A stretch of 64,000 bases of DNA, taken from the sequence record OP114734.1, one strand, 5' to 3'. Under the pieces are notes generated by a model that saw nothing but the letters and a program-made list of their open reading frames with translations, did no database searches and was not told the DNA's origin. Origin of the DNA: Escherichia phage vB_ESM-pEJ01. The translations under genes were made by a program, and so were the position numbers. Of the stretch, positions 1 through 64,000 are shown one piece after another (position 1 is the first letter of the stretch; each line of letters opens with the position of its first letter).

Positions 1-467
1 TGCACCATTTTAGGCATAGAGTTTTGCACAAATGCCGTAAAGCCATAAGCGCGACCATTGTAATAGTTTACGATTGTAAAGGTGTCAGTGTAGCTATAAG
101 CAGATTTCGCACCTAAACCAAAAGATCCGATATAATCATTAGTCTGGTCTTTGGTTGATTCAAAGTAAACCGTAAACAGTTGTTCTAATTCTTTCTTAGA
201 CGGAATACCAGTACCATAATCACGCACAGAAAAATACGGTTCGATTGCAGTCGGTAAATGAATATCAAACGGACGATCTAAGGTTCCTGCTTCTTTGTGA
301 GTGTCGGTAGCATTACATGAATACTCACGGACGCAAGCACGCTCACAATATTGATAAGTGTTCTTAGAAAGCACCATAAAAGCCTTGCTACTTGCTTTCA
401 GAGAAAAATCAACCGCACCGCTCAAGTCACTGCCAAATACTTCCTCATTATCGATATGCATTTTCAT
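1..467 (-). CDS. rIIA: rIIA protein, N-terminal fragment (gene continues past window start)
   Basis: Minus-strand translation from ATG at 465-467 (MKMHIDNEEVF...) matches remembered T4 rIIA N-terminus incl. GHKL-ATPase-like motifs VRDYGTGIP and GSFGLGAKSAYSYTDTF; SD GAGGA upstream. Confidence 0.8.
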   Translation of the reverse strand, partial: MKMHIDNEEVFGSDLSGAVDFSLKASSKAFMVLSKNTYQYCERACVREYSCNATDTHKEAGTLDRPFDIHLPTAIEPYFSVRDYGTGIPSKKELEQLFTVYFESTKDQTNDYIGSFGLGAKSAYSYTDTFTIVNYYNGRAYGFTAFVQNSMPKMV

Positions 468-481
468 AATATAATCCTCAC

Positions 482-739
482 TTAATTAAAATCTTCTTCG
501 TCCATCTCTGCGTAGATTACATCCCACGCCCATAAATCAATAAACGCATTATATGTCACGGTGCAATCGTTGTCAATCACTTCTTTCGCATATTTCTTGA
601 TGTTTTCGTAGGAAACTTGCGGATCAATTTTGTGTTTACGAAGGTGTGCATATTCATACCTCAAACATTTCATAAACAGGTTCATCGATTTCTTTTCTCG
701 ATGACACTTGGCGATCAGAAAATCAAAACTTCGACTCAT
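482..739 (-). CDS. hypothetical protein (85 aa)
   Basis: ORF track; AAGGAG SD 8 nt upstream of ATG at 739; no recognisable motif. Confidence 0.5.
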   Translation of the reverse strand: MSRSFDFLIAKCHREKKSMNLFMKCLRYEYAHLRKHKIDPQVSYENIKKYAKEVIDNDCTVTYNAFIDLWAWDVIYAEMDEEDFN

Positions 740-749
740 TTTCTACTCC

Positions 750-944
750 TTATACATTTTCAATCACCCATTGCAGATGGGCTTCTGCGTCAACCAGTTC
801 AGCGCGGCTTTTCTCTAAGCACTTGCTGTATTCTTTACGTTCCCAATCAGCAATTTCGTTTTTCAGGACTTCTTCATAGTAAGCAATTACGCCTTTCAGG
901 TCTGAAACTTTACGGCTTGCCAGTTCGATGTAATGGTTACGCAT
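750..944 (-). CDS. hypothetical protein (64 aa)
   Basis: ORF track; AAGGAGAATCAAAATG initiation region; no recognisable motif. Confidence 0.5.
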   Translation of the reverse strand: MRNHYIELASRKVSDLKGVIAYYEEVLKNEIADWERKEYSKCLEKSRAELVDAEAHLQWVIENV

Positions 945-1195
945 TTTGATTCTCCTTTGTTACTAGATAACGAATTTGGTCTTGCATTGCGATCAGTTCC
1001 CAGCGTGCTACTTTCATCATGGAAACCGACTCTTTGAACATAATATTAGCCTTTTCCTTATTCCCTGTCAAGTAGATTTCTGCAATTTTCACAAAATTTT
1101 TGAGTTTCTTCATTCTTAAACGGTTTCATATAAGTCAACCTTTTGTTTTCGATGGGGACATTATGATATATCCCCGATCCAATGTCAACAGATTT

Positions 1196-1495
1196 TTAAT
1201 CTTTTTTCAGTGCATCCATTACTCGCTCTGCGATCAGTTCTCGTAAGCACTGATAACCATGATATTTGATGGCAATGTCACGCAGATCATTAACCAGTTC
1301 CCGTACTTCATGGTCTTTCAGATCGTCTCTGTATTTCGATTTAACCGTGTCTTTAGGTGGATTGTGGATAACCTGAAAACCTTGTTCTGCAATCACTGCG
1401 GCTTCGCGCTGGCGTTCATGTTGTACTGTATTTTTGATCAGGTCTGCTTCCATGAACTTTGCCATACTCATCATCATGTTATTCTTTTTGCTCAT
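1196..1495 (-). CDS. hypothetical protein (about 99 aa)
   Basis: ORF track 1196..1531; start moved to internal ATG at 1495 (MSKKNN...) which has GAGGA SD, whereas the 1531 ATG lies inside promoter hairpin. Confidence 0.5.
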   Translation of the reverse strand: MSKKNNMMMSMAKFMEADLIKNTVQHERQREAAVIAEQGFQVIHNPPKDTVKSKYRDDLKDHEVRELVNDLRDIAIKYHGYQCLRELIAERVMDALKKD

Positions 1496-1518
1496 TATTA
1501 AATCCTCATAAAAGAAAA

Positions 1519-1557
1519 GGGAGACTCCCATTATAGAGAATCTCCCTTGTATGTCAA
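1519..1557 (-). promoter_or_regulatory. sigma70-type early promoter cassette (-35 TTGACA, inverted repeat gggaga/tctccc over -10 region)
   Basis: rc of tgtcaa at 1552-1557; inverted repeat 1519-1546; followed by SD and ATG of downstream gene. Confidence 0.4.
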
Positions 1558-2117
1558 CTAAAATTTAAAGATGCAAACTCCCCGTGATGAATTTTTGCAT
1601 ATTCATCATATGCTCTAGCGGCTTCCTCCTGAGTAGCAAACGATCCTATGTATTTTCTGTATCCGTTTATCCTTATTTGTGCTTGCCACGGTCTTTTGCT
1701 AGATCCTTTGCGATGAGTAACACCATTATATATGCTCGTGCACCCGTCCATTTTCTTTTTATTGTACATGTTTTGTTGTTGTGTTGCCTCCCGTAAATTT
1801 GGTGGATTGTTGTTTTCTGGATTCCCGTCTATGTGGTCTATTACCTTAACCTGTGTTCCATATTCAAGAAACCAGACAATTCTATGTACAAGATATGTAG
1901 ATGTTCTCTTTTTAACCTTATTGTAAACATCTATTGCCAAATGACCGTAATTTAACTTTTTTGTTTTTACTTTATCACCGACTCGGTAGAAATATCCCTC
2001 TGGTAGACCATTAAAAGACGGACTATTTGTTTTGTGATATAGAACACCTTCCGTGTGTTCAAATCTGCGTTTTAATTCCTCTTGAATTTCAGTATTCCAA
2101 AATTTCGCACTTTTCAT
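1554..2117 (-). CDS. HNH homing endonuclease with C-terminal AP2 DNA-binding domain
   Basis: HNH motif LVHRIVWFLEYGTQVKVIDHIDGNPENNNPPNLREATQQQN; AP2-like YNGVTHRKGSSKRPWQAQIRINGYRKYIGSFATQEEAARAYDEYA; start codon directly abuts stop of topoisomerase gene. Confidence 0.8.
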   Translation of the reverse strand: MKSAKFWNTEIQEELKRRFEHTEGVLYHKTNSPSFNGLPEGYFYRVGDKVKTKKLNYGHLAIDVYNKVKKRTSTYLVHRIVWFLEYGTQVKVIDHIDGNPENNNPPNLREATQQQNMYNKKKMDGCTSIYNGVTHRKGSSKRPWQAQIRINGYRKYIGSFATQEEAARAYDEYAKIHHGEFASLNFS

Positions 2118-2118
2118 A

Positions 2119-3942
2119 TTATGACGCCATCCATGCCTTCCTCATGTCTGAATCTTCGCTATAGAGCAAATCGAATAGCTCTTTATAGTTTTCCGGTAAC
2201 GTGATGATCTCCATGACAGGATCGTTGATCACGCGATGATAGTCTGATTCTGTGAGCGATGCTAAACCTTTGATATATCGAATGTTGTAACCTTTGATAT
2301 TATCTCGGTCGTTCTCGAAATCTTCTAGGTCATAATACCATCGAACATCATCACCTTTCTTTGGTTCAGCAATGATAATAGGTGTTTTGATAAACCGGAT
2401 TCGTCCATCTTCGAACAATTCAGGCCAACGTGCAAAGAAAGAGATCAGACTAGGTTTAATAGACCCGATCCCGTCGGTATCAGCGTCTGTCATAATCGCA
2501 ATATTTTTGTATTGCATAACTTCCAATGCATCAACACCAAATTGCAAGCCAGTGATCGCCATGATGTTAAAAATTTCGGCGTTATTAACGATCTTTGCCT
2601 CCGGTTGTTCCCACGTTGTAAGAGTTTTGCCTCGCAACGGGAAACCTCCATGTAAATCTTGATCGCGTACAGAGATCAGATAGTTGATCGCGGAATCACC
2701 TTCCGTCAAAAACAGGGTAGTTTCTGCGTCAGTTCCAATAAGGTTAGCTTTAACGTGTTTTGCCACCTTAGCCCGTTTCGCTGCCTTTGCTGCCTTAGTC
2801 GCTGCCGCTTTATCTGCTGCCTCTTTGCGTGCCAAGACTACAGCAATAATAGGCATGATAATGTTTTCTTTCTTCGCAATGACTTTAGCCAGCTTTTTAA
2901 AATCAAGATCAATATGACGCTTGATATCACCAGTCGGGTTAGTCAAGCGTTCTTTTGTCTGTGAATCAAAACGAAGGTTAGGCAATTCACGAACAATAAG
3001 AATACAGGTCAATCCAGATTTAACCGCAGCTTTAGTAACATCAACCTTATATTCTTTCTTGATTCGTTTTACAATCTCTTCACAAAGATCATCTGTCACA
3101 TAATCAACGTGTGTTCCCCCGTTTTTGGTAAACAGACCGTTAGCAAAGGATACTGATTTAAAACCTTCTCCCTCGACCGCCGGAACTAGGGCAAGTGAAA
3201 AGTTTTTATCTTCAATGACAAACGGATCATCATTGTATAGTTTAGCATAATCCTTGAACTTACTAACAATACGTTTACCATTAAACTTAAACGTGATCTT
3301 AGGAAATATTACGCTCAATGATTGCAGACGATCATGAACAATATCTAAAACAGAGTTGTCCATCATATAACCTTCGAAGTGGTCGAAGTCTGGACAAAAT
3401 GTAACCTTCGTTCCCTTCAATTTTGATGGTTTTGATGACCATGTGACATTTTCAGCACCGTTTGTGCATTGAACGGTCATTTCTGTTTCGCCGTCACAGG
3501 TCACACCAGTAAACCAATCGCTAAAGAAATTTGATAACGACGACCCAACACCGTTCATCCCTTGCGTTAATCGATTGGTATCATCAAAGTTAGACCCTGC
3601 TTTTGTTCGTGTCCATGCGGCTACAGGTTGCGGAATCTGCGTACCCTCTGGGGTAGTAACCATATGTTGAGGAATACCGCGACCATTGTCTGTTACCGTA
3701 ACAATATTGTTTTGGATATCGACGCTAATCACATTGGCAAATTCAAAGTTAGTGCGGATCGCCTCGTCTACAGAGTTGTCGATGATCTCATCAATGATTT
3801 TAACCAGTCCAGGAACGTATGAAATTTTTGTCCATTTACCGAACAGGAAACGTTGATGTTCTTCGTAAGTTGTTGATCCTATATACATTCCTGCACGCTT
3901 AAGGACATGTTCACGATCAGATAAAATGCGAAACTCACTCAT
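2119..3942 (-). CDS. 39: DNA topoisomerase II large subunit, uninterrupted (T4 gp39 plus gp60-equivalent in one 607-aa ORF)
   Basis: N-terminus MSEFRILSDREHVLKRAGMYIGS and GHKL ATPase motifs match T4 gp39; C-terminus NIAIMTDADTDGIGSI...RYIKGLASL matches T4 gp60. Confidence 0.9.
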   Translation of the reverse strand: MSEFRILSDREHVLKRAGMYIGSTTYEEHQRFLFGKWTKISYVPGLVKIIDEIIDNSVDEAIRTNFEFANVISVDIQNNIVTVTDNGRGIPQHMVTTPEGTQIPQPVAAWTRTKAGSNFDDTNRLTQGMNGVGSSLSNFFSDWFTGVTCDGETEMTVQCTNGAENVTWSSKPSKLKGTKVTFCPDFDHFEGYMMDNSVLDIVHDRLQSLSVIFPKITFKFNGKRIVSKFKDYAKLYNDDPFVIEDKNFSLALVPAVEGEGFKSVSFANGLFTKNGGTHVDYVTDDLCEEIVKRIKKEYKVDVTKAAVKSGLTCILIVRELPNLRFDSQTKERLTNPTGDIKRHIDLDFKKLAKVIAKKENIIMPIIAVVLARKEAADKAAATKAAKAAKRAKVAKHVKANLIGTDAETTLFLTEGDSAINYLISVRDQDLHGGFPLRGKTLTTWEQPEAKIVNNAEIFNIMAITGLQFGVDALEVMQYKNIAIMTDADTDGIGSIKPSLISFFARWPELFEDGRIRFIKTPIIIAEPKKGDDVRWYYDLEDFENDRDNIKGYNIRYIKGLASLTESDYHRVINDPVMEIITLPENYKELFDLLYSEDSDMRKAWMAS

Positions 3943-4041
3943 TATTAAACCTCTTCATAACATAACCATAACTTACTGCAACCGCCACAAAGACGGCTGC
4001 AACAATCATATTAAAAATTGAGTGATTGTCAAGTATATGAC

Positions 4042-4215
4042 TCATGACACGCGCACATTTTTATCATAGTACCCGCCATTAATCCCGCGCGGGGCAGTTA
4101 ATCCCTGTTTGCATTCTTTACCACATTCAGGGCATTCTGCCTTTTCACGCTCGGAAATTTTGCGGATTTTCTGAAATTGACCGTGTTCTTCACAAGAATA
4201 ATCATATAATGGCAT
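4042..4215 (-). CDS. small zinc-ribbon protein (FmdB-like CxxC...CxxC)
   Basis: MPLYDYSCEEHGQFQKIRKISEREKAECPECGK; start moved to ATG at 4215 with AAAGGGGA SD (track ORF 4042..4296). Confidence 0.5.
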   Translation of the reverse strand: MPLYDYSCEEHGQFQKIRKISEREKAECPECGKECKQGLTAPRGINGGYYDKNVRVS

Positions 4216-4216
4216 A

Positions 4217-4885
4217 TTATCCCCTTTGTTTCTTAACTGAATTTGGATCTGGATTTTCTGGTAGGTCTTCCAGACCCATAGCATAACGTTGTGCATAGAT
4301 TAGCATAAGAATATCGCGAGCGCAATCATGAATTGCATCATGTGCGATAAAACCATCTAGCGTACCCATTGGTAACGGGCATTCACACATACCACGATGC
4401 ATCAATGTACGCTCAATGGCGGTGCGAACATCTCGGATGTTCCAGAATCGCACAGGTTCAAGATTGAACGTCTCACGGGTATTGTGTGCACGGCGGATCA
4501 TATCAACCAGTAACGGAATATCAAACGCATTACCGCGTGACCACATTACGGATTTAACCGGATCTACTCCTACAGATTCACAGAATGCGTTAAAACGCGC
4601 TAAACCTTCTTTAGTTGATACTTCCGTACCATTTGTGATTAATTGCTTTCTCATGCCTTCTGAGGCGGTATTCTTCCACCATTCAACCACACCATGATCA
4701 AACACCCTTACACCTTTCTGGGAAGGAATATCAAATTTTACCAGAAAGGAATTGTCAACCAGTTCTTTAAATGTAGGTGGGTTGTGCGGATCTTCTTTAA
4801 ATCCGATTGCCGCCATATTGATCACCGCCCCATCAGGCGGATAACCTAAACTTTCAAAGTCAATCATTAAATCCACTGGAAGCAT
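4217..4885 (-). CDS. dexA: DexA-like 3'-5' exonuclease
   Basis: 222-aa ORF in the T4 dexA position between gene 39 and dda; sequence resembles remembered DexA but was not aligned. Confidence 0.65.
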   Translation of the reverse strand: MLPVDLMIDFESLGYPPDGAVINMAAIGFKEDPHNPPTFKELVDNSFLVKFDIPSQKGVRVFDHGVVEWWKNTASEGMRKQLITNGTEVSTKEGLARFNAFCESVGVDPVKSVMWSRGNAFDIPLLVDMIRRAHNTRETFNLEPVRFWNIRDVRTAIERTLMHRGMCECPLPMGTLDGFIAHDAIHDCARDILMLIYAQRYAMGLEDLPENPDPNSVKKQRG

Positions 4886-4886
4886 T

Positions 4887-5192
4887 TTAAATATCCTCCG
4901 CTATATGCCGGAACAACTCCAGATCGTTTTTATCTAGAATGAAACCGCTACAATCAATAATCCCTTTACCGTAATTATCAGTTAACAGTCGGTCCGTTGC
5001 CATGTATGCGCGTACTTTGTTGTTAAAATTAATTACATGTTGTGCATAATCACAATGAATCTTTTGACGGTTCCACGCGACAATTGATTGTAGATGTATT
5101 ACATTAGCCACATTATTAATAACAACCATATCAAAACCCTCGCTTAGTGGAATGTTCTGGCATTTTATTGATACATTCAGCTTGGTAGTCAC
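4887..5192 (-). CDS. hypothetical protein
   Basis: ORF track (GTG start at 5192); alternative ATG at 5129 with GAGGG SD would give about 80 aa. Confidence 0.45.
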   Translation of the reverse strand: MTTKLNVSIKCQNIPLSEGFDMVVINNVANVIHLQSIVAWNRQKIHCDYAQHVINFNNKVRAYMATDRLLTDNYGKGIIDCSGFILDKNDLELFRHIAEDI

Positions 5193-5196
5193 GAGA
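5126..5196 (-). repeat. direct repeat copy 1 (about 70 bp, roughly 80 percent identical to 5302-5372)
   Basis: accatatcaaaaccctcgcttagtggaatgttctggcattttattgatacattcagc... repeated with substitutions at 5302-5372. Confidence 0.6.
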
Positions 5197-5301
5197 TTTT
5201 TTTGACGAATTAAGAGCTACAGCCAAAAATCCTGTAACTGTTCGTTTGTCATTTTTGGCTTACACCGCGTATCTAAACCCTTCGTTCTTCTAGCTTCATT
5301 A

Positions 5302-5372
5302 GCCATATCAAAAACCTCTCTTAGTGAAATGCTCGATCATTTTATTGATACATGCAGCCTCACTATCGCCGG
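5302..5372 (-). repeat. direct repeat copy 2 (partial duplicate of gene start region at 5126-5196)
   Basis: gccatatcaaaaacctctcttagtgaaatgctcgatcattttattgatacatgcagc...; retains SD plus ATG but reading frame closes after 29 codons. Confidence 0.6.
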
Positions 5373-5475
5373 ACACGTTCCAGCCGTATAGACCCCATCT
5401 AAAGCACATGGTAACAGTTCCATTGTGACGGCTTACCGTCACATCATTAAATTCTGGGATACTTCGCATAATCAT
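5308..5475 (-). CDS. small hypothetical protein (55 aa), not in ORF track
   Basis: ATG at 5473-5475 preceded by GAGGAAATTATT SD; MIMRSIPEFNDVTVSRHNGTVTMCFRWGLYGWNVSGDSEAACINKMIEHFTKRGF. Confidence 0.3.
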   Translation of the reverse strand: MIMRSIPEFNDVTVSRHNGTVTMCFRWGLYGWNVSGDSEAACINKMIEHFTKRGF

Positions 5476-5485
5476 AATAATTTCC

Positions 5486-6877
5486 TCAAATATAGTCTAC
5501 TCGATACCTCGCACGGGTAACACCCACATATAATAACTGCATTGCCAATTCAAAGTCAACATTGTCTGTACACATGCAAGGAGTATACAGGAACACGCGG
5601 TCTACGCTGATCCCTTGTGACTTATGAATGGTGCAAGCTGGTAATGCTTTTACATTCAAGAACATACGCTTCATCGTCCAGAATGAATCCCAATCTGGTT
5701 TAAATTTTGGATTCTCTTTCTTCATTTCGCGATATTGTCCGGCGACCGTATTCAGATAGATAGAGAAAATGTTCTTCTGACGTTGTTCTGTCAGAATGTT
5801 GATTTCTACTAAATCTGGTTTATCTGTAGTGATTCCGACTGCATCTAAACCTACTTTCTGATTTAGGATTTCTTTGTCTTCGTCATCATCGACGCTTTCC
5901 ACTTTCAGAGTATATCCTAAAACTGGTTGCGGATCTACCCCCGTGCAACGTAATGTAAATTCACGCGGGATGACCTCTTTAACTCGGATCATCTCACCAT
6001 TGTTAAAAATAACATTGGGAATCTTCTTCCCGCGTTCATCTCGCAGATATTCGATCAATGGTTCCTGAGTAACCAGAATTTCATCTACAATCACTGGTTC
6101 ATCGGTGTTATAAACGCGCTTACGTACAATTTCATTGAGTTTTTCGACGCTCTTGTTAGTGTAGGCCAGAATACGGTTTTCTAGAAGGTCTTCCGGCGTT
6201 TTAACGGTTTCGAAATAATGCTTCATAAACTCCGGCAGAGTTGAGCTATGGAATACACCCTCGTTGCCGCACTGCTTTTCGAATACCCATTTACCATTAC
6301 GGACAGCGGTCGCCACATCAATTATTGGCGCATTAGATCGTTTAATCTCTGTAAGTTCTACATTCTGAAACCTTTCATCGGTGAAGAAAGGAGAGATCGA
6401 CGTTGCACCGCTCGGATCAACTGGTCGTAACTGGTACAGATCACCCACGGCAATAATAACAATTCGACCGTTGATACTCTTCATGAGAATATCAAATAGT
6501 TTCTTATCGACCATACTCGCTTCATCAACAATGATGATCTGAACATCATCTAGCTTAGGAGTATCTTTTTGCTCAAATACTTGAGTATCTTCATAGTTGG
6601 TCGGGTTTAGTCGCAGTAGTGCATGTAAAGTAAATGCTTGACGACCTACCGCTTTACTCAAAACTTTTTTAGCCTGGTGGGTAGGCGTTGCCAAAACCAC
6701 ACCAGTTACACCACGACGGACCATTTCCTGAACAATGAATTTCATCATTGCGGTTTTACCAGTACCCGCCGCACCACGGACAGTTGTATGCTTCTTTTGT
6801 TCAATGCGTTTCATTAGAACATCAAAAGCATGTTTTTGCCCGTCTGTTAACATATCGAAAGTTAATACTCTGCTCAT
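5486..6877 (-). CDS. dda: Dda DNA helicase (SF1)
   Basis: Walker A GAAGTGKT; FTEIKRSNAPIIDVATAVRNGKW and C-terminal LLYVGVTRARYRV match remembered T4 Dda; GAGGA SD. Confidence 0.92.
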   Translation of the reverse strand: MSRVLTFDMLTDGQKHAFDVLMKRIEQKKHTTVRGAAGTGKTAMMKFIVQEMVRRGVTGVVLATPTHQAKKVLSKAVGRQAFTLHALLRLNPTNYEDTQVFEQKDTPKLDDVQIIIVDEASMVDKKLFDILMKSINGRIVIIAVGDLYQLRPVDPSGATSISPFFTDERFQNVELTEIKRSNAPIIDVATAVRNGKWVFEKQCGNEGVFHSSTLPEFMKHYFETVKTPEDLLENRILAYTNKSVEKLNEIVRKRVYNTDEPVIVDEILVTQEPLIEYLRDERGKKIPNVIFNNGEMIRVKEVIPREFTLRCTGVDPQPVLGYTLKVESVDDDEDKEILNQKVGLDAVGITTDKPDLVEINILTEQRQKNIFSIYLNTVAGQYREMKKENPKFKPDWDSFWTMKRMFLNVKALPACTIHKSQGISVDRVFLYTPCMCTDNVDFELAMQLLYVGVTRARYRVDYI

Positions 6878-7191
6878 TATCCTAAAATCCTCACCTTGCG
6901 AACACAGATAGTATTGAGTTCTCGCCGTACCCGTTCTTTTTCATATTCAGGAATTTTATATTCGATACCATCCCGAACAATTTCAGAAGACCGGATTATG
7001 CCAAATTTTCGTTTAGGTACAACCTTGTATTTCGGTTCACCCGCCAATAGACTCTCACAATAATCTATCTGATCACACATTGACGCTAACGCAGCATCAT
7101 GTGTTTCGCAAGTTAGGACGCGACCTTTCGCGTCCACTGAGTATTGAAAGAATCCGTCTTTATCACGATAACATACAGCAAATACATGCAT
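6877..7191 (-). CDS. hypothetical protein (104 aa)
   Basis: ORF track; start overlaps stop of next gene; no recognisable motif. Confidence 0.5.
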   Translation of the reverse strand: MHVFAVCYRDKDGFFQYSVDAKGRVLTCETHDAALASMCDQIDYCESLLAGEPKYKVVPKRKFGIIRSSEIVRDGIEYKIPEYEKERVRRELNTICVRKVRILG

Positions 7192-7946
7192 TATAAACCT
7201 ACCTTCGCTTTCATCAATTCAATCCACGACGCATCAATCGGAAGCCCGTATTTCACGCGTTCTTTTTGTGCTGGCGTTAAGTTCTCATACTTAGAAAGAG
7301 ATTCAATCAAAACGCTGGTATATTTTAGCACGACTTCGGTATTGTTTGCAATAGCCTTAAGTTTTTCTTCTTTCTTGTTGATTTCGCTAAGGGCTTGCTT
7401 GAGATCTGCAATTTTCTGATAACGTTCTTCCATACGGAAGAGAGTATTTTTAATCGCTCGCTCGGCTGCCTCTGCTTTCTCCGGTTCGTTGTGCTTTTTG
7501 TGGCGCTCGATTGCTAACTTCTTTTCTTCGATTGCCATTTCCTGATTTTTGATGCGATTCTCGTTAAGTTCGATCCACTCGATGTACTTCGCACGTAGGG
7601 CAATTTCATCATCAGAAAGTTTACCGTTAGTTCCTAGTTCCTGGATCTCTTTAAGAGATTCGATAGTGTGATTGCCACGGAAAGAATTGTATTTCAGTTT
7701 AACCGGAATTACACTGCCATCAACATATCCTAGATTGCAATCAATGCGCTCTAAGGAGAGTCCATCATCACCTTCACCGAACGCTTCACCGGAATAGGCG
7801 CAATGAGTCTGACGGTAAATGTTGCGCACAGTGACTAAGCTCATAGAGAAGTCTTTGTTGCGACGTGAAGCGCCAGCCATGATAGAGTTCAGACGGAAAA
7901 CAACCAGCGCCAATTCTTCGTTAGATTTAAAAGCAAACAGTTTCAT
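7191..7946 (-). CDS. hypothetical protein with Lys/Glu-rich coiled-coil C-terminal half
   Basis: ORF track 251 aa; AGGAG SD; N-terminal segment HCAYSGEAF...ERIDCNLGYVDGSVIPV weakly HNH-like (uncertain). Confidence 0.5.
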   Translation of the reverse strand: MKLFAFKSNEELALVVFRLNSIMAGASRRNKDFSMSLVTVRNIYRQTHCAYSGEAFGEGDDGLSLERIDCNLGYVDGSVIPVKLKYNSFRGNHTIESLKEIQELGTNGKLSDDEIALRAKYIEWIELNENRIKNQEMAIEEKKLAIERHKKHNEPEKAEAAERAIKNTLFRMEERYQKIADLKQALSEINKKEEKLKAIANNTEVVLKYTSVLIESLSKYENLTPAQKERVKYGLPIDASWIELMKAKVGL

Positions 7947-7975
7947 AATTGATTCTCCTTAGTTGGCATGTGTGT

Positions 7976-8004
7976 ATTATTGTCTATCTGGTTTGTGCTG
8001 TCAA
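7976..8004 (-). promoter_or_regulatory. sigma70-type early promoter (-35 TTGACA at rc 7999-8004)
   Basis: rc of tgtcaa 7999-8004; A/T-rich -10 candidate 17-18 nt downstream; 25 nt before AGGAG SD of gene starting 7946. Confidence 0.35.
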
Positions 8005-8007
8005 CAC

Positions 8008-8511
8008 TTAAATTAAAGAAAATTTGTAAATCTCTATCAGATCGCCATTACACGCGTAAACTTCCTCGATCTCATCAAGGATCATGGTCGTCCCTGTCTT
8101 GTATATGCACTCGCGCTCATCTGCCAACATAGCATACAAAGACAGTCGAGTAGTCGGATTGTCATACTCTTTAGACACCACTCGGTCAATAGCATGTTCG
8201 TAATAATTCATGCAAGGCTTGGTAGGTTTTATTGCAATAATCTTTCCTGTTGCATAAACATCGGTTGCAAAGTCCTCTGCTGTTGATTGCAGTGGCGTAA
8301 AGCTCATAGGACGCTCTACAACGAAAGAATCGCCTACAATTAAGGTATCCAGCTTACGGCCTTCTCTTTTGCTCACACCGCGATACAAGGCTTCATGATG
8401 CACTAACCGCTCAGTCTTTTCAATCAATCCATTAAGGATCGACATATCGATATTTTCTTTAGAGTTCATCACCTCATCAATGATGTTAAGTTCTTCTGGT
8501 GTAAATTGCAT
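8008..8511 (-). CDS. putative mono-ADP-ribosyltransferase (ModA/ModB-like)
   Basis: 167 aa with candidate R-S-E triad: LYRGVS, LQSTAEDF, ADERECIY; syntenic with T4 modA/modB region; start codon uncertain. Confidence 0.4.
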   Translation of the reverse strand: MQFTPEELNIIDEVMNSKENIDMSILNGLIEKTERLVHHEALYRGVSKREGRKLDTLIVGDSFVVERPMSFTPLQSTAEDFATDVYATGKIIAIKPTKPCMNYYEHAIDRVVSKEYDNPTTRLSLYAMLADERECIYKTGTTMILDEIEEVYACNGDLIEIYKFSLI

Positions 8512-8520
8512 AATAAAAAA

Positions 8521-8544
8521 GCCTCCAATCTTTCGACGGGAGGC
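8521..8544 (-). terminator. rho-independent terminator hairpin (gcctcc/gggaggc) followed by U-run on minus transcript
   Basis: rc gives gcctcccgtcgaaagattggaggc then UUUUUUAUUA (8511-8520); lies just 5' of the 8511 start codon. Confidence 0.45.
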
Positions 8545-8574
8545 ATAATAAAACCATGATAGAGTAGTGTCAAC
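8545..8574 (-). promoter_or_regulatory. sigma70-type promoter (-35 TTGACA rc 8569-8574; -10 TATTAT rc 8545-8550)
   Basis: Predicted start falls inside terminator hairpin 8521-8544. Confidence 0.35.
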
Positions 8575-8580
8575 TAATTT

Positions 8581-9105
8581 TTAGTAGCCTCGTTCTTGAC
8601 GGGCGAAGTTTTCAGCATTTTTCAGATAGTACAGAATAAAGAGTTCTTGAGCGTCAATACCCAGCGGGATCATCTTTGACAGAATGAAGTGGATCGCGTC
8701 CACAAATTCAAATTTCACTTCAAGCTGATCTTCCGGTGACAGTTCAGAGAATTTACGCGCTCGCGCTTCTCCGTGGTTCTTTTTCCACATTTTCCAGATT
8801 GCACTTGCATCTTTACCATTGGACATTCCACCCAGCGATGTGTAAAGCTCTCGTGTTTCGTCTGCGATAGCGTCATCCATCCGCTGCATCCAATCCAGCA
8901 TTTCACCGCAAGTCTCTAGCTTAGTTGGATTTGGGACCCAATCAAATTTTTCGGATAATGCAACCTGCAAACCAGTTTGCATTTCGAGCATCACCTGAAA
9001 CGGATCTTTACCTTCTGCAATAGCGTGATGATATGCGGCGATAGCCGCGTTAATATCTTTTTCGTTAACCAGACCAGCACAAGAATTAAATTCTGACATA
9101 TTCAC
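8581..9105 (-). CDS. 56: dCTP pyrophosphatase (dCTPase-dUTPase) gp56
   Basis: DETRELYTSLGGMS, LSPEDQLEVKFE, LYYLKNAENFARQERGY match remembered T4 gp56. Confidence 0.9.
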   Translation of the reverse strand: MNMSEFNSCAGLVNEKDINAAIAAYHHAIAEGKDPFQVMLEMQTGLQVALSEKFDWVPNPTKLETCGEMLDWMQRMDDAIADETRELYTSLGGMSNGKDASAIWKMWKKNHGEARARKFSELSPEDQLEVKFEFVDAIHFILSKMIPLGIDAQELFILYYLKNAENFARQERGY

Positions 9106-9113
9106 CTCATTAA

Positions 9114-10142
9114 TTAAAATTTACAATATTTCATAAACCGCATTTTAGCCATCAGACCTTGTACGGTGTTCTCTTTGATATATTCCATGATCTGGTCGCG
9201 TGTAGCGCCCTCGTCCTGAATCATGGCGTTGACGTCTTTAGAATGCCACGGGCAACGATCCCACAATACAATCTTTTCCCCTGCATTGATAAACTTTTCC
9301 AGTCGGTGCATTGTATCGGCAGACCGTGGTTCCGCATCAAGTACAAACACTCGCTGATCAGGGAAAGGAATTTCATCTAATCCCAAAGTACCGCCAGTAA
9401 TTGCACACCCGTTATCAATAAACAATGAATCGATCGGACCTTCTAAGAAATACACTGGCCTACTCGGATCGGCGCGTTCAAGACCATAGACCTTACTCGC
9501 TAACTCATGAGTTTTAATCGTCATATATTTGGTCTTTCCGTAATCCTTTCTCAATGCTCGCCCCTGAATGGATTCTATCTTGTTCTCGCGGTTAAAGATA
9601 GGAATCACTAAACGCGGTTCAGGTTGTGGATTCTTGAAAGTATCAGCCTTAATGTGATTTGCTACCTTTTGCCATTCTCTCGTGAAATACAGAAGATCCC
9701 ATTTATCGTGGGGAATGCAACGATCACTGACATACTTTATTATAGGATGATTAGCCGGAAGAGTATCTAACCTCTCGCAGAAAGGCAATGTTTGCACTTT
9801 CTTAATCTCCGGCTTTTCTACCTTTTTCAGTGGCTTGAACGTGGTGTTCTTGTGGTCGCCTTGTTCCTTCCGTCGTTCCATAAGCCATTCCCTGAATAGG
9901 TCCGGCTTATATTGTTTAAGAAATTCACCTAACGGCTGATTATAGTTACAGTTGAAGCAACCACAACGCAAACTATCTTTATAGGTATAGATACGGAATC
10001 GCGCTTGAGTATGATTTTTCTTTGAGTCACCGCAGATCGGACAACTACACACCAGCGTAAATGAGCTAGTATGCAACCGTTTAAAATTTCGTTCGCCGTA
10101 TATGGCTTTTTCCGCTATTTCATAATCTGCGTAGTAAATCAT
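9114..10142 (-). CDS. 61: DNA primase gp61
   Basis: 342 aa (same length as T4 gp61); N-terminal zinc-binding cysteines CSCPICGD...CGCFNC; position next to gene 56. Confidence 0.85.
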   Translation of the reverse strand: MIYYADYEIAEKAIYGERNFKRLHTSSFTLVCSCPICGDSKKNHTQARFRIYTYKDSLRCGCFNCNYNQPLGEFLKQYKPDLFREWLMERRKEQGDHKNTTFKPLKKVEKPEIKKVQTLPFCERLDTLPANHPIIKYVSDRCIPHDKWDLLYFTREWQKVANHIKADTFKNPQPEPRLVIPIFNRENKIESIQGRALRKDYGKTKYMTIKTHELASKVYGLERADPSRPVYFLEGPIDSLFIDNGCAITGGTLGLDEIPFPDQRVFVLDAEPRSADTMHRLEKFINAGEKIVLWDRCPWHSKDVNAMIQDEGATRDQIMEYIKENTVQGLMAKMRFMKYCKF

Positions 10143-10151
10143 AATAACCTC

Positions 10152-10355
10152 TTATAGCTCAAATTTCATGAAAGTTCCCACACTTTCATTTTCATTCTCT
10201 CCGTTTTCATCTAAGCCAAATTTGTAGACACTACCATCTGGCGATGTGTAAGAGAATACACGAAAACGGCCTACCGGATCAAGTTCTGTAAATTCATATT
10301 CTTTTCCGGCTTCAAAAAGTGAATATGTGCTTTTAAGACATTTCATCGTGATCAT
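10152..10355 (-). CDS. hypothetical protein (67 aa)
   Basis: ORF track; co-oriented; no motif. Confidence 0.45.
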   Translation of the reverse strand: MITMKCLKSTYSLFEAGKEYEFTELDPVGRFRVFSYTSPDGSVYKFGLDENGENENESVGTFMKFEL

Positions 10356-10618
10356 TTAAGCGCCACCGACAACAGAATGAGAACTACACCAACATACATT
10401 GTGATCTCGGATAACTTTTCTGTTTTTGTTTTGTGTCCAGATAATCCGAAAACAACAACACCGACAATAGCGGACAGCAAGCCAACGATAAACATGATGA
10501 TACTAAGCACCGTCTTTCTCCTTTTTGCGTTTTTCTTTACCCGATATACTAGGTCCACGATTGGTAATAGATCCGCTCGTTTCACCTGCTGCGATCTTCT
10601 CAGGATTGCCGCCAGCAT
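10352..10618 (-). CDS. small membrane protein
   Basis: Two hydrophobic segments (SIIMFIVGLLSAIVGVVVFGL; MYVGVVLILLSVAL); start codon uncertain. Confidence 0.45.
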   Translation of the reverse strand: MLAAILRRSQQVKRADLLPIVDLVYRVKKNAKRRKTVLSIIMFIVGLLSAIVGVVVFGLSGHKTKTEKLSEITMYVGVVLILLSVALK

Positions 10619-10675
10619 CGCCAGCGGTCATATCTTCTTTGAGTTTATTTTCTTCAACAAACTGTTTAAAGCCAA

Positions 10676-11050
10676 TCATAGAATAATCTCTTTCAGTAAG
10701 TCAACAATCTGGTCTTTCGTCAGTTTATCCTGATTCTCTACAATCTTGATAACACAAGCGTTAACATCTTTTCGAGTAACGCGGGAGATCGTTTTAATAC
10801 GATGAAACGGTTCGTAGAAATATACTGCTTCATTATAGAGCGCAGCAATTTTTCGACGCATTTGATCTTTATCAGCCAGAAAAACAATTGCAGTTTTCGG
10901 ATCTACACCAGCCACATCATAAAGTTCGGCGACTCCCCAGCGTCCTTCCGGTTCAACCATCCCAGCGTGTTTACCGTTAATAAAGATAAGAACGTCTCCG
11001 TTATTTGCGGTTTTAAATGCTACATCTTCCGGTGTAATCATATTTTTCAT
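10676..11050 (-). CDS. hypothetical protein (124 aa)
   Basis: ORF track; AGGAG-like SD (aaggagactatattATG). Confidence 0.5.
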   Translation of the reverse strand: MKNMITPEDVAFKTANNGDVLIFINGKHAGMVEPEGRWGVAELYDVAGVDPKTAIVFLADKDQMRRKIAALYNEAVYFYEPFHRIKTISRVTRKDVNACVIKIVENQDKLTKDQIVDLLKEIIL

Positions 11051-11080
11051 AATATAGTCTCCTTAGAGTTTCATTATAGG

Positions 11081-11716
11081 TCAAGCGAACGTAGAAAGCA
11101 AATGTTTTGTTTCTTTCAGTTGTCTTTCAAGATCTTTGCGTTTCTCTTTAAGTTGCATTTTAGCATTATTTCGCTCTCTTGAAACCTCTCTATCAATGCT
11201 CTTAGTCCAATTATCAATATCAGAATAAGTTGGCATACCCAATTCTAAGCCTAATGCGGTTGGATACAGGGTAACAGTCCATAAACCGCTAATCTTCTTA
11301 AATAGGTCGGGGTGTAGTGTACTATCTACATCTTCCGGTGTCAACTCTTTTTCTTCTTTCAGTGGTGGGATCTCGTCATATGGTTCCAGTGCATTTACTT
11401 TAATATCAGATACCTCATCAAAGAATCCGCGTACATCCGCAGGAAATACACAAGCAATTTCCCAACCGTGGTCACGCAGAGAAGTAATATTTTTCACTCC
11501 CCCACCATGTGTGATGATTGATGTGACATTGCCATCAAGGTCCACCGAATTTACGAGAAATGGCTTATCGTCTGTCAGATCATTATAAAACTGTGCTTCG
11601 GCTGTAGTCATCTCCAGAAACAGATCTCGGATCGGACGACCATCAGGTGCGTTACCTTCCTTGAGAGTATAAAAACGACTTACGATCCATTTTGGCGGTA
11701 AAGCATTAGCGATCAT
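11081..11716 (-). CDS. hypothetical protein (211 aa), basic coiled-coil C-terminus
   Basis: ORF track; no confident motif. Confidence 0.5.
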   Translation of the reverse strand: MIANALPPKWIVSRFYTLKEGNAPDGRPIRDLFLEMTTAEAQFYNDLTDDKPFLVNSVDLDGNVTSIITHGGGVKNITSLRDHGWEIACVFPADVRGFFDEVSDIKVNALEPYDEIPPLKEEKELTPEDVDSTLHPDLFKKISGLWTVTLYPTALGLELGMPTYSDIDNWTKSIDREVSRERNNAKMQLKEKRKDLERQLKETKHLLSTFA

Positions 11717-11766
11717 GTTATATCTCCTATCAAATCATTCACCAGCGCCCCGCAGGGCGCATTTTA

Positions 11767-13179
11767 TTAGAAAGTCATGTTATTTGCTAGCTCGTCGAGT
11801 TTTTCTCGTTTCTCGGCTTGCTGTGCGCTTTGTGGTTTAACTTGTGCATTCTCCTGATCTGCGATCTGGTTTGGTACTTCATACCAACGCTGATTGCCTT
11901 TTTTCACACCAACGTTAAACCGTGAATAATAGTTCTTATCACCGTAACGAGACTTGATCTGCTTCATGAGTTGGACGCCCATTTTAGCCAGGTCTTCGGT
12001 TTCGATAACACCCAACATAAAGTCGGCAGTAGCCGGAAGACCTGCCGATTCAGCGGTATCACTCATGTTAAGGTCGGAAGCATCCCAACCCGCGCGGGTA
12101 GTCTGTGCCGCAGTCCAACCAACAACATCCCACTTAACAAAAAATCCTCGCAGTTCTTCCGCAATCGCCTTAACTAGTGTGTAACTATTTTCAGAGTATA
12201 CACGCAAGCGAGACGATGCGCAAATCCCAAGATAGTCAACAATCACAACATCAGGTTTAAACTGTTTCTTGAGTCGCAATTCATTCATTAACGCCTCAAA
12301 GTGATTGGAGTTCGCGCCACCAGTCGGATACTGCTTGATCATCAATTTTCCAACCGGACGATCTCCGATCTTCTTATTCTTAACACGCTTCATACGTGCG
12401 GAATATTCCGCAAAAGAAACATTACCATTATCCAATTCATCTAATGTAATGTCAAGCAAGTTTGCGTCAATACGTTTGGCTACGACATGCTCTGCCATCT
12501 CCATTGAGATATACAATACATCATAACCACATTCCATATAATCCGCAGCAAGAGAACACAGTCCAAGCGATTTGCCAACGTTTACACCAGCAAGCAACAC
12601 GTTTAGCGTTTTTCTTTCCGCCCCTCCTTTCGTGATTTTATTCAACATCGGCAGCTTAAATGGGATCTTATTCGCCTTAGTCTGATATAACAGGAATCGT
12701 TTTTCAAAGTCATTAAACCAGTCATGACCTACATCAGAATCAAACGTAATGGATAGTGCTTCCTGCATAATTTCAGGAATAGCGCCCTCACTAGGCAATT
12801 TCTTATTCTGTTTCTCTTTTGGTAGTTGTGCGTTCGCCTGAATCTCTAGCGCCCGTGACATTGCATTGTACATAGCACGGTCACGAATAAATTTTTCGGT
12901 TTCCTTCATTAACCAATCAAGGTCTTCCGGTGTATTCTCCAGCGAATCGAGAAGAGTTTTAGCCCCTTCATATGTTGTCTGATTGCCTCTCTCCTTGTCT
13001 AAAGCAATCTGTAATGCAGTTGGCGTAGGAATATTGGAATATTCGTCTACGTGCTTTTTAATCAGCTTATAAATCAGTTTTTCTTCGTCTTCGGTGAAGT
13101 AGTCCGCTTTAAGGTGAGGCCATACATTCGTAAAGAATGCGCCATTGTAAATCAACTGTGAAAAGATAGTTTTAATCAT
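11767..13179 (-). CDS. 41: replicative DNA helicase gp41 (DnaB-like)
   Basis: Near-colinear with remembered T4 gp41: LNVLLAGVNVGKSLGLCSLAADY, YISMEMAE, IKSRYGDKN. Confidence 0.93.
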   Translation of the reverse strand: MIKTIFSQLIYNGAFFTNVWPHLKADYFTEDEEKLIYKLIKKHVDEYSNIPTPTALQIALDKERGNQTTYEGAKTLLDSLENTPEDLDWLMKETEKFIRDRAMYNAMSRALEIQANAQLPKEKQNKKLPSEGAIPEIMQEALSITFDSDVGHDWFNDFEKRFLLYQTKANKIPFKLPMLNKITKGGAERKTLNVLLAGVNVGKSLGLCSLAADYMECGYDVLYISMEMAEHVVAKRIDANLLDITLDELDNGNVSFAEYSARMKRVKNKKIGDRPVGKLMIKQYPTGGANSNHFEALMNELRLKKQFKPDVVIVDYLGICASSRLRVYSENSYTLVKAIAEELRGFFVKWDVVGWTAAQTTRAGWDASDLNMSDTAESAGLPATADFMLGVIETEDLAKMGVQLMKQIKSRYGDKNYYSRFNVGVKKGNQRWYEVPNQIADQENAQVKPQSAQQAEKREKLDELANNMTF

Positions 13180-13493
13180 ACGTAGCCCCCAACTACACGC
13201 ATAACAAAGGTCTTGAGTTTATACCAGAAAGTTTCTTTTTTCAACTTTTCTTCTGCTTCTTTGATCTGCGCGGTTAACGCCTTAATGACGTGTGGATATA
13301 CCACATCACGATCTGACGGCGTGGAGTAGTCGACCACAATACCTTTAGTGTCTGGATCGTATTCAACATTATGAATATAGACAATATGATGTTCTCCCTC
13401 TTCATCAACAATTATCAGTTCCTGAATAACTGTCTTCATTGCTTCTTGAATCAAGCTGTGTGCTTCTTCTAAACTTGTTGGTTTCTTATCCAT
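13176..13493 (-). CDS. small acidic protein at the T4 gene-40 position
   Basis: 105-aa ORF between gene 41 and uvsX as in T4; sequence identity not verified. Confidence 0.5.
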   Translation of the reverse strand: MDKKPTSLEEAHSLIQEAMKTVIQELIIVDEEGEHHIVYIHNVEYDPDTKGIVVDYSTPSDRDVVYPHVIKALTAQIKEAEEKLKKETFWYKLKTFVMRVVGGYV

Positions 13494-13534
13494 AATATAA
13501 TCCTCTCAGTCAAAATATCATTTTACTACTTTAA

Positions 13535-14311
13535 TTATTCTATGTCAACAAATTTCCAATTTGGAAAGTCTGGACTCATACAACGACGCCGAACGGTTCC
13601 GCGCTCGTTTCCTAGTACCTTAGATACTTCCGATACAGATTTATAAATCACACCATCAACAAATACAGCCTTTCGGTCTTTCCTGTTTTGGTTTTTGCTC
13701 TTTTCTCTTCTGGCTTCTACGTTATCCGAATCATTCCATTGTCTCTTTGCTGTCTCTCTGGAAGATATTGCCTTTTGTTCTTTAACAATATCTTTAACGA
13801 GTTGTTCTTGTCCTGTTATCTTCGCCCACACATTAACAGACTGGATAGCATTAGCCTCACTCATTCCCCAGCGTTTGCCGGATATATTCTTACGACGCAC
13901 GCGTAGAAATTCGTTAAAGACTTCTTCGCATTGGTGCATATAATCACGAAATCCATATTTCTTAGCCCATGCCTCTTTAATTGCATCAGACATATTTTCG
14001 GCAATACGTCTACGCATCCATGCATACTCCTTATTATTGCGACCGTGACTGGTCATGCACATCATACGCGAAGCCATAATAAGACCCACATGTTTAGGAT
14101 ACATTTTAGCTAAAAGTAGATGTGCTGTAAAGTGTTCCTCTGGAGTCAATGGAACGAGATTTTCGTGGTCATCGGTTCCACCCATACAACGTGGTTTAAC
14201 GTGATGGATCTCTACATATCCGGTCGGCTTCTCGCGGGTTCTTGCTCGTTCAATCAATTTTTTGTAATGTGCTTTGTAGTTCATGTGATCCTCCATATGA
14301 AAAAGGGGCAT
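13535..14311 (-). CDS. HNH homing endonuclease
   Basis: HNH motif GYVEIHHVKPRCMGGTDDHENLVPLTPEEH; basic C-terminal putative DNA-binding region; inserted between gene-40-position ORF and uvsX. Confidence 0.75.
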   Translation of the reverse strand: MPLFHMEDHMNYKAHYKKLIERARTREKPTGYVEIHHVKPRCMGGTDDHENLVPLTPEEHFTAHLLLAKMYPKHVGLIMASRMMCMTSHGRNNKEYAWMRRRIAENMSDAIKEAWAKKYGFRDYMHQCEEVFNEFLRVRRKNISGKRWGMSEANAIQSVNVWAKITGQEQLVKDIVKEQKAISSRETAKRQWNDSDNVEARREKSKNQNRKDRKAVFVDGVIYKSVSEVSKVLGNERGTVRRRCMSPDFPNWKFVDIE

Positions 14312-14335
14312 AACGCCCCTTAACTGTCACTGATA

Positions 14336-15406
14336 TTATGCTAACATATCTTCGATTTCTTTGTCAACTGCTTCGTCGCTGATAATCTGGCCTAACTGAT
14401 AATGATCGTTGATTGCTTTCTGGAAGTGCTCATTGGTCAGTAGAGGTTTCCAGAACTCCACACTGTCAGTGTCTTTTGCACGCACCTTGCGGTCTTCAAC
14501 TTCCATTTCTCCGGTCTCCTCGTTAAGAATAGCGCGAGAATACCAGCCATTTGATGGTTTAACTACCCAACCCAACTCCACCGCAAGATCCAGCAATCCA
14601 GAATAAGGATCGATGCCACCACTAAACGTTACGCTAATCGGGAACTTTGATCCCTCTCTAACCGTTCGTGATTTCTCGGCTTTCAGAATAAAGTCATAAC
14701 CCGTAACCTCGGTTCCTTCTTTCTGCTGGCGACGCCCAATGATGAAAATTTCATTGGAAGAGTAAACGCCACCAGTACCGCCACCCATGATATCTTTCGG
14801 GTAAAGATCCATTGAGCTATAAACGTGGTTAATCGCAATGCACGGAATATCATTCATGGTCAGATACGGCGTAATCATACGGAACAAGCCTTTAAGTGCT
14901 TTAGCTCTCGTCATATCCTGTGCCGATTTCTCATTAATCGCGTCTTCAACTTCTTTTTTACTTGCCAAGTTACCGATTGAGTCAATAAAGATGATCACTT
15001 TATCTTCACGGGTAATTTGCTCAAGCTGGTTCATGATCTCAAATTTAAGTTCTTCGATGTTCTTGATTGGAACGTGCACCACTCGATCAGGATCTACACC
15101 CATAGATGACAGATACGCGGAAGTAATGCCAAATTCTGAATCAAAGAACAAACAAGCCGCATCTGGATTCTGTTTCATGTATGCACTAACACAAGTTAAT
15201 CCCATGTTTGATTTAAAGTGCTTAGACGGACCAGCAAAGAAAATCAGACCAGATTGAAAGCCTTTTTTAAGATCACCAGAAAACGCAATATTCAGCATCG
15301 GGATCTTAGTGCGAGTATTTGTTTTTTCGTTAAAGAAGCTGGATTTAGACAGTACCGCAGTAGTTTTCAGGGTAGAGTTCTTTTTCAGTTTTTCCAGTAC
15401 AGACAT
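14336..15406 (-). CDS. uvsX: UvsX recombinase (RecA-like)
   Basis: KIPMLNIAFSG, GPSKHFKSN (Walker A), FIDSIGNLASKKE match remembered T4 UvsX. Confidence 0.93.
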   Translation of the reverse strand: MSVLEKLKKNSTLKTTAVLSKSSFFNEKTNTRTKIPMLNIAFSGDLKKGFQSGLIFFAGPSKHFKSNMGLTCVSAYMKQNPDAACLFFDSEFGITSAYLSSMGVDPDRVVHVPIKNIEELKFEIMNQLEQITREDKVIIFIDSIGNLASKKEVEDAINEKSAQDMTRAKALKGLFRMITPYLTMNDIPCIAINHVYSSMDLYPKDIMGGGTGGVYSSNEIFIIGRRQQKEGTEVTGYDFILKAEKSRTVREGSKFPISVTFSGGIDPYSGLLDLAVELGWVVKPSNGWYSRAILNEETGEMEVEDRKVRAKDTDSVEFWKPLLTNEHFQKAINDHYQLGQIISDEAVDKEIEDMLA

Positions 15407-15417
15407 TATTAATACCT

Positions 15418-15645
15418 CTATTCAGTTAATCCGTAATACTTTAATTGCTTCATTGTTATTCGATCTTTGTAGTGCTCTTGAATTAACTTTTTCATCACAT
15501 CAACATCGATCGTCACAAATACTTCGTTGCTGTGATTTCCGTGAACTTTCTTGAAATGCTCTATGCCTTCCTCACGTTCACGTTTAATCTTTTCAATGTC
15601 TCTCATAATATATTTCTCACATTGGCGGGTATCGTAACCCAACAC
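15418..15645 (-). CDS. hypothetical protein (75 aa)
   Basis: Only ORF between uvsX and gene 43. Confidence 0.5.
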   Translation of the reverse strand: MLGYDTRQCEKYIMRDIEKIKREREEGIEHFKKVHGNHSNEVFVTIDVDVMKKLIQEHYKDRITMKQLKYYGLTE

Positions 15646-15667
15646 CCGCCATTATACACACTTTATC

Positions 15668-18346
15668 TTAAATGTCAAACAGGTCCGTAAGCGATGCCAC
15701 CTTTTCATATTGCAGCTTTGCAGCCGTGGTAATGTTCTCCAGTGGTTTGACGAAAGTCTTATTAAACAACAAAGGCCAGTCCAACCACTTCAACACCTCT
15801 GATTCAATTTCTGGAGGAATACGAGTACCAGACAACCAACCAAAACAGATTTCTCCAAACGGATTTCGATCTTTAAGCGGTACAATCATAACCTTCTCGC
15901 CTTCACGAATCGGATCTAGTCCGAATTTTCGAGCATTACGATTATAACACAATACACTCTTAACCGCATACGGACAACCCTTAATCGGATACCCGTTTGA
16001 ATCGCTGTATTTCTGTAGGTTGTTTGCAGATGATACCGCAGCAACATCAAGATAGTCAAGTTTTCTAAATTCTTGCTCAAAAATACCGTAGTATTCCTGC
16101 AATGACTCTTCACCTTCCTGCAACATACGGCGAATACATTCTTTCAGTGATTTCTGACATGCTTTAGGGGTGGAGCTACGTTGCGTTTCCAAGCCCATGA
16201 TTTTTAGCTTAGGTTCAGCAAAGCGCGTTCCTTCCATATCCCAAACATTAAGAGCATAACGCTTTTTGCCAGTCCAGAATCCACCGATACCCGCAGATTT
16301 CAACGGAGGACCAGCAATTGCCTCACGGTCCATAAACATCAAGTGCTCATAGTTGTTCATGTACTCGCATAACTCGCGATATCCCTTGTCGATAATAGGT
16401 TCCATTCGATGTTTACCGAAATTATCAAGGAAGTCAACAAGTTTTTCGGTATCGTCGAAACGATCTTCCCCGCCAACCTTATCAACAACATTGTTAACCA
16501 GCACATAAACGGAGTCAGTATCACAATAACGAACATATGCAAAATCGGTTGTTCCGCAAAGCTCGTTTAAGTATTCGTTAATCTTACGCTCAATCCACTG
16601 AATTGCAAGCTGACCGAACAGTGTGATCGCACTAGCGTTACGGAGATCATAAAAACGGAATTTAGGATTCCCCAACGCACCATAAAGTGAGTTGATCAAA
16701 ACTTTTCGAGAAAGCTGGTTTGTATTGCACAAGATCGACTCGTCTTTACATTCTTCCAGCAATTTCTCTAAGGTATCTTTGCTTAATTCAGAAAGCATCG
16801 ATTTAAACGCTTCATCGAAGTCGTGACGCACTTCAACGCTATAGCTAATGGTTCCCCCATAAACATGATTTTCATCGTGTAGAATCGCTTTACATAGTTC
16901 AGCATTGCGATCACATGCCAACATCATGTTTTTGTACTGCTTACGCTGATCGAATACCTTTTTAATCTCAATCGGTACGATACCATGAATATCTTTTCTA
17001 TACATCCATCCGTTAGGCGAGCAAGAATACTCATCACTCGGACGTGGTGCAGTTTTATTGATATACTCGTGCATCGGTGCAGCATCAAAAGATCCAGCGA
17101 TTGTTTCAGGAGAAATATTAACCTGTCGAATAATAGATGGGTACAGACTTGTTAAGTCAAAGCTCATCATCCAACGGTAAGCATTTGGCACAGGTTCTTT
17201 TACAAATGCGCCTGGATACGTCTGCTTAGGCTGTATCTTATTTTCCGGTACTACTTTACCCTCAGCTTTCAGAGATCCGAAGATAATAGCATCCCATACT
17301 TTCATCGGGTTATAAACATGGTTAAATTTAATCTTTGCATAGAAACATAGACTATACACAAGATCGATAAATCCACGCTTTTTATCAATCGCCAGCACAC
17401 GATCAACGTCGCCGATGTTATAATCGATGTAAAGTTGATGGTTGTCATCACGCAATTTCTTTAACGGACCATCATAATCAACCTTACCGATTCCTGTCTC
17501 ATATTCAGCAACATAATCTAACGCATATGTTGGTTGAGTCGTAAAGCTAAATTTCTTGTACAGGTCAATATAATCAAGGCTTTCGATCCCCATGATCGTA
17601 AATGCTTCACGCTCGTTGCCAAAATCATCCTGTGAGATTCTGGATTTAATCTTACCGCACGGGCTTAGACGGTTAGCGGTTCTACTTCCGAACTTATTAC
17701 TGATACGTTTAATGATATATGGAATATCGAATGTTTCTGTGTTCCAGCCAGTGAAACCAACGGGTCGGTTTTCCTCAAAGAATCGGATGTATTCTAACAG
17801 CAATTCATCTTCTGTGTCATAGACGTTATAAACAACGCGCTCTACAATATCAGGTCGAAGAATAGACTTGCTTGCTTCCCAGATTTCACCGTTTTTTCCT
17901 TTCAAATCAAATACAAAGAAACGATCATGTACGGAATCATAATGCGTAATTGCATCGATAGGATATTTCGCTTCTTCTGGTTTAGGAAATTCTGGGGCAG
18001 TGACCTCAATATCAACCCATGCTACACGGATTTTATTTCGGTCATATCGAATCTCGCCTTTATACGTATCAGACAGATAGGAGATGATAAAATCATCCAT
18101 CCCTAGTGCCTCCTGCCCCATTTCTCCCATCTTTTTACGCCATTTGTTGGCCTCGTTCATAGATGGGAATTTTTTAGCAATGCAAGGCTTGCCATAGATA
18201 TCTTTATAATTCGTAACCATACCAGGCGCGGCATGATGAAATAATGTTGGCGTATATTCAACGTAACGCTCTTGTTCTTGTCCAGCATCATCAATATAAC
18301 GCTCGTAGATCTTATCACCTACTCGCTCACATGACAGAAAATACAT
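15668..18346 (-). CDS. 43: DNA polymerase gp43 (family B)
   Basis: Colinear with remembered T4 gp43 (YGKPC, SFDLTSLYPSIIRQVNISPET, YCDTDS); start set to ATG at 18344-18346 with AAGGAG SD (track starts at upstream GTG 18376). Confidence 0.95.
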   Translation of the reverse strand: MYFLSCERVGDKIYERYIDDAGQEQERYVEYTPTLFHHAAPGMVTNYKDIYGKPCIAKKFPSMNEANKWRKKMGEMGQEALGMDDFIISYLSDTYKGEIRYDRNKIRVAWVDIEVTAPEFPKPEEAKYPIDAITHYDSVHDRFFVFDLKGKNGEIWEASKSILRPDIVERVVYNVYDTEDELLLEYIRFFEENRPVGFTGWNTETFDIPYIIKRISNKFGSRTANRLSPCGKIKSRISQDDFGNEREAFTIMGIESLDYIDLYKKFSFTTQPTYALDYVAEYETGIGKVDYDGPLKKLRDDNHQLYIDYNIGDVDRVLAIDKKRGFIDLVYSLCFYAKIKFNHVYNPMKVWDAIIFGSLKAEGKVVPENKIQPKQTYPGAFVKEPVPNAYRWMMSFDLTSLYPSIIRQVNISPETIAGSFDAAPMHEYINKTAPRPSDEYSCSPNGWMYRKDIHGIVPIEIKKVFDQRKQYKNMMLACDRNAELCKAILHDENHVYGGTISYSVEVRHDFDEAFKSMLSELSKDTLEKLLEECKDESILCNTNQLSRKVLINSLYGALGNPKFRFYDLRNASAITLFGQLAIQWIERKINEYLNELCGTTDFAYVRYCDTDSVYVLVNNVVDKVGGEDRFDDTEKLVDFLDNFGKHRMEPIIDKGYRELCEYMNNYEHLMFMDREAIAGPPLKSAGIGGFWTGKKRYALNVWDMEGTRFAEPKLKIMGLETQRSSTPKACQKSLKECIRRMLQEGEESLQEYYGIFEQEFRKLDYLDVAAVSSANNLQKYSDSNGYPIKGCPYAVKSVLCYNRNARKFGLDPIREGEKVMIVPLKDRNPFGEICFGWLSGTRIPPEIESEVLKWLDWPLLFNKTFVKPLENITTAAKLQYEKVASLTDLFDI

Positions 18347-18428
18347 AATATAAACTCCTTCATTTACGAAAGACACTCATTATAGGGGAATCGACCTAGT
18401 TTGTCAATACCCCTATCCCATCAGTATC

Positions 18429-18791
18429 TTAGCGTCCGATCTGATATTTCTCGATCAGCGTCCACTCTTCTTTCTGTTTGAAAGACAGTACACGGAAATT
18501 ATTAACTTCGGTAGTTTCAAAATCACTATCAATCAGGGTACACAGATTCCACTGCGCCAGAAGTTTTGCAATGTTATTACGGCGTAATTCATCTTCCCAC
18601 GTCATTTTAACACTACGACCATCTAATTTCAACAACTCCTTGAAATGAACGATGTAATAGCGCCCCTTCTTCTGGAGAATATGACAAGACTGATACAGTG
18701 TCTTGTCTCGATTGTTGGCAATGCCGCAGCGGGTTAAAGTCTCCTTAATTTTAAGGAAGTTTTCAGGACTAATCAAATTAATTTCAATCAT
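18429..18791 (-). CDS. regA: RegA translational repressor
   Basis: MIEINL...KETLTRCGIANNRDKTLYQSCHILQKKGRYYIVHFKE matches remembered T4 RegA. Confidence 0.9.
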   Translation of the reverse strand: MIEINLISPENFLKIKETLTRCGIANNRDKTLYQSCHILQKKGRYYIVHFKELLKLDGRSVKMTWEDELRRNNIAKLLAQWNLCTLIDSDFETTEVNNFRVLSFKQKEEWTLIEKYQIGR

Positions 18792-18792
18792 T

Positions 18793-19371
18793 TTACCACC
18801 TTTCTATAATCTTTTTAAGTCGTTTCCTTTCTGTCTGATTCTTAGTAACACCCGCCAAAAGTTCATCGGTCGCATACGGTTTAATGTGCTTCAATAACTT
18901 GTCCATATATCCCTTTTCATTAGCCAAATCGAGATAAAACCGGGCGTCATCCATATTTACACAATATGCTTTCGCCACTGCCATTAAAACCAATTTTTGG
19001 TCCAATTCTTCTGTTAGTTTAGCCCATTTACCGTATCGTTTCCCCTTAGAAATACTCTGTAAGAGATAATCAAAATGCATTTGATCTGGGAGGCCATGAC
19101 CGATTAAATTCATCACATACGCGCTATATAGGCAATCTGCGTGCTGGGAAAGAGCGGTGTTAATCCATCTCTGGTTATATGCAGAATTGTTTCCCACATT
19201 AACGCGCTGTTTATCTAAGGTGATATGATCCATCAGAGCAAATAATGCATTGTCGGTTTTCTCGGTGAATGTATCCGCTAATTCAGACACCTTTTCCCAA
19301 TCACGAGAACGCCATGCAATTTCATGCTCGTTTAATTGTGTATCATCTTCACCGAAAAATTGACCTAACAT
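18793..19371 (-). CDS. 62: clamp-loader subunit gp62
   Basis: QLNEHEIAW...RYGKWAKL match remembered T4 gp62; start overlaps gene 44 stop (TAATG). Confidence 0.85.
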   Translation of the reverse strand: MLGQFFGEDDTQLNEHEIAWRSRDWEKVSELADTFTEKTDNALFALMDHITLDKQRVNVGNNSAYNQRWINTALSQHADCLYSAYVMNLIGHGLPDQMHFDYLLQSISKGKRYGKWAKLTEELDQKLVLMAVAKAYCVNMDDARFYLDLANEKGYMDKLLKHIKPYATDELLAGVTKNQTERKRLKKIIERW

Positions 19372-20345
19372 TATACGAACTCCAATTCAACCATTAATTG
19401 CATTAACAAAAAGACAATGTGAATCTCTTTATCAGCCGCGTGCGCAAACATCTGATTATTTTCACCGATAATCTCGGTCAGACGAATAATAGAAGCTGGC
19501 TTAACTTGAGTATACAACTCATTATAAAGTTTCTTGACAAATTGAGCGTATGTATTGGTATAGCGTGGTGCGAGTTTACGCACATTAGCAAACTGTTTAG
19601 TTTTAAGTGCTTCCACCACATCGGTTACTTCGGTATTGCTACTTTCGATAACCATGCTCAATACGCCAGCATCAATTTTACCATGTTTAGCGTAGCGGTC
19701 CAAAAGTTTCATTACGCGTCGGAAGTCTGGGAAGTTCTGCTTAACCAATTCCGCTAATACGCGCATTTCTTCTACTGGCACACCTTCTTTATCAAGAATT
19801 GCTTTACACCGGACGATCATTTCTTTCATCATGCGAAGCTGATCATCTTTAGTCGGAGATCCAAACGTGATGGGGTCAAATCGAGATCGTAACGCTGGGA
19901 TAATACCTTCTAGATCGTTTGCTGTGATAATGAATGTCACGTTGTTTGAGTATGCCTCAGAGAAACTACGCAAGTGTCTTTGAGCATCAGCTAGCCCCGC
20001 TCGGTCATACTCATCGATAATAACAACTTTGCCTTTTTCTCGTTTTTCTTCATCGAGTGATACACTCTGCGCAAAGCGTGTAATCTCATCGCGGATAAAA
20101 TCAATCTTACAATCTGCGCCGTTAACAAACAGATAATCAACACCCACATCTTCGCAAAGCGCCTTAGCAACGGTTGTTTTACCAGTACCCGGCGATGGGC
20201 TATGCAGTATCATAGAAGGGATTCGGCCTTGCTTAACAATCTGCGCGAAGATCTTTTTATCTGCTTCCGGCAGAATACATTCAGAAATTGATTTCGGACG
20301 GTATTTCTGTTCCCACTGAAACTCATTTTCATTAACACTCAGCAT
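19371..20345 (-). CDS. 44: clamp-loader ATPase gp44 (AAA+)
   Basis: LHSPSPGTGKTTVAKAL, IIDEYDR, NFPDFRR match remembered T4 gp44; start set to ATG at 20345 (MLSVNE...), track begins at upstream GTG. Confidence 0.93.
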   Translation of the reverse strand: MLSVNENEFQWEQKYRPKSISECILPEADKKIFAQIVKQGRIPSMILHSPSPGTGKTTVAKALCEDVGVDYLFVNGADCKIDFIRDEITRFAQSVSLDEEKREKGKVVIIDEYDRAGLADAQRHLRSFSEAYSNNVTFIITANDLEGIIPALRSRFDPITFGSPTKDDQLRMMKEMIVRCKAILDKEGVPVEEMRVLAELVKQNFPDFRRVMKLLDRYAKHGKIDAGVLSMVIESSNTEVTDVVEALKTKQFANVRKLAPRYTNTYAQFVKKLYNELYTQVKPASIIRLTEIIGENNQMFAHAADKEIHIVFLLMQLMVELEFV

Positions 20346-20410
20346 ATAATCACCTCTCACAAATTACATCATTAAAACGGGGAGTATTTACACTCCCCAC
20401 AAACATTATA

Positions 20411-21097
20411 TTAGTCGGTGTAGCTGGAGTCAAGGTCACACGCGATCATATAAGATACGGTTTCACTTGCCAGCCATACAGCCTTACGGCGAGTGAAGCT
20501 CAGTTTGTAATCGCCGAAGTCAGTAGCAACCAGTTTCATGTTATCTTTACGAATAAAGAAATGGAAGTCTGCGGTTCCGGTATATTCGCCCATATCAAGA
20601 CAAAACATCTCATTCGGATTATTTTTGTCAATCTCTTCCCAGCCTTTGATCATCAGACGACCATCAATCGGAAGAAATTCAAGGCGATCCACTTTAAGCT
20701 GATTGCTCATTTTCATAAGCTGTTTCAGATCGTCGTTGCTCAGTTCGTAATCTACATCGCTTGCAGGTGGAGTAACTCGGCCTTTCGGTGATACGATAGC
20801 AGCAGCACTAGCACCAGGATAATTAATTTTCAGACGATCATTAGACACACGAATGTTTCCGGTGCGGTCATCAACCGTAATATCTGCTTCATCGCCTACC
20901 AGATTCAGAATACCCAGGAAAGAGTTAAGATCATAGATCCCAATTTCGTGTTCCAGTTCTTGATTCAGAGTCGCTTCACCATATACAACGTTTGTCATGT
21001 TTTTGGTGATCAGGACGTTTCCTTTTTTCAGGATGATACCTGGGTTAATAGCGGAAAAGTTTTTCAGGGTAGCAATGGTTTCTTTAGTCAGTTTCAT
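20411..21097 (-). CDS. 45: sliding clamp gp45
   Basis: MKLTKETIATLKNF...IYDLNSFLGIL resembles T4 gp45 N-terminus; rest divergent; start at ATG 21097 with AAGGTGA SD. Confidence 0.8.
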   Translation of the reverse strand: MKLTKETIATLKNFSAINPGIILKKGNVLITKNMTNVVYGEATLNQELEHEIGIYDLNSFLGILNLVGDEADITVDDRTGNIRVSNDRLKINYPGASAAAIVSPKGRVTPPASDVDYELSNDDLKQLMKMSNQLKVDRLEFLPIDGRLMIKGWEEIDKNNPNEMFCLDMGEYTGTADFHFFIRKDNMKLVATDFGDYKLSFTRRKAVWLASETVSYMIACDLDSSYTD

Positions 21098-21127
21098 CAA
21101 ATCACCTTTATCATGTTAATCAATTAA

Positions 21128-21526
21128 TTACGGGTTTACTGCGTGTTCGTTACGAATCTTGAGCATTTTGTTTTGAAAGTTTTCCGCAGCTTGCTCATCA
21201 ATAGCATGAGTATACTTAAATCCAATGTATGCTGTCAAGTATTGTTGCAGAGCATAGACAGTAACAGGATTCTTTGCGGTCTTCTTGCCTTCGAGATATA
21301 TCAGATCACCACGAACATCAAACGCAAGTTTACGACGAATCACATTATCAACAAACTCATCAACAACAAAATGCCAAATGTTGCTATCGGTTCCAATATC
21401 AAAATTAATCACAAATCCTTGTTTGACATAATCAAACGGTATCGGGAATAGTTTATAGTCAAGTTCGATAAACATTAATTGTTCTTTTAGGCTCATACGT
21501 TTCATTCTATCACTTCCCATCAGCAA
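21128..21526 (-). CDS. hypothetical protein at the T4 rpbA position
   Basis: 132-aa ORF immediately downstream of gene 45 as rpbA in T4; identity not verified. Confidence 0.5.
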   Translation of the reverse strand: MLMGSDRMKRMSLKEQLMFIELDYKLFPIPFDYVKQGFVINFDIGTDSNIWHFVVDEFVDNVIRRKLAFDVRGDLIYLEGKKTAKNPVTVYALQQYLTAYIGFKYTHAIDEQAAENFQNKMLKIRNEHAVNP

Positions 21527-21902
21527 TTGCGATCAGACGAGTTACTACTACGCTAGCGGCTTCAATCAGCAGTTCATCAGTGTCAATCTGATAACCTTTT
21601 TCGAGAATATCTTTACCTCGAATAGTTTTAGCGCCTTTAGCAATTGAATCATCGTAATACTTGCGCATTGCAGCGATCCATTCTTTTTGCACCATATCAT
21701 CAATATGCGCGTACAGTTCAAAGCGTGCTTGCTGCGGGATAACCTTCATTTTAGCTTTCTCGCTTTCTGGCATTTGTAGTACCCACGCTTTACGGATCTT
21801 GTTCATTGCTCGGTCAAATTCGAGGCTGGTTTTCTTGTTCTGAATGTCTGCTACAGTAATTTTAGCCAGGTTTGCGGAAGTAGTCATAATATTAATCTCC
21901 AA
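21510..21902 (-). CDS. hypothetical protein (130 aa)
   Basis: ORF track. Confidence 0.5.
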   Translation of the reverse strand: MEINIMTTSANLAKITVADIQNKKTSLEFDRAMNKIRKAWVLQMPESEKAKMKVIPQQARFELYAHIDDMVQKEWIAAMRKYYDDSIAKGAKTIRGKDILEKGYQIDTDELLIEAASVVVTRLIAIADGK

Positions 21903-21917
21903 AATAAAATCAGTATA

Positions 21918-22148
21918 TCACGTTCTAAAGTTTGTTGCAACCCCAGCATCAGGGTAATCAAGTTTATCAAAGTTGGGGACCAGCATAAACTCATGATGAC
22001 GACAAGACAACATTTTTGTTATGTCTGCATCGCTGTATATGCTGTTTTTCATATCCCCCATACTAACTACATATTCTTCACCGGAATATAGATTGATTAA
22101 GGTATACAATTCTAACTCCGGCTGCGTTACTCTGTCAAATGTTAACAT
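21918..22148 (-). CDS. hypothetical protein (76 aa)
   Basis: ORF track. Confidence 0.45.
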   Translation of the reverse strand: MLTFDRVTQPELELYTLINLYSGEEYVVSMGDMKNSIYSDADITKMLSCRHHEFMLVPNFDKLDYPDAGVATNFRT

Positions 22149-23817
22149 TCATTTCAGTGAATCGCCCACGTTTAACCATCTTGAGATGACGGCTAAAATC
22201 ATCAGGGTTATGGTCACGATGGCTGATAATATACACGTTATCATCTAACTTGTCAATGATGGAATCAAGTGCTTTTACGCCTTGAACGTCCGTAGCCCCA
22301 TCATAAATTTCGTCGAGTACCAACAAAGAAATATTAGTACCAGATACTTTACCAGCAACATCACGCCATGTAAAGAGCATCGCAAGGTCAATACGTGCCT
22401 TTTCGCCTTGACTGAACGATGTATACGAAAACGATTCACGCCCCCGTGATTTGATTGTTTCGTTAAACTCTTCATCTAGCGTAAAGATATAATCCGCTTC
22501 CATGATATCAAGATAATACGCAATCCGATCATTGAAATATGGAATATATTTCTTGACGATAGACGCCTTAACACCGGAATCCTTCAACATTTCTGTTACA
22601 AATCCACGGTGATATTTTTCAAGAACTAGCTTTGATTTTTCATTAGTAATCTCTACCAGTTCGTGTTCCAGTTTAGCAAGTTCTTCGGAATTGTCAACCC
22701 TTTCTTTTTGTAATTCCTGAATTGCTTTCTGGATCTGTTTAGCCCGACCTACAGATGCCGTTAAATTCGCTCTCTGTGACTCTATAGCGCGTTTAATTTC
22801 CAAGACCTTAGTTTGTGCTGTCTGGAAAGAATTGGCTTTCTCTGCGTATTCTACGCGTTTCTCGTCAATCAGAGACAGTTTATGTTCCGCTTGTGCTTTT
22901 TGTTCGCGTACAGCCTGATCATTACCCTGAATGATCGGTTGTGTGCACGTAGGACAGATCCCGCCTTTCTCATGCATATGAATAACACGGTCAAAGTTCT
23001 GGATCTGCGCACCAATCTGTGCGATAGCCGTATTAATTTTAGCCAATGCCGCGCTAGGATCTTCCGGCATAACAACAGCCAATAGCTCATCGGTCAAGCG
23101 CGTTTCTTCGGCTTTAAACGCTTTAGCTGATTCTACTTCTTTCTCGTACATATTCTGCAAACGCTGTAGATTCTCGGCACTCGCCTTGCTAGCGTCTTCT
23201 ATGTACTTTTTATGAGTGTTGATTTGTTGCTGAACGTGATTAGCTTTCATTTCCTGCATTTGGATATTCTGGGTAATCTCGCGCACATACGCTTTATTCA
23301 GTTTATCCATTTCGCCTAGCGTAGCAATATCAAGCAAATCCTCAACCAGTTTACGGCGACCCGCTGCCGGAAGACTCATAAACGGAACATAACCAGCAGT
23401 ACCTAAAACAACGATCTGTTTAAAGCTGGCTAGGTTCATGCCTATGATACCTTCAAAATATTCCTGAAAGTCTTTGGTGCTTGCGCTCTCGTCGATCTTT
23501 TGACCGTCGCGATGCACTTCGAATACTTCCGGTTTTTGACCACGTTTGATATAAAACTCTTTCCCGTCCAGTTCAAACCAGACTTCGACTAACAGTTTCT
23601 TTTTGTTGACGCTGTTAATCAATTGGCCTTTCTTGATACTACGAAACGGTTTACCGAACAACACAAAGCAAAGCGCCTCGATCATTGTTGATTTACCAGC
23701 ACCGTTAACACCAGTGATTAGTGTCTTTTTGAATCCGTCTAGCTGAATCTCAACAGGTTCAGCACCCACGCTCATTATATTTTGATAGCGCAAGGTTTTA
23801 AAATTTAACTTTGCCAT
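22135..23817 (-). CDS. 46: recombination endonuclease subunit gp46 (Rad50/SbcC-like ATPase)
   Basis: KTLITGVNGAGKSTMIEAL, GGICPTC zinc hook, C-terminal LLVLDEIYDG match remembered T4 gp46; start at ATG 23817 with GGAG SD (track starts at TTG 23832). Confidence 0.92.
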   Translation of the reverse strand: MAKLNFKTLRYQNIMSVGAEPVEIQLDGFKKTLITGVNGAGKSTMIEALCFVLFGKPFRSIKKGQLINSVNKKKLLVEVWFELDGKEFYIKRGQKPEVFEVHRDGQKIDESASTKDFQEYFEGIIGMNLASFKQIVVLGTAGYVPFMSLPAAGRRKLVEDLLDIATLGEMDKLNKAYVREITQNIQMQEMKANHVQQQINTHKKYIEDASKASAENLQRLQNMYEKEVESAKAFKAEETRLTDELLAVVMPEDPSAALAKINTAIAQIGAQIQNFDRVIHMHEKGGICPTCTQPIIQGNDQAVREQKAQAEHKLSLIDEKRVEYAEKANSFQTAQTKVLEIKRAIESQRANLTASVGRAKQIQKAIQELQKERVDNSEELAKLEHELVEITNEKSKLVLEKYHRGFVTEMLKDSGVKASIVKKYIPYFNDRIAYYLDIMEADYIFTLDEEFNETIKSRGRESFSYTSFSQGEKARIDLAMLFTWRDVAGKVSGTNISLLVLDEIYDGATDVQGVKALDSIIDKLDDNVYIISHRDHNPDDFSRHLKMVKRGRFTEMNVNI

Positions 23818-24061
23818 TAATCCACTCCGCAATCACACATTCCATAATATTAAATGCTAACACATCTTCATCAATATTGTAAACACTTGCCGCCTTCACT
23901 TTAACTAATGTGTCTCTGCGATCTGGCAACATGATCACATAATCCAGTGTCGCAGGATCATATGTCATAAAGGGATCAACATAAATCCCTTTATTCAATG
24001 CCAGATATTCGCGAAGACCTTCTATAACCCTGTGTCTAAGGTAGGTCATCGATAGAATCAT
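23798..24061 (-). CDS. hypothetical protein (87 aa)
   Basis: ORF track. Confidence 0.45.
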   Translation of the reverse strand: MILSMTYLRHRVIEGLREYLALNKGIYVDPFMTYDPATLDYVIMLPDRRDTLVKVKAASVYNIDEDVLAFNIMECVIAEWINGKVKF

Positions 24062-24654
24062 TTTAGTTTATGTTCCTCTAAAAATTCTTCAATTTCACCT
24101 TGCAGGTCTTCCGCTTGTTGTTCCAGAATATCGCGAAATTCACCTACAGTCAAGCGATAATCACACTTCACCAGTCGATGTGGGAGAATATACCCTTTAT
24201 ACATCGTCTCTGACGCTTCCAGGAATACCCCACTATGCATGACAGAGATCCAACCTGTTAGCGTCAATGGAGTATTCGGAAAATAATACTTGCTGGATTG
24301 TTTCCACTGGACGAAAGCACCATATACAATCGGATTATATTCACCAACCACACTCTTAATAATGGATTCTACTTTGTCTTTTACAAAGTCGCCAATGCCC
24401 ATAGTCACCATCAACTCTTGTGGGTGAATCACTTTAAGGTAACGACGGTAGCCGTCATCATACCACAGCTTAACCACTGGATGGCCCCACATTTTAGCAA
24501 TACGCGCTTTCAGATAACCATAGATCGGATTCTTGTAATATGATTGTTTTATTGTGTATGCGTGCACCAATTCAATAAAATATTCCATTGCTATCGAATC
24601 AGGATCAGCCGCGACCATAGTCGTATTCATAATATGTTCCTCGTTCAATTTCAT
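24058..24654 (-). CDS. hypothetical protein (198 aa or shorter)
   Basis: ORF track; overlaps upstream ORF by 50 nt so true start may be an internal ATG (24630 or 24618). Confidence 0.5.
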   Translation of the reverse strand: MKLNEEHIMNTTMVAADPDSIAMEYFIELVHAYTIKQSYYKNPIYGYLKARIAKMWGHPVVKLWYDDGYRRYLKVIHPQELMVTMGIGDFVKDKVESIIKSVVGEYNPIVYGAFVQWKQSSKYYFPNTPLTLTGWISVMHSGVFLEASETMYKGYILPHRLVKCDYRLTVGEFRDILEQQAEDLQGEIEEFLEEHKLK

Positions 24655-24925
24655 ATTGTTTCAGGTCTTCTAAAAGTTCATCCACTGCTTGTTTCAGCAC
24701 ATGACGCAGCGTAAAGTAATAGCTTTCATCAAATTCTATTTCCGCGCGAGGAATAGAGCGAAACTTACACTTAACAGTAGTATCGGTGAGTCGCTTTTCG
24801 ACCATCATCCGAACTTCTTCATGCTCTTTGGAATACCATACATCAACGGAGATTCCCTTACGGCGAGCGAACATAGGCAACGCTGCATTAAATTCCATTA
24901 CTTTTTGTGTAAGTGTTTTCATCAT
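24605..24925 (-). CDS. hypothetical protein (106 aa)
   Basis: ORF track. Confidence 0.45.
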   Translation of the reverse strand: MMKTLTQKVMEFNAALPMFARRKGISVDVWYSKEHEEVRMMVEKRLTDTTVKCKFRSIPRAEIEFDESYYFTLRHVLKQAVDELLEDLKQYEIERGTYYEYDYGRG

Positions 24926-25182
24926 ACAGACCCCATAGATCCACGCGCAATAACATTCTGGGTAATATCAGCAACCTTACGGGATACGATGTTTGTTAGC
25001 CCCTCTTTGGTGATATTTTCACGATCAAATGGGATTTCGTCATGAGTCCACAAACCATAGTTAGACCGAAATGATAGCATATACTGACCATCTCGCACAA
25101 CCTCAAATACATGGATCTTAGTGAATTTCGATAAACCTTCGTTGATTTCTTTCAGTGCATTAGTAATCATAACAACCTCCAA
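24922..25182 (-). CDS. hypothetical protein (86 aa)
   Basis: ORF track. Confidence 0.45.
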   Translation of the reverse strand: MEVVMITNALKEINEGLSKFTKIHVFEVVRDGQYMLSFRSNYGLWTHDEIPFDRENITKEGLTNIVSRKVADITQNVIARGSMGSV

Positions 25183-25224
25183 TCAATTTTTAGAGAGTAT
25201 AACGGGGATTTCTCCCCGCGTCAA

Positions 25225-26250
25225 CTAACTTTTTGCGTTATTTACTTCGGCTAAAAGTTCATCAGAAATACGCTTGACCGCCGCAAGTTCTTCCGGTTCT
25301 AGGTTTTGTTCTTCCAGATATTCATAGACCATCTGAATAGTGCTTTTAACTTCAATAACACCTGTTTCCTGTGATGCGCTACTCTCCAGTTTATGGACCA
25401 CCTTTAGCTTGTGTACAACGGCCTCTAACGCGCTTTCTAACTTAGTTAACCCATTATCAGCGACCGTTGCGATAAGACGCACACTAAGCCCTTTAAAGCG
25501 TTCGACATCGATTTTATCGTCTGACGGGTAAGTGATACGCACATGATAAGTTTTGTCATTCTGAATAAACTCTTTTTTGTGTGTATCGGTATCGAATACC
25601 CAAAAACCACGCGGATCGTTTTCGTCACCCGCCGTTAGTGTGTATGGTGTACCAATATACGTTACGTTACCGCCATCACTGATAGTATGAAAGTGACCCG
25701 AAAACACTTCACGGTATTTCTTGAGGAAGTCCGCGCTATAACCTTCGGATTTTAGCCCTTTATAGAAATAGTAACCGGACAATTCCCAATGGCCTACACA
25801 ATATTCGCTGAATGAGTTTTGAATAAACTCTAAAATCTCTGATTTATTGTCATCACAAAACCACGGGAACAGATCAAATGATACACCATCAAAGGTAACT
25901 GTTTCCGGTTTATCGATAACCTTAATGCAATCATACTGGCTTAACACTTCACGCGGTGCGTTAGGCTGGATCTTGTTTCGTTTAAACATATCATGATTCC
26001 CGACCGTGGTATAACAAGTAATATCAGCCTCTTCCAGTAACGGGATGACCTTAGTACGGTTAAATTTCATGGTTTCATGGGTAATTGCTTTTCGGCAATC
26101 AAACCAATCCCCTGTTTGAATCCATGTCTTAATATTATGCTCTTTGGAGTATTCAACCGCTTTCTTGATGGTATCAAGAATATACTCATGCACCCACGGA
26201 TCATCGCCACCGATACCAGTATGCAGATCACCTAAAAGCAAAATTTTCAT
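25225..26250 (-). CDS. 47: recombination endonuclease subunit gp47 (Mre11/SbcD-like)
   Basis: MKILLLGDLHTG, GNHDM, GHFH phosphoesterase motifs; GAGGAAG SD. Confidence 0.92.
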   Translation of the reverse strand: MKILLLGDLHTGIGGDDPWVHEYILDTIKKAVEYSKEHNIKTWIQTGDWFDCRKAITHETMKFNRTKVIPLLEEADITCYTTVGNHDMFKRNKIQPNAPREVLSQYDCIKVIDKPETVTFDGVSFDLFPWFCDDNKSEILEFIQNSFSEYCVGHWELSGYYFYKGLKSEGYSADFLKKYREVFSGHFHTISDGGNVTYIGTPYTLTAGDENDPRGFWVFDTDTHKKEFIQNDKTYHVRITYPSDDKIDVERFKGLSVRLIATVADNGLTKLESALEAVVHKLKVVHKLESSASQETGVIEVKSTIQMVYEYLEEQNLEPEELAAVKRISDELLAEVNNAKS

Positions 26251-26302
26251 AGTCTCTTCCTCTCTTCGTTTTCGATGCTCTCACTATATCACAGAAAAAT
26301 AA

Positions 26303-26318
26303 AAAGGGAAACCCCTTT
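26303..26318 (-). terminator. putative rho-independent terminator (aaaggg/cccttt hairpin plus U-run)
   Basis: Hairpin followed on minus transcript by UUAUUUUUC; just 3' of ORF 26341..26628. Confidence 0.35.
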
Positions 26319-26340
26319 CAGAGTCTCCCTTATAAAGCCA

Positions 26341-26628
26341 TTACAGCATACTTAATACCGTTTGCCGTGTACTAATCCACATAGCAGAAAGCAGTTCTGG
26401 CGTGTGTGGCTGTTTGTAGATATCACGTAATTTTCCGATAGCGTAGATATACGCATCACGATTATCATCGATGATAGCTTGTTCAGCCCACCGCTTAAGG
26501 CGTGCAATCTCTCGCGAGTTCTTACGCAAGATCTTTTCCGCTTTCTTAGCGGCTTTAGCCTCTAGTTCTGCTTGTACTTTGTCTACTTCATTCACTGCAA
26601 TCTGGTCATGCTGTTCATCGTAAGTCAT
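26341..26628 (-). CDS. hypothetical protein (95 aa)
   Basis: ORF track. Confidence 0.5.
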   Translation of the reverse strand: MTYDEQHDQIAVNEVDKVQAELEAKAAKKAEKILRKNSREIARLKRWAEQAIIDDNRDAYIYAIGKLRDIYKQPHTPELLSAMWISTRQTVLSML

Positions 26629-26629
26629 G

Positions 26630-26863
26630 TTATTTTCCTTCTGGGATATAGTCGATGATTAAAGAAAATTCATCTTCTGATACATTATAGCTATGTGAGA
26701 TTGTACCCGTAAAGACCTCAAGATCCGGTGATTTGATATTGCACGGATCGATAATCACCGGAACGCCGCAATCTCTCAAAAATAATTTGGCGAAATACGG
26801 CACGAGGTCAGTTTCAAACTCTGCTTCTTCCAGCAAACGGGAAATGTTAATTTTCAATCTCAT
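26630..26863 (-). CDS. hypothetical protein (77 aa)
   Basis: ORF track. Confidence 0.45.
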
Positions 26864-27380
26864 AAAATTGGTCCAGGCTAGGCAATTCCTCGGTCAATAC
26901 ATCTTCAACCTTTGGCGCTTTCGGTTTATTGACCGATTCCTCGTAGTTGTTGATTTTATCGTAAATGTCCTGTATGAATGCCTCATCAGCAATCTGGCAC
27001 ATATCAGCGTCGCGTTCGTCATATACATGATGCACAAAATATTTGTATTTTGCGGCTGTCGCTGTTCTCTCTTTTTTAATGCGCTGTACAAAAGCATTAA
27101 AGCACGCTTGCGTGATGTAAGCATGAGGATTTTTATACTTTGTCTCGTCAAAATTAATCAAACCCTTGACCGCCGCTTCGATTCCGTCGTCGATCATTTC
27201 TTCGCGCCATGTTTGACTATAACCAGAAAAGTTAAAACGACGTGATAGATTTTTAGAGATTTGCATAATTGCTAGGCCGATTTGATCGCTCATTGGAACT
27301 TGCCGACCTTCTGCTGCAATTTGTTGTTTCCAACGGCAAATTTCTTCGTAAAGCTCTTTATTGTTTACATAATCAGACAC
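26847..27380 (-). CDS. 55: late-transcription sigma factor gp55
   Basis: [50 protein letters not shown] match remembered T4 gp55. Confidence 0.9.
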
Positions 27381-27420
27381 TTCGCACCCTCGCTATTATT
27401 TAGGAAATAACCCTTTCGGG

Positions 27421-28890
27421 CTATTCCCCATTGCCATTATACTTTCTTTGCTTAGTTATCCACACTCTAACCATCTCTACTGATTCACCGTCAGACGGAT
27501 CAAGAGTTTTTCCTTTTTTCTTCATGCGGTACTTAAATCCGTTAAATCTTGCATTCTCTTGCTCGTTAAAGTCGAACATCTTTTTAAATGATTTTCGCCC
27601 TTTACGCTCACCACATTCTAGCGGAATCATTCGGTCTGTTATTACATTGGCATTAGGTAGAAACGTTTTTAGATAATCCACCAACGCCCAATCAGGAACA
27701 TATAGATTAACATTCTCCTTGCTCTCGTTGTCTCTCAGGTTACAACGCAAACATAATTGAAATGCTGGTTCCAGATAATCAGACACATGACGCGCTTTCA
27801 AAAACTCATTTGTCGGGAGATCACAACTATTAGCAAGACCTTTTAAAATATCAATCTCCCATCGTTGAGGGTTAAAGCTGAACATCACAGCAACATTTTT
27901 ATGATGAATGTAAGAGTTAAGACCATAAGATCCGTAAGGTATCCGCTCACCAATACCATTTGTACACGCTTCACGGTCCCGATTCACGGTATAAATGAAG
28001 TCATCACCACATTCATTTTTAACCATATCAACAAGACGTTCAAAGGTATTGTTTGTTTCTGACTGGTGACGCGACCATCGTTCGGAGTCCGTCATGAGGA
28101 TGATATTAACTCTATCTGTATTTTTATACTCTTTGAAATATAGTCGGGATTCTAGCGCACTCGGAACAAAATCGCAATTTTCATAGTATCGTAGATACTT
28201 CCCGCTATATGTATCAAAGAGATTTGCACATGCTATCGTAACCTTTTTAAAGTCTCCCCACGTACCGTGTTTGTTATCGTTCAAGAAAACAATTTTCGAC
28301 CCGTTCTTCCGGTGTCCTTCGTTATGTTTTACCATAACGTTGATTTTCTTCTCTAATAACGCCTCATAAAGCCCTCTAAGAGAAGAATCGATCATATCAG
28401 TACCATCCTTTGCACTTTCTATCTTTTCTTTGATAGCGGCCTTCTCAGAGTCTTTTAGAACTAAGTTCTGTAGGCATTCCGATTCGTCGGCGATTGGTTC
28501 GCAATGCTTCGTGATAAGTTCAAGATTAGACTTAAACGGATACTCATTAAATTCAACCAGTTGAGGAACTTCATCAATGTAAAGAGCATATTCACCAAAC
28601 ATTTTTGAACGTTCCATATTAGATAACGCTGTATGTGTAATGAATATCACATCAGCACCATCTTTAACTGATTGCATTATCGACGCTTGCACTGTCTTAA
28701 GGCTTCTTAGTCTTGTGCTATCAATCAAGACAGCACGACCGCCCATTCTTTTAAACTTATTGTAAGATTGTTCACTTAAAACACGAGATGGCGAAGCAAT
28801 AACCGCTTTTTCTTTTGTCTCTAGGACGTGGGAAAGTATAGCATCAGTTTTCCCCGCCGCTGGCAATGCGATTAATGTTTCAATCTTCAT
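27421..28890 (-). CDS. P-loop NTPase of unknown function (489 aa)
   Basis: Walker A LPAAGKT near N-terminus; candidate Walker B ALYIDEV about 95 aa later; large unassigned C-terminal region; sits where T4 carries alpha-gt. Confidence 0.6.
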   Translation of the reverse strand: MKIETLIALPAAGKTDAILSHVLETKEKAVIASPSRVLSEQSYNKFKRMGGRAVLIDSTRLRSLKTVQASIMQSVKDGADVIFITHTALSNMERSKMFGEYALYIDEVPQLVEFNEYPFKSNLELITKHCEPIADESECLQNLVLKDSEKAAIKEKIESAKDGTDMIDSSLRGLYEALLEKKINVMVKHNEGHRKNGSKIVFLNDNKHGTWGDFKKVTIACANLFDTYSGKYLRYYENCDFVPSALESRLYFKEYKNTDRVNIILMTDSERWSRHQSETNNTFERLVDMVKNECGDDFIYTVNRDREACTNGIGERIPYGSYGLNSYIHHKNVAVMFSFNPQRWEIDILKGLANSCDLPTNEFLKARHVSDYLEPAFQLCLRCNLRDNESKENVNLYVPDWALVDYLKTFLPNANVITDRMIPLECGERKGRKSFKKMFDFNEQENARFNGFKYRMKKKGKTLDPSDGESVEMVRVWITKQRKYNGNGE

Positions 28891-29177
28891 TAGAAACCCT
28901 TACGTCGTGCTTTCTGGCATTTCTTGATCATTTTATCAGAAATTTCGCGCTTAGGTGCAATCTCTTTCACACCGAAAGCACTAATGCCAAATTCAGAGAG
29001 AATATATTCAACTAACAATTCACGCACACGCGCTTTACCGATATTCACGCCGTTATTTTTCAGATATGTCTGACCTTCGACTTGCATCAGATCTAAATCT
29101 GCGTCGGTAATATTGATTTCTTCCATGCGCCCAAATCGAGAATAAACCATGTGTGCGATTGCATTGTGTACTAACAT
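28890..29177 (-). CDS. hypothetical protein (about 95 aa)
   Basis: Track ORF 28890..29195 begins at TTG; ATG at 29177 has GAGGA SD. Confidence 0.5.
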   Translation of the reverse strand: MLVHNAIAHMVYSRFGRMEEINITDADLDLMQVEGQTYLKNNGVNIGKARVRELLVEYILSEFGISAFGVKEIAPKREISDKMIKKCQKARRKGF

Positions 29178-29198
29178 AATATATTCCTCACTCAAGAA

Positions 29199-29357
29199 TT
29201 ACTTAATGATACTTACTTTACCAGATCCGTGACAATGAGCGCAACACCCATCACCACGCAATCCTGTTCCGTTACAGTGTTTACACTTCTTCAACGGTAA
29301 AGCCATTATAGCAAATAAAGCAATAATGAATACCGAAACTAAATTCTCAATAATCAT
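29199..29357 (-). CDS. small membrane-anchored protein with DnaJ-type zinc finger (52 aa), not in ORF track
   Basis: MIIENLVSVFIIALFAIMALPLKKCKHCNGTGLRGDGCCAHCHGSGKVSIIK: one hydrophobic helix then two CxxCxGxG repeats; GAGGG SD. Confidence 0.4.
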   Translation of the reverse strand: MIIENLVSVFIIALFAIMALPLKKCKHCNGTGLRGDGCCAHCHGSGKVSIIK

Positions 29358-29616
29358 AAATCGCCCTCAGTTCTTTATAGCCTCCAATGTGCTCGTTGTC
29401 AATGAATATCTGGGGGTATACAAACCGGAGGCTCTTTGAGTTTAGCCTCCCCGCCAGTTCTTCAATCATATCACGGTCGGGAATAATGTCAACCCCGACC
29501 TGCTTGAATACTGGTTTAAGTGTATACGGAATACCCAGATCATCCAGTAGCTTCATTGCACTAATACAACCATAACAATGATAAGCCTCTTTCGGTATAC
29601 CGTATATCTCGATCAT
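29347..29616 (-). CDS. glutaredoxin/NrdH-like redoxin
   Basis: CxxC active site YHCYGC near N-terminus, 89 aa. Confidence 0.7.
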   Translation of the reverse strand: MIEIYGIPKEAYHCYGCISAMKLLDDLGIPYTLKPVFKQVGVDIIPDRDMIEELAGRLNSKSLRFVYPQIFIDNEHIGGYKELRAIYDY

Positions 29617-30089
29617 TTCTCAGCCTTTAATCTTTCTAGTTCTTCTTCCAGTTCCTTGATCCGTTGGTCGCGTTCAAAGTCACGCTGTAACTTAGTGGCG
29701 AATACTCGTTTAAACTGATTGTAATCATCGATTTTAAACACTTCTTCTTCGCCATAGCGACGCACAGAAACTTCGTAGTTATTGAAGAATTGTTGCATCA
29801 TTGCTTCGGATGATAGTTCTGCTGATACTACTTTAAAATATTGATCTTCTGTAGGCGAAAACCAATTACAAGCATAAAGATAAACCTTTTCATTGTCTGG
29901 ACACTGGTAAGCCTTACCATCGATTTCAATCACAGAAACATATTCAGGTATACTAGATGAATCAATAGCTAAGACTTTAAACGCACGGTCCCCGATAAAC
30001 TCGGAGATCACACGATTCGCATCACTGGTTGCAAATGCTTTACGCGCTTGTTCGTTTTTCCACTGATAGGTCATACCAACAACAAACAT
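29613..30089 (-). CDS. modular paralog family member (one N-terminal beta-domain plus conserved C-terminal helical module)
   Basis: VGMTYQWKNEQARKAF...FKVLAID...IEIDGKAY...WF; start set to ATG 30089 (GAGGA SD); paralogous to neighbours. Confidence 0.55.
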   Translation of the reverse strand: MFVVGMTYQWKNEQARKAFATSDANRVISEFIGDRAFKVLAIDSSSIPEYVSVIEIDGKAYQCPDNEKVYLYACNWFSPTEDQYFKVVSAELSSEAMMQQFFNNYEVSVRRYGEEEVFKIDDYNQFKRVFATKLQRDFERDQRIKELEEELERLKAEK

Positions 30090-30090
30090 A

Positions 30091-30915
30091 TTACCATCCT
30101 CGCTCTTTACCAATCAAAAATTCAACTTCACGACGTTTAATGTCTTCTTGAAGGTCTTTAATCTTCTGGCGATCTTGCATGATTTCATCCATCTTGTCAA
30201 GTGCCGCAATGAAATCATCGAAACGTTCAAAGGTTTTACCTTCATTTGCTTCGCCAAATTTAACCATTGTCAGGCCGTAACGACTACTAAACAGACGTTT
30301 CAACTGTCCAACGATTTTAGAATCAGTGGTTATAACTTCCAATTCTTCTACTTCACGAAAGAATTTTCTATCAGAATCAATAAACCAGCTAGTTCCTTTA
30401 TGGTCTCTATCTTCGGTTGCGCTCATTAGAGTATGGTCTTTACCATCAATTTCAATTACATCAATTTGCCCACATGGACTAACATTTTTAACAGTAAAAG
30501 GTCTATAATTTATTGCTCGTGCAATAACATAATTAAGGTTAGATACGTTTTCAGCATAATGGCAGAAGTCGGTCATAGCATTCGCATCTTTCCAAGTATA
30601 AGTTTTACCAACTTCCCATTTCTGGGGAACTTCTTCAACTTCACGAAAGAATTTTCTATCGAATGGACTAAAGAAATATGTTGCCGTCCAAATGTCTTTT
30701 CCTGTAGCAGTTTTCGCCGTATGATAAACACCGTCTAGCTCTATTGCATAAATCCAACCGTTACCATCGATCTCGATGATGGTAAATGGCTTGTCACCAA
30801 TAGCTGCACTAATATCGCTGTTAAGTGGAGAAAGAACACCTTCTCCGTTAGTAATAAACTCAGTTTTAGCGTTTTCGTCTTTCCAGGTGTAAGTTTTACC
30901 AATTTCCCATTTCAT
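30091..30915 (-). CDS. modular paralog family member with two tandem N-terminal domains
   Basis: MKWEIGKTYTWKDENAKTEF... and QKWEVGKTYTWKDANAMTDF..., both ending DRKFFREVEE; DNA repeat cttcacgaaagaattttctatc at 30351 and 30639. Confidence 0.6.
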   Translation of the reverse strand: MKWEIGKTYTWKDENAKTEFITNGEGVLSPLNSDISAAIGDKPFTIIEIDGNGWIYAIELDGVYHTAKTATGKDIWTATYFFSPFDRKFFREVEEVPQKWEVGKTYTWKDANAMTDFCHYAENVSNLNYVIARAINYRPFTVKNVSPCGQIDVIEIDGKDHTLMSATEDRDHKGTSWFIDSDRKFFREVEELEVITTDSKIVGQLKRLFSSRYGLTMVKFGEANEGKTFERFDDFIAALDKMDEIMQDRQKIKDLQEDIKRREVEFLIGKERGW

Positions 30916-30927
30916 AATATATTCCCC

Positions 30928-31395
30928 TTAACCGATTTTATCAAGTTCGTTTAATGCTTTCTCTGCTTCCTGTATAGCTTGCACCCTTTCCGGCATTTTG
31001 TCAAGAAAATCTTTCAACTCTTCAAAACTGGAGATATGACGCAAGGCGTTAGCACCGATAGCCGCATGTGATTTGCATTCAAAGCGGATTTTATAATTAT
31101 CCATCGCCAACTTGAGAAGATCAATTAATTTAGATTCTTCTGGAATAATAATAATTTCTTCAAATCTGCTACGGTCATGATCCAGAAACCAACAAGATAG
31201 ACCTACATCGGTTGAACTCATATAAGTTCCATCATGAAGATAAACAGATCGCACGTATCCTTTTTTCGCATCAACCGACGCAACTTTAAACGGTAATCGC
31301 AGATATTTCAAATAATCAACATCATACCATTTAAAAAATTGGTTTGCATCTTTTACATCTTTCCACGCATAGGTCTTACCAACTTCCCATTTCAT
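30928..31395 (-). CDS. modular paralog family member
   Basis: MKWEVGKTYAWKD...FKVASVD; start set to ATG 31395. Confidence 0.55.
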   Translation of the reverse strand: MKWEVGKTYAWKDVKDANQFFKWYDVDYLKYLRLPFKVASVDAKKGYVRSVYLHDGTYMSSTDVGLSCWFLDHDRSRFEEIIIIPEESKLIDLLKLAMDNYKIRFECKSHAAIGANALRHISSFEELKDFLDKMPERVQAIQEAEKALNELDKIG

Positions 31396-31399
31396 AATA

Positions 31400-31927
31400 T
31401 CATCTCTCATTTTTGATACGTGATTCTAATTGGATCATACGGTCGCGCGTTTGTTTGTATTCTCGGATAGCACCGATCCGGCTAGGCATACCATCCAGTA
31501 CGCTCTTAATACCTTCTAGGGTAGTAATTTTGGCAATGCTATTATGTAACCCCATCTTATCGATCAACTGAATGTCGTAGGCTTCCATAAGCAGACCCAG
31601 ACGTTCTAAAGTTAGGTCTTCTTCTTTTTCTTTCGATTCTGGAATCTTAGGTTCAATAGTAACTTCGGTAAAGAAACGACGCTCACCAGCCCAAAACCAC
31701 ACACCATAACAATTGATAGAAGATTCTTTTAACGTCATCGGCTCGGTATCTTCACCGATAATGGTAATTTCACTAACATCACCATCAGCATCAAGTGCTT
31801 CTACCTTAAACGAACGACCGTTCAACAGGTCAATAATCATACTGTTAATGGATGACGAAAATTTAGTCAGTTCAGCTTTTGATATTTCACACTTAATGTT
31901 GTAGATCTTACCTACTTCCCATTCCAT
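31400..31927 (-). CDS. modular paralog family member
   Basis: MEWEVGKIYNIK...FKVEALD...RRFFTEV; start set to ATG 31927 (GAGGTGA SD). Confidence 0.55.
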   Translation of the reverse strand: MEWEVGKIYNIKCEISKAELTKFSSSINSMIIDLLNGRSFKVEALDADGDVSEITIIGEDTEPMTLKESSINCYGVWFWAGERRFFTEVTIEPKIPESKEKEEDLTLERLGLLMEAYDIQLIDKMGLHNSIAKITTLEGIKSVLDGMPSRIGAIREYKQTRDRMIQLESRIKNER

Positions 31928-31937
31928 AATAATCACC

Positions 31938-32447
31938 TCAAATAATTTTCACTGGAATACTATTAACAATCTTGTATTGTACTTGATTGTCAGACCCCCG
32001 CCACGGCTTCTTCGTTGGCATATCTTTAATATAACGCCCATCGATGAACATGTCAACTGATTCTACAATTTTTCTTTGCTCATCATTCAATTGGTCAAGG
32101 GTATAACCAGACCATAGCCAAATATCTTTATTTGGCATCCATGATTTTACTTCATCGATGATCCGCTGTACACCCTTTAAATTGCGTTTATACAGTGGAT
32201 CGCCACCTAAGAATGTTAGCCCCTGAATAAAATCAGGTCTAAGCAGGTCCAGAATCAATCCCATTGTATCATCGGTGAATGGTTCCCCGTTCTTAGGATT
32301 GAGTAGGCTAGCATTAAAGCAACCATCACATGCGTGTGAACATCCGGTAACGTAAAGGGAGACTCTCACTCCCTCACCGTTAACCATATCACAATCTTTA
32401 ATATCGGCATAGCGTAGTTTGCCGTATGTATCAGAACTCATATTCAA
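31938..32447 (-). CDS. nrdG: anaerobic ribonucleotide reductase activating protein NrdG (radical SAM)
   Basis: CSHACDGC radical-SAM cysteine cluster; about 160 aa. Confidence 0.88.
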   Translation of the reverse strand: MNMSSDTYGKLRYADIKDCDMVNGEGVRVSLYVTGCSHACDGCFNASLLNPKNGEPFTDDTMGLILDLLRPDFIQGLTFLGGDPLYKRNLKGVQRIIDEVKSWMPNKDIWLWSGYTLDQLNDEQRKIVESVDMFIDGRYIKDMPTKKPWRGSDNQVQYKIVNSIPVKII

Positions 32448-32658
32448 TTACCCCGAACTCGTTTACAATCTGCGCTTTATAGTAACCACCGCGAGATGCT
32501 AATAGATAAGCTGGGCTTAGGTATTCGTATTCACGGATTTCTACTTGTGCGTTTTCAGTTTCCCAAATCAGTAAAGTCCACATATTTGATTCTCCTGTAA
32601 AGTTGTATCTCGTCTTGATGAATATAGTATAGGGGATCTCGCGATCCCCGTCAAGCAT
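32431..32658 (-). CDS. hypothetical protein (75 aa)
   Basis: ORF track. Confidence 0.4.
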   Translation of the reverse strand: MLDGDREIPYTIFIKTRYNFTGESNMWTLLIWETENAQVEIREYEYLSPAYLLASRGGYYKAQIVNEFGVIEYEF

Positions 32659-33207
32659 TTATTTTAAATTTTTTCGAATGTATTCAGACCATTCCTTCCC
32701 TGTCATTTCGGACCCGTTCTGGAAACTGAAATATTCATACGGCATCGAGTCAAGATAAAACAGGATCATACATCGCGCCATATAATACCAATCACGATTA
32801 AAGTAAACTACGTTATCACCAGTACCATCAACCCCTTTATCATAACCATCGCGGGTACGGGCGACCCATTGAATAGTATCATTTTTCTCGCGGATCGTAA
32901 CAGGTTCCCAATATCCAGCACATCCAGCATGACCACACGAACAAGTCAGGAAATATTGACCTTTTGCTTTGTTGTCATCCCATTCACGATGGATTGGTTC
33001 GATCTCGTGAAACAGTGCTAAGCAATCATGATTATGCAACACTGGCTTACCATCAATCAATGCATGGAATGTATACAAACGACCAGTAGACAAATAGCTA
33101 TCCTCACGCTCAACCAGTTCAATAGCAATCTTTTTAGCTCGTTCTTTGTGTCGTTGTGCTTTACGCTTACGGTTTAATGATTTCATATTCACCTCACACA
33201 TTATCAA
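32659..33207 (-). CDS. hypothetical protein (182 aa), Cys/His-rich
   Basis: ORF track; LTCSCGHAGCAGYW. Confidence 0.5.
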   Translation of the reverse strand: MIMCEVNMKSLNRKRKAQRHKERAKKIAIELVEREDSYLSTGRLYTFHALIDGKPVLHNHDCLALFHEIEPIHREWDDNKAKGQYFLTCSCGHAGCAGYWEPVTIREKNDTIQWVARTRDGYDKGVDGTGDNVVYFNRDWYYMARCMILFYLDSMPYEYFSFQNGSEMTGKEWSEYIRKNLK

Positions 33208-33614
33208 AGGTCGCGATATAGTACATTATGAAAATGAGAACTTGCATTACCAATATTGTAGATAATAAATTCTTCATCCGGCGCTTGCGCTACAAATTGA
33301 GTATGAGCAACCGCCACAACCTTAAAAATACGATCCGTGATCTTGTGTTTAATTTCGGCTCCTACTTCCATAGGAACATATTCATGTGTTTCTGTTTCAG
33401 TCGCAAAACAGCCATCTTCTTCATAAGCACGAACAAATCGATCGCAATCAGTACGCTTAACAAATTCAAGAGTATACAATTCTCGTGAATTGTCGGTATA
33501 GACTAATACAGAATTATTCTGATAGCGAATCACATACAGGTTATTATCATCGTCAATTACGCAAAAGCTACGGATTTGTGTTCCTTCGCCTTTACTCCAG
33601 CAGATATTAACCAC
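33204..33614 (-). CDS. hypothetical protein (136 aa)
   Basis: ORF track; overlaps 33557..33751 ORF, start uncertain. Confidence 0.45.
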   Translation of the reverse strand: MVNICWSKGEGTQIRSFCVIDDDNNLYVIRYQNNSVLVYTDNSRELYTLEFVKRTDCDRFVRAYEEDGCFATETETHEYVPMEVGAEIKHKITDRIFKVVAVAHTQFVAQAPDEEFIIYNIGNASSHFHNVLYRDL

Positions 33615-33751
33615 AGTTCCTCTAATAAAAAACTTTCCTTTAAATTAAAACTAGCCAATGTGCTAGCGTGCATTTTAACAACAACACCATCGCCAATTTC
33701 CAGTTTACGAAGTTTAACTTCTTTGCTCAGTACACAAAACATCATCATCAT
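33557..33751 (-). CDS. small hypothetical protein (64 aa)
   Basis: ATG run at 33740-33751 with GAGAGGA SD directly downstream of promoter 33781-33808; overlaps next ORF (possible frameshift or alternative start). Confidence 0.35.
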   Translation of the reverse strand: MMMMFCVLSKEVKLRKLEIGDGVVVKMHASTLASFNLKESFLLEELWLISAGVKAKEHKSVAFA

Positions 33752-33780
33752 GTTGTCCTCTCGTTGTTTTCGATGTGAGC

Positions 33781-33808
33781 ATTATACATTAGCTAATCAT
33801 GTTGTCAA
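33781..33808 (-). promoter_or_regulatory. sigma70-type early promoter (-35 TTGACA rc 33803-33808; -10 TATAAT rc 33781-33786; 16-nt spacer)
   Basis: Perfect consensus hexamers on minus strand. Confidence 0.5.
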
Positions 33809-33824
33809 CACCCCAAAACGAAAA

Positions 33825-33846
33825 AGCCGACCCTTTCGGATCGGCT
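33825..33846 (-). terminator. rho-independent terminator 3' of nrdD
   Basis: rc hairpin agccgatccgaaagggtcggct followed by UUUUCGUUUU. Confidence 0.5.
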
Positions 33847-33851
33847 GAAAT

Positions 33852-35714
33852 TTACATGTGCTTAACGCGGTTTACCATCTCGGAGTGTTTCCCGTGGTTA
33901 AATGGACGCAGATCAACAGATCCAAGATATCCACTAACGCGACGGATAACATTCATCTTTTCCAGATTGTCATTGCCGCAATCAGGACAAACAAAACCAG
34001 ACTCGGTTGCTCTCATTTCCTTAGTAGATCCGCATACATGACATACATCAGAAGGAGTATTAACACCGAAGTAGTGCAATTTATCCATTGCATAGTCTAC
34101 TACAGTTTCAAGACCTTTCAGGTTGTTTTTCATGTCTGGGAACTCAACATAAGAGATCATGCCACCGGACGCCAGCCAGTGATAATCTTTCTCAAAGTCG
34201 ATTTTCTCAAATGGAGTGACTTTCCGGTCTACGTCAAGGTGGAATGAGTTGGTGTACCAGTCTTTATCGGTAGCACCCTTAACAATACCAAATTTCTCTC
34301 TGTCCAGTCGATTAAATCGATAGCAAAGACTCTCGGCTGGCGTACCGTAAAGACTAAACCCAAGTCCGGTTTCGTCCTTCCATTTTTCAGTATAATGACG
34401 CAAGATCTTAAGAATATGTTTACCGTATCGCTGCGCATCTTCCGAATCAAACGGATGAACACCAAACAGGACGCTCAATACCTCATGTAAACCAATATAT
34501 CCAAGAGAGATACTAGCGCGACCATCTTTCAACACTTCCAAAATTTCATCGTTTTGATGAATACGGAAAAATGCACCTTCGGTATACAGTACAGGAGCAA
34601 CATTGGCTTTAGCCCCTTTTAAAGCGTCTACGCGACTCATAAGCGCATCAAAACAAATAGGCAGACGATTCGCTAGCTCTTGTTCGAATAGCTCAATTCT
34701 GCGCATTACAGACTCTTTACCAGCACGACGCGCGGCAATAAGGGCAATACGCGGAAGATTCAGAGTCACAACACCTAAGTTATTACGTCCGTCTAATACT
34801 TCTTCGCCTTTCTCATTATGCCACACACCCAGGAAGCTACGACAACCCATCGGGCTAACCGGAACACTAGATCCAGTGATGCTACGGTTATTCTTCGCAG
34901 AGATATAATCAGGGTAAAGACGCTTACTCGAACATTCCAATGCAAGTTGCTTAATGTCGTAGTTCGGATCTTCCGGTTTAAGGTTTAATCCTTCTTCTAA
35001 GAACATCACCAGCTTAGGAAACACCGGAGTTATACCGTCTTTACCTAAACCTTTAGTTCGAACTTTCAGGATCGCTTTCTGAATCAGTTTTTCTTCCCAG
35101 CTAGTACCCATACCAAAGGTTAAAGTCACAAAAGGCGTTTGACCGTTGGTGGAGAACAAAGTGTTGATTTCATATTCCAACGCTTGATACCCGTCTAAAG
35201 TTTCTTTTTCTGTCTTCTCTTGTGCATAGAGAGTATCAGCTTTGATTCCGTAGGTTTCGGCATCAGCAAGGTGTTTATGATATGTTTTCTCAACGTATGG
35301 CGCTAAAACCTGATCGATGTTTGCGATTGTGGTCCCGCCATATTGATGACTTGCCACCTGTGCGATAATTTGAGCGGTTACAGCACAAGCAACGCCGATT
35401 GATTTCGGACTTTCGATTTGTGCGCTACCCAATTTAAAACCATTCTCTAACATGTCTTTGAGATTAACAAGACAGCAGTTAGTAAACGGCATAGCGGGTG
35501 CATAATCCATATCATGATAATGAATGTCACCGTCTACATGCGCTTTATAGATGTGCTCAGGTAACACGGTTTTAGCAATCTGTTTAGACACAGCACCAGC
35601 AATCAGATCTCGACGTGTCGGGAATGTTCGCGCGTCTTTGTTCGCGTTCTCTTTGCTTACTTCGTTTTCTTTACCCGTTGCGATCTCTGTAATGTCTTTG
35701 ATTAGTTTTTCCAT
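33852..35714 (-). CDS. nrdD: anaerobic ribonucleoside-triphosphate reductase NrdD (glycyl radical enzyme), uninterrupted
   Basis: 620 aa; C-terminal glycyl-radical motif RRVSGYLGS and Zn-ribbon CHVCG...CPDCG. Confidence 0.93.
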   Translation of the reverse strand: MEKLIKDITEIATGKENEVSKENANKDARTFPTRRDLIAGAVSKQIAKTVLPEHIYKAHVDGDIHYHDMDYAPAMPFTNCCLVNLKDMLENGFKLGSAQIESPKSIGVACAVTAQIIAQVASHQYGGTTIANIDQVLAPYVEKTYHKHLADAETYGIKADTLYAQEKTEKETLDGYQALEYEINTLFSTNGQTPFVTLTFGMGTSWEEKLIQKAILKVRTKGLGKDGITPVFPKLVMFLEEGLNLKPEDPNYDIKQLALECSSKRLYPDYISAKNNRSITGSSVPVSPMGCRSFLGVWHNEKGEEVLDGRNNLGVVTLNLPRIALIAARRAGKESVMRRIELFEQELANRLPICFDALMSRVDALKGAKANVAPVLYTEGAFFRIHQNDEILEVLKDGRASISLGYIGLHEVLSVLFGVHPFDSEDAQRYGKHILKILRHYTEKWKDETGLGFSLYGTPAESLCYRFNRLDREKFGIVKGATDKDWYTNSFHLDVDRKVTPFEKIDFEKDYHWLASGGMISYVEFPDMKNNLKGLETVVDYAMDKLHYFGVNTPSDVCHVCGSTKEMRATESGFVCPDCGNDNLEKMNVIRRVSGYLGSVDLRPFNHGKHSEMVNRVKHM

Positions 35715-35758
35715 TGTATCACCTATGAAAAAGCGGGATTTCTCCCGCTCGTTGATAG

Positions 35759-36253
35759 TTATTTTACCAGTTCTGCTAATTCTTTTTCTTTAGCTTCTAG
35801 TTCAGCTTTAAGCTGTTTAATCTCTTGTCGCTTCTTATTAGCGGCTTCTTGCTTACTATTTCGGATAACCTGATCTAGATACAACTCCCAATCCTGAATA
35901 TTTTTGATAATGTAACCGTCAACATTAATTGGTCGGAGATTCAGTACAGCTTCCAGTTTAGTTGCAAAAACTTTAATTGCTGGTGTGAAGTATTCATACT
36001 CGTTATCTTCAAACCAATAACCTAGACTTGCATTCTCAATACGAAGATGAAGTTTAAGATCAAGGTCTTTATCTTCGGTGTAAAGATCTTTCACCTGACC
36101 CAGCGAACTAACAACAACTTTAAAACGAATTTTATCTACACCACCAAACACATCAGTAAGTATACCAGCAATTGAGCTATTAGCGCAAGATTGGTCGCTG
36201 AATGCGTCAAGGTTTTCTTTAGTTACAGTATACCAAACATCTTGTACCCACAT
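35759..36253 (-). CDS. hypothetical protein (164 aa), coiled-coil C-terminus
   Basis: ORF track. Confidence 0.5.
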   Translation of the reverse strand: MWVQDVWYTVTKENLDAFSDQSCANSSIAGILTDVFGGVDKIRFKVVVSSLGQVKDLYTEDKDLDLKLHLRIENASLGYWFEDNEYEYFTPAIKVFATKLEAVLNLRPINVDGYIIKNIQDWELYLDQVIRNSKQEAANKKRQEIKQLKAELEAKEKELAELVK

Positions 36254-36307
36254 AATATAATCCTCTCATTGTTAAGTGGGAGTATTATAGCATACTCCCT
36301 TCGCATG

Positions 36308-37486
36308 TCAAGCACTAACTTTTTTCTTTACTGCTTTCACCTTCTGGCGAATTGCTCGAATCTCTTCGATCTCTTTTTCAGTCTCTTTAACAATTTCTTT
36401 GCGATTCTGAATATCTGTATCTAGATTATCATCAAGTTTAGGCAGCATGTCAATCAAGAACTTTTTAAAGTCTTTCAGGTTTCGGATAACAGCACCTTCA
36501 CCCATTACCGCCACGCCTACACCATCCGGCAGATCACCAAACAGCTTAACCAGTTCAGACAGATGATCATGATCTTCTAGTGCTTCTTCCGGTTCAGATG
36601 GCAGTTCAACAAAGTTATAACGTTCATCATTGCTGATCAAGTGATACCAGCAAAGCCCGAAAGATTTCGGTGTATATTCTACACCATCAATTTCAACCGC
36701 GTCAACACTTCCATAATCATCTACTTTAGTTACCTTAAATCCTTGTCCCAGCTTTTGAACAATTTCAACAACATGACTTGATACAGTTTCAGCGGTAAAC
36801 CAATATGGCAAATTATGCTGATTTGGTTTGTAGCGTTCACCTACTTTAAATCTCTGACCATCCGCTTGCATAGAATGAAATTGTTGTTTCGTGATTTCCG
36901 CGAAGTATTCAAATTCGCTACCGTCAAACAAGCAATTCCATTGATCACAAAAACGATCTGCCTTAACAGTTTCACCTTTCGCGGTGATCATGGTAGCTGA
37001 TCCGTGCAATTCTTCTTCAACTAAAAAGCCATATTCGACAAAATCAACAAGTTTCATAGCTTCTTTGTGATCTGGATCATGCTCTCCCCAGAATCGCTTA
37101 AATTCTTGCAAACCTTCTGGGGTAAACGAATAACATTTACCTTTTTCAAAGTAAGTCGGCATTGCATCCTCTTTCTTGTTCATCGCTTCGTATGCCTCTT
37201 TTGAGATACGTTTAAAGAATTTACGCTCATCGTGCATAATCATAGTAGCCCAATAATAAACGATATCCTCAGCGGAATAAACTACATCTCCAGCTTCAAT
37301 AGTAATAACATGACCGTGGTCATCTTTTTCTAATACTTTAAAGCCCTTTTCTACGATTTCAGCAACCCGAATATGACCACGGCGCGAAGCATCGGTCAGA
37401 ATAATTGAATAGCGAGAAAAGTCTAGAAACTCATCTTTACCGCCTTCACGGAATGCATAGTAATGACCTTCAAAGAATTTAGCCAT
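36308..37486 (-). CDS. modular paralog family member with three tandem N-terminal domains
   Basis: Three repeats (...GFKVLEKDDHGHVITIE...; ...GFLVEEELHG...; ...GFKVTKVDDYGSVDAVEIDG...) plus C-terminal LSELVKLFGDLP helical module; GAGGATTATATTATG start. Confidence 0.6.
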   Translation of the reverse strand: MAKFFEGHYYAFREGGKDEFLDFSRYSIILTDASRRGHIRVAEIVEKGFKVLEKDDHGHVITIEAGDVVYSAEDIVYYWATMIMHDERKFFKRISKEAYEAMNKKEDAMPTYFEKGKCYSFTPEGLQEFKRFWGEHDPDHKEAMKLVDFVEYGFLVEEELHGSATMITAKGETVKADRFCDQWNCLFDGSEFEYFAEITKQQFHSMQADGQRFKVGERYKPNQHNLPYWFTAETVSSHVVEIVQKLGQGFKVTKVDDYGSVDAVEIDGVEYTPKSFGLCWYHLISNDERYNFVELPSEPEEALEDHDHLSELVKLFGDLPDGVGVAVMGEGAVIRNLKDFKKFLIDMLPKLDDNLDTDIQNRKEIVKETEKEIEEIRAIRQKVKAVKKKVSA

Positions 37487-37542
37487 AATATAATCCTCTC
37501 GTTGTTTAGACGGGAGTATCTTACTACTCCCGTTTCATCATG

Positions 37543-38109
37543 TCAAGCGTTAAATGACTTTTGGATCTCTTTCAGTTCAGCTACTTTATCGGCGCTGAAT
37601 TTAGCGTAGGTATCATGTCGAATAATTTCACTTTCAAGAAAGGTTTCCAGCCGAGATCTATTTTCAATAAGGAACTCTTTCAGGTCTTCTGCGTTCTTGA
37701 TAAAGATTTTATTGTCGGTAATGTCATCTTCAATCGCAAAGGAGATAGAGCGAACTTTACCAAACAAGTTAATCAAATCTTCCAGTGATTCTTCTTTCTT
37801 AACTGGTTTCATTTCTTCAAACTGCTTTTTAGTGATGCGTTTAAAGTATTTGCGCTCGCTTGCGTCAATCATGATTGACGCGCCCTCATAATCATGAGTT
37901 TCTACCAAATATACTTTACCCATAACATTAACCGTAAGAACTTTAAAGCCCTTGTGAAGCACACCATACAGGAACGTGTTATGTTGTGGATAGCGTTTAA
38001 CAAATTCCTCTGCGGACTCAGCATTACGGAAAGTGTAATAACGACCTCGTTCAAAAACAGCATCATTTGAAGACTTAGCCGGATACAATTTATACGTTTT
38101 CTGTACCAT
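37543..38109 (-). CDS. modular paralog family member
   Basis: MVQKTYKLY...GFKVLTVNVMGKVYLVE...RKYFKRI; C-terminal LEDLINLFGKV module; start at ATG 38109. Confidence 0.55.
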   Translation of the reverse strand: MVQKTYKLYPAKSSNDAVFERGRYYTFRNAESAEEFVKRYPQHNTFLYGVLHKGFKVLTVNVMGKVYLVETHDYEGASIMIDASERKYFKRITKKQFEEMKPVKKEESLEDLINLFGKVRSISFAIEDDITDNKIFIKNAEDLKEFLIENRSRLETFLESEIIRHDTYAKFSADKVAELKEIQKSFNA

Positions 38110-38123
38110 AATATAATCCTCTA

Positions 38124-38396
38124 TCATTTCACTAATTGAACAGCACGGAACAGAATGCGCTCACACGGAAGCAGCATAAATTCCCAACGCGGATCAAAGT
38201 CTTTAGCGGTGTATGTTTTCCCATCAACCGAGATTTCACTTACATAACCAACAGGTGACACTTTAAGAACAGTAAACCCATTCTTGATGACTTCGTAGGT
38301 ATCTTTCACCCCTTCGTATTCATCATCTAAGAAGTCTTTATGTGCTTGCTCAGATTTAAAAACATAGGCAACACCGGATTTAAACATCTTACGCAT
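38124..38396 (-). CDS. modular paralog family member (single N-domain, no C-terminal module)
   Basis: MRKMFKSGVAYVFKSEQAHKDF...GFTVLKVSPVGYVSEISVDGKTY; start at ATG 38396 with AGGAGAATC SD. Confidence 0.5.
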   Translation of the reverse strand: MRKMFKSGVAYVFKSEQAHKDFLDDEYEGVKDTYEVIKNGFTVLKVSPVGYVSEISVDGKTYTAKDFDPRWEFMLLPCERILFRAVQLVK

Positions 38397-38427
38397 TGTT
38401 GATTCTCCTTCTTGATTAGATGGGAGT

Positions 38428-38456
38428 ATTTTACTACTCCCATTTCTTATTGTCAA
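38428..38456 (-). promoter_or_regulatory. sigma70-type early promoter (-35 TTGACA rc 38451-38456; -10 TAAAAT; inverted repeat gggagta/tactccc)
   Basis: 17-nt spacer; IR 38422-38441 overlaps -10. Confidence 0.45.
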
Positions 38457-38459
38457 CTA

Positions 38460-38933
38460 CTATCTTAATCTTTGTATAAATTGTTTCTTATACTTCTTCG
38501 TGATCTCTTCTCTTGTATCAGCGTCACAATAATCGAAACCTTCTGCGTCCATAATAGCAACCATCTCCGCGCGTGTCAAGCGTGAAAATCGTTTTACTTT
38601 ATCAACAGCATATTGAGGATGTAAATGATTGTTGGTGTAGTCTCCTTTGATGTAATTAACATAGTTTGTAGCCCAAACAACGAAATCAGCACCTAAAGCA
38701 CCAACACCAAACCGTTTAAAGTCTCCGGTCAACGATCCTTCTAGGCGGTTGCAACACGAATGAAGCAATCCCCTTACGCGGCCTTGCCCTTTCCCATCTA
38801 GATCGTGGTCGTGGTCAAGATGGTTTTTGCTCATATCCTCAAAAAGTGGCAATTGACAAAGGGGGCAAATGCCCCCCTGTTTTTCGAATAGTTCTTGTTT
38901 GTACTCTTTAGCACTCTTAGCAGTCAGTAACAT
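38460..38933 (-). CDS. 49: endonuclease VII (Holliday junction resolvase) gp49
   Basis: GGICPLCQ...NHLDHDHDLDG...VRGLLHSCCN...NHLHPQY match remembered T4 EndoVII; start at ATG 38933 (GGAGGG SD). Confidence 0.88.
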   Translation of the reverse strand: MLLTAKSAKEYKQELFEKQGGICPLCQLPLFEDMSKNHLDHDHDLDGKGQGRVRGLLHSCCNRLEGSLTGDFKRFGVGALGADFVVWATNYVNYIKGDYTNNHLHPQYAVDKVKRFSRLTRAEMVAIMDAEGFDYCDADTREEITKKYKKQFIQRLR

Positions 38934-38957
38934 AAATTCACCCTCCAAAGAAGGTAT

Positions 38958-39239
38958 TTAACCATTAATCTTGTTTTTGACTACAAAGGATCTGAACTCA
39001 TCAAAACCACCTATATAATCACCATTATAGAAAATCTGCGGCATGGTGGCAATAACTTCTACCCCTGCGCGATCCTGAATGTCGGCAATGATAGAATCAA
39101 TCTTTACCGGACGACCGTTTTCGTCTACACCATCATTAACCGGAATGTAGATGTAAGGGATCTTACGCGATTCACAAAGGCGCTTTGCATTCTGGCAATA
39201 CTTACAGTTGTAACCTTCAAAACCAAAAATTTCTACCAT
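38958..39239 (-). CDS. nrdC: NrdC-like glutaredoxin/thioredoxin
   Basis: CKYCQNAKRL CxxC site and C-terminal TMPQIFYNGDYIGGFDEF resemble T4 NrdC; start at ATG 39239. Confidence 0.8.
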   Translation of the reverse strand: MVEIFGFEGYNCKYCQNAKRLCESRKIPYIYIPVNDGVDENGRPVKIDSIIADIQDRAGVEVIATMPQIFYNGDYIGGFDEFRSFVVKNKING

Positions 39240-39240
39240 G

Positions 39241-39996
39241 TTATACCTCATTCAGTTCTATATCAAGTTCATTTTCAATAATATAGGCATTAACTGCCCG
39301 TGCCGCATCATCTTCTGTGTCAAATCTTCCTATATACACACCGCGAACTTTAGCACCGTAATTACCTTGTTTTGGTACTTTGTAAACGTATCTATGACGG
39401 GAACTTGCTGCTTTTTGGAGCTTCTTGCCATATTCAGACTTTGCATATTCTATATCATCAATCTCGTTTATACAAGACCTATCACCAAAATGTTTCAACG
39501 CTGCAAGATTATATGCATAAGCCGCACCGATCTCGGAGGGAAAATATCCTAAATGTATAGACTTCCCATCCAACATTATTGCACCAGTCCAATAACCTTT
39601 ATTCTTATTAAACGACACACCTTTATACTTCGAATATGTTTTGCATTTGGTCTTGCTCATATTCATATTATTTTGTTTGCTTGTCGTCTCTCTAAGGTTT
39701 TCAATGCGGCTATTATAACGATCTCGGTCTTTATGATCTATATACTTAGGACAATGACCATGAAACATATGATAGATAACACGGTGCATACGTTCGTATC
39801 GCTCGCCAGTCCATACAATACGATACCCATCGGGGGTATCACTTCCAGCTAATCCGTTTATAACACCTTTTCGGTGCGGGTGAATCTTCCACCTAAGAAA
39901 ACCATCATCATAATAAAACCGTGAATGATATAAATCATACAAACGTTTATCTTCTGGAGTCTTGTGTATAACCTCATATTTTAACATTGGTGACAT
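39241..39996 (-). CDS. HNH homing endonuclease with two AP2-type DNA-binding domains
   Basis: HNH HRVIYHMFHGHCPKYIDHKDRDRYNSRIENLRETTSKQN; AP2-like YKGVSFNKNKGYWTGAIM...AAYAYN and YGAKVRGVYIGRFDTEDDAARAVN. Confidence 0.8.
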   Translation of the reverse strand: MSPMLKYEVIHKTPEDKRLYDLYHSRFYYDDGFLRWKIHPHRKGVINGLAGSDTPDGYRIVWTGERYERMHRVIYHMFHGHCPKYIDHKDRDRYNSRIENLRETTSKQNNMNMSKTKCKTYSKYKGVSFNKNKGYWTGAIMLDGKSIHLGYFPSEIGAAYAYNLAALKHFGDRSCINEIDDIEYAKSEYGKKLQKAASSRHRYVYKVPKQGNYGAKVRGVYIGRFDTEDDAARAVNAYIIENELDIELNEV

Positions 39997-40789
39997 AAAC
40001 TTCCTTAGTATCGGATTTTTTACCCCCGCTACGGTCTAAACAATATGTTTTATCCAGTTCAACAACAGAAATATCATTACGTTCGATAAAATCAAGCAAA
40101 TGGTTGTTAACTTTCCCTTTGTGGTGAGTAACATTGCTTAATCCAAACTTAGTACCGCTAGACATTAATGATTCTATCCACATGTAGAATTTAATCTCTT
40201 CTTCTTCACTCCAGAACTTATTATATTCTGCCGACGTGATCCAATATGGCGGATCAAGGAAAACGAAATCACCTGGCAAGATCTCGATCTCATCATAACG
40301 ACCAGACGTAAAACTGATTCGACCGTCTTTGTTTTCTTCCTTAAAATTCAGGACACGCTCTACCGCGTTTTCGTTAAAAGTCCGTCGGCCAAAATTAGCA
40401 TTAAATTCGCCCTTCCGGTTGTGGCGGTTAATGTTGCTAAAACTATGCTGAATCAACACAAACAGCGATAACGGATCTGGATTCTCGTTATACTTCTTAC
40501 GGAATGTCATGTAAGCGTCTTTATCTTCGCGAGACAAACCATTTTCGGCAATAATACGCTTGATCGTAGAAACCGGATCAGGACACTCGTCAATCGCTTT
40601 GTACGCGTCAATTAAGCGGTGATCATAGTCATTAGCCAGCACATCCCCTTCGACGTACAGAGACACGCTCAAGCCGCCACAGAAGGCATCAACAAAGCGG
40701 TTATAGTGCTTAGGGAAATACTTACTAACACTTGGCAATAACTTTTCCTTATTCCCAGTATAGGGAATTAAACCTAATGCTTTCTTCAT
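39974..40789 (-). CDS. dam: DNA adenine methyltransferase (Dam)
   Basis: FVDAFCGGLSVSL (SAM binding) and FVFLDPPYWIT (DPPY catalytic motif); resembles remembered T4 Dam. Confidence 0.88.
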   Translation of the reverse strand: MKKALGLIPYTGNKEKLLPSVSKYFPKHYNRFVDAFCGGLSVSLYVEGDVLANDYDHRLIDAYKAIDECPDPVSTIKRIIAENGLSREDKDAYMTFRKKYNENPDPLSLFVLIQHSFSNINRHNRKGEFNANFGRRTFNENAVERVLNFKEENKDGRISFTSGRYDEIEILPGDFVFLDPPYWITSAEYNKFWSEEEEIKFYMWIESLMSSGTKFGLSNVTHHKGKVNNHLLDFIERNDISVVELDKTYCLDRSGGKKSDTKEVYVTNVKI

Positions 40790-41220
40790 TATCCCTTCCT
40801 CAAATAAGTTCGCTCAATCTCTACCAGTTCGAAAAATTCTTGCCAATCACACGGAAAATTGCAGTTTCCGAAATGATCCTCTTTGTAAAGTTCTTTACCG
40901 GATGGCAGCTTAATATCTGTTACGCTGTAGTATCCACAACAATCGCAATCACCCTCTGTATATTCTGTTTTAGTCGGAATATCCATCATTGCCAGATACA
41001 AAGGTACATCGTCTTGCTCAAAGTTCATGTAACCTTCATGGTCGAATGAAACAAAGTTATCATCACCACCGAAAGGGATATAATGGTCATAATCTGTTAC
41101 AGGTTGACCGTGTAATTCCCATTCTACAATTTTAACATTACCGCTAAACTTGATACCCATAATGTCAACAAGAAAATGAGTATCGTCAATGTAAATCTTA
41201 CTAGGAGTTGGATAAACCAT
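40789..41220 (-). CDS. hypothetical protein (143 aa)
   Basis: ORF track. Confidence 0.5.
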   Translation of the reverse strand: MVYPTPSKIYIDDTHFLVDIMGIKFSGNVKIVEWELHGQPVTDYDHYIPFGGDDNFVSFDHEGYMNFEQDDVPLYLAMMDIPTKTEYTEGDCDCCGYYSVTDIKLPSGKELYKEDHFGNCNFPCDWQEFFELVEIERTYLRKG

Positions 41221-41230
41221 TATATAATCC

Positions 41231-41527
41231 TCATATCTCAGAGAATAGAATCTCTGTTAATCGCACTGACTGCTCTCTGAATGTTAGCGTATACTCGAAA
41301 GGAAAGTCAACACCTAATTTCAAAAGAGAATAGCCTACCGCCTCTTTATGCTTATCAGTTAGGGCGATCCTAACCAATTCCCGTTGAATCTCTTTAGGCG
41401 GTGAATGGATAGTAACACGGGTATCATGTAATGTCCAGTCACCATTTCGAATTAAGATTAACGGTTTATCGTCATTGAAGATCACCGACCCCTTTCCGGT
41501 CGGTGAGTGTTTTATACTAATCATCAA
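41231..41527 (-). CDS. hypothetical protein (98 aa)
   Basis: ORF track. Confidence 0.45.
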   Translation of the reverse strand: MMISIKHSPTGKGSVIFNDDKPLILIRNGDWTLHDTRVTIHSPPKEIQRELVRIALTDKHKEAVGYSLLKLGVDFPFEYTLTFREQSVRLTEILFSEI

Positions 41528-41738
41528 ATTCTAAGAAATATTCTGGAACGATATACCCGTTAAAGTCATTGCACTTATAAAAATGTGGTGCATTTAATGC
41601 TGGATGAGCATTAGTAAAGAGTTTACCCTCTAGAAACAGAATGTAATTAATAGGTCTAATACCTACAGAATCAGGGTCTAAACCTTTTTCTTTCAGTTCA
41701 GCCAGCGTTAAAACTCGTCCAGATCGTAACTTAGCCAT
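41517..41738 (-). CDS. hypothetical protein (73 aa)
   Basis: ORF track. Confidence 0.45.
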   Translation of the reverse strand: MAKLRSGRVLTLAELKEKGLDPDSVGIRPINYILFLEGKLFTNAHPALNAPHFYKCNDFNGYIVPEYFLEFDD

Positions 41739-42024
41739 GATTTACCCCTAATTCATCAAGATTATGTCGCAGCATTTCAGAGTATTTTTCTACTTCCTTG
41801 ATCTTAGTGTGGATCTCCACGATCTCATCTTCACTATCAGATAGTTTAATGGCAATCGCGAGCGTGCTTTTACCAGCTTTCATAGTCTCTTTCCGTTCAA
41901 CCAATAGATCCGCGTGTTTCAATAGCAATTCCTCACGTCGAACATAAGCGACGGTCAAAGCCTCATCAGCGATTTCTAAAGCATTTTCAGCGACACCAAC
42001 AACCATTTTACGAGTAGACAGCAT
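41731..42024 (-). CDS. hypothetical protein (97 aa)
   Basis: ORF track. Confidence 0.45.
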   Translation of the reverse strand: MLSTRKMVVGVAENALEIADEALTVAYVRREELLLKHADLLVERKETMKAGKSTLAIAIKLSDSEDEIVEIHTKIKEVEKYSEMLRHNLDELGVNHG

Positions 42025-42038
42025 AAATTCACCTCACA

Positions 42039-42383
42039 TTATTTCACGTTAACGCCGTTATCAATCCAGCCGACGCTATTTGGTTTAACAGTTTTACCAT
42101 AGGATGCATACTTAATCAAGCATGGTTTAACATTGTTATCAAATCTTCCTAAGCGTACTCCCAAATCAGGAATATCCATGTATGCGGCTTTATATCCCCA
42201 TGTACCGTATTCAGAATCAATCTCAACCGGACGGCCTTTAAAAGCATACACTACACCGTGACGGTCAACGATAACATAGCGATAGCCAGCCGGAAGATAC
42301 ACAGTTTCGCCGTAAACTTTAACTGGAGTAGCAGAAGAGATAAACATAATATAATCCTCACATCGTTCATTTGATGCGGTCAT
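42039..42383 (-). CDS. hypothetical protein (114 aa or shorter)
   Basis: ORF track. Confidence 0.45.
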   Translation of the reverse strand: MTASNERCEDYIMFISSATPVKVYGETVYLPAGYRYVIVDRHGVVYAFKGRPVEIDSEYGTWGYKAAYMDIPDLGVRLGRFDNNVKPCLIKYASYGKTVKPNSVGWIDNGVNVK

Positions 42384-42417
42384 TATATGATAACCGCATT
42401 TTCATGTCAACAGTTTT

Positions 42418-42840
42418 TTAAAAATCTTCTTCCGGTTTATATCGACCGTCATCGACTGGTTTTGGACTGAATCCTTTATGCGTGCGCGGCTTCGCTTCCG
42501 GTTTACCAGCAATCATCAAACCAAAACATTTCATTCCCTTATAACACATAACAATATCAACCACGGTCCACGTTATAGGCCATACGATTGCAGCAATACA
42601 AAATGCTCCTGTATCGACCTCTTTGGTGTCCTTGTCGAATCTGGCGTACAAGCAGAATACTAGATACGAGATCATTGCACCAGTAGTCCAGATATAAAGC
42701 ACATTAACAATATCTTGTGTTGTCACATTATCCTCCTTACATGTCTTGCAGTGCATAAAAGCATTTTTCTTCATAGTCATAGAAAATGTCAAAGTATGCT
42801 TTTTCCACATACTCGCCATTAATCCAAGCGGCAGTAACAA
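42418..42840 (-). CDS. membrane protein (140 aa)
   Basis: Hydrophobic segments (YIWTTGAMISYLVFCLY; FCIAAIVWPITWTVVDIVM); start uncertain. Confidence 0.45.
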   Translation of the reverse strand: MLLPLGLMASMWKKHTLTFSMTMKKNAFMHCKTCKEDNVTTQDIVNVLYIWTTGAMISYLVFCLYARFDKDTKEVDTGAFCIAAIVWPITWTVVDIVMCYKGMKCFGLMIAGKPEAKPRTHKGFSPKPVDDGRYKPEEDF

Positions 42841-43015
42841 TCAGAGTGGTCCAGGTAGATCCGCTCTCAACGGTAAAGGTTTTAATACCCAGCTTCGCTG
42901 CCAAGTCGAACGCAAACCGGACGCAACCACGACAGGAAGTGATGTTGGAAGTTTTGATTTTAAAGCCACCGCGAGTTTTAGAAATTTCTACTTTAGCGAA
43001 AGACAGGTTGCTCAT
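42737..43015 (-). CDS. hypothetical protein (92 aa)
   Basis: ORF track; AGGAGAATCAAAATG initiation region. Confidence 0.5.
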   Translation of the reverse strand: MSNLSFAKVEISKTRGGFKIKTSNITSCRGCVRFAFDLAAKLGIKTFTVESGSTWTTLIVTAAWINGEYVEKAYFDIFYDYEEKCFYALQDM

Positions 43016-43094
43016 TTTGATTCTCCTTAAGAAAGTGTGTTTCGTTTTGATGTGTGTAGTATAGGGGATACGTGATCCCCTGTCAACAATTTTT

Positions 43095-43424
43095 TTATGA
43101 TTTTAGTGAATTAACCACTACATCAAAATGATGTACAGAGCACACCTTACGAAACACATATTCATCATGTTTCGGAATCGCCCCCAACCGCTTTATTTCG
43201 CTCGCTGACACGATAAACCGTTTATCAGGTGCATTTACCTTATATGCTTCAACAACGCACGGAAAACGCGTTTTAGAGAGTTCGGGATAGTTTTCTGACT
43301 CCATCAGGACAATGAATACCCTATTACATTGATTGTAGAATCCGGTTTTTGATTTCATCAAGTTTTCTTCTCTGTGAAATTCGTGCAATCTTCCTTTCAT
43401 GATTTCGTTGGTTCCTGTCTTCAT
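43095..43424 (-). CDS. hypothetical protein (start uncertain)
   Basis: ORF track; overlaps next ORF by about 100 nt so an internal start is likely. Confidence 0.35.
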   Translation of the reverse strand: MKTGTNEIMKGRLHEFHREENLMKSKTGFYNQCNRVFIVLMESENYPELSKTRFPCVVEAYKVNAPDKRFIVSASEIKRLGAIPKHDEYVFRKVCSVHHFDVVVNSLKS

Positions 43425-43665
43425 AGTCTACCCACTCAACAAGATCTTTACCTAACTCGAAAGCCCATTCTCGGTCCTGCTTTACGTTTTGTAGGTATGG
43501 ACTTTCCGACACTCGACGAAGTGATCCTGTCGTAACAAGAATGATCCCAGGAATGTTCGGATGTTCCTTTCCATATACAATGGGACGCGAGTCACTATCA
43601 ATACCCTGTAAGAAGGTGTATCCTGAATCACTTAGGATCATATACATTTTCATTTCATCCATCAC
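43324..43665 (-). CDS. hypothetical protein (113 aa)
   Basis: ORF track. Confidence 0.45.
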   Translation of the reverse strand: MMDEMKMYMILSDSGYTFLQGIDSDSRPIVYGKEHPNIPGIILVTTGSLRRVSESPYLQNVKQDREWAFELGKDLVEWVDYEDRNQRNHERKIARISQRRKLDEIKNRILQSM

Positions 43666-43922
43666 AGTTTCCTCAACCAGTTATTAAAGCGAGTAAACCA
43701 TGATGCTTTTCGTGCTTCTTTTACTTTATATGCACGCAAACCACTGAAACACCATTCATAATCATCACTGAAACATGATTCAACAGGAACACCCGCATTT
43801 CGTAGTTCTCTGGTCTTTATCATAAAAAATCCTTGACATAAGGGGCGACCTTCAACAATGATAGGAAGTTTAACTTTTTCCATGAAAGTATACCCAGCAC
43901 GGTCAATAATTTCAATCTTCAT
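43662..43922 (-). CDS. hypothetical protein (86 aa)
   Basis: ORF track. Confidence 0.45.
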   Translation of the reverse strand: MKIEIIDRAGYTFMEKVKLPIIVEGRPLCQGFFMIKTRELRNAGVPVESCFSDDYEWCFSGLRAYKVKEARKASWFTRFNNWLRKL

Positions 43923-44166
43923 TTACATTATCTCCATAGATCTTTCCAGCAATATCAATTTCACCAGCGCGAACATCTAGGATAAGATGCGGTAGGTGTA
44001 TGCAGTTTTCCCACCCCACTCGCTTCATTTCTGAAACAGTGACGTAAGCCCATCCGTTCGCTGTAATAAAGTCTACTTCAACCTTGAGAGGAAAGCAAGA
44101 CTTTTCTATGTCTTCAAATCCGATAATGTGTTTTGTCGTTGAATATGGAATATATCCGGTGATCAT
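43912..44166 (-). CDS. hypothetical protein (84 aa)
   Basis: ORF track. Confidence 0.45.
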   Translation of the reverse strand: MITGYIPYSTTKHIIGFEDIEKSCFPLKVEVDFITANGWAYVTVSEMKRVGWENCIHLPHLILDVRAGEIDIAGKIYGDNVNED

Positions 44167-44624
44167 TTTGTGATCTCCTTATACTCAACACACCATAAGC
44201 AGGTAGCCCATGATAAACGCTCATAACGCTGGCAGAAATCGGACCATAGATATTGTGCACCGTTCGGCATAGTTGAAATATGCGTTTTCTCTCCAACTTT
44301 CACGAAAGAAGTATTCGATTTTGTGATCTCGACCGGAGTATATCCGAAAGCGGGTTCCAACTCAACATCTGAACTAAATGCCAATTTAACAGAATTTGTT
44401 TTTCTGACCGCTGTCCGGTTTCCTTCTGGGTACAGCACAGCAGGTTTAGCGCCTAAGCGGATAAACTCAGTATTTTTAATGAACAGAATATCATGATAAC
44501 CGTCATATTCCGACACTTCCATAGTAACAGGAAAATCGATATGTGCTAAACCTGGTAGATCTCGCATATCATGAAATGTAGCCATAATCTTTTTCATTCT
44601 ATATTCCTCACTCTTCTGTTTCAT
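44163..44624 (-). CDS. hypothetical protein (153 aa)
   Basis: ORF track. Confidence 0.5.
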   Translation of the reverse strand: MKQKSEEYRMKKIMATFHDMRDLPGLAHIDFPVTMEVSEYDGYHDILFIKNTEFIRLGAKPAVLYPEGNRTAVRKTNSVKLAFSSDVELEPAFGYTPVEITKSNTSFVKVGEKTHISTMPNGAQYLWSDFCQRYERLSWATCLWCVEYKEITK

Positions 44625-44844
44625 TTCTTTTATATGGTACTATAACAGGATTAATACAGCAAGCACCAATTACGTTATGAGCACCACAATTTAAACATTT
44701 ATAGTCATGGAACTTATTAAGGAATCGACCAAACTCATAGCCGACTAACGCCGCATGTACTTGAGTCTCGATCTCATCCATATCAGCCAATGTTTTAACC
44801 TTCATAATATAATCCTCAAATTGTAGTTTTGCGAAGATGGTCAT
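44608..44844 (-). CDS. hypothetical protein (78 aa), Cys-containing
   Basis: ORF track; CLNCGAHNVIGACC. Confidence 0.45.
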   Translation of the reverse strand: MTIFAKLQFEDYIMKVKTLADMDEIETQVHAALVGYEFGRFLNKFHDYKCLNCGAHNVIGACCINPVIVPYKRNETEE

Positions 44845-45106
44845 TACATGCTTTTAATGCATCGGTCGCGGTGTCATAGCGAGTATTATCATAGCACCAA
44901 TAACCATCTGTCAACTGATAAATTAATCCATCCTTTTTAGCTTCGATGAAAGACAATTCTTTGAAAGTTTCTACTTTCTTTGCTGATACTCCACGGTCAC
45001 GGCGCTTATAGAGTTTAGCCAAAATGCGTTCAGCTTGTTCCTCTTTATCGCCAGACAGATCCCAGATGATGTTTCTGATATGCTTGATTAATTGTTCAGT
45101 GGTCAT
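44816..45106 (-). CDS. hypothetical protein (96 aa)
   Basis: ORF track. Confidence 0.45.
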   Translation of the reverse strand: MTTEQLIKHIRNIIWDLSGDKEEQAERILAKLYKRRDRGVSAKKVETFKELSFIEAKKDGLIYQLTDGYWCYDNTRYDTATDALKACNDHLRKTTI

Positions 45107-45135
45107 ATTTGATTATCCTTAGTTGGTATGCGTGC

Positions 45136-45163
45136 ATTATAGCATTGTGATTATCTTTGTCAA
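45136..45163 (-). promoter_or_regulatory. sigma70-type early promoter (-35 TTGACA rc 45158-45163; -10 TATAAT rc 45136-45141)
   Basis: Consensus hexamers, 16-nt spacer, followed by SD and ATG at 45106. Confidence 0.5.
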
Positions 45164-45180
45164 CACCCAAAAACAAAAAA

Positions 45181-45200
45181 GGCTACCCCGAAGGATAGCC
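45181..45200 (-). terminator. rho-independent terminator 3' of glycine-rich gene
   Basis: Hairpin ggctaccccgaaggatagcc followed on minus transcript by UUUUUUGUUUUU. Confidence 0.45.
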
Positions 45201-45207
45201 CATAAAA

Positions 45208-45984
45208 TTACACGCGAGCACCGTAGATCGTGCCTACTTTATCCCAGCGTGGAGCATTACCAGTAACAGCCTTACCAGCAGCACCGCCGTTATATTCTGT
45301 ACCGTTACCTTGAGTATTACATCTTCCTCCAGCAGCACCGACATTACCACCCGAACCGCCTGTATATGCACTAAGAGACCCCTCACCAACAGATCCTTTA
45401 CCAGGAGCGGAAATAGTACCAGCAGTTGCACCGGAACTCATATGAGAGGAAGACCCACCAGCACCGAATGGGCGACCACCGCCGCCGCCAAATACTAGTC
45501 GACCCCTGTTACCGCCGCCACCGCCGCCACCGCCGCCAGCGATAGCACCGTTATTTGTAATTCGTAGACGTGTACCGATAGCGTTATTGATTGCGTTTCC
45601 ACCAGCAGCGCCAGCAGCGTTACTACCACCATTACCCCCACGTCCGTAGACAGTCACATCGGAGTTGATGATCAGTGTTACATACTCGTTTGTTAACGAG
45701 CTAGGGAAGTCAAGACAAGGAACGCCAGTAGATTGGGAAACAATATTACCTGTGATAGTAATTACTACAGGAGTAGATCCTTGTGCTTTCATCCAGTTAA
45801 TAAGAGTGTCTTTATTGTAAGAGTTACTAGCACCAATGCTATAATGAATCTCTTTAGAGCGTCCGACCATTGCCGACATATACGCCGGACGACCTAAGCG
45901 TACAGCTTGCATTGCGGCGCTCATCCACCGTTGACCAGTCTCGGACACAGCAGATGATCCTACCCATCCAGAAGATATTGCCAT
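45208..45984 (-). CDS. glycine-rich protein (258 aa) with poly-Gly tracts
   Basis: C-terminal half about 45 percent Gly incl. GGGGGGGGG and GGGGG runs (ccg/cca triplet repeat 45511-45537); ordered N-terminal domain. Confidence 0.55.
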   Translation of the reverse strand: MAISSGWVGSSAVSETGQRWMSAAMQAVRLGRPAYMSAMVGRSKEIHYSIGASNSYNKDTLINWMKAQGSTPVVITITGNIVSQSTGVPCLDFPSSLTNEYVTLIINSDVTVYGRGGNGGSNAAGAAGGNAINNAIGTRLRITNNGAIAGGGGGGGGGNRGRLVFGGGGGRPFGAGGSSSHMSSGATAGTISAPGKGSVGEGSLSAYTGGSGGNVGAAGGRCNTQGNGTEYNGGAAGKAVTGNAPRWDKVGTIYGARV

Positions 45985-46038
45985 AAAATTTCCTCACAAG
46001 AAAAGCCCCATTTAAGGGGCATTGATTGATAATATTAC

Positions 46039-46260
46039 TTAGATGATCTCTGCTTCACCATTCAGGAAGAAAGACCATGTTTTGTTAGGATAGCGAAGCG
46101 CCCATGATTCAGCGGTTTTAACACCAGCTTCGAACAATTGACGGCTGGTTACTTTCGCCATACCATCTTCAATGTCAACGTTTTCAATAATCATCGGGTA
46201 CTTAGCGCCACGCATGAAACCGAAGCCAGCGGAAGATTTGATAATTTTAACAGTTGCCAT
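46039..46260 (-). CDS. hypothetical protein (about 73 aa)
   Basis: Track ORF 46039..46332; ATG at 46260 (MATVKIIK...) has AGGAGAATCAAAATG initiation region and promoter upstream. Confidence 0.5.
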   Translation of the reverse strand: MATVKIIKSSAGFGFMRGAKYPMIIENVDIEDGMAKVTSRQLFEAGVKTAESWALRYPNKTWSFFLNGEAEII

Positions 46261-46300
46261 TTTGATTCTCCTAGAAAGTGTATCTCGTTTCGATGGGTAT

Positions 46301-46329
46301 ATTATGCAATAACACCGGATCGCTGTCAA
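46301..46329 (-). promoter_or_regulatory. sigma70-type early promoter (-35 TTGACA rc 46324-46329; -10 CATAAT; 17-nt spacer)
   Basis: Part of recurring promoter-leader cassette. Confidence 0.45.
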
Positions 46330-46349
46330 CACTTTCTAAGAAAAAATTT

Positions 46350-46634
46350 TTAAACTAATCGAATATAGCCCAGAATTTCAGCACCTTTAGCCAAACCTAA
46401 AACTTCCCATTCAAGGTCGCCGTATTCGTAATTTGCAACCATCAACTGACCATTTTTCATGCAGCATTCATGAGAGAAAATTTGCCCCGCATAAACCACG
46501 ATAGTAATAAACTTTCCTGATTCTGGAGGTATGGAAGACAAAGCGACCATATGACCATTCAGCTTAGTCACCAGTGATGGAACAATAAAATTCGGGCTTA
46601 CCTGAATACCTTTAAATTCGTTTGTGTCTTTCAT
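46350..46634 (-). CDS. hypothetical protein (94 aa)
   Basis: ORF track. Confidence 0.45.
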   Translation of the reverse strand: MKDTNEFKGIQVSPNFIVPSLVTKLNGHMVALSSIPPESGKFITIVVYAGQIFSHECCMKNGQLMVANYEYGDLEWEVLGLAKGAEILGYIRLV

Positions 46635-46981
46635 GCCAGACCTCGCAAAACACTAATAGCATAATCATGCTGGTTATTCATAATATCAATTGCATTGTGA
46701 TAACGAGCTAAACCATCAAGGATAAATTCTTGTTTATCCTGTTTCAGTTTGGTATCACGCGCAGCCATAAGAGCATCAAGAACAGGTCCAAAGTGATTAT
46801 CTAATTCATCTTCGGTTGCAATGTTTCCTATTGCCTCGTCGATCCGTGATTCTAATGCTTGCTTTTCGTTGATCACTTGCTGGGTATATTCCAACACATC
46901 AAGAATATCGCGGGTAACGTCGCCATGATAAGGTATTCCCGCATGAAGATGATCAATTAATCGCTGAATATCAATGTTCAT
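46631..46981 (-). CDS. hypothetical protein (116 aa)
   Basis: ORF track. Confidence 0.45.
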   Translation of the reverse strand: MNIDIQRLIDHLHAGIPYHGDVTRDILDVLEYTQQVINEKQALESRIDEAIGNIATEDELDNHFGPVLDALMAARDTKLKQDKQEFILDGLARYHNAIDIMNNQHDYAISVLRGLA

Positions 46982-47316
46982 TTGTAACCCTCCTCTGAAA
47001 GCACATCCCAGATCGTTGAGTCAAGGTGCATTAAATTCCACATAATAGAGTCATAACTACCGAAGCCAGAAGTAAAAATTACATCACACTGGCGATAGGT
47101 CTTATGAAAATCGGTGGCTGTCTCTGCATCAATCGGCATATCGTCACCTGAAAGCACCAGACATTTAAGAATCATAACTCTGTTAGCCGTTGGCGCTTGC
47201 TTAGTCTTTTCAGCATATTTTTCGATGATCTGTTTTGCCTTTTCTTCTTTGATACGTCCAGACCAAATCCGGTTTCGGTATTGATTCATAATAATTTCAA
47301 TCACATCATTTTGCAT
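46978..47316 (-). CDS. hypothetical protein (112 aa)
   Basis: ORF track. Confidence 0.45.
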   Translation of the reverse strand: MQNDVIEIIMNQYRNRIWSGRIKEEKAKQIIEKYAEKTKQAPTANRVMILKCLVLSGDDMPIDAETATDFHKTYRQCDVIFTSGFGSYDSIMWNLMHLDSTIWDVLSEEGYK

Positions 47317-47515
47317 TCTTCACGGTCTCCATAATTGTTTTGTAAGCCAGCTTAAGATGATCACCGAAAAACTTTGCAGTGTTACCCTTCGGATCGCGGA
47401 GCATGGTTTCTACGATCTCATCGGCAGTAACAATTTCTCCTTTCTTTGCTGCATGTTCTACCATATACTTCAAAGTTTCTTCGGAGGCAAGTGCTGCGGC
47501 CACTGGATTAATCAT
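47306..47515 (-). CDS. hypothetical protein (69 aa)
   Basis: ORF track; AGGAGAATCAAAATG initiation region. Confidence 0.5.
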   Translation of the reverse strand: MINPVAAALASEETLKYMVEHAAKKGEIVTADEIVETMLRDPKGNTAKFFGDHLKLAYKTIMETVKNAK

Positions 47516-47542
47516 TTTGATTCTCCTTTGTTGTCGATGTGT

Positions 47543-47571
47543 GCATTATGCTATACCCTATTCCGGTTGTC
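47543..47571 (-). promoter_or_regulatory. sigma70-type early promoter (-35 TTGACA rc 47566-47571; -10 CATAAT)
   Basis: 17-nt spacer; recurring cassette. Confidence 0.45.
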
Positions 47572-47588
47572 AACACCTAAAAACGAAA

Positions 47589-47608
47589 AAGCCACCCTTT
47601 CGGATGGC
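47589..47608 (-). terminator. rho-independent terminator
   Basis: rc hairpin agccatccgaaagggtggct followed by UUUUCGUUUU. Confidence 0.5.
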
Positions 47609-47842
47609 TTTTGATTATATTTTATTCACGTCCATTTGTATAGTAGTGTTTGAATCGACCTTTGCTAAACTAGTTAAACATAGTAACCAATTCACCATCC
47701 CTTTCCAATGATAACCCTTCCTCGTCTTAGACGGGTCTTCCGATTCGGCAGTAATTGAACACGCGAAAGTATGAGGAAGCCAAATAGTTGTGTTAATGCT
47801 AGTATTCTTTTACTTCTGGTATGCATCCCACGGTGACTAACA

Positions 47843-48241
47843 TTAAGACAGTCGAGTGAGTTTATAAATTGTTTTAAAACATAGAGCTTTGATATCGTCT
47901 AAAACGCTCTGTAACGAGCTATCAACATCATTATAAATCTCACTAGCCATTTGCGTTAACTCTTGCAAATAGGCAATTTCGCTAATCTCCTTGCGGACGA
48001 CCAACGTTGGCTGATAACGACCAGTGATCCCAATATTGGTTTCAGTGAAATCATCAACCAATTCTTGCATTTCAAGATAGAACTCTTCTAGAGCCTTATG
48101 TTTTGCATAAGATCCAGGACCAGTTACCCCAAAATGCGCAGAATGCATATAAGTAACACTCATCAGACATTCACCGATAAAGCGGTCAACTTTATTATCT
48201 TTTCCCTCTTCGGACGTCTTTCGAAAATCACTGAATTTCAT
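47843..48241 (-). CDS. possible ferritin/Dps-like four-helix-bundle protein (about 132 aa)
   Basis: MSVTYMHSAHFGVTGPGSYAKHKALEEFYLEMQELVDDFTE loosely resembles Dps HWNVxG...HE motif; start at ATG 48241 (track ORF begins 48340). Confidence 0.35.
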   Translation of the reverse strand: MKFSDFRKTSEEGKDNKVDRFIGECLMSVTYMHSAHFGVTGPGSYAKHKALEEFYLEMQELVDDFTETNIGITGRYQPTLVVRKEISEIAYLQELTQMASEIYNDVDSSLQSVLDDIKALCFKTIYKLTRLS

Positions 48242-48530
48242 GTTCTCGATTCTCCATATTATGCAACATAACAAACTGTTGTGCGGCATATTCCCCCATA
48301 ATAAAACACTGCTTAGAATCCATACATTTACTACGAGCATACATCTTCATAATATGGGCATGAAATTTCTGGCTGGTTTCAATGGAAGGAGATATTTTGT
48401 TTACATATACTATCATTGCACCGTCGAAATAATCAGTAAAGTCACCAGTTGGATCATATTGATCAGCACTGACACTTCCGACCGCAGTCAAGCATATTGC
48501 CGCTGTTAGAGTTTTACGAATAAATGACAT
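48228..48530 (-). CDS. secreted/periplasmic protein with signal peptide
   Basis: N-terminal MSFIRKTLTAAICLTAVGSVSA signal-peptide-like; TATAAATA late-promoter-like motif (rc about 48568-48577) 40 nt upstream. Confidence 0.5.
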   Translation of the reverse strand: MSFIRKTLTAAICLTAVGSVSADQYDPTGDFTDYFDGAMIVYVNKISPSIETSQKFHAHIMKMYARSKCMDSKQCFIMGEYAAQQFVMLHNMENREHEIQ

Positions 48531-48598
48531 AAGTCATTCCCCCAGATTAAAAATATTCAGTTATATTTATAATCTGGGGCTTTATTTATGATTAACTC

Positions 48599-49195
48599 TT
48601 ATTTGGTAGTACCGTCAATAAAATGTTTACGGCACACAGAGACATATTTATCCTCTGCACCAACTTCTATTTGAGCACCATCGCGAATAACATTACCCTC
48701 TTTATCTACACGAAGGACCATTGTTGCTTTCTTGCCACAATGACAAATACCCTTCATTTCGACCAGTTTATCAGCAAATGCCATTAATGCCGCAGATCCT
48801 TCAAATAGATTGCCCTGAAAGTCGGTGCGAAGGCCATAGCACAGTACAGGGATATTTGCATCATCGACAAGCGCACACAAGCCTAAAACATGCTCTTTAG
48901 TCATAAATTGGGCTTCATCTACAAATACAGCATCAGGACGCCATCGATCCGGTCTACGCTTACCTAACGATTCACGATAAACCAAATCGAAAAGATCATC
49001 CGATTCAGTGAAGGTGATCGCTGGAGCACTTAGGCCAATTCGGGAAACAACTTCACTTTCTGAATCTCGATTATCAATCGCTGGCTTAAGAATTAATACT
49101 CGCATATCACGTTCGGTATAGTTATAAGCACTTTGTAACAGAGAAGTTGATTTGCCAGCGTTCATAGATGCATAGTAGAAATATAGTTGCGCCAT
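48599..49195 (-). CDS. tk: thymidine kinase
   Basis: Walker A YASMNAGKS, VDEAQF, C-terminal zinc ribbon CHCGKKAT...VCRKH. Confidence 0.9.
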   Translation of the reverse strand: MAQLYFYYASMNAGKSTSLLQSAYNYTERDMRVLILKPAIDNRDSESEVVSRIGLSAPAITFTESDDLFDLVYRESLGKRRPDRWRPDAVFVDEAQFMTKEHVLGLCALVDDANIPVLCYGLRTDFQGNLFEGSAALMAFADKLVEMKGICHCGKKATMVLRVDKEGNVIRDGAQIEVGAEDKYVSVCRKHFIDGTTK

Positions 49196-49488
49196 TAATT
49201 AATCTCCAAAAATCCAGCAAGACCTAAACCGATATAAGTCCAGATACAAAGGAAAAAGAAGCAAACACCCATAGCAAAGATAAATCCGCGTAGTGTCTTT
49301 GGATAACCTACCCAATATTCCCGACCATCTTCTAACCGGATCAGCTTATTTCCTTGAGAGTCCATATCAATTACAACATGTTTATTTCTGGATTGTAACA
49401 GATATTGCTTGACAATCTCAATACCCGCCACAATAACAATAACGAAATTGAAAGTCCACATAACAAGATTAATGATAGTCTCAAGCAT
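49195..49488 (-). CDS. small membrane protein (97 aa)
   Basis: Two hydrophobic helices. Confidence 0.45.
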   Translation of the reverse strand: MLETIINLVMWTFNFVIVIVAGIEIVKQYLLQSRNKHVVIDMDSQGNKLIRLEDGREYWVGYPKTLRGFIFAMGVCFFFLCIWTYIGLGLAGFLEIN

Positions 49489-49723
49489 TTTCTATCACCT
49501 CCACCCAATCAGGTGTTTCCTGAAAGACTCCTTCGCCTTCATGATGGTCGCAACCTTTATTGCTACAATACATCCACCAATCCCACATTCCCCACGGTAA
49601 ACGCTGCATATCGTCGTTACAGCAAGTGAAGATGATAGGCCAACCACATCTAACACATCGGCAGTTTTCTTTCATGTGAGCGGTATTAGGCTTCTTCATA
49701 GATGACTCCAATATAATCGACAT
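49481..49723 (-). CDS. Cys-rich small protein (80 aa)
   Basis: CRCVRCGWPIIFTCCN...CSNKGCDHH. Confidence 0.45.
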   Translation of the reverse strand: MSIILESSMKKPNTAHMKENCRCVRCGWPIIFTCCNDDMQRLPWGMWDWWMYCSNKGCDHHEGEGVFQETPDWVEVIENA

Positions 49724-49926
49724 TTACATTTAGGGCAATGCGGTTCTTTAATATAATACCCGTCTGTCTTTGGAACACTAACAGGAGCGGTTTTTATATT
49801 GTATTCGGTGAAACAACGAAAACAAGTTACGTTTTCTACAGACTGACGTTTCACCCAATAACCGGAATAGAGGTCATTTTTATTTGTCATATTCCACCAC
49901 CACAATGTTAATGTCTGGAGTAGCAA
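49696..49926 (-). CDS. zinc-ribbon small protein (76 aa)
   Basis: CFRCF...CPKCKC. Confidence 0.45.
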   Translation of the reverse strand: MLLQTLTLWWWNMTNKNDLYSGYWVKRQSVENVTCFRCFTEYNIKTAPVSVPKTDGYYIKEPHCPKCKCRLYWSHL

Positions 49927-50335
49927 TATTAATGATTTCTTCTACACATTCCAACTCAAGGCCACCGATACCGCAACCGATTTTAGGGATATAGAAAGGC
50001 TGTATAGCACCTTCAAAAACATCATTGAGAGTCTCAAATCCTTTCAGGATAGCACCATATTCAGCATTTGGACCCGGTCGGAATTGGGTATAGAGATTCA
50101 CCCCGCACCAGTTATAACCATTAACTTGATGCGTCCAGACACTAAACCCACCCAACTTTTCTACCTTACCGCGAGAAGTTTGCTTGTCAATCTCTAACGC
50201 TTGCGGGAACTCTTTCGCGATATCCGCAGCAATACCAGCGCCCATAGTATGAAAACAATTACAACCATGAATTAAATGACCGTTTCCTTGTTTAAACAGG
50301 GCGATGAGATCGCCCTTTACAGTATCAATAATCAT
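49880..50335 (-). CDS. Macro domain protein (ADP-ribose binding / ADP-ribosyl hydrolase-like)
   Basis: IHGCNCFHTMGAGIAADIAKEF and IPKIGCGIGGLELECV match the two conserved glycine-rich macrodomain motifs; 151 aa. Confidence 0.6.
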   Translation of the reverse strand: MIIDTVKGDLIALFKQGNGHLIHGCNCFHTMGAGIAADIAKEFPQALEIDKQTSRGKVEKLGGFSVWTHQVNGYNWCGVNLYTQFRPGPNAEYGAILKGFETLNDVFEGAIQPFYIPKIGCGIGGLELECVEEIINIATPDINIVVVEYDK

Positions 50336-50350
50336 AATATAAACCTCTCA

Positions 50351-50710
50351 TTAGTCACGGGAAGACAACCCAGCCATAAAACGGCTTAACAGTGTGTCGC
50401 GATAAGCAAAGCATAATTGCTTATCAGGGGCAGTATCACACAGGTTACGTTTTGTTTTAGCAAAGCTGGCAATACTCAGATCCCACGCTCGATTTTTTCG
50501 TTTTTCGTCTCGACCTTGTTTGTATGCTTCATCAAGTTCGAGCGCGATAAAATCACTACACATGTTATCATCATCACAGAAAGTTTTAATGATCTTTTTG
50601 TTGATCTCAAATCCTTTGTATTCGAACTTTGGATAAGGGCGCTCATTACTAGCAAGCGAACCAGCAGAGAACATCATAACAATCATAGCAATTATTGTCA
50701 ACTTTTTCAT
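50351..50710 (-). CDS. secreted protein with signal peptide (119 aa)
   Basis: MKKLTIIAMIVMMFSAGSLASN signal-peptide-like; 4 Cys. Confidence 0.5.
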   Translation of the reverse strand: MKKLTIIAMIVMMFSAGSLASNERPYPKFEYKGFEINKKIIKTFCDDDNMCSDFIALELDEAYKQGRDEKRKNRAWDLSIASFAKTKRNLCDTAPDKQLCFAYRDTLLSRFMAGLSSRD

Positions 50711-50717
50711 ATATTCC

Positions 50718-51308
50718 TCAATAGCGTTTAGTCTTAAGAATGCCTTTACTCTTTAGATGGTTAGCCTTTTTTAGTACGTCATCAGCATAACCTAATCCGG
50801 CTTTATAGTTCCATCCAGCATTGTAAGAAGCTAGCGCGAGTCGGATATTACCGTTTCGAACATCCAGCCAGTATGCTAACTCATCCATCGCGTAGAATGC
50901 AGAAACCTCGCGATTCATGATAAAGTTGATAGTCTGGCGATCACTCATTTTAACACCGAGCTTTGCATTTTTCGCTTTCACCGTTTTAAGGTAATTTTGA
51001 AACAATCCATAAGCATGATGATTTTTCTTTGGTGCTAAGTTTGCACCCGCGCTTGATTCTTGCCATGCGATACCCGCCAGGATGTGGCCTAAACCCTTTC
51101 CGTTATAGCGAATATTCGGATGGTCCTTTTTCAACTTACCGCTTTTCTCGAATTGCTCGCCGTATTGATAGGCGAAATGTAAATTATCTAGTTGGTGTGC
51201 TGTAAAGTTGTCTATCGGCGCTTTTTTGATCGGTGCGCTAGTCGATGCGTGTGTAGCACCAACGGCTAGTGACAGACTCAATACTATCGCTTTTAGAACT
51301 TTTAACAT
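50718..51308 (-). CDS. secreted lytic transglycosylase (SLT domain) with signal peptide
   Basis: Signal peptide MLKVLKAIVLSLSLAVGATHA; SLT catalytic region GIAWQESSAG...YGLFQ. Confidence 0.5.
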   Translation of the reverse strand: MLKVLKAIVLSLSLAVGATHASTSAPIKKAPIDNFTAHQLDNLHFAYQYGEQFEKSGKLKKDHPNIRYNGKGLGHILAGIAWQESSAGANLAPKKNHHAYGLFQNYLKTVKAKNAKLGVKMSDRQTINFIMNREVSAFYAMDELAYWLDVRNGNIRLALASYNAGWNYKAGLGYADDVLKKANHLKSKGILKTKRY

Positions 51309-51393
51309 TAATTTCTCCTGTTTGGCTTAACTTTCTGATTCCATAATATAGCCCTATCACCAGAAAGTCAAGCATTAATTTAACCAATTTCCA

Positions 51394-51816
51394 TTATTGG
51401 TCTACCTTCAAAACAACCGCCGACATTTTACCCGCCAGTCGTTTTGGATTCTCTATAATCATTCGGCAGCATAGACCGTGATATGGCTTACCCTCTTCGA
51501 TTAGATCTACTGTCATCCCGATCCACATGTTACCATCAGTAATTTCTAATCGATTAGGTCGGTCTTCCATTTTCAGGAAGTCGAAGATCTCCGGCAAACG
51601 AGTTTCTATCTTATTGAATAGTTCCATTGTCTTATGTTCATCGATATGACGATCGGTTAGACGGTCGATCATATGCGGACTAAAGCGAATGAAAATATAC
51701 TCACCGTAACCATCATTCAAGCACTTTTCTTTGATCTGCGCATTGGTTTTGCGCATTTCGGTTTCGAAGAATCTACGCAGCTTACTACGGCGAACATGTA
51801 CGTTAATTGTTTCCAT
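51394..51816 (-). CDS. regB: RegB endoribonuclease
   Basis: INVHVRRSKLRRFFE...NRLEITDGNMWIGMTV...CRMII resembles remembered T4 RegB; start at ATG 51816 (AAGGA SD). Confidence 0.8.
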   Translation of the reverse strand: METINVHVRRSKLRRFFETEMRKTNAQIKEKCLNDGYGEYIFIRFSPHMIDRLTDRHIDEHKTMELFNKIETRLPEIFDFLKMEDRPNRLEITDGNMWIGMTVDLIEEGKPYHGLCCRMIIENPKRLAGKMSAVVLKVDQ

Positions 51817-51820
51817 TTTA

Positions 51821-52156
51821 TTATCCTTTCTTAAACAAATTGCGAAGCCAGTATACAAACGGGATTTCTTTAAACTTGAATTTCTCTATAGTTAATTCTT
51901 TAGTAGCAAGATGAATACCATAAGCATCATGTGTCACGATATGCCATTTTCTATAGTCCAAATGTGAACAACCGTCTGGATCTAGGTTAATAAGAGTTTC
52001 TCGCTCACTAGGATTATTTTTCCACAATTTTGTAATAGGATCGCACATAATTCGACCTAGCGTACCATGAATAATCTCACAACGGTAAAGTTTTCCAGCA
52101 GTGAGATAGGCGCACCCGTCATAGTCGGTATAAACAAACACTTCTTTAACACTCAT
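51821..52156 (-). CDS. small paralog family protein (member 1 of 3)
   Basis: DPDGCSHLDYRKWHIV motif shared with next two ORFs; start at ATG 52156 (AAGGAG SD, promoter upstream). Confidence 0.5.
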   Translation of the reverse strand: MSVKEVFVYTDYDGCAYLTAGKLYRCEIIHGTLGRIMCDPITKLWKNNPSERETLINLDPDGCSHLDYRKWHIVTHDAYGIHLATKELTIEKFKFKEIPFVYWLRNLFKKG

Positions 52157-52184
52157 TTTAATACTCCTTTGTTTCGATGGGGGT

Positions 52185-52213
52185 ATATTACTACCCCCGT
52201 TTTGTTGTGTCAA
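52185..52213 (-). promoter_or_regulatory. sigma70-type early promoter (-35 TTGACA rc 52208-52213; -10 TAATAT; IR gggggta/taccccc)
   Basis: 17-nt spacer; IR 52180-52199. Confidence 0.45.
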
Positions 52214-52474
52214 CTACTTTTTCAAGATTTTTTTAATTGCGTTCCAAAGACCTTTATTCTCAGGTTGTTTTGGTTCTTCGATTAGTGTCCATGTTCGACC
52301 GTCTAAGTGTGCACAATTTTTAAGACAAATAAAAATCTGGTGTCCCTTATCATCACGGATATAACCACTATTCGCAAATCTTTCATGTGGTGTATATTCA
52401 TACAGTGTATTTGGTGTAATATACTTGCGGTTACTATAAGGTGTCATCACATACATCATGGTACTAACTCCCAT
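52214..52474 (-). CDS. small paralog family protein (member 2 of 3)
   Basis: YEYTPHERFANSGYIRDDKGHQIFICLKNCAHLDGRTWTL; start uncertain. Confidence 0.45.
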   Translation of the reverse strand: MGVSTMMYVMTPYSNRKYITPNTLYEYTPHERFANSGYIRDDKGHQIFICLKNCAHLDGRTWTLIEEPKQPENKGLWNAIKKILKK

Positions 52475-52650
52475 TTATCACCGCGAAGATGAGAACATCC
52501 ACCATCAAGAAGTATCGTAATACGATAACCTATATCATCTTTGATGTAACCGATTGTCGGTGGATTTTCGTCGTCTCGTGTCGGGGTAAAATCATACATC
52601 TTTCCGGGCGTAATATCTTGTCCTTTATTGCTATTGGTATAAACTTTCAT
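52456..52650 (-). CDS. small paralog family protein (member 3 of 3)
   Basis: YDFTPTRDDENPPTIGYIKDDIGYRITILLDGGCSHLRGDKWEL. Confidence 0.45.
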   Translation of the reverse strand: MKVYTNSNKGQDITPGKMYDFTPTRDDENPPTIGYIKDDIGYRITILLDGGCSHLRGDKWELVP

Positions 52651-52671
52651 TTTCTTAATCTCCTATATTAA

Positions 52672-53370
52672 CTAACCACGGGTATAGTGTTCCAGAACAA
52701 CTGTCAGATGAATATATTCTAATAGATCTTTCCAAAAGTCAACATCTGGTTCTTCCGGCATACCGTTTTTCTTTGCCTCTTCACGCGCGAGTTTAACACG
52801 TTCGTAGAGATCTTTCAATTCTTCCCGCACATTATCAAAGGTTCTTTCTCCTAACTTACACGCTAAAATAGAAGAACGTCGCGCGAGCGGGAATTGTAGA
52901 TCACCTGTCTGATAGATTTCAAGTAGCTGATAACCAACACGCAGAGCATGAGAAAGATCTTTCCAGTTACTGAAATACTTTTCAGATTTGGCTACCTGTT
53001 TCTTGAGATAACCAGACAAACCCCACATCCCAACATGATAGAATTTATCGCGATGTGTTCGGATGTATTCCCATTCTCTGGAGGATTCAATCAACATGTT
53101 ACTAGGCGCGTGCACCATGTCAATAGCGCCGATATCACCTTTACATGCCAGATTGATAAACCGTTTTAGACTAAACATATTAACGTCAATATCGTCTTTG
53201 GTGTTCTTGATACCTTGACCGCTAGTGCTTTGGTCATAGTGTTCTTTCATCGATCCTAAGATAATTTCTTTCGCAGTCGGAACAAAGATACCACGATAAT
53301 CTTTATCTGAATTTTCAGTATCAAGGCCGTATAAGTGAGATCCGAAGACCATTTTAACCATTGTATGCAT
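52672..53370 (-). CDS. minimal nucleotidyltransferase (Pol-beta superfamily fold)
   Basis: hG[GS]-x(n)-DhD signature FGSHLYGLDTENSDKDY near N-terminus; 232 aa with helical C-terminal half. Confidence 0.5.
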   Translation of the reverse strand: MHTMVKMVFGSHLYGLDTENSDKDYRGIFVPTAKEIILGSMKEHYDQSTSGQGIKNTKDDIDVNMFSLKRFINLACKGDIGAIDMVHAPSNMLIESSREWEYIRTHRDKFYHVGMWGLSGYLKKQVAKSEKYFSNWKDLSHALRVGYQLLEIYQTGDLQFPLARRSSILACKLGERTFDNVREELKDLYERVKLAREEAKKNGMPEEPDVDFWKDLLEYIHLTVVLEHYTRG

Positions 53371-53388
53371 AATTAAACCCTCAGTTGA

Positions 53389-53982
53389 TTAAACGTATTC
53401 AGCAACAACATTATGTTTAAAATTACCGCTCCTTTTTGGATTTGGATTTTTCAATCGACTATGTATTAAATTTTTGTTGTATCCGGTTGCTTTAGACGCT
53501 TCGCCAATACTTTGATAAACAACACCATTAACACGAATCGGACGAGACTTATTAAACAGTTTATTCAATCCGGCATCATATGCATGGTTTTGGTTTTCTT
53601 GCCTCGTTGCGATCTCAAGATTCCAAACACAATTACAAGATTTTACCCCACTTTTATGATTAATTTCAAGACCTTCACAATCACCTATAAAGTGTTCAGC
53701 AACTAGTCTATGAATATAGCGATATTTCTTACTTTCCCCATCATGCAAGCATACATTATAATAACCATCACCAGCGCGTTTAGGTCGGAGTAGTTTACCT
53801 TTAACACGTTTTATAGTAGGGAACTCACCAAATTGATTTCTCTGGATAAACGGAATCTCGCGGTCTAATGAACGGATTCGACCATAGTTAGACACTTGAT
53901 AAAAACTTTCATATCCTTTAATTGGCTTCCATATCTCAGGGATTTCTACACCATCAATAACAACAAGTTTAAATTCTTCCAT
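53389..53982 (-). CDS. HNH homing endonuclease (NUMOD4-like N-terminus plus HNH)
   Basis: IKGYESFYQVSNYGRIRS (NUMOD4-like); YIHRLVAEHFIG...INHKSGVKSCNCVWNLEIATRQENQNH (HNH). Confidence 0.75.
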   Translation of the reverse strand: MEEFKLVVIDGVEIPEIWKPIKGYESFYQVSNYGRIRSLDREIPFIQRNQFGEFPTIKRVKGKLLRPKRAGDGYYNVCLHDGESKKYRYIHRLVAEHFIGDCEGLEINHKSGVKSCNCVWNLEIATRQENQNHAYDAGLNKLFNKSRPIRVNGVVYQSIGEASKATGYNKNLIHSRLKNPNPKRSGNFKHNVVAEYV

Positions 53983-54001
53983 ATTTCACCTCATAAAAAT
54001 A

Positions 54002-54025
54002 AAGCCAACCCTTTCGGATTGGCTT
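54002..54025 (-). terminator. rho-independent terminator 3' of GrcA-like gene
   Basis: rc hairpin aagccaatccgaaagggttggctt followed by UAUUUUUAU. Confidence 0.45.
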
Positions 54026-54030
54026 GTTGA

Positions 54031-54444
54031 TTACATAGATTCCGTAAAGGTACGGGTGATAATATCAAGTTGTTGTTCGCGTGTCAAGGCGTTGAAGCGG
54101 GTAGCATAACCACTGATTCGAATTGTAAGCTGCGGGTACTTCTCAGGATGTTCAACCGCATCAAGAAGAGTCTCCCGACGCAGTACATTCGCGTTGAGAT
54201 GATGACCCGCGTTACTATTTACCCCGTTATCAATTGCTAAAGGACGGAAGCTAGTTGTGTGCAGTTCCAGCGAATCGACGTCTTCTGCGGTGATCACATG
54301 ATCTTCTGCGAAAGTTTTACTAACAATTACTTTAGCGCCGATCAGTGCTTTCGGTTCGGATACCAGAATCATAGGCGCGAAATGTCCACCGATAATAGTA
54401 CCTTTATGCTCACCTTTCATGATTTGAATTGCTTTAAATTCCAT
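54031..54444 (-). CDS. GrcA/YfiD-like autonomous glycyl radical cofactor protein
   Basis: C-terminal [58 protein letters not shown] closely matches remembered E. coli GrcA incl. glycyl-radical RxSGY motif. Confidence 0.7.
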
Positions 54445-54579
54445 AATTCACCTCTTATAGATCAGGACGTTCGTCATTAATTTTACCAACCAAAACCCCA
54501 TAGAGTTTATCAGGTTGGACTTTACGATTCTTATTGATTGTAGCACGGAATCGACGAGCCACGCTATCTTTATTTTTCA

Positions 54580-55071
54580 TTAGTTGATACCTAAGCCAAT
54601 GAAAATAGGTTGGTCTTCTACATTACCCATCCCAACACTAAGTCGATTCAATTCTAAAAACTGCAATACGCTGTCAGTAAATCCGCGCATGGTAGTATCT
54701 AGGATAAAAATTGTTTTGTCAAGACTACGACCTCGCCATGTGATCGGATTCAGGAAAGTTCGGATAGACGTACAATCTACATTTGAAATATTTACATTTT
54801 CACCGCGACCGCGATCTCGGATCGTTTTGGCATGTTCTCGCGTCGTTGAAACGATAAAGACACTATAGCCCTTTCGCGTATAATGGTCATATAACTTGAT
54901 TGTAGCGTCTGTATGCCCTGTCTGACGGCCTAAATTGATTGAGACAATGGAATCTAGGTCATCAGCAAAATTGCGTCGCTTACGGCGTTCTATGATGCCA
55001 TTTACGGCAGAAATACACGCAGCATAAATCAAATCTTTACTTTCTAATTCTAAATCAATGTCAATATTCAT
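54580..55071 (-). CDS. hypothetical protein (163 aa)
   Basis: ORF track. Confidence 0.5.
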   Translation of the reverse strand: MNIDIDLELESKDLIYAACISAVNGIIERRKRRNFADDLDSIVSINLGRQTGHTDATIKLYDHYTRKGYSVFIVSTTREHAKTIRDRGRGENVNISNVDCTSIRTFLNPITWRGRSLDKTIFILDTTMRGFTDSVLQFLELNRLSVGMGNVEDQPIFIGLGIN

Positions 55072-55133
55072 GGTAAAGTCTCCAGTGAACGGGGAGAGAT
55101 CCTTAGATTGTCTCCCCGTTGATGGTTAATATT

Positions 55134-55708
55134 TTATTTTGGATCTGGGAAATTCAATAGAGCATATTCTCCATAAAATTTCCTAGCTGCATTATCATAA
55201 GCGATTGCAGCTTCGATTTCTGTGTCATATTGTCCAAGAACATGTCTTTGTAGGTTGACCATTATACTAGCTCTCCATTTCTTACGCAAATCCTTCCTGT
55301 TACACTTACTAACACCCTTATACACACTAGAAAACTTTTAGACTTCTTCTTTCTATTATGTTGATTTTGCGCGTCGGTTGCCTCCATAAGATTTGGAGGA
55401 TTGTTATTAGCAGGATTACCGTCAATATGATCAATTAATCTAACTTGCGTCCCATGTTCTAGAAACCAAACAACCCTATGCACGAATAGATGAACTCTAG
55501 GAAGACCGTCATCTCTACTATGCCAAAATCTAAGATGACCATCTTTATTTGTTCTGACTTTAACTAAATCGCCGTGTTTATATCTACTCCCTAATGGTCG
55601 TCCTTTGATAGCTTTACTATCGACTCTATAATATAAGATACCCTCTATATGAGCATATCTAAGTTTTATCTCGTTTTGTAGGGATTCATCCCAATATTTA
55701 AAAGCCAT
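55134..55708 (-). pseudogene. HNH-AP2 homing endonuclease split by a frameshift at an A-run (or sequencing error)
   Basis: 55262..55708 carries HNH (LFVHRVVWFLEHGTQVRLIDHIDGNPANNNPPNL); AP2 domain (YKGVSKCNRKD...AAIAYDNAARKFYGEYA) continues in -1 frame as ORF 55134..55325; shift near aaaag at about 55318-55326. Confidence 0.55.
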
Positions 55709-55753
55709 TTTATAATCCTCACAAAGCCAGCGATTAAGCTGGCTTTATTTTAG

Positions 55754-56143
55754 TTATACCGGGTCTGGATATACCTTTTTATCGAGTTCCATATGCGGTC
55801 CGTCTTTAAAAGTAACCCAATCAACACCGCAGATAACAGGAACACCCAATTCTCGACCAGCTTGTTTAAATGCATCAGCGATCATGCGGTAATATTTCAT
55901 GTTCCATGTATCCTTATCTTTCGGATACGCTACAACGTCAACCGCGAAACCGTGAAGATGACGAGATTTCATAGTCTTAGATTTACCTTCCGCAACATAT
56001 TTCTTTTGCGTTTCTAGACTACGCACACCTTCCGTAATACCAAAATCGACCGGAGTCAGTTCTAATGCACGATGAACGACTTTTACCAGGTCTGGATGTA
56101 CACCAACAAGCCGATCTTTGCTTCTTTGAGATAATTTAAACAT
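55754..56143 (-). CDS. peptidase M15-like cell-wall hydrolase (candidate endolysin)
   Basis: Zn-binding signature SRHLHGFAVDV and later GPHMELD; 129 aa, no signal peptide. Confidence 0.5.
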   Translation of the reverse strand: MFKLSQRSKDRLVGVHPDLVKVVHRALELTPVDFGITEGVRSLETQKKYVAEGKSKTMKSRHLHGFAVDVVAYPKDKDTWNMKYYRMIADAFKQAGRELGVPVICGVDWVTFKDGPHMELDKKVYPDPV

Positions 56144-56171
56144 TATTCACCCCCTTTGTGAGTGATAATAT

Positions 56172-56363
56172 TTAGATTCCTGTGATCCTGCATAGAGTTC
56201 TTGTATTAGCACCAATCAGGATCGCATTAACAGCAACCATTCCCCAATCAACCCACGGATCATTATAAATGCTAAATCCGTTTGCAAGACCAAATACAAG
56301 CATTCCGGTACACATACTCAGAGCAATAATCAACATCACGGTAAAACCAAATGCAAATCTCAT
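56172..56363 (-). CDS. small membrane protein (63 aa)
   Basis: Two hydrophobic helices. Confidence 0.45.
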   Translation of the reverse strand: MRFAFGFTVMLIIALSMCTGMLVFGLANGFSIYNDPWVDWGMVAVNAILIGANTRTLCRITGI

Positions 56364-56364
56364 A

Positions 56365-56631
56365 TTATTTTCCTTTTCTCTGTTTACGTTTATAAAAGTA
56401 ATACATTACCTCATCTCGTCCGGTGACCCAACATGCTAGGGCGGTAAACAGGTTTACAATTCCCAACACACCTACGGATGCGGCGCTATCAACAGACATA
56501 GGAACAGTAAAGGCCATAGCTAACATAGCAACGCCACAAATGACATTAAGCACCATTATAATAAGACCGAAGAAAACCATTGTCAATCCTCCCAAATAAG
56601 AAAACCAACAATCACGCCAGTGATAAGACAT
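56365..56631 (-). CDS. small membrane protein (88 aa)
   Basis: Hydrophobic helices; basic C-terminus. Confidence 0.45.
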   Translation of the reverse strand: MSYHWRDCWFSYLGGLTMVFFGLIIMVLNVICGVAMLAMAFTVPMSVDSAASVGVLGIVNLFTALACWVTGRDEVMYYFYKRKQRKGK

Positions 56632-56774
56632 GATGCGCCGCTAATAAGACAACCCGCGCCAAGTGATTCCCACCAGATCAGAGAAGCGACAATAACACAG
56701 AATCCCCATACTACCGCAATCACAACATAGGCAAGGGTCGCCCAAAACATATATTTGTTCATAATAAATCCCAT
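56583..56774 (-). CDS. small membrane protein (63 aa)
   Basis: Two hydrophobic helices. Confidence 0.45.
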   Translation of the reverse strand: MGFIMNKYMFWATLAYVVIAVVWGFCVIVASLIWWESLGAGCLISGASCLITGVIVGFLIWED

Positions 56775-56947
56775 TCACCAAACAAATAAGAAAAAAGCCA
56801 TATCAACAGAAACGAGGCAATTGATCCGGCAAGCAAAATGATATTAGAGAATCCGCCGTCTATCCAGGCGACAAAACAGAATACGCCAGTATAGAAGCAT
56901 AAACCCAGTACAAAGCATACTATAAGCAACCATAGACAAAACGCCAT
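56759..56947 (-). CDS. small membrane protein (62 aa)
   Basis: Two hydrophobic helices. Confidence 0.45.
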   Translation of the reverse strand: MAFCLWLLIVCFVLGLCFYTGVFCFVAWIDGGFSNIILLAGSIASFLLIWLFSYLFGEWDLL

Positions 56948-57171
56948 AGAAAGCCCTCCAGTGAGCTAATTTAGTGCGGGTAGTACATTACCCTACCCGT
57001 ATTGTTAATCATCGCAGAGCTTCTTCTAGCGCGATCCAAAACCATCCACAAACAACGCCCATACAGACAGCTACAAGAAGATTCATTCTCTCTTTAGGGA
57101 TCATTGCAATCATAACAACAACCATACAGAAAGCCACATTACCATTGAAGTTAACATTTGTTCAACCATTA

Positions 57172-57510
57172 TCACACCTTTAAAGTCATAGACGCATAAA
57201 CATTAATGCCAGGCCAGTTAGGATCGCAATTATACTCAACATCCCACAAATAAAGCGGTTTAGATGTATCAGCCAAGTTTTTAAAATCTTCTACCCACAT
57301 TTCAAGGCTATATGATGGATAAACTAGGCTATCATATCCGCCGTAACGTTGGCCTACTGGTCGGTCAGTAAAAACTACCTCAAGATCCGGTAATTCTTTT
57401 TCAAGGATAACCGCCAGCGCATAAATCAGACGGTCTTCCTTGTTACGCTGCCGAAGGACCGTTGTCAGTTGGTTTTTCTGGTTCACTAGCAAGCACCTCC
57501 ACATTTTCAC
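57172..57510 (-). CDS. hypothetical protein (possibly 3' part of a frameshifted gene)
   Basis: Overlaps upstream ORF by 68 nt; no ATG after the overlap until residue 71. Confidence 0.35.
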   Translation of the reverse strand: MKMWRCLLVNQKNQLTTVLRQRNKEDRLIYALAVILEKELPDLEVVFTDRPVGQRYGGYDSLVYPSYSLEMWVEDFKNLADTSKPLYLWDVEYNCDPNWPGINVYASMTLKV

Positions 57511-57763
57511 AGAATGAAATTTTCACAGACACAATTTTACCATAAGTGAAGAATGAATATACATTATCGAGATATTCAACGTCACCTACAATCACATCAA
57601 ACTGCGGATCAGCAACCGCCGCAACATATTCTACCAGTTCATCAAGAGAATGCAACTTAATTTCATCAATTCGGCTGTATTTGGTTGCATCTTTAATTTT
57701 AAAACCACGTTCTTTCAGTTTGTCAATCAGAATTTCACGCGGAGTTTCAAACAGTTTGCTCAT
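57443..57763 (-). CDS. hypothetical protein (106 aa)
   Basis: GAGGATTATATTATG initiation region. Confidence 0.5.
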   Translation of the reverse strand: MSKLFETPREILIDKLKERGFKIKDATKYSRIDEIKLHSLDELVEYVAAVADPQFDVIVGDVEYLDNVYSFFTYGKIVSVKISFCENVEVLASEPEKPTDNGPSAA

Positions 57764-57784
57764 AATATAATCCTCACATTAAAT

Positions 57785-57985
57785 CTAAAATTTGTTAACG
57801 ACGAATTGCATAATTAGACTAATCACAAACATTGCAAACCAAGTATAAATGCAACAGATAAAAGCTACATACAATTCAATCTGGTCAGAGAATACACCGG
57901 GTAAAAGCATTAGCAAAATAACAACAGTAAAGACGCTAGCGATACCCGCAACAAAACCAATATCATTTTTACTAATCGTCATCAA
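57785..57985 (-). CDS. small membrane protein (66 aa)
   Basis: Two hydrophobic helices. Confidence 0.45.
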   Translation of the reverse strand: MMTISKNDIGFVAGIASVFTVVILLMLLPGVFSDQIELYVAFICCIYTWFAMFVISLIMQFVVNKF

Positions 57986-58191
57986 GTCACCGTTTTGTAA
58001 AGAAACACAATAAAATCCAAGACAAGAAAGACAGTGTAAATGATCATCGTCAAGACAGTAAACACTGTCAAATTTTCATCGTTAGTTAATTCATAGTCGC
58101 CCATCCATACAATCACAAGATATAGCATTGAAAGAATGGAAGCACCTACGAAGTTAAAAAACATATTCTTGAGCGTCATATTAACAACCAT
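57982..58191 (-). CDS. small membrane protein (69 aa)
   Basis: Two hydrophobic helices. Confidence 0.45.
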   Translation of the reverse strand: MVVNMTLKNMFFNFVGASILSMLYLVIVWMGDYELTNDENLTVFTVLTMIIYTVFLVLDFIVFLYKTVT

Positions 58192-58363
58192 CGCGGCTTA
58201 AGTCAACAGCAATTGCATACAGCATAATGAATATGCTAGCAGATCCGAGAATCAATACACCCTCACATTTTGAAACTCGCTCATCAAAATGTAACATTAT
58301 CCATCCGAGGATGTTAAAGGCGCAGACCGCGCCTATGTTCGCTAACCAATTAATCTTTTTCAT
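58181..58363 (-). CDS. small membrane protein (60 aa)
   Basis: Hydrophobic helices. Confidence 0.45.
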   Translation of the reverse strand: MKKINWLANIGAVCAFNILGWIMLHFDERVSKCEGVLILGSASIFIMLYAIAVDLSRDGC

Positions 58364-58371
58364 AATATACC

Positions 58372-58698
58372 TTAGAAAGAAACAGTTTTCAAGAAATCCA
58401 GATTTTCAGTACCGAAAAAGGAAAAGTAGTGTTTTCCTTTTTCGGTTTTAGAGAAAGCGATTGTCTTCTCTACATGGTGACGGAAGCCAGACAGACGATC
58501 ACCCAGGTCAAGGCGGCAAGCGTAAGTAGTGCCGTTTTCGAAAGTAACCTCGATTTGAGTTTTGTCATATTCGCTTTCATAGGCTTTTGCTGCCGCGTCC
58601 TGTGCTTTACGCTCGAAGTCTTCGAAGTGGAATACTTCGTTTGCGTTAGCGAATACAGAAGATTCAGAGAAGATAACTTTAACAGATACTGGTTTCAT
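58372..58698 (-). CDS. hypothetical protein (108 aa)
   Basis: Promoter-leader cassette upstream; AGGAGTATCAAAATG. Confidence 0.5.
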   Translation of the reverse strand: MKPVSVKVIFSESSVFANANEVFHFEDFERKAQDAAAKAYESEYDKTQIEVTFENGTTYACRLDLGDRLSGFRHHVEKTIAFSKTEKGKHYFSFFGTENLDFLKTVSF

Positions 58699-58740
58699 TT
58701 TGATACTCCTTAGTAGTTCGTGTTTCGTTTCGATGGGTGT

Positions 58741-58769
58741 ATTATGCTATACACCCTCTCGCGTGTCAA
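58741..58769 (-). promoter_or_regulatory. sigma70-type early promoter (-35 TTGACA rc 58764-58769; -10 CATAAT; IR gggtgtat/atacaccc)
   Basis: 17-nt spacer; recurring cassette. Confidence 0.5.
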
Positions 58770-58777
58770 CAACTTTT

Positions 58778-58966
58778 TTAGTCTTTTTTCATAATTTCTA
58801 GAGCAGTTTCTACAGCACCTTTCCAACCTTCCCACATAATGGACATAGTAAGGAAGTTAAAGCACCCGCAGGAATCAACCTTTTTAGAGATAAACCATTC
58901 TACAAACGCTTCGCTCATACCATGCTCTTTAGCGGATTCGCGTAATTGTTCAATTTGGTCTTCCAT
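58778..58966 (-). CDS. hypothetical protein (62 aa)
   Basis: ORF track. Confidence 0.45.
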   Translation of the reverse strand: MEDQIEQLRESAKEHGMSEAFVEWFISKKVDSCGCFNFLTMSIMWEGWKGAVETALEIMKKD

Positions 58967-58975
58967 AGTATCACC

Positions 58976-59176
58976 TCAACACTTAACATTATTCAAACGA
59001 TTTTGAAAGTACATATAGCAAGCATAATTTTGTTTTGGCTGTACCGTATCAGATAAGCACGCTTTTACAGCCTCGCGGTCCGATGGATCTACGCCCTCAG
59101 CGTTAAGCAATGCTAAGATCTGATAATAGCGTACTCTCAGTTGCGTTAATGGTTTCTCTCCCATAAAACCCTCCAA
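58976..59176 (-). CDS. hypothetical protein (66 aa)
   Basis: ORF track. Confidence 0.45.
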   Translation of the reverse strand: MEGFMGEKPLTQLRVRYYQILALLNAEGVDPSDREAVKACLSDTVQPKQNYACYMYFQNRLNNVKC

Positions 59177-59404
59177 TTAAAGTTGTTCTGCAATGTATGC
59201 GGTGCATTTACGGAGTTTAGCCATAGCACTACCTTTCATGTCGCTTGCGCCTACAATGTTCATGATCTCTAAGCGATCAGCCGGATTCAGTCTAGTAGCC
59301 CAGATCTGGTTAGCCAGTTCCATTTTACCCATCTGCGGTTCCATCTCAAACATTTCACGCTCAAAGTCGATAATTTCTTTTGCTGCGTCTTTAAAGTTAA
59401 TCAT
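59177..59404 (-). CDS. hypothetical protein (75 aa)
   Basis: ORF track; SD GGGAGGACCAAAATG. Confidence 0.45.
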   Translation of the reverse strand: MINFKDAAKEIIDFEREMFEMEPQMGKMELANQIWATRLNPADRLEIMNIVGASDMKGSAMAKLRKCTAYIAEQL

Positions 59405-59470
59405 TTTGGTCCTCCCGTTTCGTTGATGGTTGTATTGTAGGGGAGTTATCCTCCCCTGTCAACAATTTTA

Positions 59471-59656
59471 TCAGAAATATGCAATATAGTTTGCCAGTCC
59501 TACAGAGTCATCATTCGGCATTGCTTTTACCGCCAGTTCAAACCCTTCTTCAACTTTCTGTTTAGCGGATTCTTCGTTATAACCCCAGATGACCAGAATA
59601 GCTACTACGTTTTCTTTGCTTACTGCTTTCAGTGCTTTAGTGATGCGACGTGCCAT
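59471..59656 (-). CDS. hypothetical protein (61 aa)
   Basis: Promoter-leader cassette upstream. Confidence 0.45.
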   Translation of the reverse strand: MARRITKALKAVSKENVVAILVIWGYNEESAKQKVEEGFELAVKAMPNDDSVGLANYIAYF

Positions 59657-59702
59657 AATTTGATTCTCCGTTTAAGAAAGTGTGTTTCGTTTCGATGGGT
59701 GT

Positions 59703-59731
59703 ATTATGCTATAGGCGTGATCTGGTGTCAA
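59703..59731 (-). promoter_or_regulatory. sigma70-type early promoter (-35 TTGACA rc 59726-59731; -10 CATAAT)
   Basis: 17-nt spacer; recurring cassette. Confidence 0.5.
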
Positions 59732-59763
59732 CAACTTTTTTAAAAAATTTTAGGCAATAAAAA

Positions 59764-59785
59764 AGCCACTCCGAAGAGTGGCTTA
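59764..59785 (-). terminator. rho-independent terminator
   Basis: Hairpin agccactc-cgaa-gagtggct followed on minus transcript by UUUUUUAUU. Confidence 0.5.
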
Positions 59786-59786
59786 T

Positions 59787-59932
59787 AGGGAAGGTAGCGA
59801 ATCTTCCTTGTCTCCAACCTGCTAGCGGCCTAGCAAGTGAATGCTTTAGCGTACCGGATCACCCCATACGCTGTAATAAATGCGGCTAGGTGACGTCCAA
59901 ATCATTCTAACCGCGCTGTCTTTAGTTCACTA
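59787..59932 (-). ncRNA. candidate structured non-coding RNA / long 3' UTR (about 145 nt between stop codon and terminator)
   Basis: Several short hairpins (ggaag/cttcc, gctag/ctagc, gcgta/tacgc, gcggctag/ctaaccgc); no ORF; no tRNA cloverleaf found. Confidence 0.25.
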
Positions 59933-60151
59933 TTATTTATATCGCTTTCTCTCGCGACGTTTTTGATCTTCTTCCTTGATAGAGTTAAACGCATCAAAAA
60001 GACACATGACACTGATAATGAACATAACCGTATTTTCTACGATATCCCACGGCTTCGCATCAGTACAGATCCCCCAAACGGTAAGAAATGCAAATAGTGC
60101 AGAAGAGATCACAAGCATGATACTTGCTAAGATATAAAAAGTCATTTTCAT
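59933..60151 (-). CDS. small membrane protein (72 aa)
   Basis: Hydrophobic helices; basic C-terminus. Confidence 0.45.
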   Translation of the reverse strand: MKMTFYILASIMLVISSALFAFLTVWGICTDAKPWDIVENTVMFIISVMCLFDAFNSIKEEDQKRRERKRYK

Positions 60152-60342
60152 GGTTTTACCTCAATTCTTCGATATTCATCACACATCCACGCAGTAAGCA
60201 AGAATCCCAGCACATAAGCAACAAAATACGTTAATGCTTCTTCTGGTTTCGTGCTATGTATCATCAGTAAACCAGCGAGAACGGTCTTAACAATTACATT
60301 TAAAATAACTAGCCACGCAAATAATTTCATCGTTTGCCCCAT
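60148..60342 (-). CDS. small membrane protein (64 aa)
   Basis: Hydrophobic helices. Confidence 0.45.
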   Translation of the reverse strand: MGQTMKLFAWLVILNVIVKTVLAGLLMIHSTKPEEALTYFVAYVLGFLLTAWMCDEYRRIEVKP

Positions 60343-60566
60343 TTCGGTCGAGTCTTTTCAAACTTATACATTCCGTAACAATCTCGAATCATCCACGTAA
60401 CAAGAGCACCAGTCAACACAGACAATACACAGAAGAAGTAAAACGGTCCGGTTGCATTATCAACATGAGCAAGCCATGTAAAGAAAACACATGCAAGGAA
60501 CGTGAAGAACATCATAAAGCACAAGAAAGCAAAATATTTTATACTACTCATAGCGCCACCATACAA
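60327..60566 (-). CDS. small membrane protein (79 aa)
   Basis: Hydrophobic helices. Confidence 0.45.
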   Translation of the reverse strand: MYGGAMSSIKYFAFLCFMMFFTFLACVFFTWLAHVDNATGPFYFFCVLSVLTGALVTWMIRDCYGMYKFEKTRPKWGKR

Positions 60567-60654
60567 CAGATCATAAGAAACCCCAACGCAATAAGAATTG
60601 CGTCAAATTTAGTGAACTCAGGTCCACCTATCAACATCATTCGTTCTATTTCGT

Positions 60655-60897
60655 TCATAGCGTACAAAGCCATTTAAAAGCACCACATAAAGCGAGCAGA
60701 ATACTAGGTATAAACGAGATCATAACAAGTTTGCAAAAATCATCTAAGGTAACGCCGGAATAGCTACCTACTGTAACAACACCGATCATCAGACACAGAA
60801 AGAAAACAAATGCAACCAGAAACAAAGTATTGCTAAACAGTTTAGTGATCATTAGACACCCCACGACGATCAATTTCAAAAACTTTTTTACCATCAA
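60655..60897 (-). CDS. small membrane protein (start uncertain)
   Basis: Hydrophobic helices; overlaps upstream ORF by 56 nt. Confidence 0.4.
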   Translation of the reverse strand: MMVKKFLKLIVVGCLMITKLFSNTLFLVAFVFFLCLMIGVVTVGSYSGVTLDDFCKLVMISFIPSILLALCGAFKWLCTL

Positions 60898-61045
60898 CGA
60901 AGCATGTCACAACTGCCTCGTTGACTTCCGCAAATTGTTGTGTTACCCACTTAAGGTCAGAGCGAAACAATGTTCTATTAATAACAAATGTTTTACCGCT
61001 CTTATCCTTACCCATAAATTTTGCTTTAACCATATCCAATTCCAT
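60842..61045 (-). CDS. possible Dmd-like antitoxin (67 aa)
   Basis: MELDMVKAKFMG...QQFAEVNEAVVTCFVDGKKVFEIDRRG resembles my recollection of T4 Dmd (not verifiable here); not in the T4 dmd position. Confidence 0.35.
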   Translation of the reverse strand: MELDMVKAKFMGKDKSGKTFVINRTLFRSDLKWVTQQFAEVNEAVVTCFVDGKKVFEIDRRGVSNDH

Positions 61046-61054
61046 ATTATCACC

Positions 61055-61213
61055 TTATTTGCTAATCGCTAAACCCAATCCGAAGAGAGCACCCGATGCT
61101 ACAGTATACCCGAAAGTTTCAAATGCAGTAAAGATATCTAAGCCACCAGCTAACAGAGTTGCAGTAAACAGAGTACCAGCTACGAACATAAAAGTTTTAC
61201 CGATGAATTTCAT
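61055..61213 (-). CDS. small membrane protein (52 aa), not in ORF track
   Basis: MKFIGKTFMFVAGTLFTATLLAGGLDIFTAFETFGYTVASGALFGLGLAISK; AGGAGAATCAAAATG initiation region and promoter directly upstream. Confidence 0.5.
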   Translation of the reverse strand: MKFIGKTFMFVAGTLFTATLLAGGLDIFTAFETFGYTVASGALFGLGLAISK

Positions 61214-61244
61214 TTTGATTCTCCTTTCGTTTGTTTGTGGGGGT

Positions 61245-61273
61245 ATCTTACTACCCCCGTTTCATGTTGTCAA
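61245..61273 (-). promoter_or_regulatory. sigma70-type early promoter (-35 TTGACA rc 61268-61273; -10 TAAGAT; IR gggggta/taccccc)
   Basis: 17-nt spacer; IR 61240-61259. Confidence 0.45.
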
Positions 61274-61279
61274 CTATTT

Positions 61280-61654
61280 TTAAGAATATTTTACTTCGTC
61301 TACAATGTCTTTCATGACATTGATTTCCATTCCGGTCAGAACACGTTGGAACATGTGCTGCACATACGCTTTCAGGTATTCATTTGATGGCTTACTATCG
61401 AAAGTCTTTTTAGTGTAGTAGTCATCACCGAAAGCTACTGTAATTACATTTTCGTCGTCGCTCCAAGCGATATAAGCAAATTTGCCGTTATCCCAGAAGC
61501 GAGCACTAATTGCTACTTTTGTTGAATCGAATCCTACTTCGCTGTGAGATTCAAGAACTACTTGTGTGCCAGTTTCTTTATGAATGTAGTAGCGGGATAC
61601 TAAGTCAAAGTTACGGGTGTAGTGACATTCGAATTTATCTTTAAACATCATCAT
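61280..61654 (-). CDS. hypothetical protein (124 aa)
   Basis: Promoter-leader cassette upstream. Confidence 0.5.
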   Translation of the reverse strand: MMMFKDKFECHYTRNFDLVSRYYIHKETGTQVVLESHSEVGFDSTKVAISARFWDNGKFAYIAWSDDENVITVAFGDDYYTKKTFDSKPSNEYLKAYVQHMFQRVLTGMEINVMKDIVDEVKYS

Positions 61655-61692
61655 TTTTGATTCTCCTAAGTGTGTTTCGTTTCGATGTGTGC

Positions 61693-61721
61693 ATTATGCT
61701 ATAGTCGTTTATGGTTGTCAA
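61693..61721 (-). promoter_or_regulatory. sigma70-type early promoter (-35 TTGACA rc 61716-61721; -10 CATAAT)
   Basis: 17-nt spacer; recurring cassette. Confidence 0.5.
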
Positions 61722-61738
61722 CACATAAAAACAAAAAA

Positions 61739-61757
61739 CCCCGAAAAATTTTCGGGG
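61739..61757 (-). terminator. rho-independent terminator 3' of the 2H phosphoesterase gene
   Basis: Hairpin ccccgaaaa/ttttcgggg followed on minus transcript by UUUUUUGUUUUU. Confidence 0.5.
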
Positions 61758-61764
61758 TATAAAA

Positions 61765-62235
61765 TTACAGTTTGGACGTCCACTCCAGGTCTAGATCTTC
61801 GACATACTCATGAGATCGGACAATCTCTAAATCGAACTCTAGGTCAGTGCCAAATTTACGCGCACCAACATCATAAGAAAGCGTGATATGCGGTACATAT
61901 TCAGGATAATCCCACGTCGCGCCTAAAGCAGTGCCTATATCGTGTCTGAATTGCATGTAGTCGCTTTCAAATGCCAACACAAGCGCATTAGTACCGGATT
62001 GAGTTTCAAACACTTTAAGATGGCATAGAGAGCCTAAGAACTTTTCACCCTCTTCTGGTATAAACGGAACATAGACACGAGAATATAAGATAGTGCTATG
62101 CAGTTTATCACGAGGAACGGCATTAGGCAGATCGTAGAACTCCTGCAATTTTTCAATGCGGTCTAGTGTATCCTCAGTGAATTTAACCGCCGCATATGTA
62201 CCTTTAACGGATTCTCTAAACGGGGTCATAATCAA
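61765..62235 (-). CDS. 2H phosphoesterase, Acb1-like (T4 57B position; candidate anti-CBASS cyclic-nucleotide phosphodiesterase)
   Basis: Two H-x-T/S motifs (HSTILYS and HITLSYD) about 90 aa apart; about 155 aa; adjacent to 57A-like gene. Confidence 0.55.
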   Translation of the reverse strand: MIMTPFRESVKGTYAAVKFTEDTLDRIEKLQEFYDLPNAVPRDKLHSTILYSRVYVPFIPEEGEKFLGSLCHLKVFETQSGTNALVLAFESDYMQFRHDIGTALGATWDYPEYVPHITLSYDVGARKFGTDLEFDLEIVRSHEYVEDLDLEWTSKL

Positions 62236-62558
62236 GCCTCCGTGATCAGTTCTACTTCCTCTTCTGCGTCTTCCTCTTCTGCGTCTTCCTCTTCTGCGTC
62301 TTCCTCTTCTGCGTCTTCCTCTTCTGCGTCTTCCGCTGCTTCGTCTTTAGGGAGAAGTGCTTTCACTTCTTCGACAATAGCATCAAGGGAAACAGTGCCG
62401 TTTTCGTCTGGCTGAATACCAAGAATGCGTACCAGTTCCATCAATACACGCTCACGATCTTTCAGTTGGCCTTCTAAGAATGCGGCCTTTTCTTGAGTGT
62501 CAAACAGACGTACTTTCAGGACATTAATCATTTGTTCATGCTGATTGGACATATTCAC
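62232..62558 (-). CDS. 57A: gp57A-like tail-fibre assembly chaperone with acidic repeat tail
   Basis: N-terminal coiled-coil; position upstream of gene 1 as in T4; C-terminal (DAEEE)n encoded by 15-nt tandem repeat. Confidence 0.55.
   Translation of the reverse strand: MNMSNQHEQMINVLKVRLFDTQEKAAFLEGQLKDRERVLMELVRILGIQPDENGTVSLDAIVEEVKALLPKDEAAEDAEEEDAEEEDAEEEDAEEEDAEEEVELITEA
62261..62335 (-). repeat. 15-nt tandem repeat cttctgcgtcttcct x about 5 (codes EDAEE repeats)
   Basis: Direct tandem copies at 62261, 62276, 62291, 62306, 62321. Confidence 0.85.
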
Positions 62559-62584
62559 ATCTCCTACTTGTTGATAACTTTTTA

Positions 62585-63241
62585 TTAAATGTTCGCGAGA
62601 ATCGCGCTTTCAAATTCTTCTAATGTACCATTATTTATGATGATGGTTTCACCGTCAATAGGCAAAATTCCTTTTTCGGTGGAGTGAGTCGATACAATAC
62701 CAGTATCACGCTGAATATGCAACACCTTAGCACCCATAGCACGCATGAGAGCAATTTCAATAGGCTGACGCACATCAACCACTACAAAATACCCTTCTTC
62801 ATTTTTGCGCTTCATAAACTCATCCACAAAGAGATTACACCAATAAAGCGGATTGATCAAGTTAACCATTATATCAGTACCGAGAGTGGTTAACATGAGA
62901 CGAATAGACCAGACGTTATTATGTTTTTCGCCGATCTCATTAACGACCTTGTAAATCTCAGCCAGACGATCACAAGTAAAGGAACTACCGCCATACTTCG
63001 AATCTAGCATAAGCAGACACTGAATAAACCACTTATGCGCGGTATAGGTATCAATACCTAGATCGGCTTCTCTGTCACGCCCTAACCCGTCAAAGTCAAG
63101 ATAAGTCAGACCTAAGTCTGGTTGACATTCGCATAAGATTTCTTTGATCGGTGCTGCCAGTTGATAACTATGTCCATCAATGATTAACGCGGCAGTGTCT
63201 TTTCCTACTCGCTTTTTACCACAAAGTGCAATCAATTTCAT
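62585..63241 (-). CDS. 1: deoxynucleoside monophosphate kinase gp1
   Basis: MKLIALCGKKRVGKDT P-loop; YQLAAPIK, TTLGTDIMVN, VVVDVRQ resemble remembered T4 gp1. Confidence 0.88.
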   Translation of the reverse strand: MKLIALCGKKRVGKDTAALIIDGHSYQLAAPIKEILCECQPDLGLTYLDFDGLGRDREADLGIDTYTAHKWFIQCLLMLDSKYGGSSFTCDRLAEIYKVVNEIGEKHNNVWSIRLMLTTLGTDIMVNLINPLYWCNLFVDEFMKRKNEEGYFVVVDVRQPIEIALMRAMGAKVLHIQRDTGIVSTHSTEKGILPIDGETIIINNGTLEEFESAILANI

Positions 63242-63256
63242 TATATAAGCCTCTTA

Positions 63257-63847
63257 TTACTTTCTAAAAGCAGGGTGCATAGCTTTAATACCTTCCACCC
63301 GCTGACGATCCGCCGCCTGAATTGCTGGGCGAGGAACGATCAGTTGACCATCACGTTCAATGCTCATTGTTTTAAAGGGAAGAATTGCAGTACACACCAG
63401 AGATTCATGCATATCATCGGTGTATGTTAACTCAAGTTCCCCCAATTGTGAACACCAACAACCATAAAAGTTAAAAGTGCACACAATGTTACGTCGTTCG
63501 TTGTCCATCATGTGAACTTGAACGGCTTCCGGCATTGAATCCTTCCACGCAGTGGAGTTACCGTTATTGTAGTCTACTATAGAAAGCATCCATGTGTAAA
63601 GGTTTAGATAGCTTTCCAAATGCTCATCGACAATAAACCGGACTACCAACGGGTCAAACTCCACATGACTAGACGGATAATCAGCGACCGCCAAACCATA
63701 TTGACCAGCAACTTGCTTAGTCGGTGGAATGGTTATAGCAGGAAGTGTAACACCTTGAGCATTTAAAGTAAAGCCTTTTGTTAGTTGTCCATCTGGAATA
63801 TTGATCTGCCAGTTGCTAGGGTTAGCATAGTTAAAGAGATTAGACAT
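63257..63847 (-). CDS. 3: probable tail completion/sheath stabiliser protein (T4 gp3 position)
   Basis: 196-aa ORF immediately upstream of gene 1 as gene 3 in T4; sequence not verified. Confidence 0.5.
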   Translation of the reverse strand: MSNLFNYANPSNWQINIPDGQLTKGFTLNAQGVTLPAITIPPTKQVAGQYGLAVADYPSSHVEFDPLVVRFIVDEHLESYLNLYTWMLSIVDYNNGNSTAWKDSMPEAVQVHMMDNERRNIVCTFNFYGCWCSQLGELELTYTDDMHESLVCTAILPFKTMSIERDGQLIVPRPAIQAADRQRVEGIKAMHPAFRK

Positions 63848-64000
63848 TACTGATTCCTCAAATGAAAATATTTATTAACAATTGTCGCTTTGCGACGTGC
63901 CTACGGCACTGACTACTTTTTAACCGAAACAAATTTTTATTATTCTAAAGATCTTTCTTCGTTTTGGTTATGTTTTAACCAATAACTATATTTTTATACA

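Follow-up and report, generated by a model that had tools for sequence, protein, structure and literature searches.

A probable homing endonuclease gene of the HNH-AP2 class abutting the stop codon of topoisomerase gene 39 in Krischvirus phages

We analyzed a 64,000-nt stretch of the genome of Escherichia phage vB_ESM-pEJ01 (record OP114734.1; the window), which is a Krischvirus (RB49/JSE-like) genome. The 187-aa open reading frame found directly after topoisomerase gene 39 is, with a probability that we put at roughly 0.8, a promoterless, translationally coupled and free-standing homing endonuclease gene of the HNH_3-AP2 kind, which spreads by intronless homing and, in some RB49-like phages, has entered the three bases that separate the stop codon of gene 39 from the promoter/terminator that follows. 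As a mobile element the insert is neat but unexceptional, its kind being known already, and current understanding is not overturned by it. The features on which the analysis is built are, in window positions:

1517-1557, minus strand: conserved, perfect sigma-70 promoter (TTGACA-16-TATAAT, 1557-1530), with which a terminator hairpin (1548-1517) overlaps; limits the insert on the right and is the predicted end of the gene 39-HNH transcript
1554-2117, minus strand: free-standing homing endonuclease gene (HNH gene), 187 aa, I-HmuI-like HNH plus C-terminal AP2 (Pfam, PHROG and PDB sequence matches, fold matches)
1558-2118, minus strand: 561-nt insert relative to RB49-type genomes, in place of 'CAC' (filled/empty site alignments)
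1593-1730, minus strand: AP2 DNA-binding domain, aa 130-175 (Pfam, PDB sequence matches, fold match)
1764-1895, minus strand: HNH_3 catalytic core, aa 75-118, DH...N...NLR...N (Pfam 6e-14, above the gathering score; I-HmuI alignment; family residues)
2119-3942, minus strand: gene 39 (60+39), uninterrupted topoisomerase II large subunit, 607 aa (ORF list, Pfam, T4 gp39/gp60 alignment, RB49/JSE/Phi1 annotations)
2122-2151, minus strand: recoded last ten codons of gene 39 (SDMRKAWMAS), 30 nt, the 'C tail'; linked to the insert, proposed to confer immunity and to contribute to translation initiation of the HNH gene
2515-2520, minus strand: equivalent of the T4 39/60 split, the MobA element insertion site, intact here (BLASTP boundaries: T4 gp39 aa 475 = window aa 474; T4 gp60 aa 31 = window aa 476)
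4005-4032, minus strand: promoter-like site (11/12) upstream of gene 39, the nearest likely origin of an HNH-carrying transcript

Gene 39, the insert and the encoded protein

As the initial annotation had proposed, a single ORF spans both parts into which the topoisomerase gene of T4 is divided. Its product aligns end to end with T4 gp39 plus gp60, with 57% identity between window aa 2-474 and gp39 aa 4-475, and 53% identity between window aa 476-606 and gp60 aa 31-159 (BLASTP), and it contains the HATPase_c, DNA_gyraseB, Toprim and TOPRIM_C domains (Pfam). Moreover, the counterpart in RB49 is annotated as 'corresponds to gp60 and gp39 in T4', and that in Phi1 as '60+39'. Among T4-related phages, the undivided gene represents the parental state, and outside T4-type phages it is the usual one; its continuity is thus unremarkable and calls for no special explanation.

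The two reading frames lie on the minus strand where they had originally been placed, with the HNH gene starting 1 nt past the gene 39 stop codon: TAA (2121-2119) is followed by T (2118) and ATG (2117-2115). Comparison with genomes lacking the HNH gene defines the insert to the base, as filled sites read TAA-T-ATG...TTTTAG-TTGACA and empty sites TAA-CAC-TTGACA. The insert fills precisely the interval from the stop codon of gene 39 (Topo2L nt 1824) to the promoter/terminator, and the TGA stop of the HNH gene overlaps the TTGACA -35 box. This border element, annotated as promoter/terminator in GEC-3S and G5211, is near-identical in filled and empty genomes, with single-base differences only in LF73P4 and 011D4. 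The insert has a GC content of 36.2%, versus 41.1% in gene 39. Neither direct nor inverted repeats flank it and no target-site duplication was seen; a transposon or IS element was rejected on these grounds, together with the lack of a transposase domain (Pfam).

Regarding the protein, both domains of the HNH_3-AP2 pair were recognized, and the catalytic motif and the predicted fold are intact. A PHROG 99 match was obtained at 5e-49, and PDB sequence matches included 1U3E, 7WQ5 and 1GCC. The residues D94, H95, N107, R109 and N119, invariant across 20 relatives, are all present. The Pfam match to AP2 is weak (1e-5, 25.7 bits, under the gathering score of 33.3), and the domain is further supported by phmmer matches to plant AP2/ERF structures, with E-values of 9e-6 to 3e-4. 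The AF2 model (pLDDT 94.6) retrieved 1U3E and 1GCC in Foldseek searches, and superposes on 1GCC with an rmsd of 1.6 A over 61 columns.

Distribution of the insert and the recoded gene 39 tail

The HNH gene was found in 8 of 58 Krischvirus records, corresponding to seven phages (JSE, W115, kvi, LF73P4, G37-3, G5211 and FL15), and carriers and non-carriers occur in pairs from the same sample sets (kvi/kaaroe, G37-3/G2494 and FL15/FL20). The site is thus polymorphic for presence or absence at one position between conserved genes, with junctions that are sharply defined. Nucleotide diversity is about five times lower in the insert (0.0043) than in both of its flanks (0.018-0.025). All eight copies are intact and differ at only seven variable sites (four synonymous, three non-synonymous), which are too few to assess selection on the protein. 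In addition, the nearest neighbors of HNH-carrying genomes in both flanks are often genomes without the gene, and the divergence of the flanks between the two classes equals that inside each class. Since T4-like phages recombine heavily, such mosaic flanks are by themselves no proof of endonuclease-driven spread. Altogether, the sequence comparisons suggest that the insert is young and foreign, and that it has spread horizontally.

We then focused our attention on the end of gene 39, where carriers and non-carriers show 11 fixed differences within 21 nt (2125-2145); the only other fixed differences in the compared gene 39 and flanks are the insertion-junction columns 2118 and 2116. The resulting C tail is identical in the 8 carrier genomes and 44% divergent from the tails of HNH-less genomes. 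Its changes include the synonymous switches CGC to AGG, AAA to AAG and GAT to GAC, and the conserved D-RK-WM residues are retained. The left border is sharp, as polymorphism common to both classes is found already at 2158. A query made as a synthetic precise deletion detected no C tail without the HNH gene among the 58 Krischvirus records, and the exact 30-mer, used to look for a donor, gave no matches in IMG/VR. The conserved 23-mer upstream of the tail matched two IMG/VR and two metagenome contigs, all of them HNH-less, which uncovered tail haplotype D (read only from metagenome contigs). HNH-less genomes therefore carry at least three different tails (A, B and D), and since these vary among themselves, tail variability there is not specific to the element. 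Tail A is that of RB49, tail B that of Whisky and PTE-Eco09, and Makalu is a candidate carrier of tail D. As a lead only, we note that the GC-rich CAGCGC / CCGCCGC of susceptible-type tails corresponds to CATGAGG in the carrier tail, a candidate AP2 target.

From these comparisons, the C tail probably provides self-immunity together with part of the ribosome-binding site of the HNH gene. Nevertheless, being too close to the HNH gene for recombination to separate the two, the tail need not be the immunity determinant. It could be a passive leftover of the divergent gene 39 of a donor, brought in by the first (illegitimate or homeologous) insertion and linked to the element only by a proximity of 1-30 nt, in which case protection would come solely from the split stop-codon/promoter junction. 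We give this alternative an appreciable chance, although one well below even. The contiguity of the tail with the insert and its sharp left border agree with it, as do the mosaic tails of HNH-less genomes, which imply that this short stretch tolerates replacement; also, polymorphisms in the homologous region that the MobA element encodes were not sufficient by themselves to block nicking. On the other hand, a passive origin does not readily account for a stretch altered at 11 of 21 nt, three synonymous codon switches among them, in which the conserved residues were nonetheless kept, nor for the fact that the same changes raise complementarity to the anti-SD sequence. Moreover, no donor was found, either in IMG/VR or in the HNH-less phages among the 58 records.

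The preferred reading, in which the tail has a function, can be taken further. The mobile unit may be a cassette with its own replacement gene 39 C-terminus, whose ten recoded codons would keep the topoisomerase functional, destroy the recognition site and thus confer immunity, and supply ribosome-binding signals to the endonuclease; we advance this tentatively, at a little short of even odds. If true, the at least four tail haplotypes seen in otherwise 97-99% identical genomes would be the traces of a continuing arms race between recognition of the target and escape from it, and the first target for a phage AP2 domain would have been mapped. Furthermore, with the Endo VII-like gene that lies at the 5' end of gene 39 in 13 of the 58 records, gene 39 would be a hot spot at which unrelated endonuclease families use three sites, the 5' end (Endo VII-like), the interior (MobA, in T4-type phages) and the 3' end (HNH-AP2).

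Putative expression and homing of the HNH gene

The initial annotation held that there is no room for a strong Shine-Dalgarno (SD) sequence of the HNH gene's own, which is roughly what we found, as any such sequence must fall within the coding tail of gene 39. The best pairing within 20 nt of the HNH start is GGAUGG at a distance of 9 nt (-5.5 kcal/mol), and neighboring genes have stronger pairings, of -6 to -9.5 kcal/mol. Anti-SD pairing ahead of the HNH start is stronger with the recoded tail than with the A and B tails (-5.5/-8.5 versus -3.1 kcal/mol). No promoter site scoring at least 10/12 was found between the site at 4005-4032 and the HNH start, no late promoter (TATAAATA) occurs in the region, and a terminator lies directly 3' of the gene. 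The MFE fold showed no convincing hairpin sequestering the HNH start codon, and the search for known RNA families at the junction returned only a chance-level miRNA match. These features are in line with what is known of T4 free-standing endonuclease genes, which are typically promoterless and overlap or abut their neighbors (PMC2988022). Lacking a promoter, the HNH gene would form the final cistron of the transcript that carries gene 39, and its translation would proceed at a low level by termination-reinitiation at UAA-U-AUG, possibly aided by the SD-like sequences in the recoded tail (GGAUGG/GAGGAAGG).

By analogy with I-HmuI, MobA and MobE, we propose that in mixed infections the enzyme would bind HNH-less genomes through its AP2 and N-terminal domains and nick or cut them close to the 3' end of gene 39 or at that end itself. 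The damage would then be repaired by recombination from a carrier genome, bringing in the HNH gene together with the adjoining ten recoded codons. The carrier may be protected from its own enzyme by the recoded tail, by the insert splitting the stop-codon/promoter junction, or by both.

An alternative is that the HNH-AP2 protein is not primarily a mobile element, but an accessory nuclease kept for the benefit of the phage, cutting competing phage or host DNA, or else an AP2-based DNA-binding regulator. HNH and AP2 domains do occur in non-selfish proteins, all eight copies have remained intact, and T-even free-standing endonucleases can reportedly exclude the markers of related phages and aid escape from defence (PMC13096335). 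However, most Krischvirus members do without the gene, and its placement, promoterless state and link to a recoded tail of the target gene fit selfish homing; moreover, excluding competitors by cutting HNH-less relatives does not differ biochemically from homing, so that this proposal overlaps with the homing explanation rather than replacing it. As a substitute for homing, we consider it very unlikely. It is also very unlikely that the HNH gene was ancestral to Krischvirus and lost from most lineages by deletion and spread of the empty allele: such genes are known to decay and disappear, a second HNH-AP2 copy within the window is frameshifted and the empty allele is in the majority (50 of 58 records), but the filled allele appears to be the younger one, given a roughly fivefold lower diversity in the insert than in its flanks and three tail haplotypes at empty sites, the composition of the insert is foreign, the same TAA-CAC-TTGACA junction in nine aligned HNH-less genomes and one IMG/VR contig (with A or B tail) would call for precise excision, and no HNH gene remnant was seen in any empty site examined.

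Overall, homing remains the reading that we favor for the HNH gene. In practical terms, the insert explains a small indel separating otherwise near-identical coliphages that are therapeutic candidates. With filled and empty alleles both available in cultured phages (e.g., JSE and RB49), it also offers a compact natural system for studying target choice by HNH-AP2 enzymes, the sufficiency of a ten-codon tail for immunity and the translation of an endonuclease gene abutting a stop codon. Along with the Endo VII-like insert that other isolates have at the opposite end of gene 39, it contributes to the view that replication genes are targeted repeatedly by unrelated selfish nucleases.

Comparison with known systems

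The T4 MobA element is likewise an HNH-family endonuclease gene tied to the topoisomerase II large subunit gene; it is also promoterless, abuts or overlaps the upstream ORF, and exchanges a small part of the host gene for a homologous but divergent copy (the MobA 'homR', 67-81% identity; here, the ten-codon tail). It inserts at Topo2L aa 466-473 (bioRxiv 10.1101/2022.08.31.505936), that is, at window codon ~475, some 400 nt upstream of the HNH insert. In contrast to the element described here, which follows the stop codon and does not interrupt the gene, MobA inserts in the Toprim domain and divides the gene, to which it adds C- and N-terminal extensions, and translational bypassing (a 50-nt cassette) is required. 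The elements also differ in size (561 nt versus ~1100 nt for MobA). A MobA-type insertion, with split gene, CTE/NTE and bypass cassette, can be discarded for the window, as gene 39 is continuous at codon ~475 and the insert lies past the stop. The protein is not of the MobA type either, since it has 187 aa, instead of 269-279 aa, and belongs to the HNH_3/AP2 class; a relation to MobA was rejected, the best E-value being 0.7 when the HNH protein was compared by tblastn with T4 positions 1-10000 (39-mobA-60 region). The initial annotation had suggested a different insertion site or stage of invasion of the same gene neighborhood: invasion of the topoisomerase neighborhood by a homing endonuclease at a non-T4 site stands, while any link to 39-mobA-60, or a 'stage' of it, does not. 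It had also named, as what would refute its reading, an HNH gene unrelated in position to any target site in the topoisomerase gene; that holds for the MobA target, yet the co-travelling recoded tail points to a target in the 3' end of the topoisomerase gene.

The HNH-AP2 free-standing genes of T4-related phages are reportedly the class of Magnani et al. 2004. Those of RB49 (RB49ORF040c) and RB43/RB16 combine HNH_3 and AP2 in the same host phage group, as does the protein studied here, and two more copies lie in the window (39241-39996 and 55134-55708); the gene 39 HNH protein has only 34-46% identity to these other copies, and its location at the gene 39 stop codon is not shared with them. 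The closest relatives (46-51% identity) are found at other intergenic sites of T4-like genomes, in the gp2/gp53 neighborhood, between rpbA and gene 45, and after the endolysin gene. As these are not beside Topo2L, an endonuclease lineage specialized on topoisomerase genes in other genera was rejected. The class has been recorded before, with one copy in RB49 and two in JSE (PMC1524935; PMC2993671 Table 5). In the literature searched, we found such class-level counts only and no published account of the gene 39 stop-codon insertion, no HNH-AP2 member with a mapped target or demonstrated homing, and no cleavage or homing data for the 187-aa protein or for any HNH-AP2 enzyme of T4-like phages.

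I-HmuI of SPO1 (PDB 1U3E) is the best solved-structure match for the N-terminal two-thirds of the protein, the catalytic stretches being VVDHKDGNKDNNLSTNLRWVTQKIN versus VIDHIDGNPENNNPPNLREATQQQN, with an overall identity of ~25% over 103 columns. Unlike the protein encoded here, I-HmuI is an intron-encoded nicking enzyme with C-terminal NUMOD/helix-turn-helix modules instead of AP2. Regarding intronless homing by T4 MobE, SegF and SegG, the nuclease and DNA-binding architecture differs, and both homing and target are putative in our case. Nevertheless, as in those systems, a free-standing gene located between conserved genes appears to use upstream transcription and translational coupling, and the features that we propose here by analogy, a target in the neighboring conserved gene and co-conversion of flanking DNA, are those of MobE, SegF and SegG (PMC2988022).

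Gene 39 and the adjoining HNH-AP2 gene

The initial annotation had described a single gene 39, encoding the large subunit of topoisomerase II (Topo2L) and spanning both parts of the split T4 gene, with an HNH-AP2 endonuclease gene starting 1 nt after its stop codon. Both statements were borne out by the ORF list and the raw sequence. The features of the region are:

2119-3942, minus strand: gene 39, an ORF of 607 aa
2121-2119 (TAA), 2118 (T) and 2117-2115 (ATG), minus strand: gene 39/HNH junction
1554-2117, minus strand: HNH gene, an ORF of 187 aa
1517-1557, minus strand: promoter within a terminator hairpin; sigma-70 consensus 12/12, the hairpin ending the gene 39/HNH transcript

The 607-aa ORF contains the Pfam domains HATPase_c, DNA_gyraseB, Toprim and TOPRIM_C, and both T4 proteins align to it, gp39 (aa 4-475) with aa 2-474 at 57% identity and gp60 (aa 31-159) with aa 476-606 at 53% identity. 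An uninterrupted gene 39 is expected and already known, since the unsplit Topo2L gene is regarded as the parental state, the MobA element of ~1.1 kb inserting at Topo2L aa 466-473 (Manning and Atkins, bioRxiv 10.1101/2022.08.31.505936), and since the RB49 gene is annotated as 'corresponds to gp60 and gp39 in T4 which are disrupted by an insertion' and that of Phi1 as '60+39'. A 36-codon hydrophobic mini-ORF of the RB49p006.1 type (3935-4045, minus strand), annotated in some relatives only, overlaps the gene 39 start and includes the promoter-like site at 4032-4005.

The 187-aa ORF carries an HNH_3 domain (6e-14) and an AP2 domain; the latter falls below the Pfam gathering score, but both its fold and its sequence similarity to plant AP2/ERF structures confirm the assignment. 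Its catalytic stretch VIDHIDGNPENNNPPNLREATQQQN aligns with the I-HmuI counterpart, and D94, H95, N107, R109 and N119 are invariant across 20 relatives. In the AlphaFold model (mean pLDDT 94.6), the N-terminal part matches I-HmuI (1U3E) and the C-terminal part AP2/ERF domains (1GCC, 1.6 A over 61 columns). No similarity of the protein to T4 MobA was found. Relatives were detected by tblastn in 1193 phage records, those above 60% identity in eight Krischvirus records only; the next-closest in a large protein collection are 46-51% identical and occupy other intergenic sites of T4-like genomes, namely the gp2/gp53 neighbourhood, between rpbA and gene 45, and after the endolysin.

Two further HNH-AP2 genes were observed in the window. 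The paralogue at 55134-55708 (minus strand, 46% identical) lies 3' of the M15 endolysin and is probably decaying, as a 1-nt deletion in an A-run separates its HNH portion (148 aa) from its AP2 portion (63 aa) and a family-invariant arginine is altered (NLR>NLM); intact versions exist (P0003/L025), and this insert is limited to 13 of 58 Krischvirus records. The gene at 39241-39996 (minus strand, 251 aa), whose C-terminus bears a second AP2-like repeat, overlaps by 23 nt the 3' end of a Dam-type methyltransferase gene (39974-40789) and is itself followed by a glutaredoxin-like ORF; it probably corresponds to the RB49ORF040c-type copy recorded in 2006 (PMC1524935).

Insertion site, expression and diversity of the insert

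A megablast search with 1000-4500 retrieved 58 phage records, all Krischvirus (RB49, Phi1, JSE, GEC-3S and relatives; 94-99% identity). Eight of them, corresponding to seven phages (JSE, W115, kvi, LF73P4, G37-3, G5211 and FL15), carry the HNH gene, which the other 50 lack; carriers and non-carriers were obtained side by side within single studies (kvi/kaaroe, G37-3/G2494 and FL15/FL20). When filled sites are aligned with empty ones, a 561-nt insert (2118-1558) takes the place of 'CAC', bordered by the gene 39 stop codon and, on the other side, by a perfect TTGACA-16-TATAAT promoter; no flanking direct or inverted repeats were found. The HNH TGA stop shares bases with the -35 hexamer, and the promoter overlaps a 13-bp terminator hairpin, so that one 41-nt element would both stop and restart transcription. 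This element is near-identical in 17/17 genomes compared, with single-base differences in LF73P4 and 011D4 only.

Upstream of the HNH start, as far as the gene 39 promoter (4032-4005), neither a promoter-like site of at least 10/12 nor the late promoter TATAAATA was found. As a terminator also lies directly 3' of it, the HNH gene would most likely be carried as the final cistron of the gene 39 message, with ribosomes reinitiating past the UAA to translate it. Exactly the same pattern is seen in T4, where most free-standing endonucleases are promoterless cassettes with poor or absent ribosome-binding sites that overlap or abut the upstream ORF (Edgell, Gibb and Belfort, PMC2988022).

In a 3.5 kb alignment of eight filled genomes (window included) and nine empty ones, the 11 fixed differences between the classes all fell within 2125-2145, in addition to the junction bases, while divergence between the classes was 0.022-0.026 in both flanks, about equal to the within-class values. 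Diversity of the insert was 0.0043 (7 variable sites) as compared to 0.018-0.025 in the flanks, its GC content was 36.2% against 41.1% for gene 39, and the closest flank neighbours of carriers were often non-carriers. Combined, these sequence comparisons indicate a young, foreign segment transferred onto several backbones.

The recoded end of gene 39

All carriers have the same final ten codons in gene 39, and these are 44% divergent from those of non-carriers. Non-carriers mostly end in ...GAT GCA GAT CAG CGC AAA ATT TGG ATG CAA TCA TAA (ADQRKIWMQS), and carriers in ...GAT TCA GAC ATG AGG AAG GCA TGG ATG GCG TCA TAA (SDMRKAWMAS), with synonymous switches in three codons (GAT>GAC, CGC>AGG and AAA>AAG) and the D-RK-WM residues conserved (the T4 gp60 C-terminus is DLRKEWMSQ). 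Among the 58 records, no carrier tail was found without the endonuclease gene. At least two more non-carrier tails occur, SDRRKIWMQS and SDRRKEWMCS, the latter with 3-5 extra intergenic bases before the promoter, giving at least four haplotypes at 2122-2151 and its equivalents (L012, L013, L026, L028 and L029). Genomes with differing tails are otherwise 97-99% identical and the tails are mosaic on a ~10-nt scale; by this comparison, the stretch is unusually variable within the genus.

In the carrier tail, two stretches are predicted to pair with the 16S anti-SD ahead of the HNH start, one at 9 nt (-5.5 kcal/mol) and one at about 18 nt (-8.5 kcal/mol); pairing is weaker for the common non-carrier tail (-3.1 kcal/mol). 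The linked tail resembles the 'homR' encoded by the MobA element (bioRxiv 10.1101/2022.08.31.505936). At somewhat below even odds, the recoded tail may confer both immunity and translation signals. Immunity we only infer, since polymorphisms by themselves did not block nicking in the MobA system. That the tail is only a hitch-hiking remnant of the donor is a possibility to which we give somewhat less credence.

At the other end of gene 39, G5211 (L003) has an Endo VII-like gene directly upstream (its 3952-4680; window equivalent between 3943 and 4041), encoding 242 aa with a C-terminal Endonuclease_7 domain (Pfam) and unrelated to the HNH gene. It is polymorphic, being found in 13 of the 58 records and lacking in the window; thus, both ends of gene 39 are endonuclease insertion sites in Krischvirus. 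Over the first ~700 nt of gene 39 (3250-3942), G5211 and G37-3 (L008) are ~25% divergent from the window/RB49 allele, as against ~1% over the remainder; G37-3 has this block without the upstream gene. The block may represent either a large co-conversion tract or the footprint of a hit-and-run event.

Probable homing and its alternatives

We consider it probable (about 0.8) that the HNH gene encodes a free-standing HNH-AP2 homing endonuclease, which would spread by intronless homing and whose target would sit at or near the gene 39 3' end. A role as a beneficial accessory nuclease overlaps with homing and does not replace it. It is unlikely that the gene was ancestral and later lost, because the insert is low in diversity and foreign in composition and loss would require precise excision, the common empty junction (non-carrier tail types A and B) being the same TAA-CAC-TTGACA in those genomes that were read nucleotide by nucleotide.

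HNH-AP2 genes as a class have been on record since 2006, when they were reported for RB49 and RB43 (PMC1524935); in 2010, two copies were counted in JSE (PMC2993671). The ORF is already labelled as HNH or homing endonuclease in several GenBank records. In the literature searched, no publication was found on insertion at the gene 39 stop codon, on the recoded tail linked to it or on a target. The main value of the insert is that it offers a clean, testable natural system. The suggestion of a different insertion site or stage of endonuclease invasion in this gene neighbourhood holds insofar as the same gene appears to have been invaded independently, and not as a variant or stage of 39-mobA-60, as the T4 MobA element and the HNH-AP2 insert differ in protein family, in site and in consequence for the host gene.

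Follow-up and report, generated by a model that had tools for sequence, protein, structure and literature searches.

ORFan009.1, a small gene of T4-type coliphages, very probably constitutes an excisable cassette of 177 nt bounded by direct repeats, and the copy found in the 64,000-nucleotide stretch of phage DNA that we analyzed (the window) is frameshifted. The cassette lies between direct repeats of about 56 nt, each formed by a shared gene end and a stop/SD/ATG junction. In the scheme that we favor, recombination or replication slippage between the two copies would remove it, and the removal would be clean because the repeats share both a reading frame and a stop-start junction: ORF010, possibly with a chimeric C-terminus, would still be correctly placed before ORF009. 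Re-acquisition would be expected to occur via ordinary homologous recombination during co-infection. In the window, the cassette is present and would have been inactivated through the loss of one T from a T6 run by Streisinger-type slippage, leading to a stop after 29 codons.

Genomic setting of the locus

The 801 nt surrounding the repeat match 58 phage records at 92–98.6% identity, all of them Krischvirus (the RB49/Phi1/JSE/GEC-3S group of T4-type coliphages), and none of the 58 is identical to the window over this region. Judged by these matches, the source of the window is a Krischvirus of the RB49/Phi1/JSE group. The genes of interest are on the minus strand and run, from high to low coordinate, in the order dda, ORF010 homolog, ORFan009.1 homolog, ORF009 homolog and dexA, with topoisomerase gp39 (2119–3942) further along; the three small genes between dda and dexA are early genes and lie close-packed. 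The upstream neighbor (5486–6877), a 463-aa reading frame, is the DNA helicase gene dda, with Dda helicase annotated in Phi1, JSE and RB49; the downstream neighbor (4217–4885) is dexA, the exonuclease A gene, which is annotated in relatives. The homologs of ORF010 (5308–5475; 55 aa) and ORF009 (4887–5129; 80 aa) are intact and match phrog_16162 (E = 4.5e-44) and phrog_15021 (E = 1.1e-56), respectively. The true start of the ORF009 homolog is the ATG at 5129, since the equivalent ATG is used in every annotated relative that we fetched (a 243-nt CDS in all); the GTG at 5192 is merely the mechanical upstream limit of the open reading frame 4887–5192.

Several other features of the window emerged from the comparison with relatives. 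A mechanically called 84-aa reading frame (4042–4296, minus strand) overlaps the end of dexA; in relatives, the 174-nt gp39.2 gene (zinc-ribbon/FmdB-like) begins 1 nt after dexA, and the true start of the window frame is probably an internal ATG (MPLYDYSCEEHG…). The segment at ~8573–9077 is not collinear with positions 10218–11624 of G37-3 (L019), which is ~900 nt longer at an HNH endonuclease gene (10275–11204), and in this alignment the window appears to lack the homing-endonuclease-type insert that G37-3 has near this place. A further ~790 nt (13507–14295), just downstream of the recombinase (uvsX-like) gene, were unaligned in BLAST and have almost no counterpart in G37-3 (L019 ~16057–16061); this site may represent a further insertion/deletion polymorphism. 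Scanning IMG/VR with a 16-mer returned 104 hits, almost all unrelated, among which three Krischvirus contigs proved useful.

A direct repeat formed by two gene ends

The core of the repeat is gapless: positions 5126–5181 (copy B) and 5303–5358 (copy A), both read on the minus strand, are identical at 48 of 56 sites (86%), with a start-to-start spacing of 177 nt. A previous sequence-only reading had described about 70 bp repeated some 176 bp upstream at roughly 80% identity, and this repeat is real, although its period is 177 nt and identity over the ~70 nt falls to 53/70 (76%). Within the 800-nt region, the highest-scoring local repeat reaches 32, whereas 100 shuffles averaged 9.3 and never exceeded 12, and a degenerate 51-nt pattern of the repeat has exactly two matches in the 64-kb window when none is expected. 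On the coding strand, the pattern common to both copies reads ...TGTATCAATAAAATG nnn GAn CAT TnC ACT AAG nGA GGn TTT TGA T ATG G.

Each copy therefore consists of the final ~17 codons of one gene (...CINKM.EH.TKRGF*), closed by its TGA, and, after a single spacer base, the ATG(G) of the gene that follows. The SD (GAGG) is embedded in the last codons of the upstream gene, and GAGG-N7-ATG closes both copies, such that only the SD and ATGG (~15 nt) belong to the start of a downstream gene and most of the repeat is a 3' coding end common to two genes. Copy A forms the 3' terminus of the 55-aa ORF010 homolog (…AACINKMIEHFTKRGF), with its TGA at 5308–5310, followed by the ATGG of the next gene; copy B is, in the same frame, the 3' end of ORFan009.1 (…AECINKMPEHSTKRGF), with its TGA at 5131–5133, followed by the ATGG of ORF009. 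The reading frame of copy B is represented in the mechanical ORF list by a 31-aa ORF that opens with TTG (5131–5226).

This arrangement bears on the earlier proposal that a partial tandem duplication of the start of gene 4887–5192 left a truncated paralog upstream. In the repeat, an SD and ATGG do stand before the 29-codon ORF as well as before the ORF009 homolog, as such a duplication would have it. However, beyond the ATGG the two downstream sequences are unrelated; the repeat reaches upstream into coding sequence that is common, in frame, to ORF010 and ORFan009.1; the intact 58-aa gene of relatives belongs to phrog_37371 and not to phrog_15021; and the downstream gene really starts at ATG 5129. 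What had been taken for the SD and start of 4887–5192 is thus, for the most part, the coding end of the gene upstream, and we find a duplicated gene start scarcely credible. The 55-aa ORF, which had been viewed as an out-of-frame read-through of the repeat, does exist, but it is a conserved gene whose own 3' end is copy A. Also rejected was the idea that ORFan009.1 is a paralog of ORF009: the two have only the ATGG and the upstream SD in common and fall into phrog_37371 and phrog_15021, respectively.

Whole-gene tandem duplication of ORF010 and ORFan009.1 was considered as well. Upstream of the repeat, 13 of 16 positions match at the same offset, which had looked suggestive of such an event, but the N-terminal parts are no more similar than shuffled sequences, either as DNA (p = 0.14) or as protein (p = 0.18–0.82 across three frames), and no frame of ORF010 resembles ORFan009.1, which led us to reject this origin, including a version with divergence by frameshift. 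The two genes belong to separate PHROG families (phrog_16162 and phrog_37371) that cross-hit over the last 21 residues only. As judged by these comparisons, they are not whole-gene duplicates, and their common part is limited to the repeat-encoded C-terminus. The start of ORFan009.1 (ATATGGCTAATG) matches an internal site in ORF009 (ATGTGGCTAATG) over 12 nt, but we discarded this as a microhomology for illegitimate recombination, chance alone being estimated to yield about 0.7 such matches in an 800-nt region.

Both proteins are genus-restricted ORFans, with ORF010 represented by eight clusters and ORFan009.1 by three among 5.8 billion proteins. The AlphaFold model of ORF010 (pLDDT 78) is a four-strand beta-meander with a C-terminal helix at residues 39–53, and that of ORFan009.1 consists of three helices at low confidence (pLDDT 63). 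An exhaustive HMMER search recovered, beyond variants of ORFan009.1, just internally repetitive proteins that score through the sum of weak repeats; one of these matches has an HTH-like repeat unit, which we take as a hint only. Foldseek found no match in the PDB with E<0.4, Pfam yielded only sub-threshold noise, and the PHROG families of these small genes are unannotated.

A single-base frameshift in ORFan009.1

Phi1 (in which the gene is named ORF009.1), G37-3 and others have an annotated, intact 177-nt gene encoding 58 aa that fits exactly between copies A and B. The Phi1 product matches phrog_37371 over residues 1–58 (E = 2.9e-46). The position of the gene between ORF010 and ORF009 is the same in the window and in relatives. 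Aligned to Phi1 and G37-3, the window homolog occupies 5131–5306 (minus strand) and measures 176 nt, as opposed to 177 nt (58 aa plus stop) in the intact form. The window cassette differs by one base from the intact G37-3 allele: a run that is T6 on the coding strand in all intact relatives is T5 at 5225–5229, and the remainder is 100% identical to the alleles of G37-3, Delraymugoa and FL38. The frameshift converts …QDFLAVAL… into …QDFWL*, with a premature TAG at 5217–5219 after 29 codons. An A7 run at 5197–5203 and an A4 run at 5163–5166 (within copy B; AATAAAATG) are of normal length in the window.

The 29-codon ORF, reported earlier as retaining an SD and ATG, is indeed present (5217–5306); it forms one half of a broken gene, of which the 31-aa ORF is the other half. 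Its truncation is due to the loss of one base from the T6 run and not to an incomplete duplication. The earlier reading had suggested looking for an intact second gene in relatives, and Phi1, G37-3, GEC-3S, kvi and others do carry the intact 58-aa gene. With a one-unit homopolymer change relative to intact orthologs and a premature stop, the window allele has the hallmarks of a slipped-strand frameshift pseudogene; the description of a decaying small gene was accurate in that respect, but the gene is a distinct ORFan and not a paralog derived from the start of 4887–5192.

We consider the T5 allele to be probably a real mutation. If it were instead a sequencing or assembly error, the phage would carry an intact ORFan009.1 and nothing would be decaying in the window genome. 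Such an error would involve a single homopolymer base in a cassette otherwise identical to those of three other phages, and the T5 allele was found in no second assembly, the closest cassettes having T6 or T7; a scan of JGI metagenomes for the T-run context gave 0 hits. On the other hand, over the ~48 kb compared with G37-3, only three isolated indels of a length not divisible by three occur inside annotated CDSs, and ORFan009.1 is the sole gene that is clearly broken in the window, with no large core gene affected, from which we conclude that the window assembly is not generally error-prone at homopolymers. Moreover, ORFan009.1 has many independent lesions, some of them common to several isolates or runs (three Makalu phages, T7 in two assemblies, and an A5 allele passed from a 011D4-like phage to PHB13), making real mutation at these runs plausible. 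Taken together, these observations render an artifact unlikely, if far from negligible.

The two other apparently frame-breaking indels relative to G37-3 (at ~31623 and ~1086) were evaluated as window defects, and neither is one. At 31400–31936 (minus strand) the window has an intact 178-aa ORF, which in G37-3 (L019 33170–33704) is split into 125-aa and ~63-aa frames by a 2-nt difference in a TCTTCT/T-run, G37-3 being the broken or mis-sequenced side. Near 1086, in the ORF at 937–1113 (minus strand), a T-run is 2 nt shorter than in G37-3 and results in a different start: the N-terminus reads MKKLKNFVKIAEIY… in the window and MKPFKNEETQKFCEKIAEIY… in G37-3, with the remaining protein the same.

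A different interpretation of the T-run is that it is a site of programmed recoding or phase variation, at which the T5 allele still gives full-length protein through ribosomal or transcriptional slippage, or expression is switched on and off adaptively. The occurrence of T5, T6 and T7 alleles in otherwise identical cassettes, and the existence of a compensated A6+A5 double frameshift that restores the native C-terminus and stop, would accord with such a role. Set against these are the plain, in-frame T6 that forms the majority state, the distribution of lesions among three runs and one stop codon (which is what decay would produce), the sequence GAT TTT TGG, which is no canonical X XXY YYZ heptamer, and our failure to find a stimulatory structure; in addition, a T5 run is short for efficient transcriptional slippage. 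We therefore view recoding or phase variation as very improbable.

Recurrent inactivation and probable weak constraint

Among the cassettes examined, ORFan009.1 has at least eight different lesions, seven of which are situated at three homopolymer runs, and all of those given here were confirmed at the DNA level. In the T6 run, one T is missing from the window and one is added (T7) in two separate, independent Logan assemblies/runs. The A7 run is expanded to A8 in ECD7 and contracted to A6 in Makalu001–003. The A4 run of AATAAAATG is A5 in 011D4 (and in PHB13) and A3 in L130, a 169-kb ENA scaffold. L133 and L134 (Logan SRR25667334 and SRR25667326) combine A7→A6 with A4→A5 40 nt downstream, so that 13 residues are rewritten and the native C-terminal 10 residues and TGA are back in place. 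The remaining lesion, in L135, is a stop-loss (TGA→TGT). The A6+A5 allele may hint that termination next to the start of ORF009 is under selection. Translation of ORF009 in the window presumably continues from the SD that belongs to it.

The gene is intact in nine named isolates, eight of them verified at the DNA level (Phi1, G37-3, Delraymugoa, FL38, Skers, GEC-3S, kvi and PTE-Eco09) and the ninth, Aragogtheria, assigned from a 99.5% match of identical length. With indels repaired, pN/pS based on few substitutions is 0.46 for ORFan009.1 (0.32 in its unique part), as compared to 0.20–0.24 for ORF010, 0.17–0.18 for ORF009 and 0.05 for dexA; though the counts are small, these ratios would fit a real coding gene under weak constraint. 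Because the gene has been inactivated independently and recurrently, its product is presumably dispensable or conditionally costly.

Gain and loss of the cassette

The 177-nt cassette occurs in 17 records (14 named phages) of the phage collection and is precisely absent from ~41; JSE and RB49, e.g., are without precisely the ORFan009.1 unit. In neighbor-joining (NJ) trees of the 705-nt upstream flank and of the 804-nt downstream flank, the long and short haplotypes are interleaved, the long/short pairs being ECD7/MIZ6, kvi/W115, window/Whisky, 011D4/PHB13, Phi1/G2248 and GEC-3S/IMGVR_45988. Both states are found within the species 'Krischvirus RB49', in which RB49 and PHB13 are short and kvi and 011D4 are long. 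This interleaving indicates that the state of the cassette has changed many times.

Empty sites correspond to occupied sites minus one repeat period, with chimeric junctions in PHB13 and Whisky. The region from ORF010 to ORF009 in PHB13 equals that of 011D4 minus exactly 178 nt, and the upstream flanks of the two phages are identical at 599 of 600 sites. The breakpoint lies within AAGCTG at nt 115–121 of ORF010, i.e., at the 5' edge of the repeat, and PHB13 (MK573636, L128 826–981) inherited the A5 insertion of the 011D4 copy B (AATAAAATG → AATAAAAATG), which now frameshifts the C-terminus of its ORF010 (annotated as 156 nt instead of 168). As a comparison of parent and derivative sequences, this shows that the PHB13 short haplotype arose by repeat-mediated excision. 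In Whisky, the junction is of copy-A type save for the last diagnostic base, which is that of copy B, placing the crossover at nt 149–161 with one mismatch, and its short haplotype probably also arose by deletion. Relative to long haplotypes, JSE, G2248 and MIZ6 lack exactly one unit, and their crossovers fall in the last 8–21 nt.

In JSE, RB49, MIZ6 and most other short haplotypes, the junction is purely of copy-A type, a pattern that fits either a late crossover, in those last 8–21 nt, or an ancestral empty site, and consequently loss is proven only for PHB13. The copies have also exchanged sequence in the Makalu phages, to judge from their bases: copies A and B are identical at 55 of 56 sites, as opposed to 48–51 of 56 in most genomes, and copy B has acquired copy-A-specific bases, which indicates gene conversion. 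As to its enzymology, excision would proceed by phage homologous recombination or by slippage.

The pure copy-A junctions would also be expected if the short haplotype were ancestral and ORFan009.1 had been gained, for example as a foreign segment of ~121 nt together with a duplicated 56-nt end of ORF010, and then spread by recombination. Lateral spread via homologous recombination can interleave the trees too, and the unique part of the gene has no detectable homolog elsewhere. Against this stand PHB13 and, probably, Whisky, which were derived by deletion, and the divergence of the unique part, which in the ENA scaffold is 79% identical to that of the window, with indels, when its flanks are 92–96% identical. 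This excess divergence implies that the cassette is old within the genus and not a recent duplication. We regard a gain of this kind as a tenable possibility, less favored than the alternative; it concerns the origin of the gene and is compatible with the excisable cassette as an account of present-day dynamics.

Relation to known systems of gene shuffling and mutation

The presence or absence of this cassette has already been published, and the repeat mechanism is a modest addition. In what Arbiol et al. (2010; PMC2839356) say of gene content, ORFan009.1 is among seven Phi1 genes that are absent from RB49 and is itself placed outside hyperplastic regions, and most differences between Phi1 and RB49 are put down to recombination between PeSLs (promoter-early stem-loop cassettes), i.e., intergenic cassettes of a promoter and a stem-loop that end in an SD and ATG. 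Their statements on ORFan009.1 mention no repeat around it. The repeats described here might themselves be PeSLs, in that they flank a differentially present ORFan and end in an SD and ATG as PeSLs are described to do (PMC2839356). However, neither 5126–5181 nor 5303–5358 contains a sigma-70-like promoter or terminator-like site on the coding strand, and neither copy folds better than its shuffles (z = -1.0 and +0.5). Furthermore, the repeat is coding, with an intergenic gap of 1 nt, whereas a PeSL is an intergenic element of ~100 nt, and the gene is placed outside hyperplastic regions by the account in PMC2839356. Of the features that characterize PeSLs, then, the terminal SD and start and the flanking of a differential ORFan are found here, but the intergenic position over ~100 bp, the strong sigma-70-like -35/-10 promoter preceded by AT-rich sequence, and the stable stem-loop serving as terminator or attenuator are not, and we deem it highly improbable that these repeats are PeSLs.

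Still, the likeness to PeSL shuffling (PMC2839356; Comeau et al. 2014, PMC4122927) is clear: it occurs in the same genus, an ORFan sits between two repeats of ~50–100 nt and is excised or inserted through recombination between them, and one chimeric copy is left behind. As with PeSLs, the repeat ends in an SD and start codon, by which the expression signals of the downstream gene are preserved. Unlike PeSLs, this repeat is a 3' coding end plus a stop-start junction, without promoter or stem-loop; being coding, it demands in-frame excision, which is what is observed, and the C-terminus of the encoded protein becomes chimeric. In its position outside the hyperplastic regions, the locus also differs from PeSLs, and the predicted excised circle would be only 177 nt.

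Spontaneous deletions between short direct repeats, as in rII and the gene 39–56/dda region, are classical in T4; work by Mosig et al. in 1998 is said to form part of this deletion literature. Those deletions resemble the present case in that non-essential early genes are lost, the endpoints fall in short repeats, and the general neighborhood near dda is the same. They differ in being laboratory events, often larger and between fortuitous repeats, whereas here a conserved 56-nt gene-end module is involved and the event recurs in natural isolates. Our literature search for T4 repeat-mediated deletions turned up nothing specific.

Slipped-strand frameshifting of the Streisinger type has its classical hot spots in homopolymer runs of the T4 rII and lysozyme genes. 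The lesions of ORFan009.1 are comparable in that a change of ±1 in A or T runs inactivates the gene and a second-site frameshift restores the frame (A6+A5); but the Streisinger cases were selected laboratory mutants, and those reported here are fixed differences among natural isolates and assemblies. The locus also recalls the tandem paralogous small early genes of T4-type phages, being composed of adjacent small ORFs with common sequence that would be translationally coupled. In contrast to such paralogs, ORF010 and ORFan009.1 are similar only over the last ~20 codons, and beyond these the predicted folds differ (a beta-meander vs. three helices, the latter a low-confidence model).

Implications

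The present results call for three corrections to the annotation of this region: the start of the downstream gene, the ORF009 homolog, lies at 5129; the 29-codon ORF is what is left of the beginning of ORFan009.1; and the 55-aa ORF is to be counted as a genuine gene that is conserved. In other respects the locus is a case of routine phage micro-evolution, caught unusually clearly.

A broader and rather doubtful proposition is that the ~56-nt module of gene end and stop/SD/start represents a second type of shuffling cassette in T4-type phages, acting at the level of translation and distinct from PeSLs, and that the unusually frequent loss of ORFan009.1, through several deletions and at least eight lesion alleles, reflects selection as opposed to neutrality. 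If this were true, a small ORF could be inserted or removed in frame while the translational coupling of its neighbors is kept, and selection might arise if, for example, the ORFan009.1 product were useful on some hosts and triggered host defence on others. Its recurrent, independent inactivation makes ORFan009.1 a reasonable candidate for inclusion in screens of phage genes that interact with host defences.

At this locus, the gain and loss of small accessory genes by T4-type phages, outside of hyperplastic regions and without PeSLs, can be seen cleanly in nature. With 011D4 and PHB13, it offers an exact pair of parent and derivative, and it shows that excision can carry the lesion of a lost gene into its neighbor.

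Follow-up and report, generated by a model that had tools for sequence, protein, structure and literature searches.

Promoter/stem-loop cassettes (PeSLs), in which strong sigma-70 promoters are combined with stem-loops, have been catalogued in the T4-type phages RB49 and phi1, with 51 examples in the former and 52 in the latter (Arbiol 2010, PMC2839356). They fall into five subclasses according to the position of the stem-loop, one of which places it downstream of the -10 element and ahead of the start site, and the stem-loop of one PeSL terminates transcription as well as rrnB T1 (Arbiol 2010, PMC2839356). PeSLs occur preferentially in hyperplastic regions, upstream of ORFans, but this is no strict rule since 'a few' of them sit in core modules (Arbiol 2010, PMC2839356), and indels and mini-circles mediated by these elements have also been described (Arbiol 2010, PMC2839356; Comeau 2014, PMC4122927). 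The text of Arbiol 2010 (PMC2839356) deals with their promoter and terminator roles and mentions neither translation nor modB. A second precedent comes from T4, where long transcripts sequester the Shine-Dalgarno sequence (SD) or AUG of e, soc, 49 and I-TevI and where, for e and I-TevI, a late promoter located in the DNA of the 5' strand of the structure yields a translatable RNA (Uzan & Miller 2010, PMC3014915). Finally, the exact promoter and terminator discussed here have already been predicted in RB49 (Nolan 2006). The cassette described below belongs to these known kinds as an ordinary member, its conserved logic being of modest interest, and the object itself is not new.

The DNA analysed, a stretch of 64,000 nt (OP114734.1; hereafter the window), is an RB49-like, T4-type phage genome (Krischvirus) in which a 69-nt gap on the minus strand separates gene 56 from modB and comprises GTTGACA-17-TATTAT, a hairpin (8544-8521) and six U residues ahead of the ATG at 8511 (Table 1). 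A preliminary description of this locus had placed a GC hairpin (8521-8544) and a U-run directly upstream of that ATG, together with a promoter-like element whose transcripts would begin within the hairpin, and had likened the arrangement to one reported in T4. The hairpin, U-run and start codon were all confirmed on the minus strand, and TATTAT lies exactly at 8545-8550; TTGACA occupies 8573-8568 rather than 8569-8574, one base off. As a whole, that interpretation is supported by sequence, comparative and literature evidence. To it we add that the 3' arm of the hairpin is the SD, and that the nearest published description is the PeSL cassette of RB49 and phi1 (Arbiol 2010).

Gene 56 lies 5' of the cassette, its TAA stop codon (8583-8581) 36 nt upstream of the hairpin, and its transcripts run into the cassette. 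The A-rich, UP-like stretch and the -35 hexamer together read aaaaattaGTTGACA, the context of a T4-type early promoter. The only SD candidate of modB is GGAGG (8526-8522), 10 nt ahead of the AUG, and U6 (8520-8515) is followed by AUU and then by the start codon. ModB encoded here is 28-35% identical to T-even ModB by tblastn.

Table 1. Features of the interval from gene 56 to modB, in window positions.
Feature	Positions	Strand	Basis
Gene 56, dCTP/dUTP pyrophosphatase	8581..9105	-	ORF list; Pfam dUTPase_2; gp56 dCTPase in RB49, GEC-3S and other relatives
A-rich, UP-like stretch TAAAAATTAG	8574..8583	-	Sequence; abuts -35 on its upstream side
-35 hexamer TTGACA	8568..8573	-	Sequence; promoter scan; minus_35_signal in GEC-3S annotation
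Spacer, 17 nt	8551..8567	-	Sequence; includes TATCAT 8561-8556
-10 hexamer TATTAT	8545..8550	-	Sequence; promoter scan; minus_10_signal in GEC-3S; within RB49 Pe:9496 (Nolan 2006)
Outer 5' arm GCCUCC	8539..8544	-	Fold; promoter positions -6 to -1 by sequence
Predicted transcription start, C8538 (7th nt past -10) or G8537 (8th nt)	8537..8538	-	Expected from sigma-70 spacing
Apical hairpin: C.U mismatch (8538/8527), 3-bp GUC/GAU, GAAA tetraloop (8534-8531)	8527..8538	-	Fold
Outer 3' arm GGAGGC, including GGAGG 8526-8522	8521..8526	-	Sequence; fold
U-run UUUUUUAUU, terminator tail and SD-to-AUG spacer	8512..8520	-	Sequence
modB-like ADP-ribosyltransferase gene, 167 aa	8008..8511	-	ORF list; annotated ModB in RB49, phi1 and GEC-3S

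In a promoter scan, the element upstream of the hairpin matched the consensus at 11 of 12 positions with a 17-nt spacer. Sites of at least this quality number 35 on the minus strand of the 64-kb window and one on the plus strand, against 1.2 ± 1.1 in dinucleotide shuffles, and this strand bias and roughly 30-fold, strand-specific excess indicate that the promoter class is real and oriented with the genes. The same promoter is annotated in GEC-3S, and in RB49, whose coordinates equal those of the window plus 909, an early promoter (Pe:9496, 9446-9496) is predicted at the same site (Nolan 2006 supplements). Early promoters of RB49 are characterized by an A-rich region at -40 to -44, with G favoured at -33 and C favoured at -3 to -1 (Nolan 2006); the HMM score of the RB49 modB promoter is modest, at 11.3 versus 28.9 for the adjacent srd promoter (Nolan 2006 supplements). 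The 7-nt spacing rule predicts a start at 8538 or 8537, directly past the outer 5' arm, and the 51-nt RB49 early-promoter model (Nolan 2006) has its 3' end at RB49 9446, or window 8537, in keeping with the earlier suggestion that transcripts would start within the hairpin. Initiation may be weakened or conditioned by the GC-rich region at -6 to -1. The 5' ends of RB49 early transcripts were reportedly mapped by Desplats in 2002. A promoter built instead on the spacer hexamer was considered and rejected: TATCAT here is a degraded form of the TATAAT found in most relatives, it lies 6 nt from TTGACA, too near to be served by it, and the best -35 located 17 nt upstream (CTAAAA) matches at 3 of 6 positions.

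The hairpin (GCCUCC-C-GUC-GAAA-GAU-U-GGAGGC) has an outer stem of 6 bp and an inner one of 3 bp, separated by a 1x1 mismatch, and is capped by a GAAA loop; seven of its nine pairs are G-C, and U6 begins at the base after the stem. In a 46-nt context it folds at -15.0 kcal/mol, compared with -6.5 ± 2.5 for shuffles (z = -3.35), the hairpin and tail together have a z of -4.1 against shuffles, and the hairpin is still present when a 121-nt context is folded, in the minimum free energy (MFE) structure as well as in the centroid. Across the 64 kb there is a single instance of GCCTCC-N6-20-GGAGGC, versus 0.01 expected, which rules out the hairpin as a repeated element.

A GC-rich hairpin with an immediate U-tract, 3' of a co-oriented gene, is the canonical anatomy of the intrinsic terminators of E. 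coli and its phages, and on this basis the reading of the structure as a terminator, already put forward in the preliminary description, appears sound. TransTerm predicts a terminator with a score of 100 at the identical site of RB49 ('modB<--56', 9430-9453), where it overlaps Pe:9496 by 8 nt (Nolan 2006 supplements), and in Ec_Makalu_002 a terminator is annotated at the site with a ribosome-binding site annotated inside it. Our automated terminator scan, which accepts only uninterrupted stems closed by loops of 3-8 nt, did not list the site because the hairpin has an internal mismatch, and this miss is no evidence against a terminator. An Rfam search of 8300-8800 returned no family at the gathering threshold (best, L10_leader, 24.9 bits versus 44), and the sub-threshold matches at the locus were all terminator-like leaders. 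Unlike ordinary intrinsic terminators, however, the arms and U-run have second uses here: the 5' arm is also promoter positions -6 to -1, the 3' arm is also the SD, and the U-run is also the SD-to-AUG spacer.

Consensus scans do yield many weak matches, with 63 promoter-like hits versus 53 in shuffles and 17 terminator-like hits versus 14, which raises the question of whether the two motifs at this locus are a functionless coincidence. We consider this so improbable as to be negligible, given the enrichment and strand specificity of the strong promoter sites, the stability of the hairpin (z of -3.4 to -4.1) and the independent prediction of the elements in GEC-3S, Ec_Makalu_002 and RB49 (Nolan 2006). 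Sequence conservation also speaks against coincidence: in L005, a relative, identity is 93% over the cassette and 97% over the hairpin with its U-run, against 73-75% for the flanking coding DNA.

In both the MFE and the centroid structure, each of the five GGAGG nucleotides is paired, its partner lying upstream of the predicted transcription start site (TSS). The modB AUG is unpaired, the 3' arm stopping short of it, and the SD-to-AUG spacing of 10 nt compares with the 7-8 nt usual in the same genome. RNA beginning at 8538 folds at -1.1 kcal/mol, versus -15.0 kcal/mol when the -10 region is included. In this phage, efficient termination would make an SD mask largely redundant.

From these properties, we think it likely that the gap between 56 and modB is a PeSL-type promoter/stem-loop cassette in which modB expression is set by the origin of the RNA. 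RNA polymerase arriving from genes 61 and 56 would transcribe the whole palindrome, such that the hairpin and U6 form and most transcripts stop just before the modB AUG. Any read-through RNA would keep the hairpin, and ribosomes would be unable to load on modB because the 3' arm is the GGAGG SD. In contrast, polymerase from the sigma-70 early promoter of the cassette would start approximately 7-8 nt past the -10, beyond the 5' arm; since that arm occupies promoter positions -6 to -1, it would be present only in RNAs started upstream, and the RNA from modB's own promoter would be unable to fold the hairpin. Without the hairpin, such a transcript would not be stopped at the U-run, its SD would be exposed, and it would be translated. 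The replication genes (61-56) would thus be insulated from the host-takeover genes (modB and srd), and ModB would be made strictly during the short time for which its own immediate-early promoter is active. ModB modifies components of the translation apparatus (S1, EF-Tu and trigger factor) and attaches RNA chains to host proteins. It is lethal when over-expressed, and limiting a protein that is harmful if over-made would be a plausible rationale for the arrangement.

The resemblance to PeSLs is close. The locus comes from the same phage group, has an AT-rich upstream region (TAAAAATTAG), an 11/12 TTGACA-17-TATTAT promoter matching the RB49 HMM prediction Pe:9496, and a hairpin that starts at the first base past the -10, all within an intergenic interval bounded by TAA (8583-8581), GGAGG (8526-8522) and ATG (8511). 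As proposed for PeSLs, it would end upstream transcription while launching a new transcript, and possible signs of recombination were seen at the cassette, each in a single case (a junction in phage JSE and a mosaic in L005; see below). It departs from the PeSL tendency in lying between the conserved genes 56 and modB and in having a GCCUCC/GGAGGC stem rather than polyG/polyC, and occlusion of an SD by the stem-loop is undiscussed in the PeSL papers. The T4 precedent invoked in the preliminary description is genuine for e, soc, 49 and I-TevI, in that long RNAs bury the SD and a promoter within the DNA of the 5' strand gives RNAs without that strand, as predicted here. The likeness does not extend to promoter class: the e and I-TevI promoters are late (gp55, TATAAATA) and delay translation until late, whereas the promoter here is of the sigma-70 early type, with no TATAAATA in the gap, and its effect would therefore be to confine translation to the period of early-promoter activity. 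The helix here is also followed by a U-run, and the AUG is unpaired. The cassette therefore works like the T4 family in which the translation initiation region (TIR) is masked, without being a member of it in the strict sense.

Related structures precede modB in other T4-like phages. In T4, RB69, JS98, S16, Q7622 and other T4-like contigs, a modB hairpin runs from the -10 to the AUG. We compared 12 distinct T-even modB leaders. Each has an early promoter adjoining modB, and in each the pairing partners of GGAGG and the AUG lie in the -10 region; folding energies are -9.9 to -19 kcal/mol for the full leaders, but collapse to between 0 and -1.8 kcal/mol for RNA from the predicted TSS. RNAalifold identified 12 pairs, three of them with compensatory changes that may stem from only one or two evolutionary events, the sequences being phylogenetically related. 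In this alignment 97% of cells are paired, versus 32-56% in slid register, and the covariation score is 0.311 versus 0.223 ± 0.019 for shuffles, none of 500 reaching it. The largest TSS-dependent structure belongs to modB among the promoter-proximal starts of all three genomes considered (28 in the window, 9 in T4 and 12 in RB69), and a strong SD-burying hairpin was seen at only one of the 28 in the window. Folding of modA leaders revealed no SD-masking hairpin. The corresponding promoter sequence is aaaaagttGTTTAC for T4 modB and aaaaagtaGTTTACA for RB69.

The T-even leaders differ from the Krischvirus cassette in several respects. Their 5' arm begins inside the -10 hexamer (TATGAT pairs with AUCAUG), their 3' arm extends through the AUG, and they are without a U-run, such that the structure can only mask and not terminate. 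The ModB proteins they precede are less than 35% identical to Krischvirus ModB and have different upstream neighbours. In the accessible literature we found no earlier account of this leader design, of the compensatory changes in its arms, of its absence from modA leaders or of the first rank of modB in the three genomes, although older work on T4, modA and modB may contain a prior description of the modB leader hairpin.

The simplest alternative to a regulatory cassette is compaction, in which the terminator of the 61-56 unit and the promoter of the next unit have merely been juxtaposed, with the overlap of 3' arm and GGAGG incidental and devoid of any translational role. The canonical terminator anatomy fits this explanation; were termination efficient, little read-through RNA would remain to be masked, the AUG lies outside the helix, GGAGG may simply be a handy GC-rich arm, and the PeSL papers assign only promoter and terminator roles. 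Nonetheless, we judge it unlikely. The T-even modB leaders retain pairing between pre-TSS sequence and the SD and AUG in the absence of a U-run, for which masking is the only obvious role, and neither the first rank of modB for TSS-dependent structure in three genomes nor the rarity of strong SD-burying hairpins at promoter-proximal starts of the window would be anticipated from juxtaposition.

Our reading, that the origin of the RNA determines modB expression, also depends on a start beyond the 5' arm. Were transcription to begin upstream of 8544, from TATAAT/TATCAT in the spacer or from an atypical promoter, the hairpin would lie inside the modB mRNA and could act as a leader attenuator, a 5' stabiliser or a constitutive brake; the perfect TATAAT at the equivalent of 8561-8556 in most relatives is consistent with this. 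Such a transcript, carrying the full hairpin and U6, would however terminate itself before modB, and it is TTGACA-17-TATTAT that provides the 11/12 match. A T4 primer published for the modA-modB transcript has its end precisely at G13149 (bioRxiv 10.1101/2024.04.04.588121), the 8th nt past the -10 of the modB promoter; on this evidence the homologous transcript begins beyond the 5' arm. Thus, a hairpin within the modB mRNA seems very improbable to us.

Taken with the dependence of modB expression on RNA origin that we favour for the window, the T-even leaders raise a broader possibility, which we offer tentatively and as somewhat short of probable: at least six T4-like genera may gate ModB translation by transcript origin, placing the 5' arm of the mask in the -10/discriminator of modB's own immediate-early promoter, so that only RNAs from that promoter make ModB and synthesis stops when early promoters are shut off. 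In Krischvirus, a U-run would have been added to turn the mask into a terminator. This would be an early-promoter version of the T4 e/soc trick, seemingly applied to host-takeover genes whose overproduction is dangerous (modB, and possibly T4 dmd), and it is apparently undescribed in the accessible literature. The recurrence of such structures upstream of modB in distant T4-like genera, together with the compensatory changes, suggests that the dosage and timing of ModB are under strong selection. The arrangement illustrates how 69 nt may suffice for a compact genome to separate replication genes (61-56) from host-takeover genes (modB, srd), with each nucleotide serving two purposes (promoter and arm, SD and arm, terminator tail and SD spacer). 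For T4, the structure offers a simple, testable handle on ModB expression. For annotation, where promoter and terminator calls overlap in T4-like phages, they should be read as a functional unit rather than as conflicting predictions.

The high conservation of the Krischvirus-type hairpin may be due to recombination or gene conversion acting on PeSLs instead of selection on RNA structure. The stem was identical at seven genome or viral-contig loci and on three metagenome contigs identified by a flank-anchored pattern scan; a scan of viral contigs yielded only two contigs that had already been retrieved. Across these loci and contigs there was no covariation within the Krischvirus-type hairpin, the sole differences being the mismatched base and the number of U residues in the run, and because every locus carries the same stem they supply no covariation evidence either way. 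The sole hairpin change in L005 is U8527 to C, at the mismatch, and the U-run is U7 in both L005 and L038. A cassette maintained mainly at the DNA level, as a patch of homology for modular shuffling by PeSL-mediated exchange with any RNA effects secondary, would account for several observations, including the indels and mini-circles attributed to PeSLs (Arbiol 2010, PMC2839356; Comeau 2014, PMC4122927), the homing-endonuclease gene inserted upstream in phage JSE, in which homology to the window resumes inside the promoter spacer, and the mosaic structure of L005, in which a divergent modB (73%) is flanked by conserved cassettes (93-97% and 95%). We nevertheless consider recombination improbable as the main explanation, if a little less so than a hairpin carried within the modB mRNA. 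It is compatible with function at the RNA level; homology could come from the promoter part alone, since the hairpin has no second copy in the window; and the T-even compensatory changes and the specificity for modB point to selection on RNA pairing. With regard to sequences of intermediate distance, tblastn against the phage collection gave ModB homologues of either at least 98% or less than 35% identity, and IMG/VR contained one ModB relative at 75%.

The 1.3-kb region around the cassette is 99% identical to RB49-like phages PHB13, RB49, GEC-3S and phi1, and by its sequence the window comes from an RB49-like phage of the genus Krischvirus, T4-type myoviruses. All neighbouring genes are encoded on the minus strand, and the whole cassette of early promoter, hairpin and U-run fits into the 69 nt that separate gene 56 from modB (see table). 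The preliminary description placed the hairpin, the U-run and the -10 element correctly 5' of the modB start codon and the -35 element, at 8569-8574, one base off; it did not notice that the hairpin 3' arm, GGAGGC, contains GGAGG (8526-8522), the sole candidate Shine-Dalgarno (SD) sequence of modB, 10 nt 5' of the AUG. The 5' arm corresponds to promoter positions -6 to -1, and the U-run doubles as terminator tail and SD-to-AUG spacer. Because 36 nt separate the gene 56 stop codon from the hairpin downstream, a ribosome terminating at that codon should leave folding unhindered. The promoter spacer also carries TATCAT at 8556-8561, where most relatives (L001-L005, L007, L037-L039) have a perfect TATAAT; in the IMG/VR contig L004, the -10 element itself reads TATTGT.

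Features of the modB region in the window, and modB leader loci of T-even phages outside Krischvirus
Feature	Position	Strand
Primase gene 61	9114-10142	minus
dCTPase gene 56	8581-9105	minus
Gene 56 stop codon TAA	8583-8581	minus
A-rich stretch	between gene 56 TAA and -35	minus
-35 TTGACA	8573-8568	minus
Promoter spacer, 17 nt	between -35 and -10	minus
-10 TATTAT	8550-8545	minus
Hairpin GCCUCC-C-GUC-GAAA-GAU-U-GGAGGC	8544-8521	minus
U-run UUUUUU, then AUU	8520-8515	minus
modB start codon AUG	8511	minus
ModB-like ADP-ribosyltransferase, 167 aa	8008-8511	minus
srd	7191-7946	minus
dda.1 and dda	farther downstream of srd	minus
T-even modB leader loci	L009 2131-2200 (T4 13130-13190); L008 1097-1160 (RB69); L010, L011, L012, L015-L029	

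Both hairpin and promoter exceed chance. The fold energy of the hairpin is -15.0 kcal/mol (z = -3.35 in a 46-nt context, -4.1 with its tail), the structure is retained in a 121-nt context, and the 64 kb contain its sequence pattern just once, against 0.01 expected; the built-in terminator scan requires an uninterrupted stem and a 3-8 nt loop, and leaves the site unlisted for that reason alone. The promoter matches consensus at 11/12 positions, and sites of at least this quality number 35 on the minus strand and one on the plus strand of the window, against 1.2 +/- 1.1 in shuffles. That the elements co-occur by chance can practically be dismissed.

Transcription from sigma-70 promoters usually starts 7 nt after the -10 element. 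The modB start would thus be C8538 or, given a preference for a purine, G8537, both directly 3' of the outer 5' arm, in keeping with the earlier proposal that transcripts from this promoter begin within the hairpin; RNA starting at 8538 has a fold energy of just -1.1 kcal/mol. A published T4 primer for the modA-modB transcript's 5' end stops exactly at G13149, the 8th nt after the -10 element and a position just past the 5' arm, which by analogy lends indirect experimental support to this start site. We regard a start upstream of the hairpin as highly improbable.

From this anatomy we infer a mechanism in which RNA read through from genes 61 and 56 would fold the hairpin and, in Krischvirus, be subject to intrinsic termination at the U-run that follows, while the SD of any read-through RNA surviving termination would be buried. 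RNA from the cassette's own promoter would neither terminate nor mask the SD because the 5' arm is absent, leaving the SD exposed. Since only this RNA would escape termination and masking, ModB synthesis would be tied to its own immediate-early promoter, giving a short pulse. A biological rationale is conceivable: over-expressed ModB is reported to be lethal, and ModB belongs to the early class in T4 proteomics. As RB49 is without MotA and middle promoters, prolonged transcription across the region would be expected to come from early-promoter read-through.

The same arrangement is found directly 5' of modB in T4, RB69, JS98, S16, Q7622 and ten IMG/VR contigs, with ModB less than 35% identical to that of Krischvirus and different upstream genes. 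These leaders have an early promoter (GTTTACA, a 16-17 nt spacer, and a -10 element, TATGAT in 10 of the 12 leaders) and a helix that extends from the -10 hexamer through the AUG, with GGAGG in its 3' arm; its energy, -9.9 to -19 kcal/mol, falls to 0 to -1.8 kcal/mol from the predicted start. Of the 12 pairs that RNAalifold independently predicted for 12 distinct leader sequences, 3 show compensatory double changes, although the aligned leaders are related and these changes may trace to one or two events. Columns 7-32 are AU in six sequences and GC in five, and columns 8-31 GC in six and AU in five; paired cells amount to 97.2%, versus 32-56% with a slid register, and the covariation score of 0.311, versus 0.223 +/- 0.019, was reached by none of 500 shuffles. 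Terminator and promoter might instead be merely juxtaposed, the SD overlap being incidental, but this explanation is weakened by the T-even leaders, which lack a U-run, and we think it unlikely. RB69 (L008; 13477-13490) also has a small TransTerm hairpin, GGUCC-UGAU-GGACC ('modB<--RB69ORF020c'), just 5' of the modB -35 and distinct from the -10-to-AUG masking helix.

All Krischvirus genomes and metagenomic contigs examined share one hairpin sequence, bar the C.U mismatch; as the sole differences in hairpin and tail are U to C at that mismatch and U7 for U6, there is no usable covariation in this set. In the most divergent relative (L005; ModB 75% identical in amino acids), identity to the window is 93% in the intergenic cassette and 97% in hairpin and U-run, versus 75% in the 3' part of gene 56 and 73% in modB (coding DNA, L005 400-1500 vs window 7800-8911), and 95% downstream of modB, so that modB looks like a divergent or swapped module between conserved regulatory cassettes. 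In JSE (L006 524-1562), genes 56 and modB are separated by an inserted homing-endonuclease gene of opposite orientation, and the sequence regains homology to the window inside the promoter spacer, just past the shared TTGACA, suggesting that the cassette contains a recombination or homing junction. Both patterns agree with the function in recombination that has been proposed for promoter-early stem-loops (PeSLs), so high conservation is not clean evidence of RNA-level selection. A cassette serving primarily for recombination, which would be compatible with an RNA-level function, nevertheless seems to us quite improbable. In phage KFS-EC (L007 463-1055), primase and gene 56 lie about 590 nt apart with no gene annotated in the interval; its gene 56 carries a divergent allele in the 3' part, and homology to the window sets in only at window 8653.

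The object itself is already known: predictions of its promoter and terminator date from 2006 and the definition of its class from 2010, and escape through an internal promoter is a long-described feature of T4. For RB49, Nolan et al. 2006 give the early promoter Pe:9496 (9446-9496, minus strand) and the TransTerm terminator 'modB<--56' (9430-9453, score 100); with the RB49 coordinate equal to window + 909, the terminator maps exactly to window 8521-8544, the Pe:9496 model ends at window 8537, and the two share 8 nt. The same promoter is annotated in the GEC-3S record, and the Ec_Makalu_002 record has a terminator at the site with an RBS within. Arbiol et al. 2010 described the PeSLs of RB49 and phi1 as strong sigma-70 promoters with stem-loops, one of which matched rrnB T1 in termination, and obtained about 13,000 Miller units from one PeSL promoter; their paper makes no mention of translation or ribosomes. 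The T4 precedent invoked in the preliminary description is real, in that long transcripts of genes e, soc, 49 and I-TevI keep the SD/AUG sequestered, and a late promoter in the DNA for the structure's 5' strand gives translatable RNA in the case of gene e and I-TevI (Uzan & Miller 2010); these cases involve late promoters, whereas the cassette has an early one. In the accessible literature, which excludes key older papers, we found no description of the SD within the arm of the 56/modB cassette, nor of a mask embedded in an early promoter 5' of modB and conserved across genera.

Related elements occur elsewhere on the minus strand of the window. At 1557-1508, a 13-bp hairpin (AAGGGAGAUUCUC...GGGAGUCUCCCUU) carries the -10 TATAAT of a 12/12 promoter as its 6-nt loop and has a U-rich tail after it; it fits the PeSL subclass 'overlapping the -10'. 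At 15678-15620 and 4032-3973, strong promoters (12/12 and 11/12) have very stable hairpins 1 nt past the -10 (-23.7 and -21.5 kcal/mol) whose stability is largely lost in RNA beginning at the predicted start; both are without a U-run and without an SD in an arm. Between about 42000 and 62000, a near-identical leader (ACACCCATCGAAACGAAACACAC...GGAGAATCAAAATG) is common to many strong promoters (e.g. 61721, 59731, 58769, 46329, 43086), which indicates a putative family of repeated promoter-leader cassettes 5' of small ORFs.

In a census of promoter-proximal gene starts in three genomes, modB ranks first in each for start-dependent structure: -13.9 among 28 starts in the window (runner-up -8.1), -16.3 among 9 in the first 50 kb of T4, and -11.8 among 12 in the first 45 kb of RB69 (runner-up -4.0). 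The modA-type leaders of JS98, RB69, phiC120 and L030-L035 contain no SD-masking hairpin (-0.6 to -2.6 kcal/mol), and that of SP18 has a hairpin at -8.6 unrelated to the SD. The sole other strong case in the census is T4 dmd, at -11.1. In that leader (L036; promoter 20611, ATG about 20553), the -10 TATAGT and the next bases pair with the SD-to-AUG region, at -11.1 kcal/mol versus 0 from the predicted start, a topology like that of modB; RB69 dmd is not promoter-proximal. The second-ranked leader in the window (42410-42360, minus strand; ddG -8.1) pairs its -10 TATAAT with AUUAUA just 5' of the AUG, enclosing an inner hairpin.
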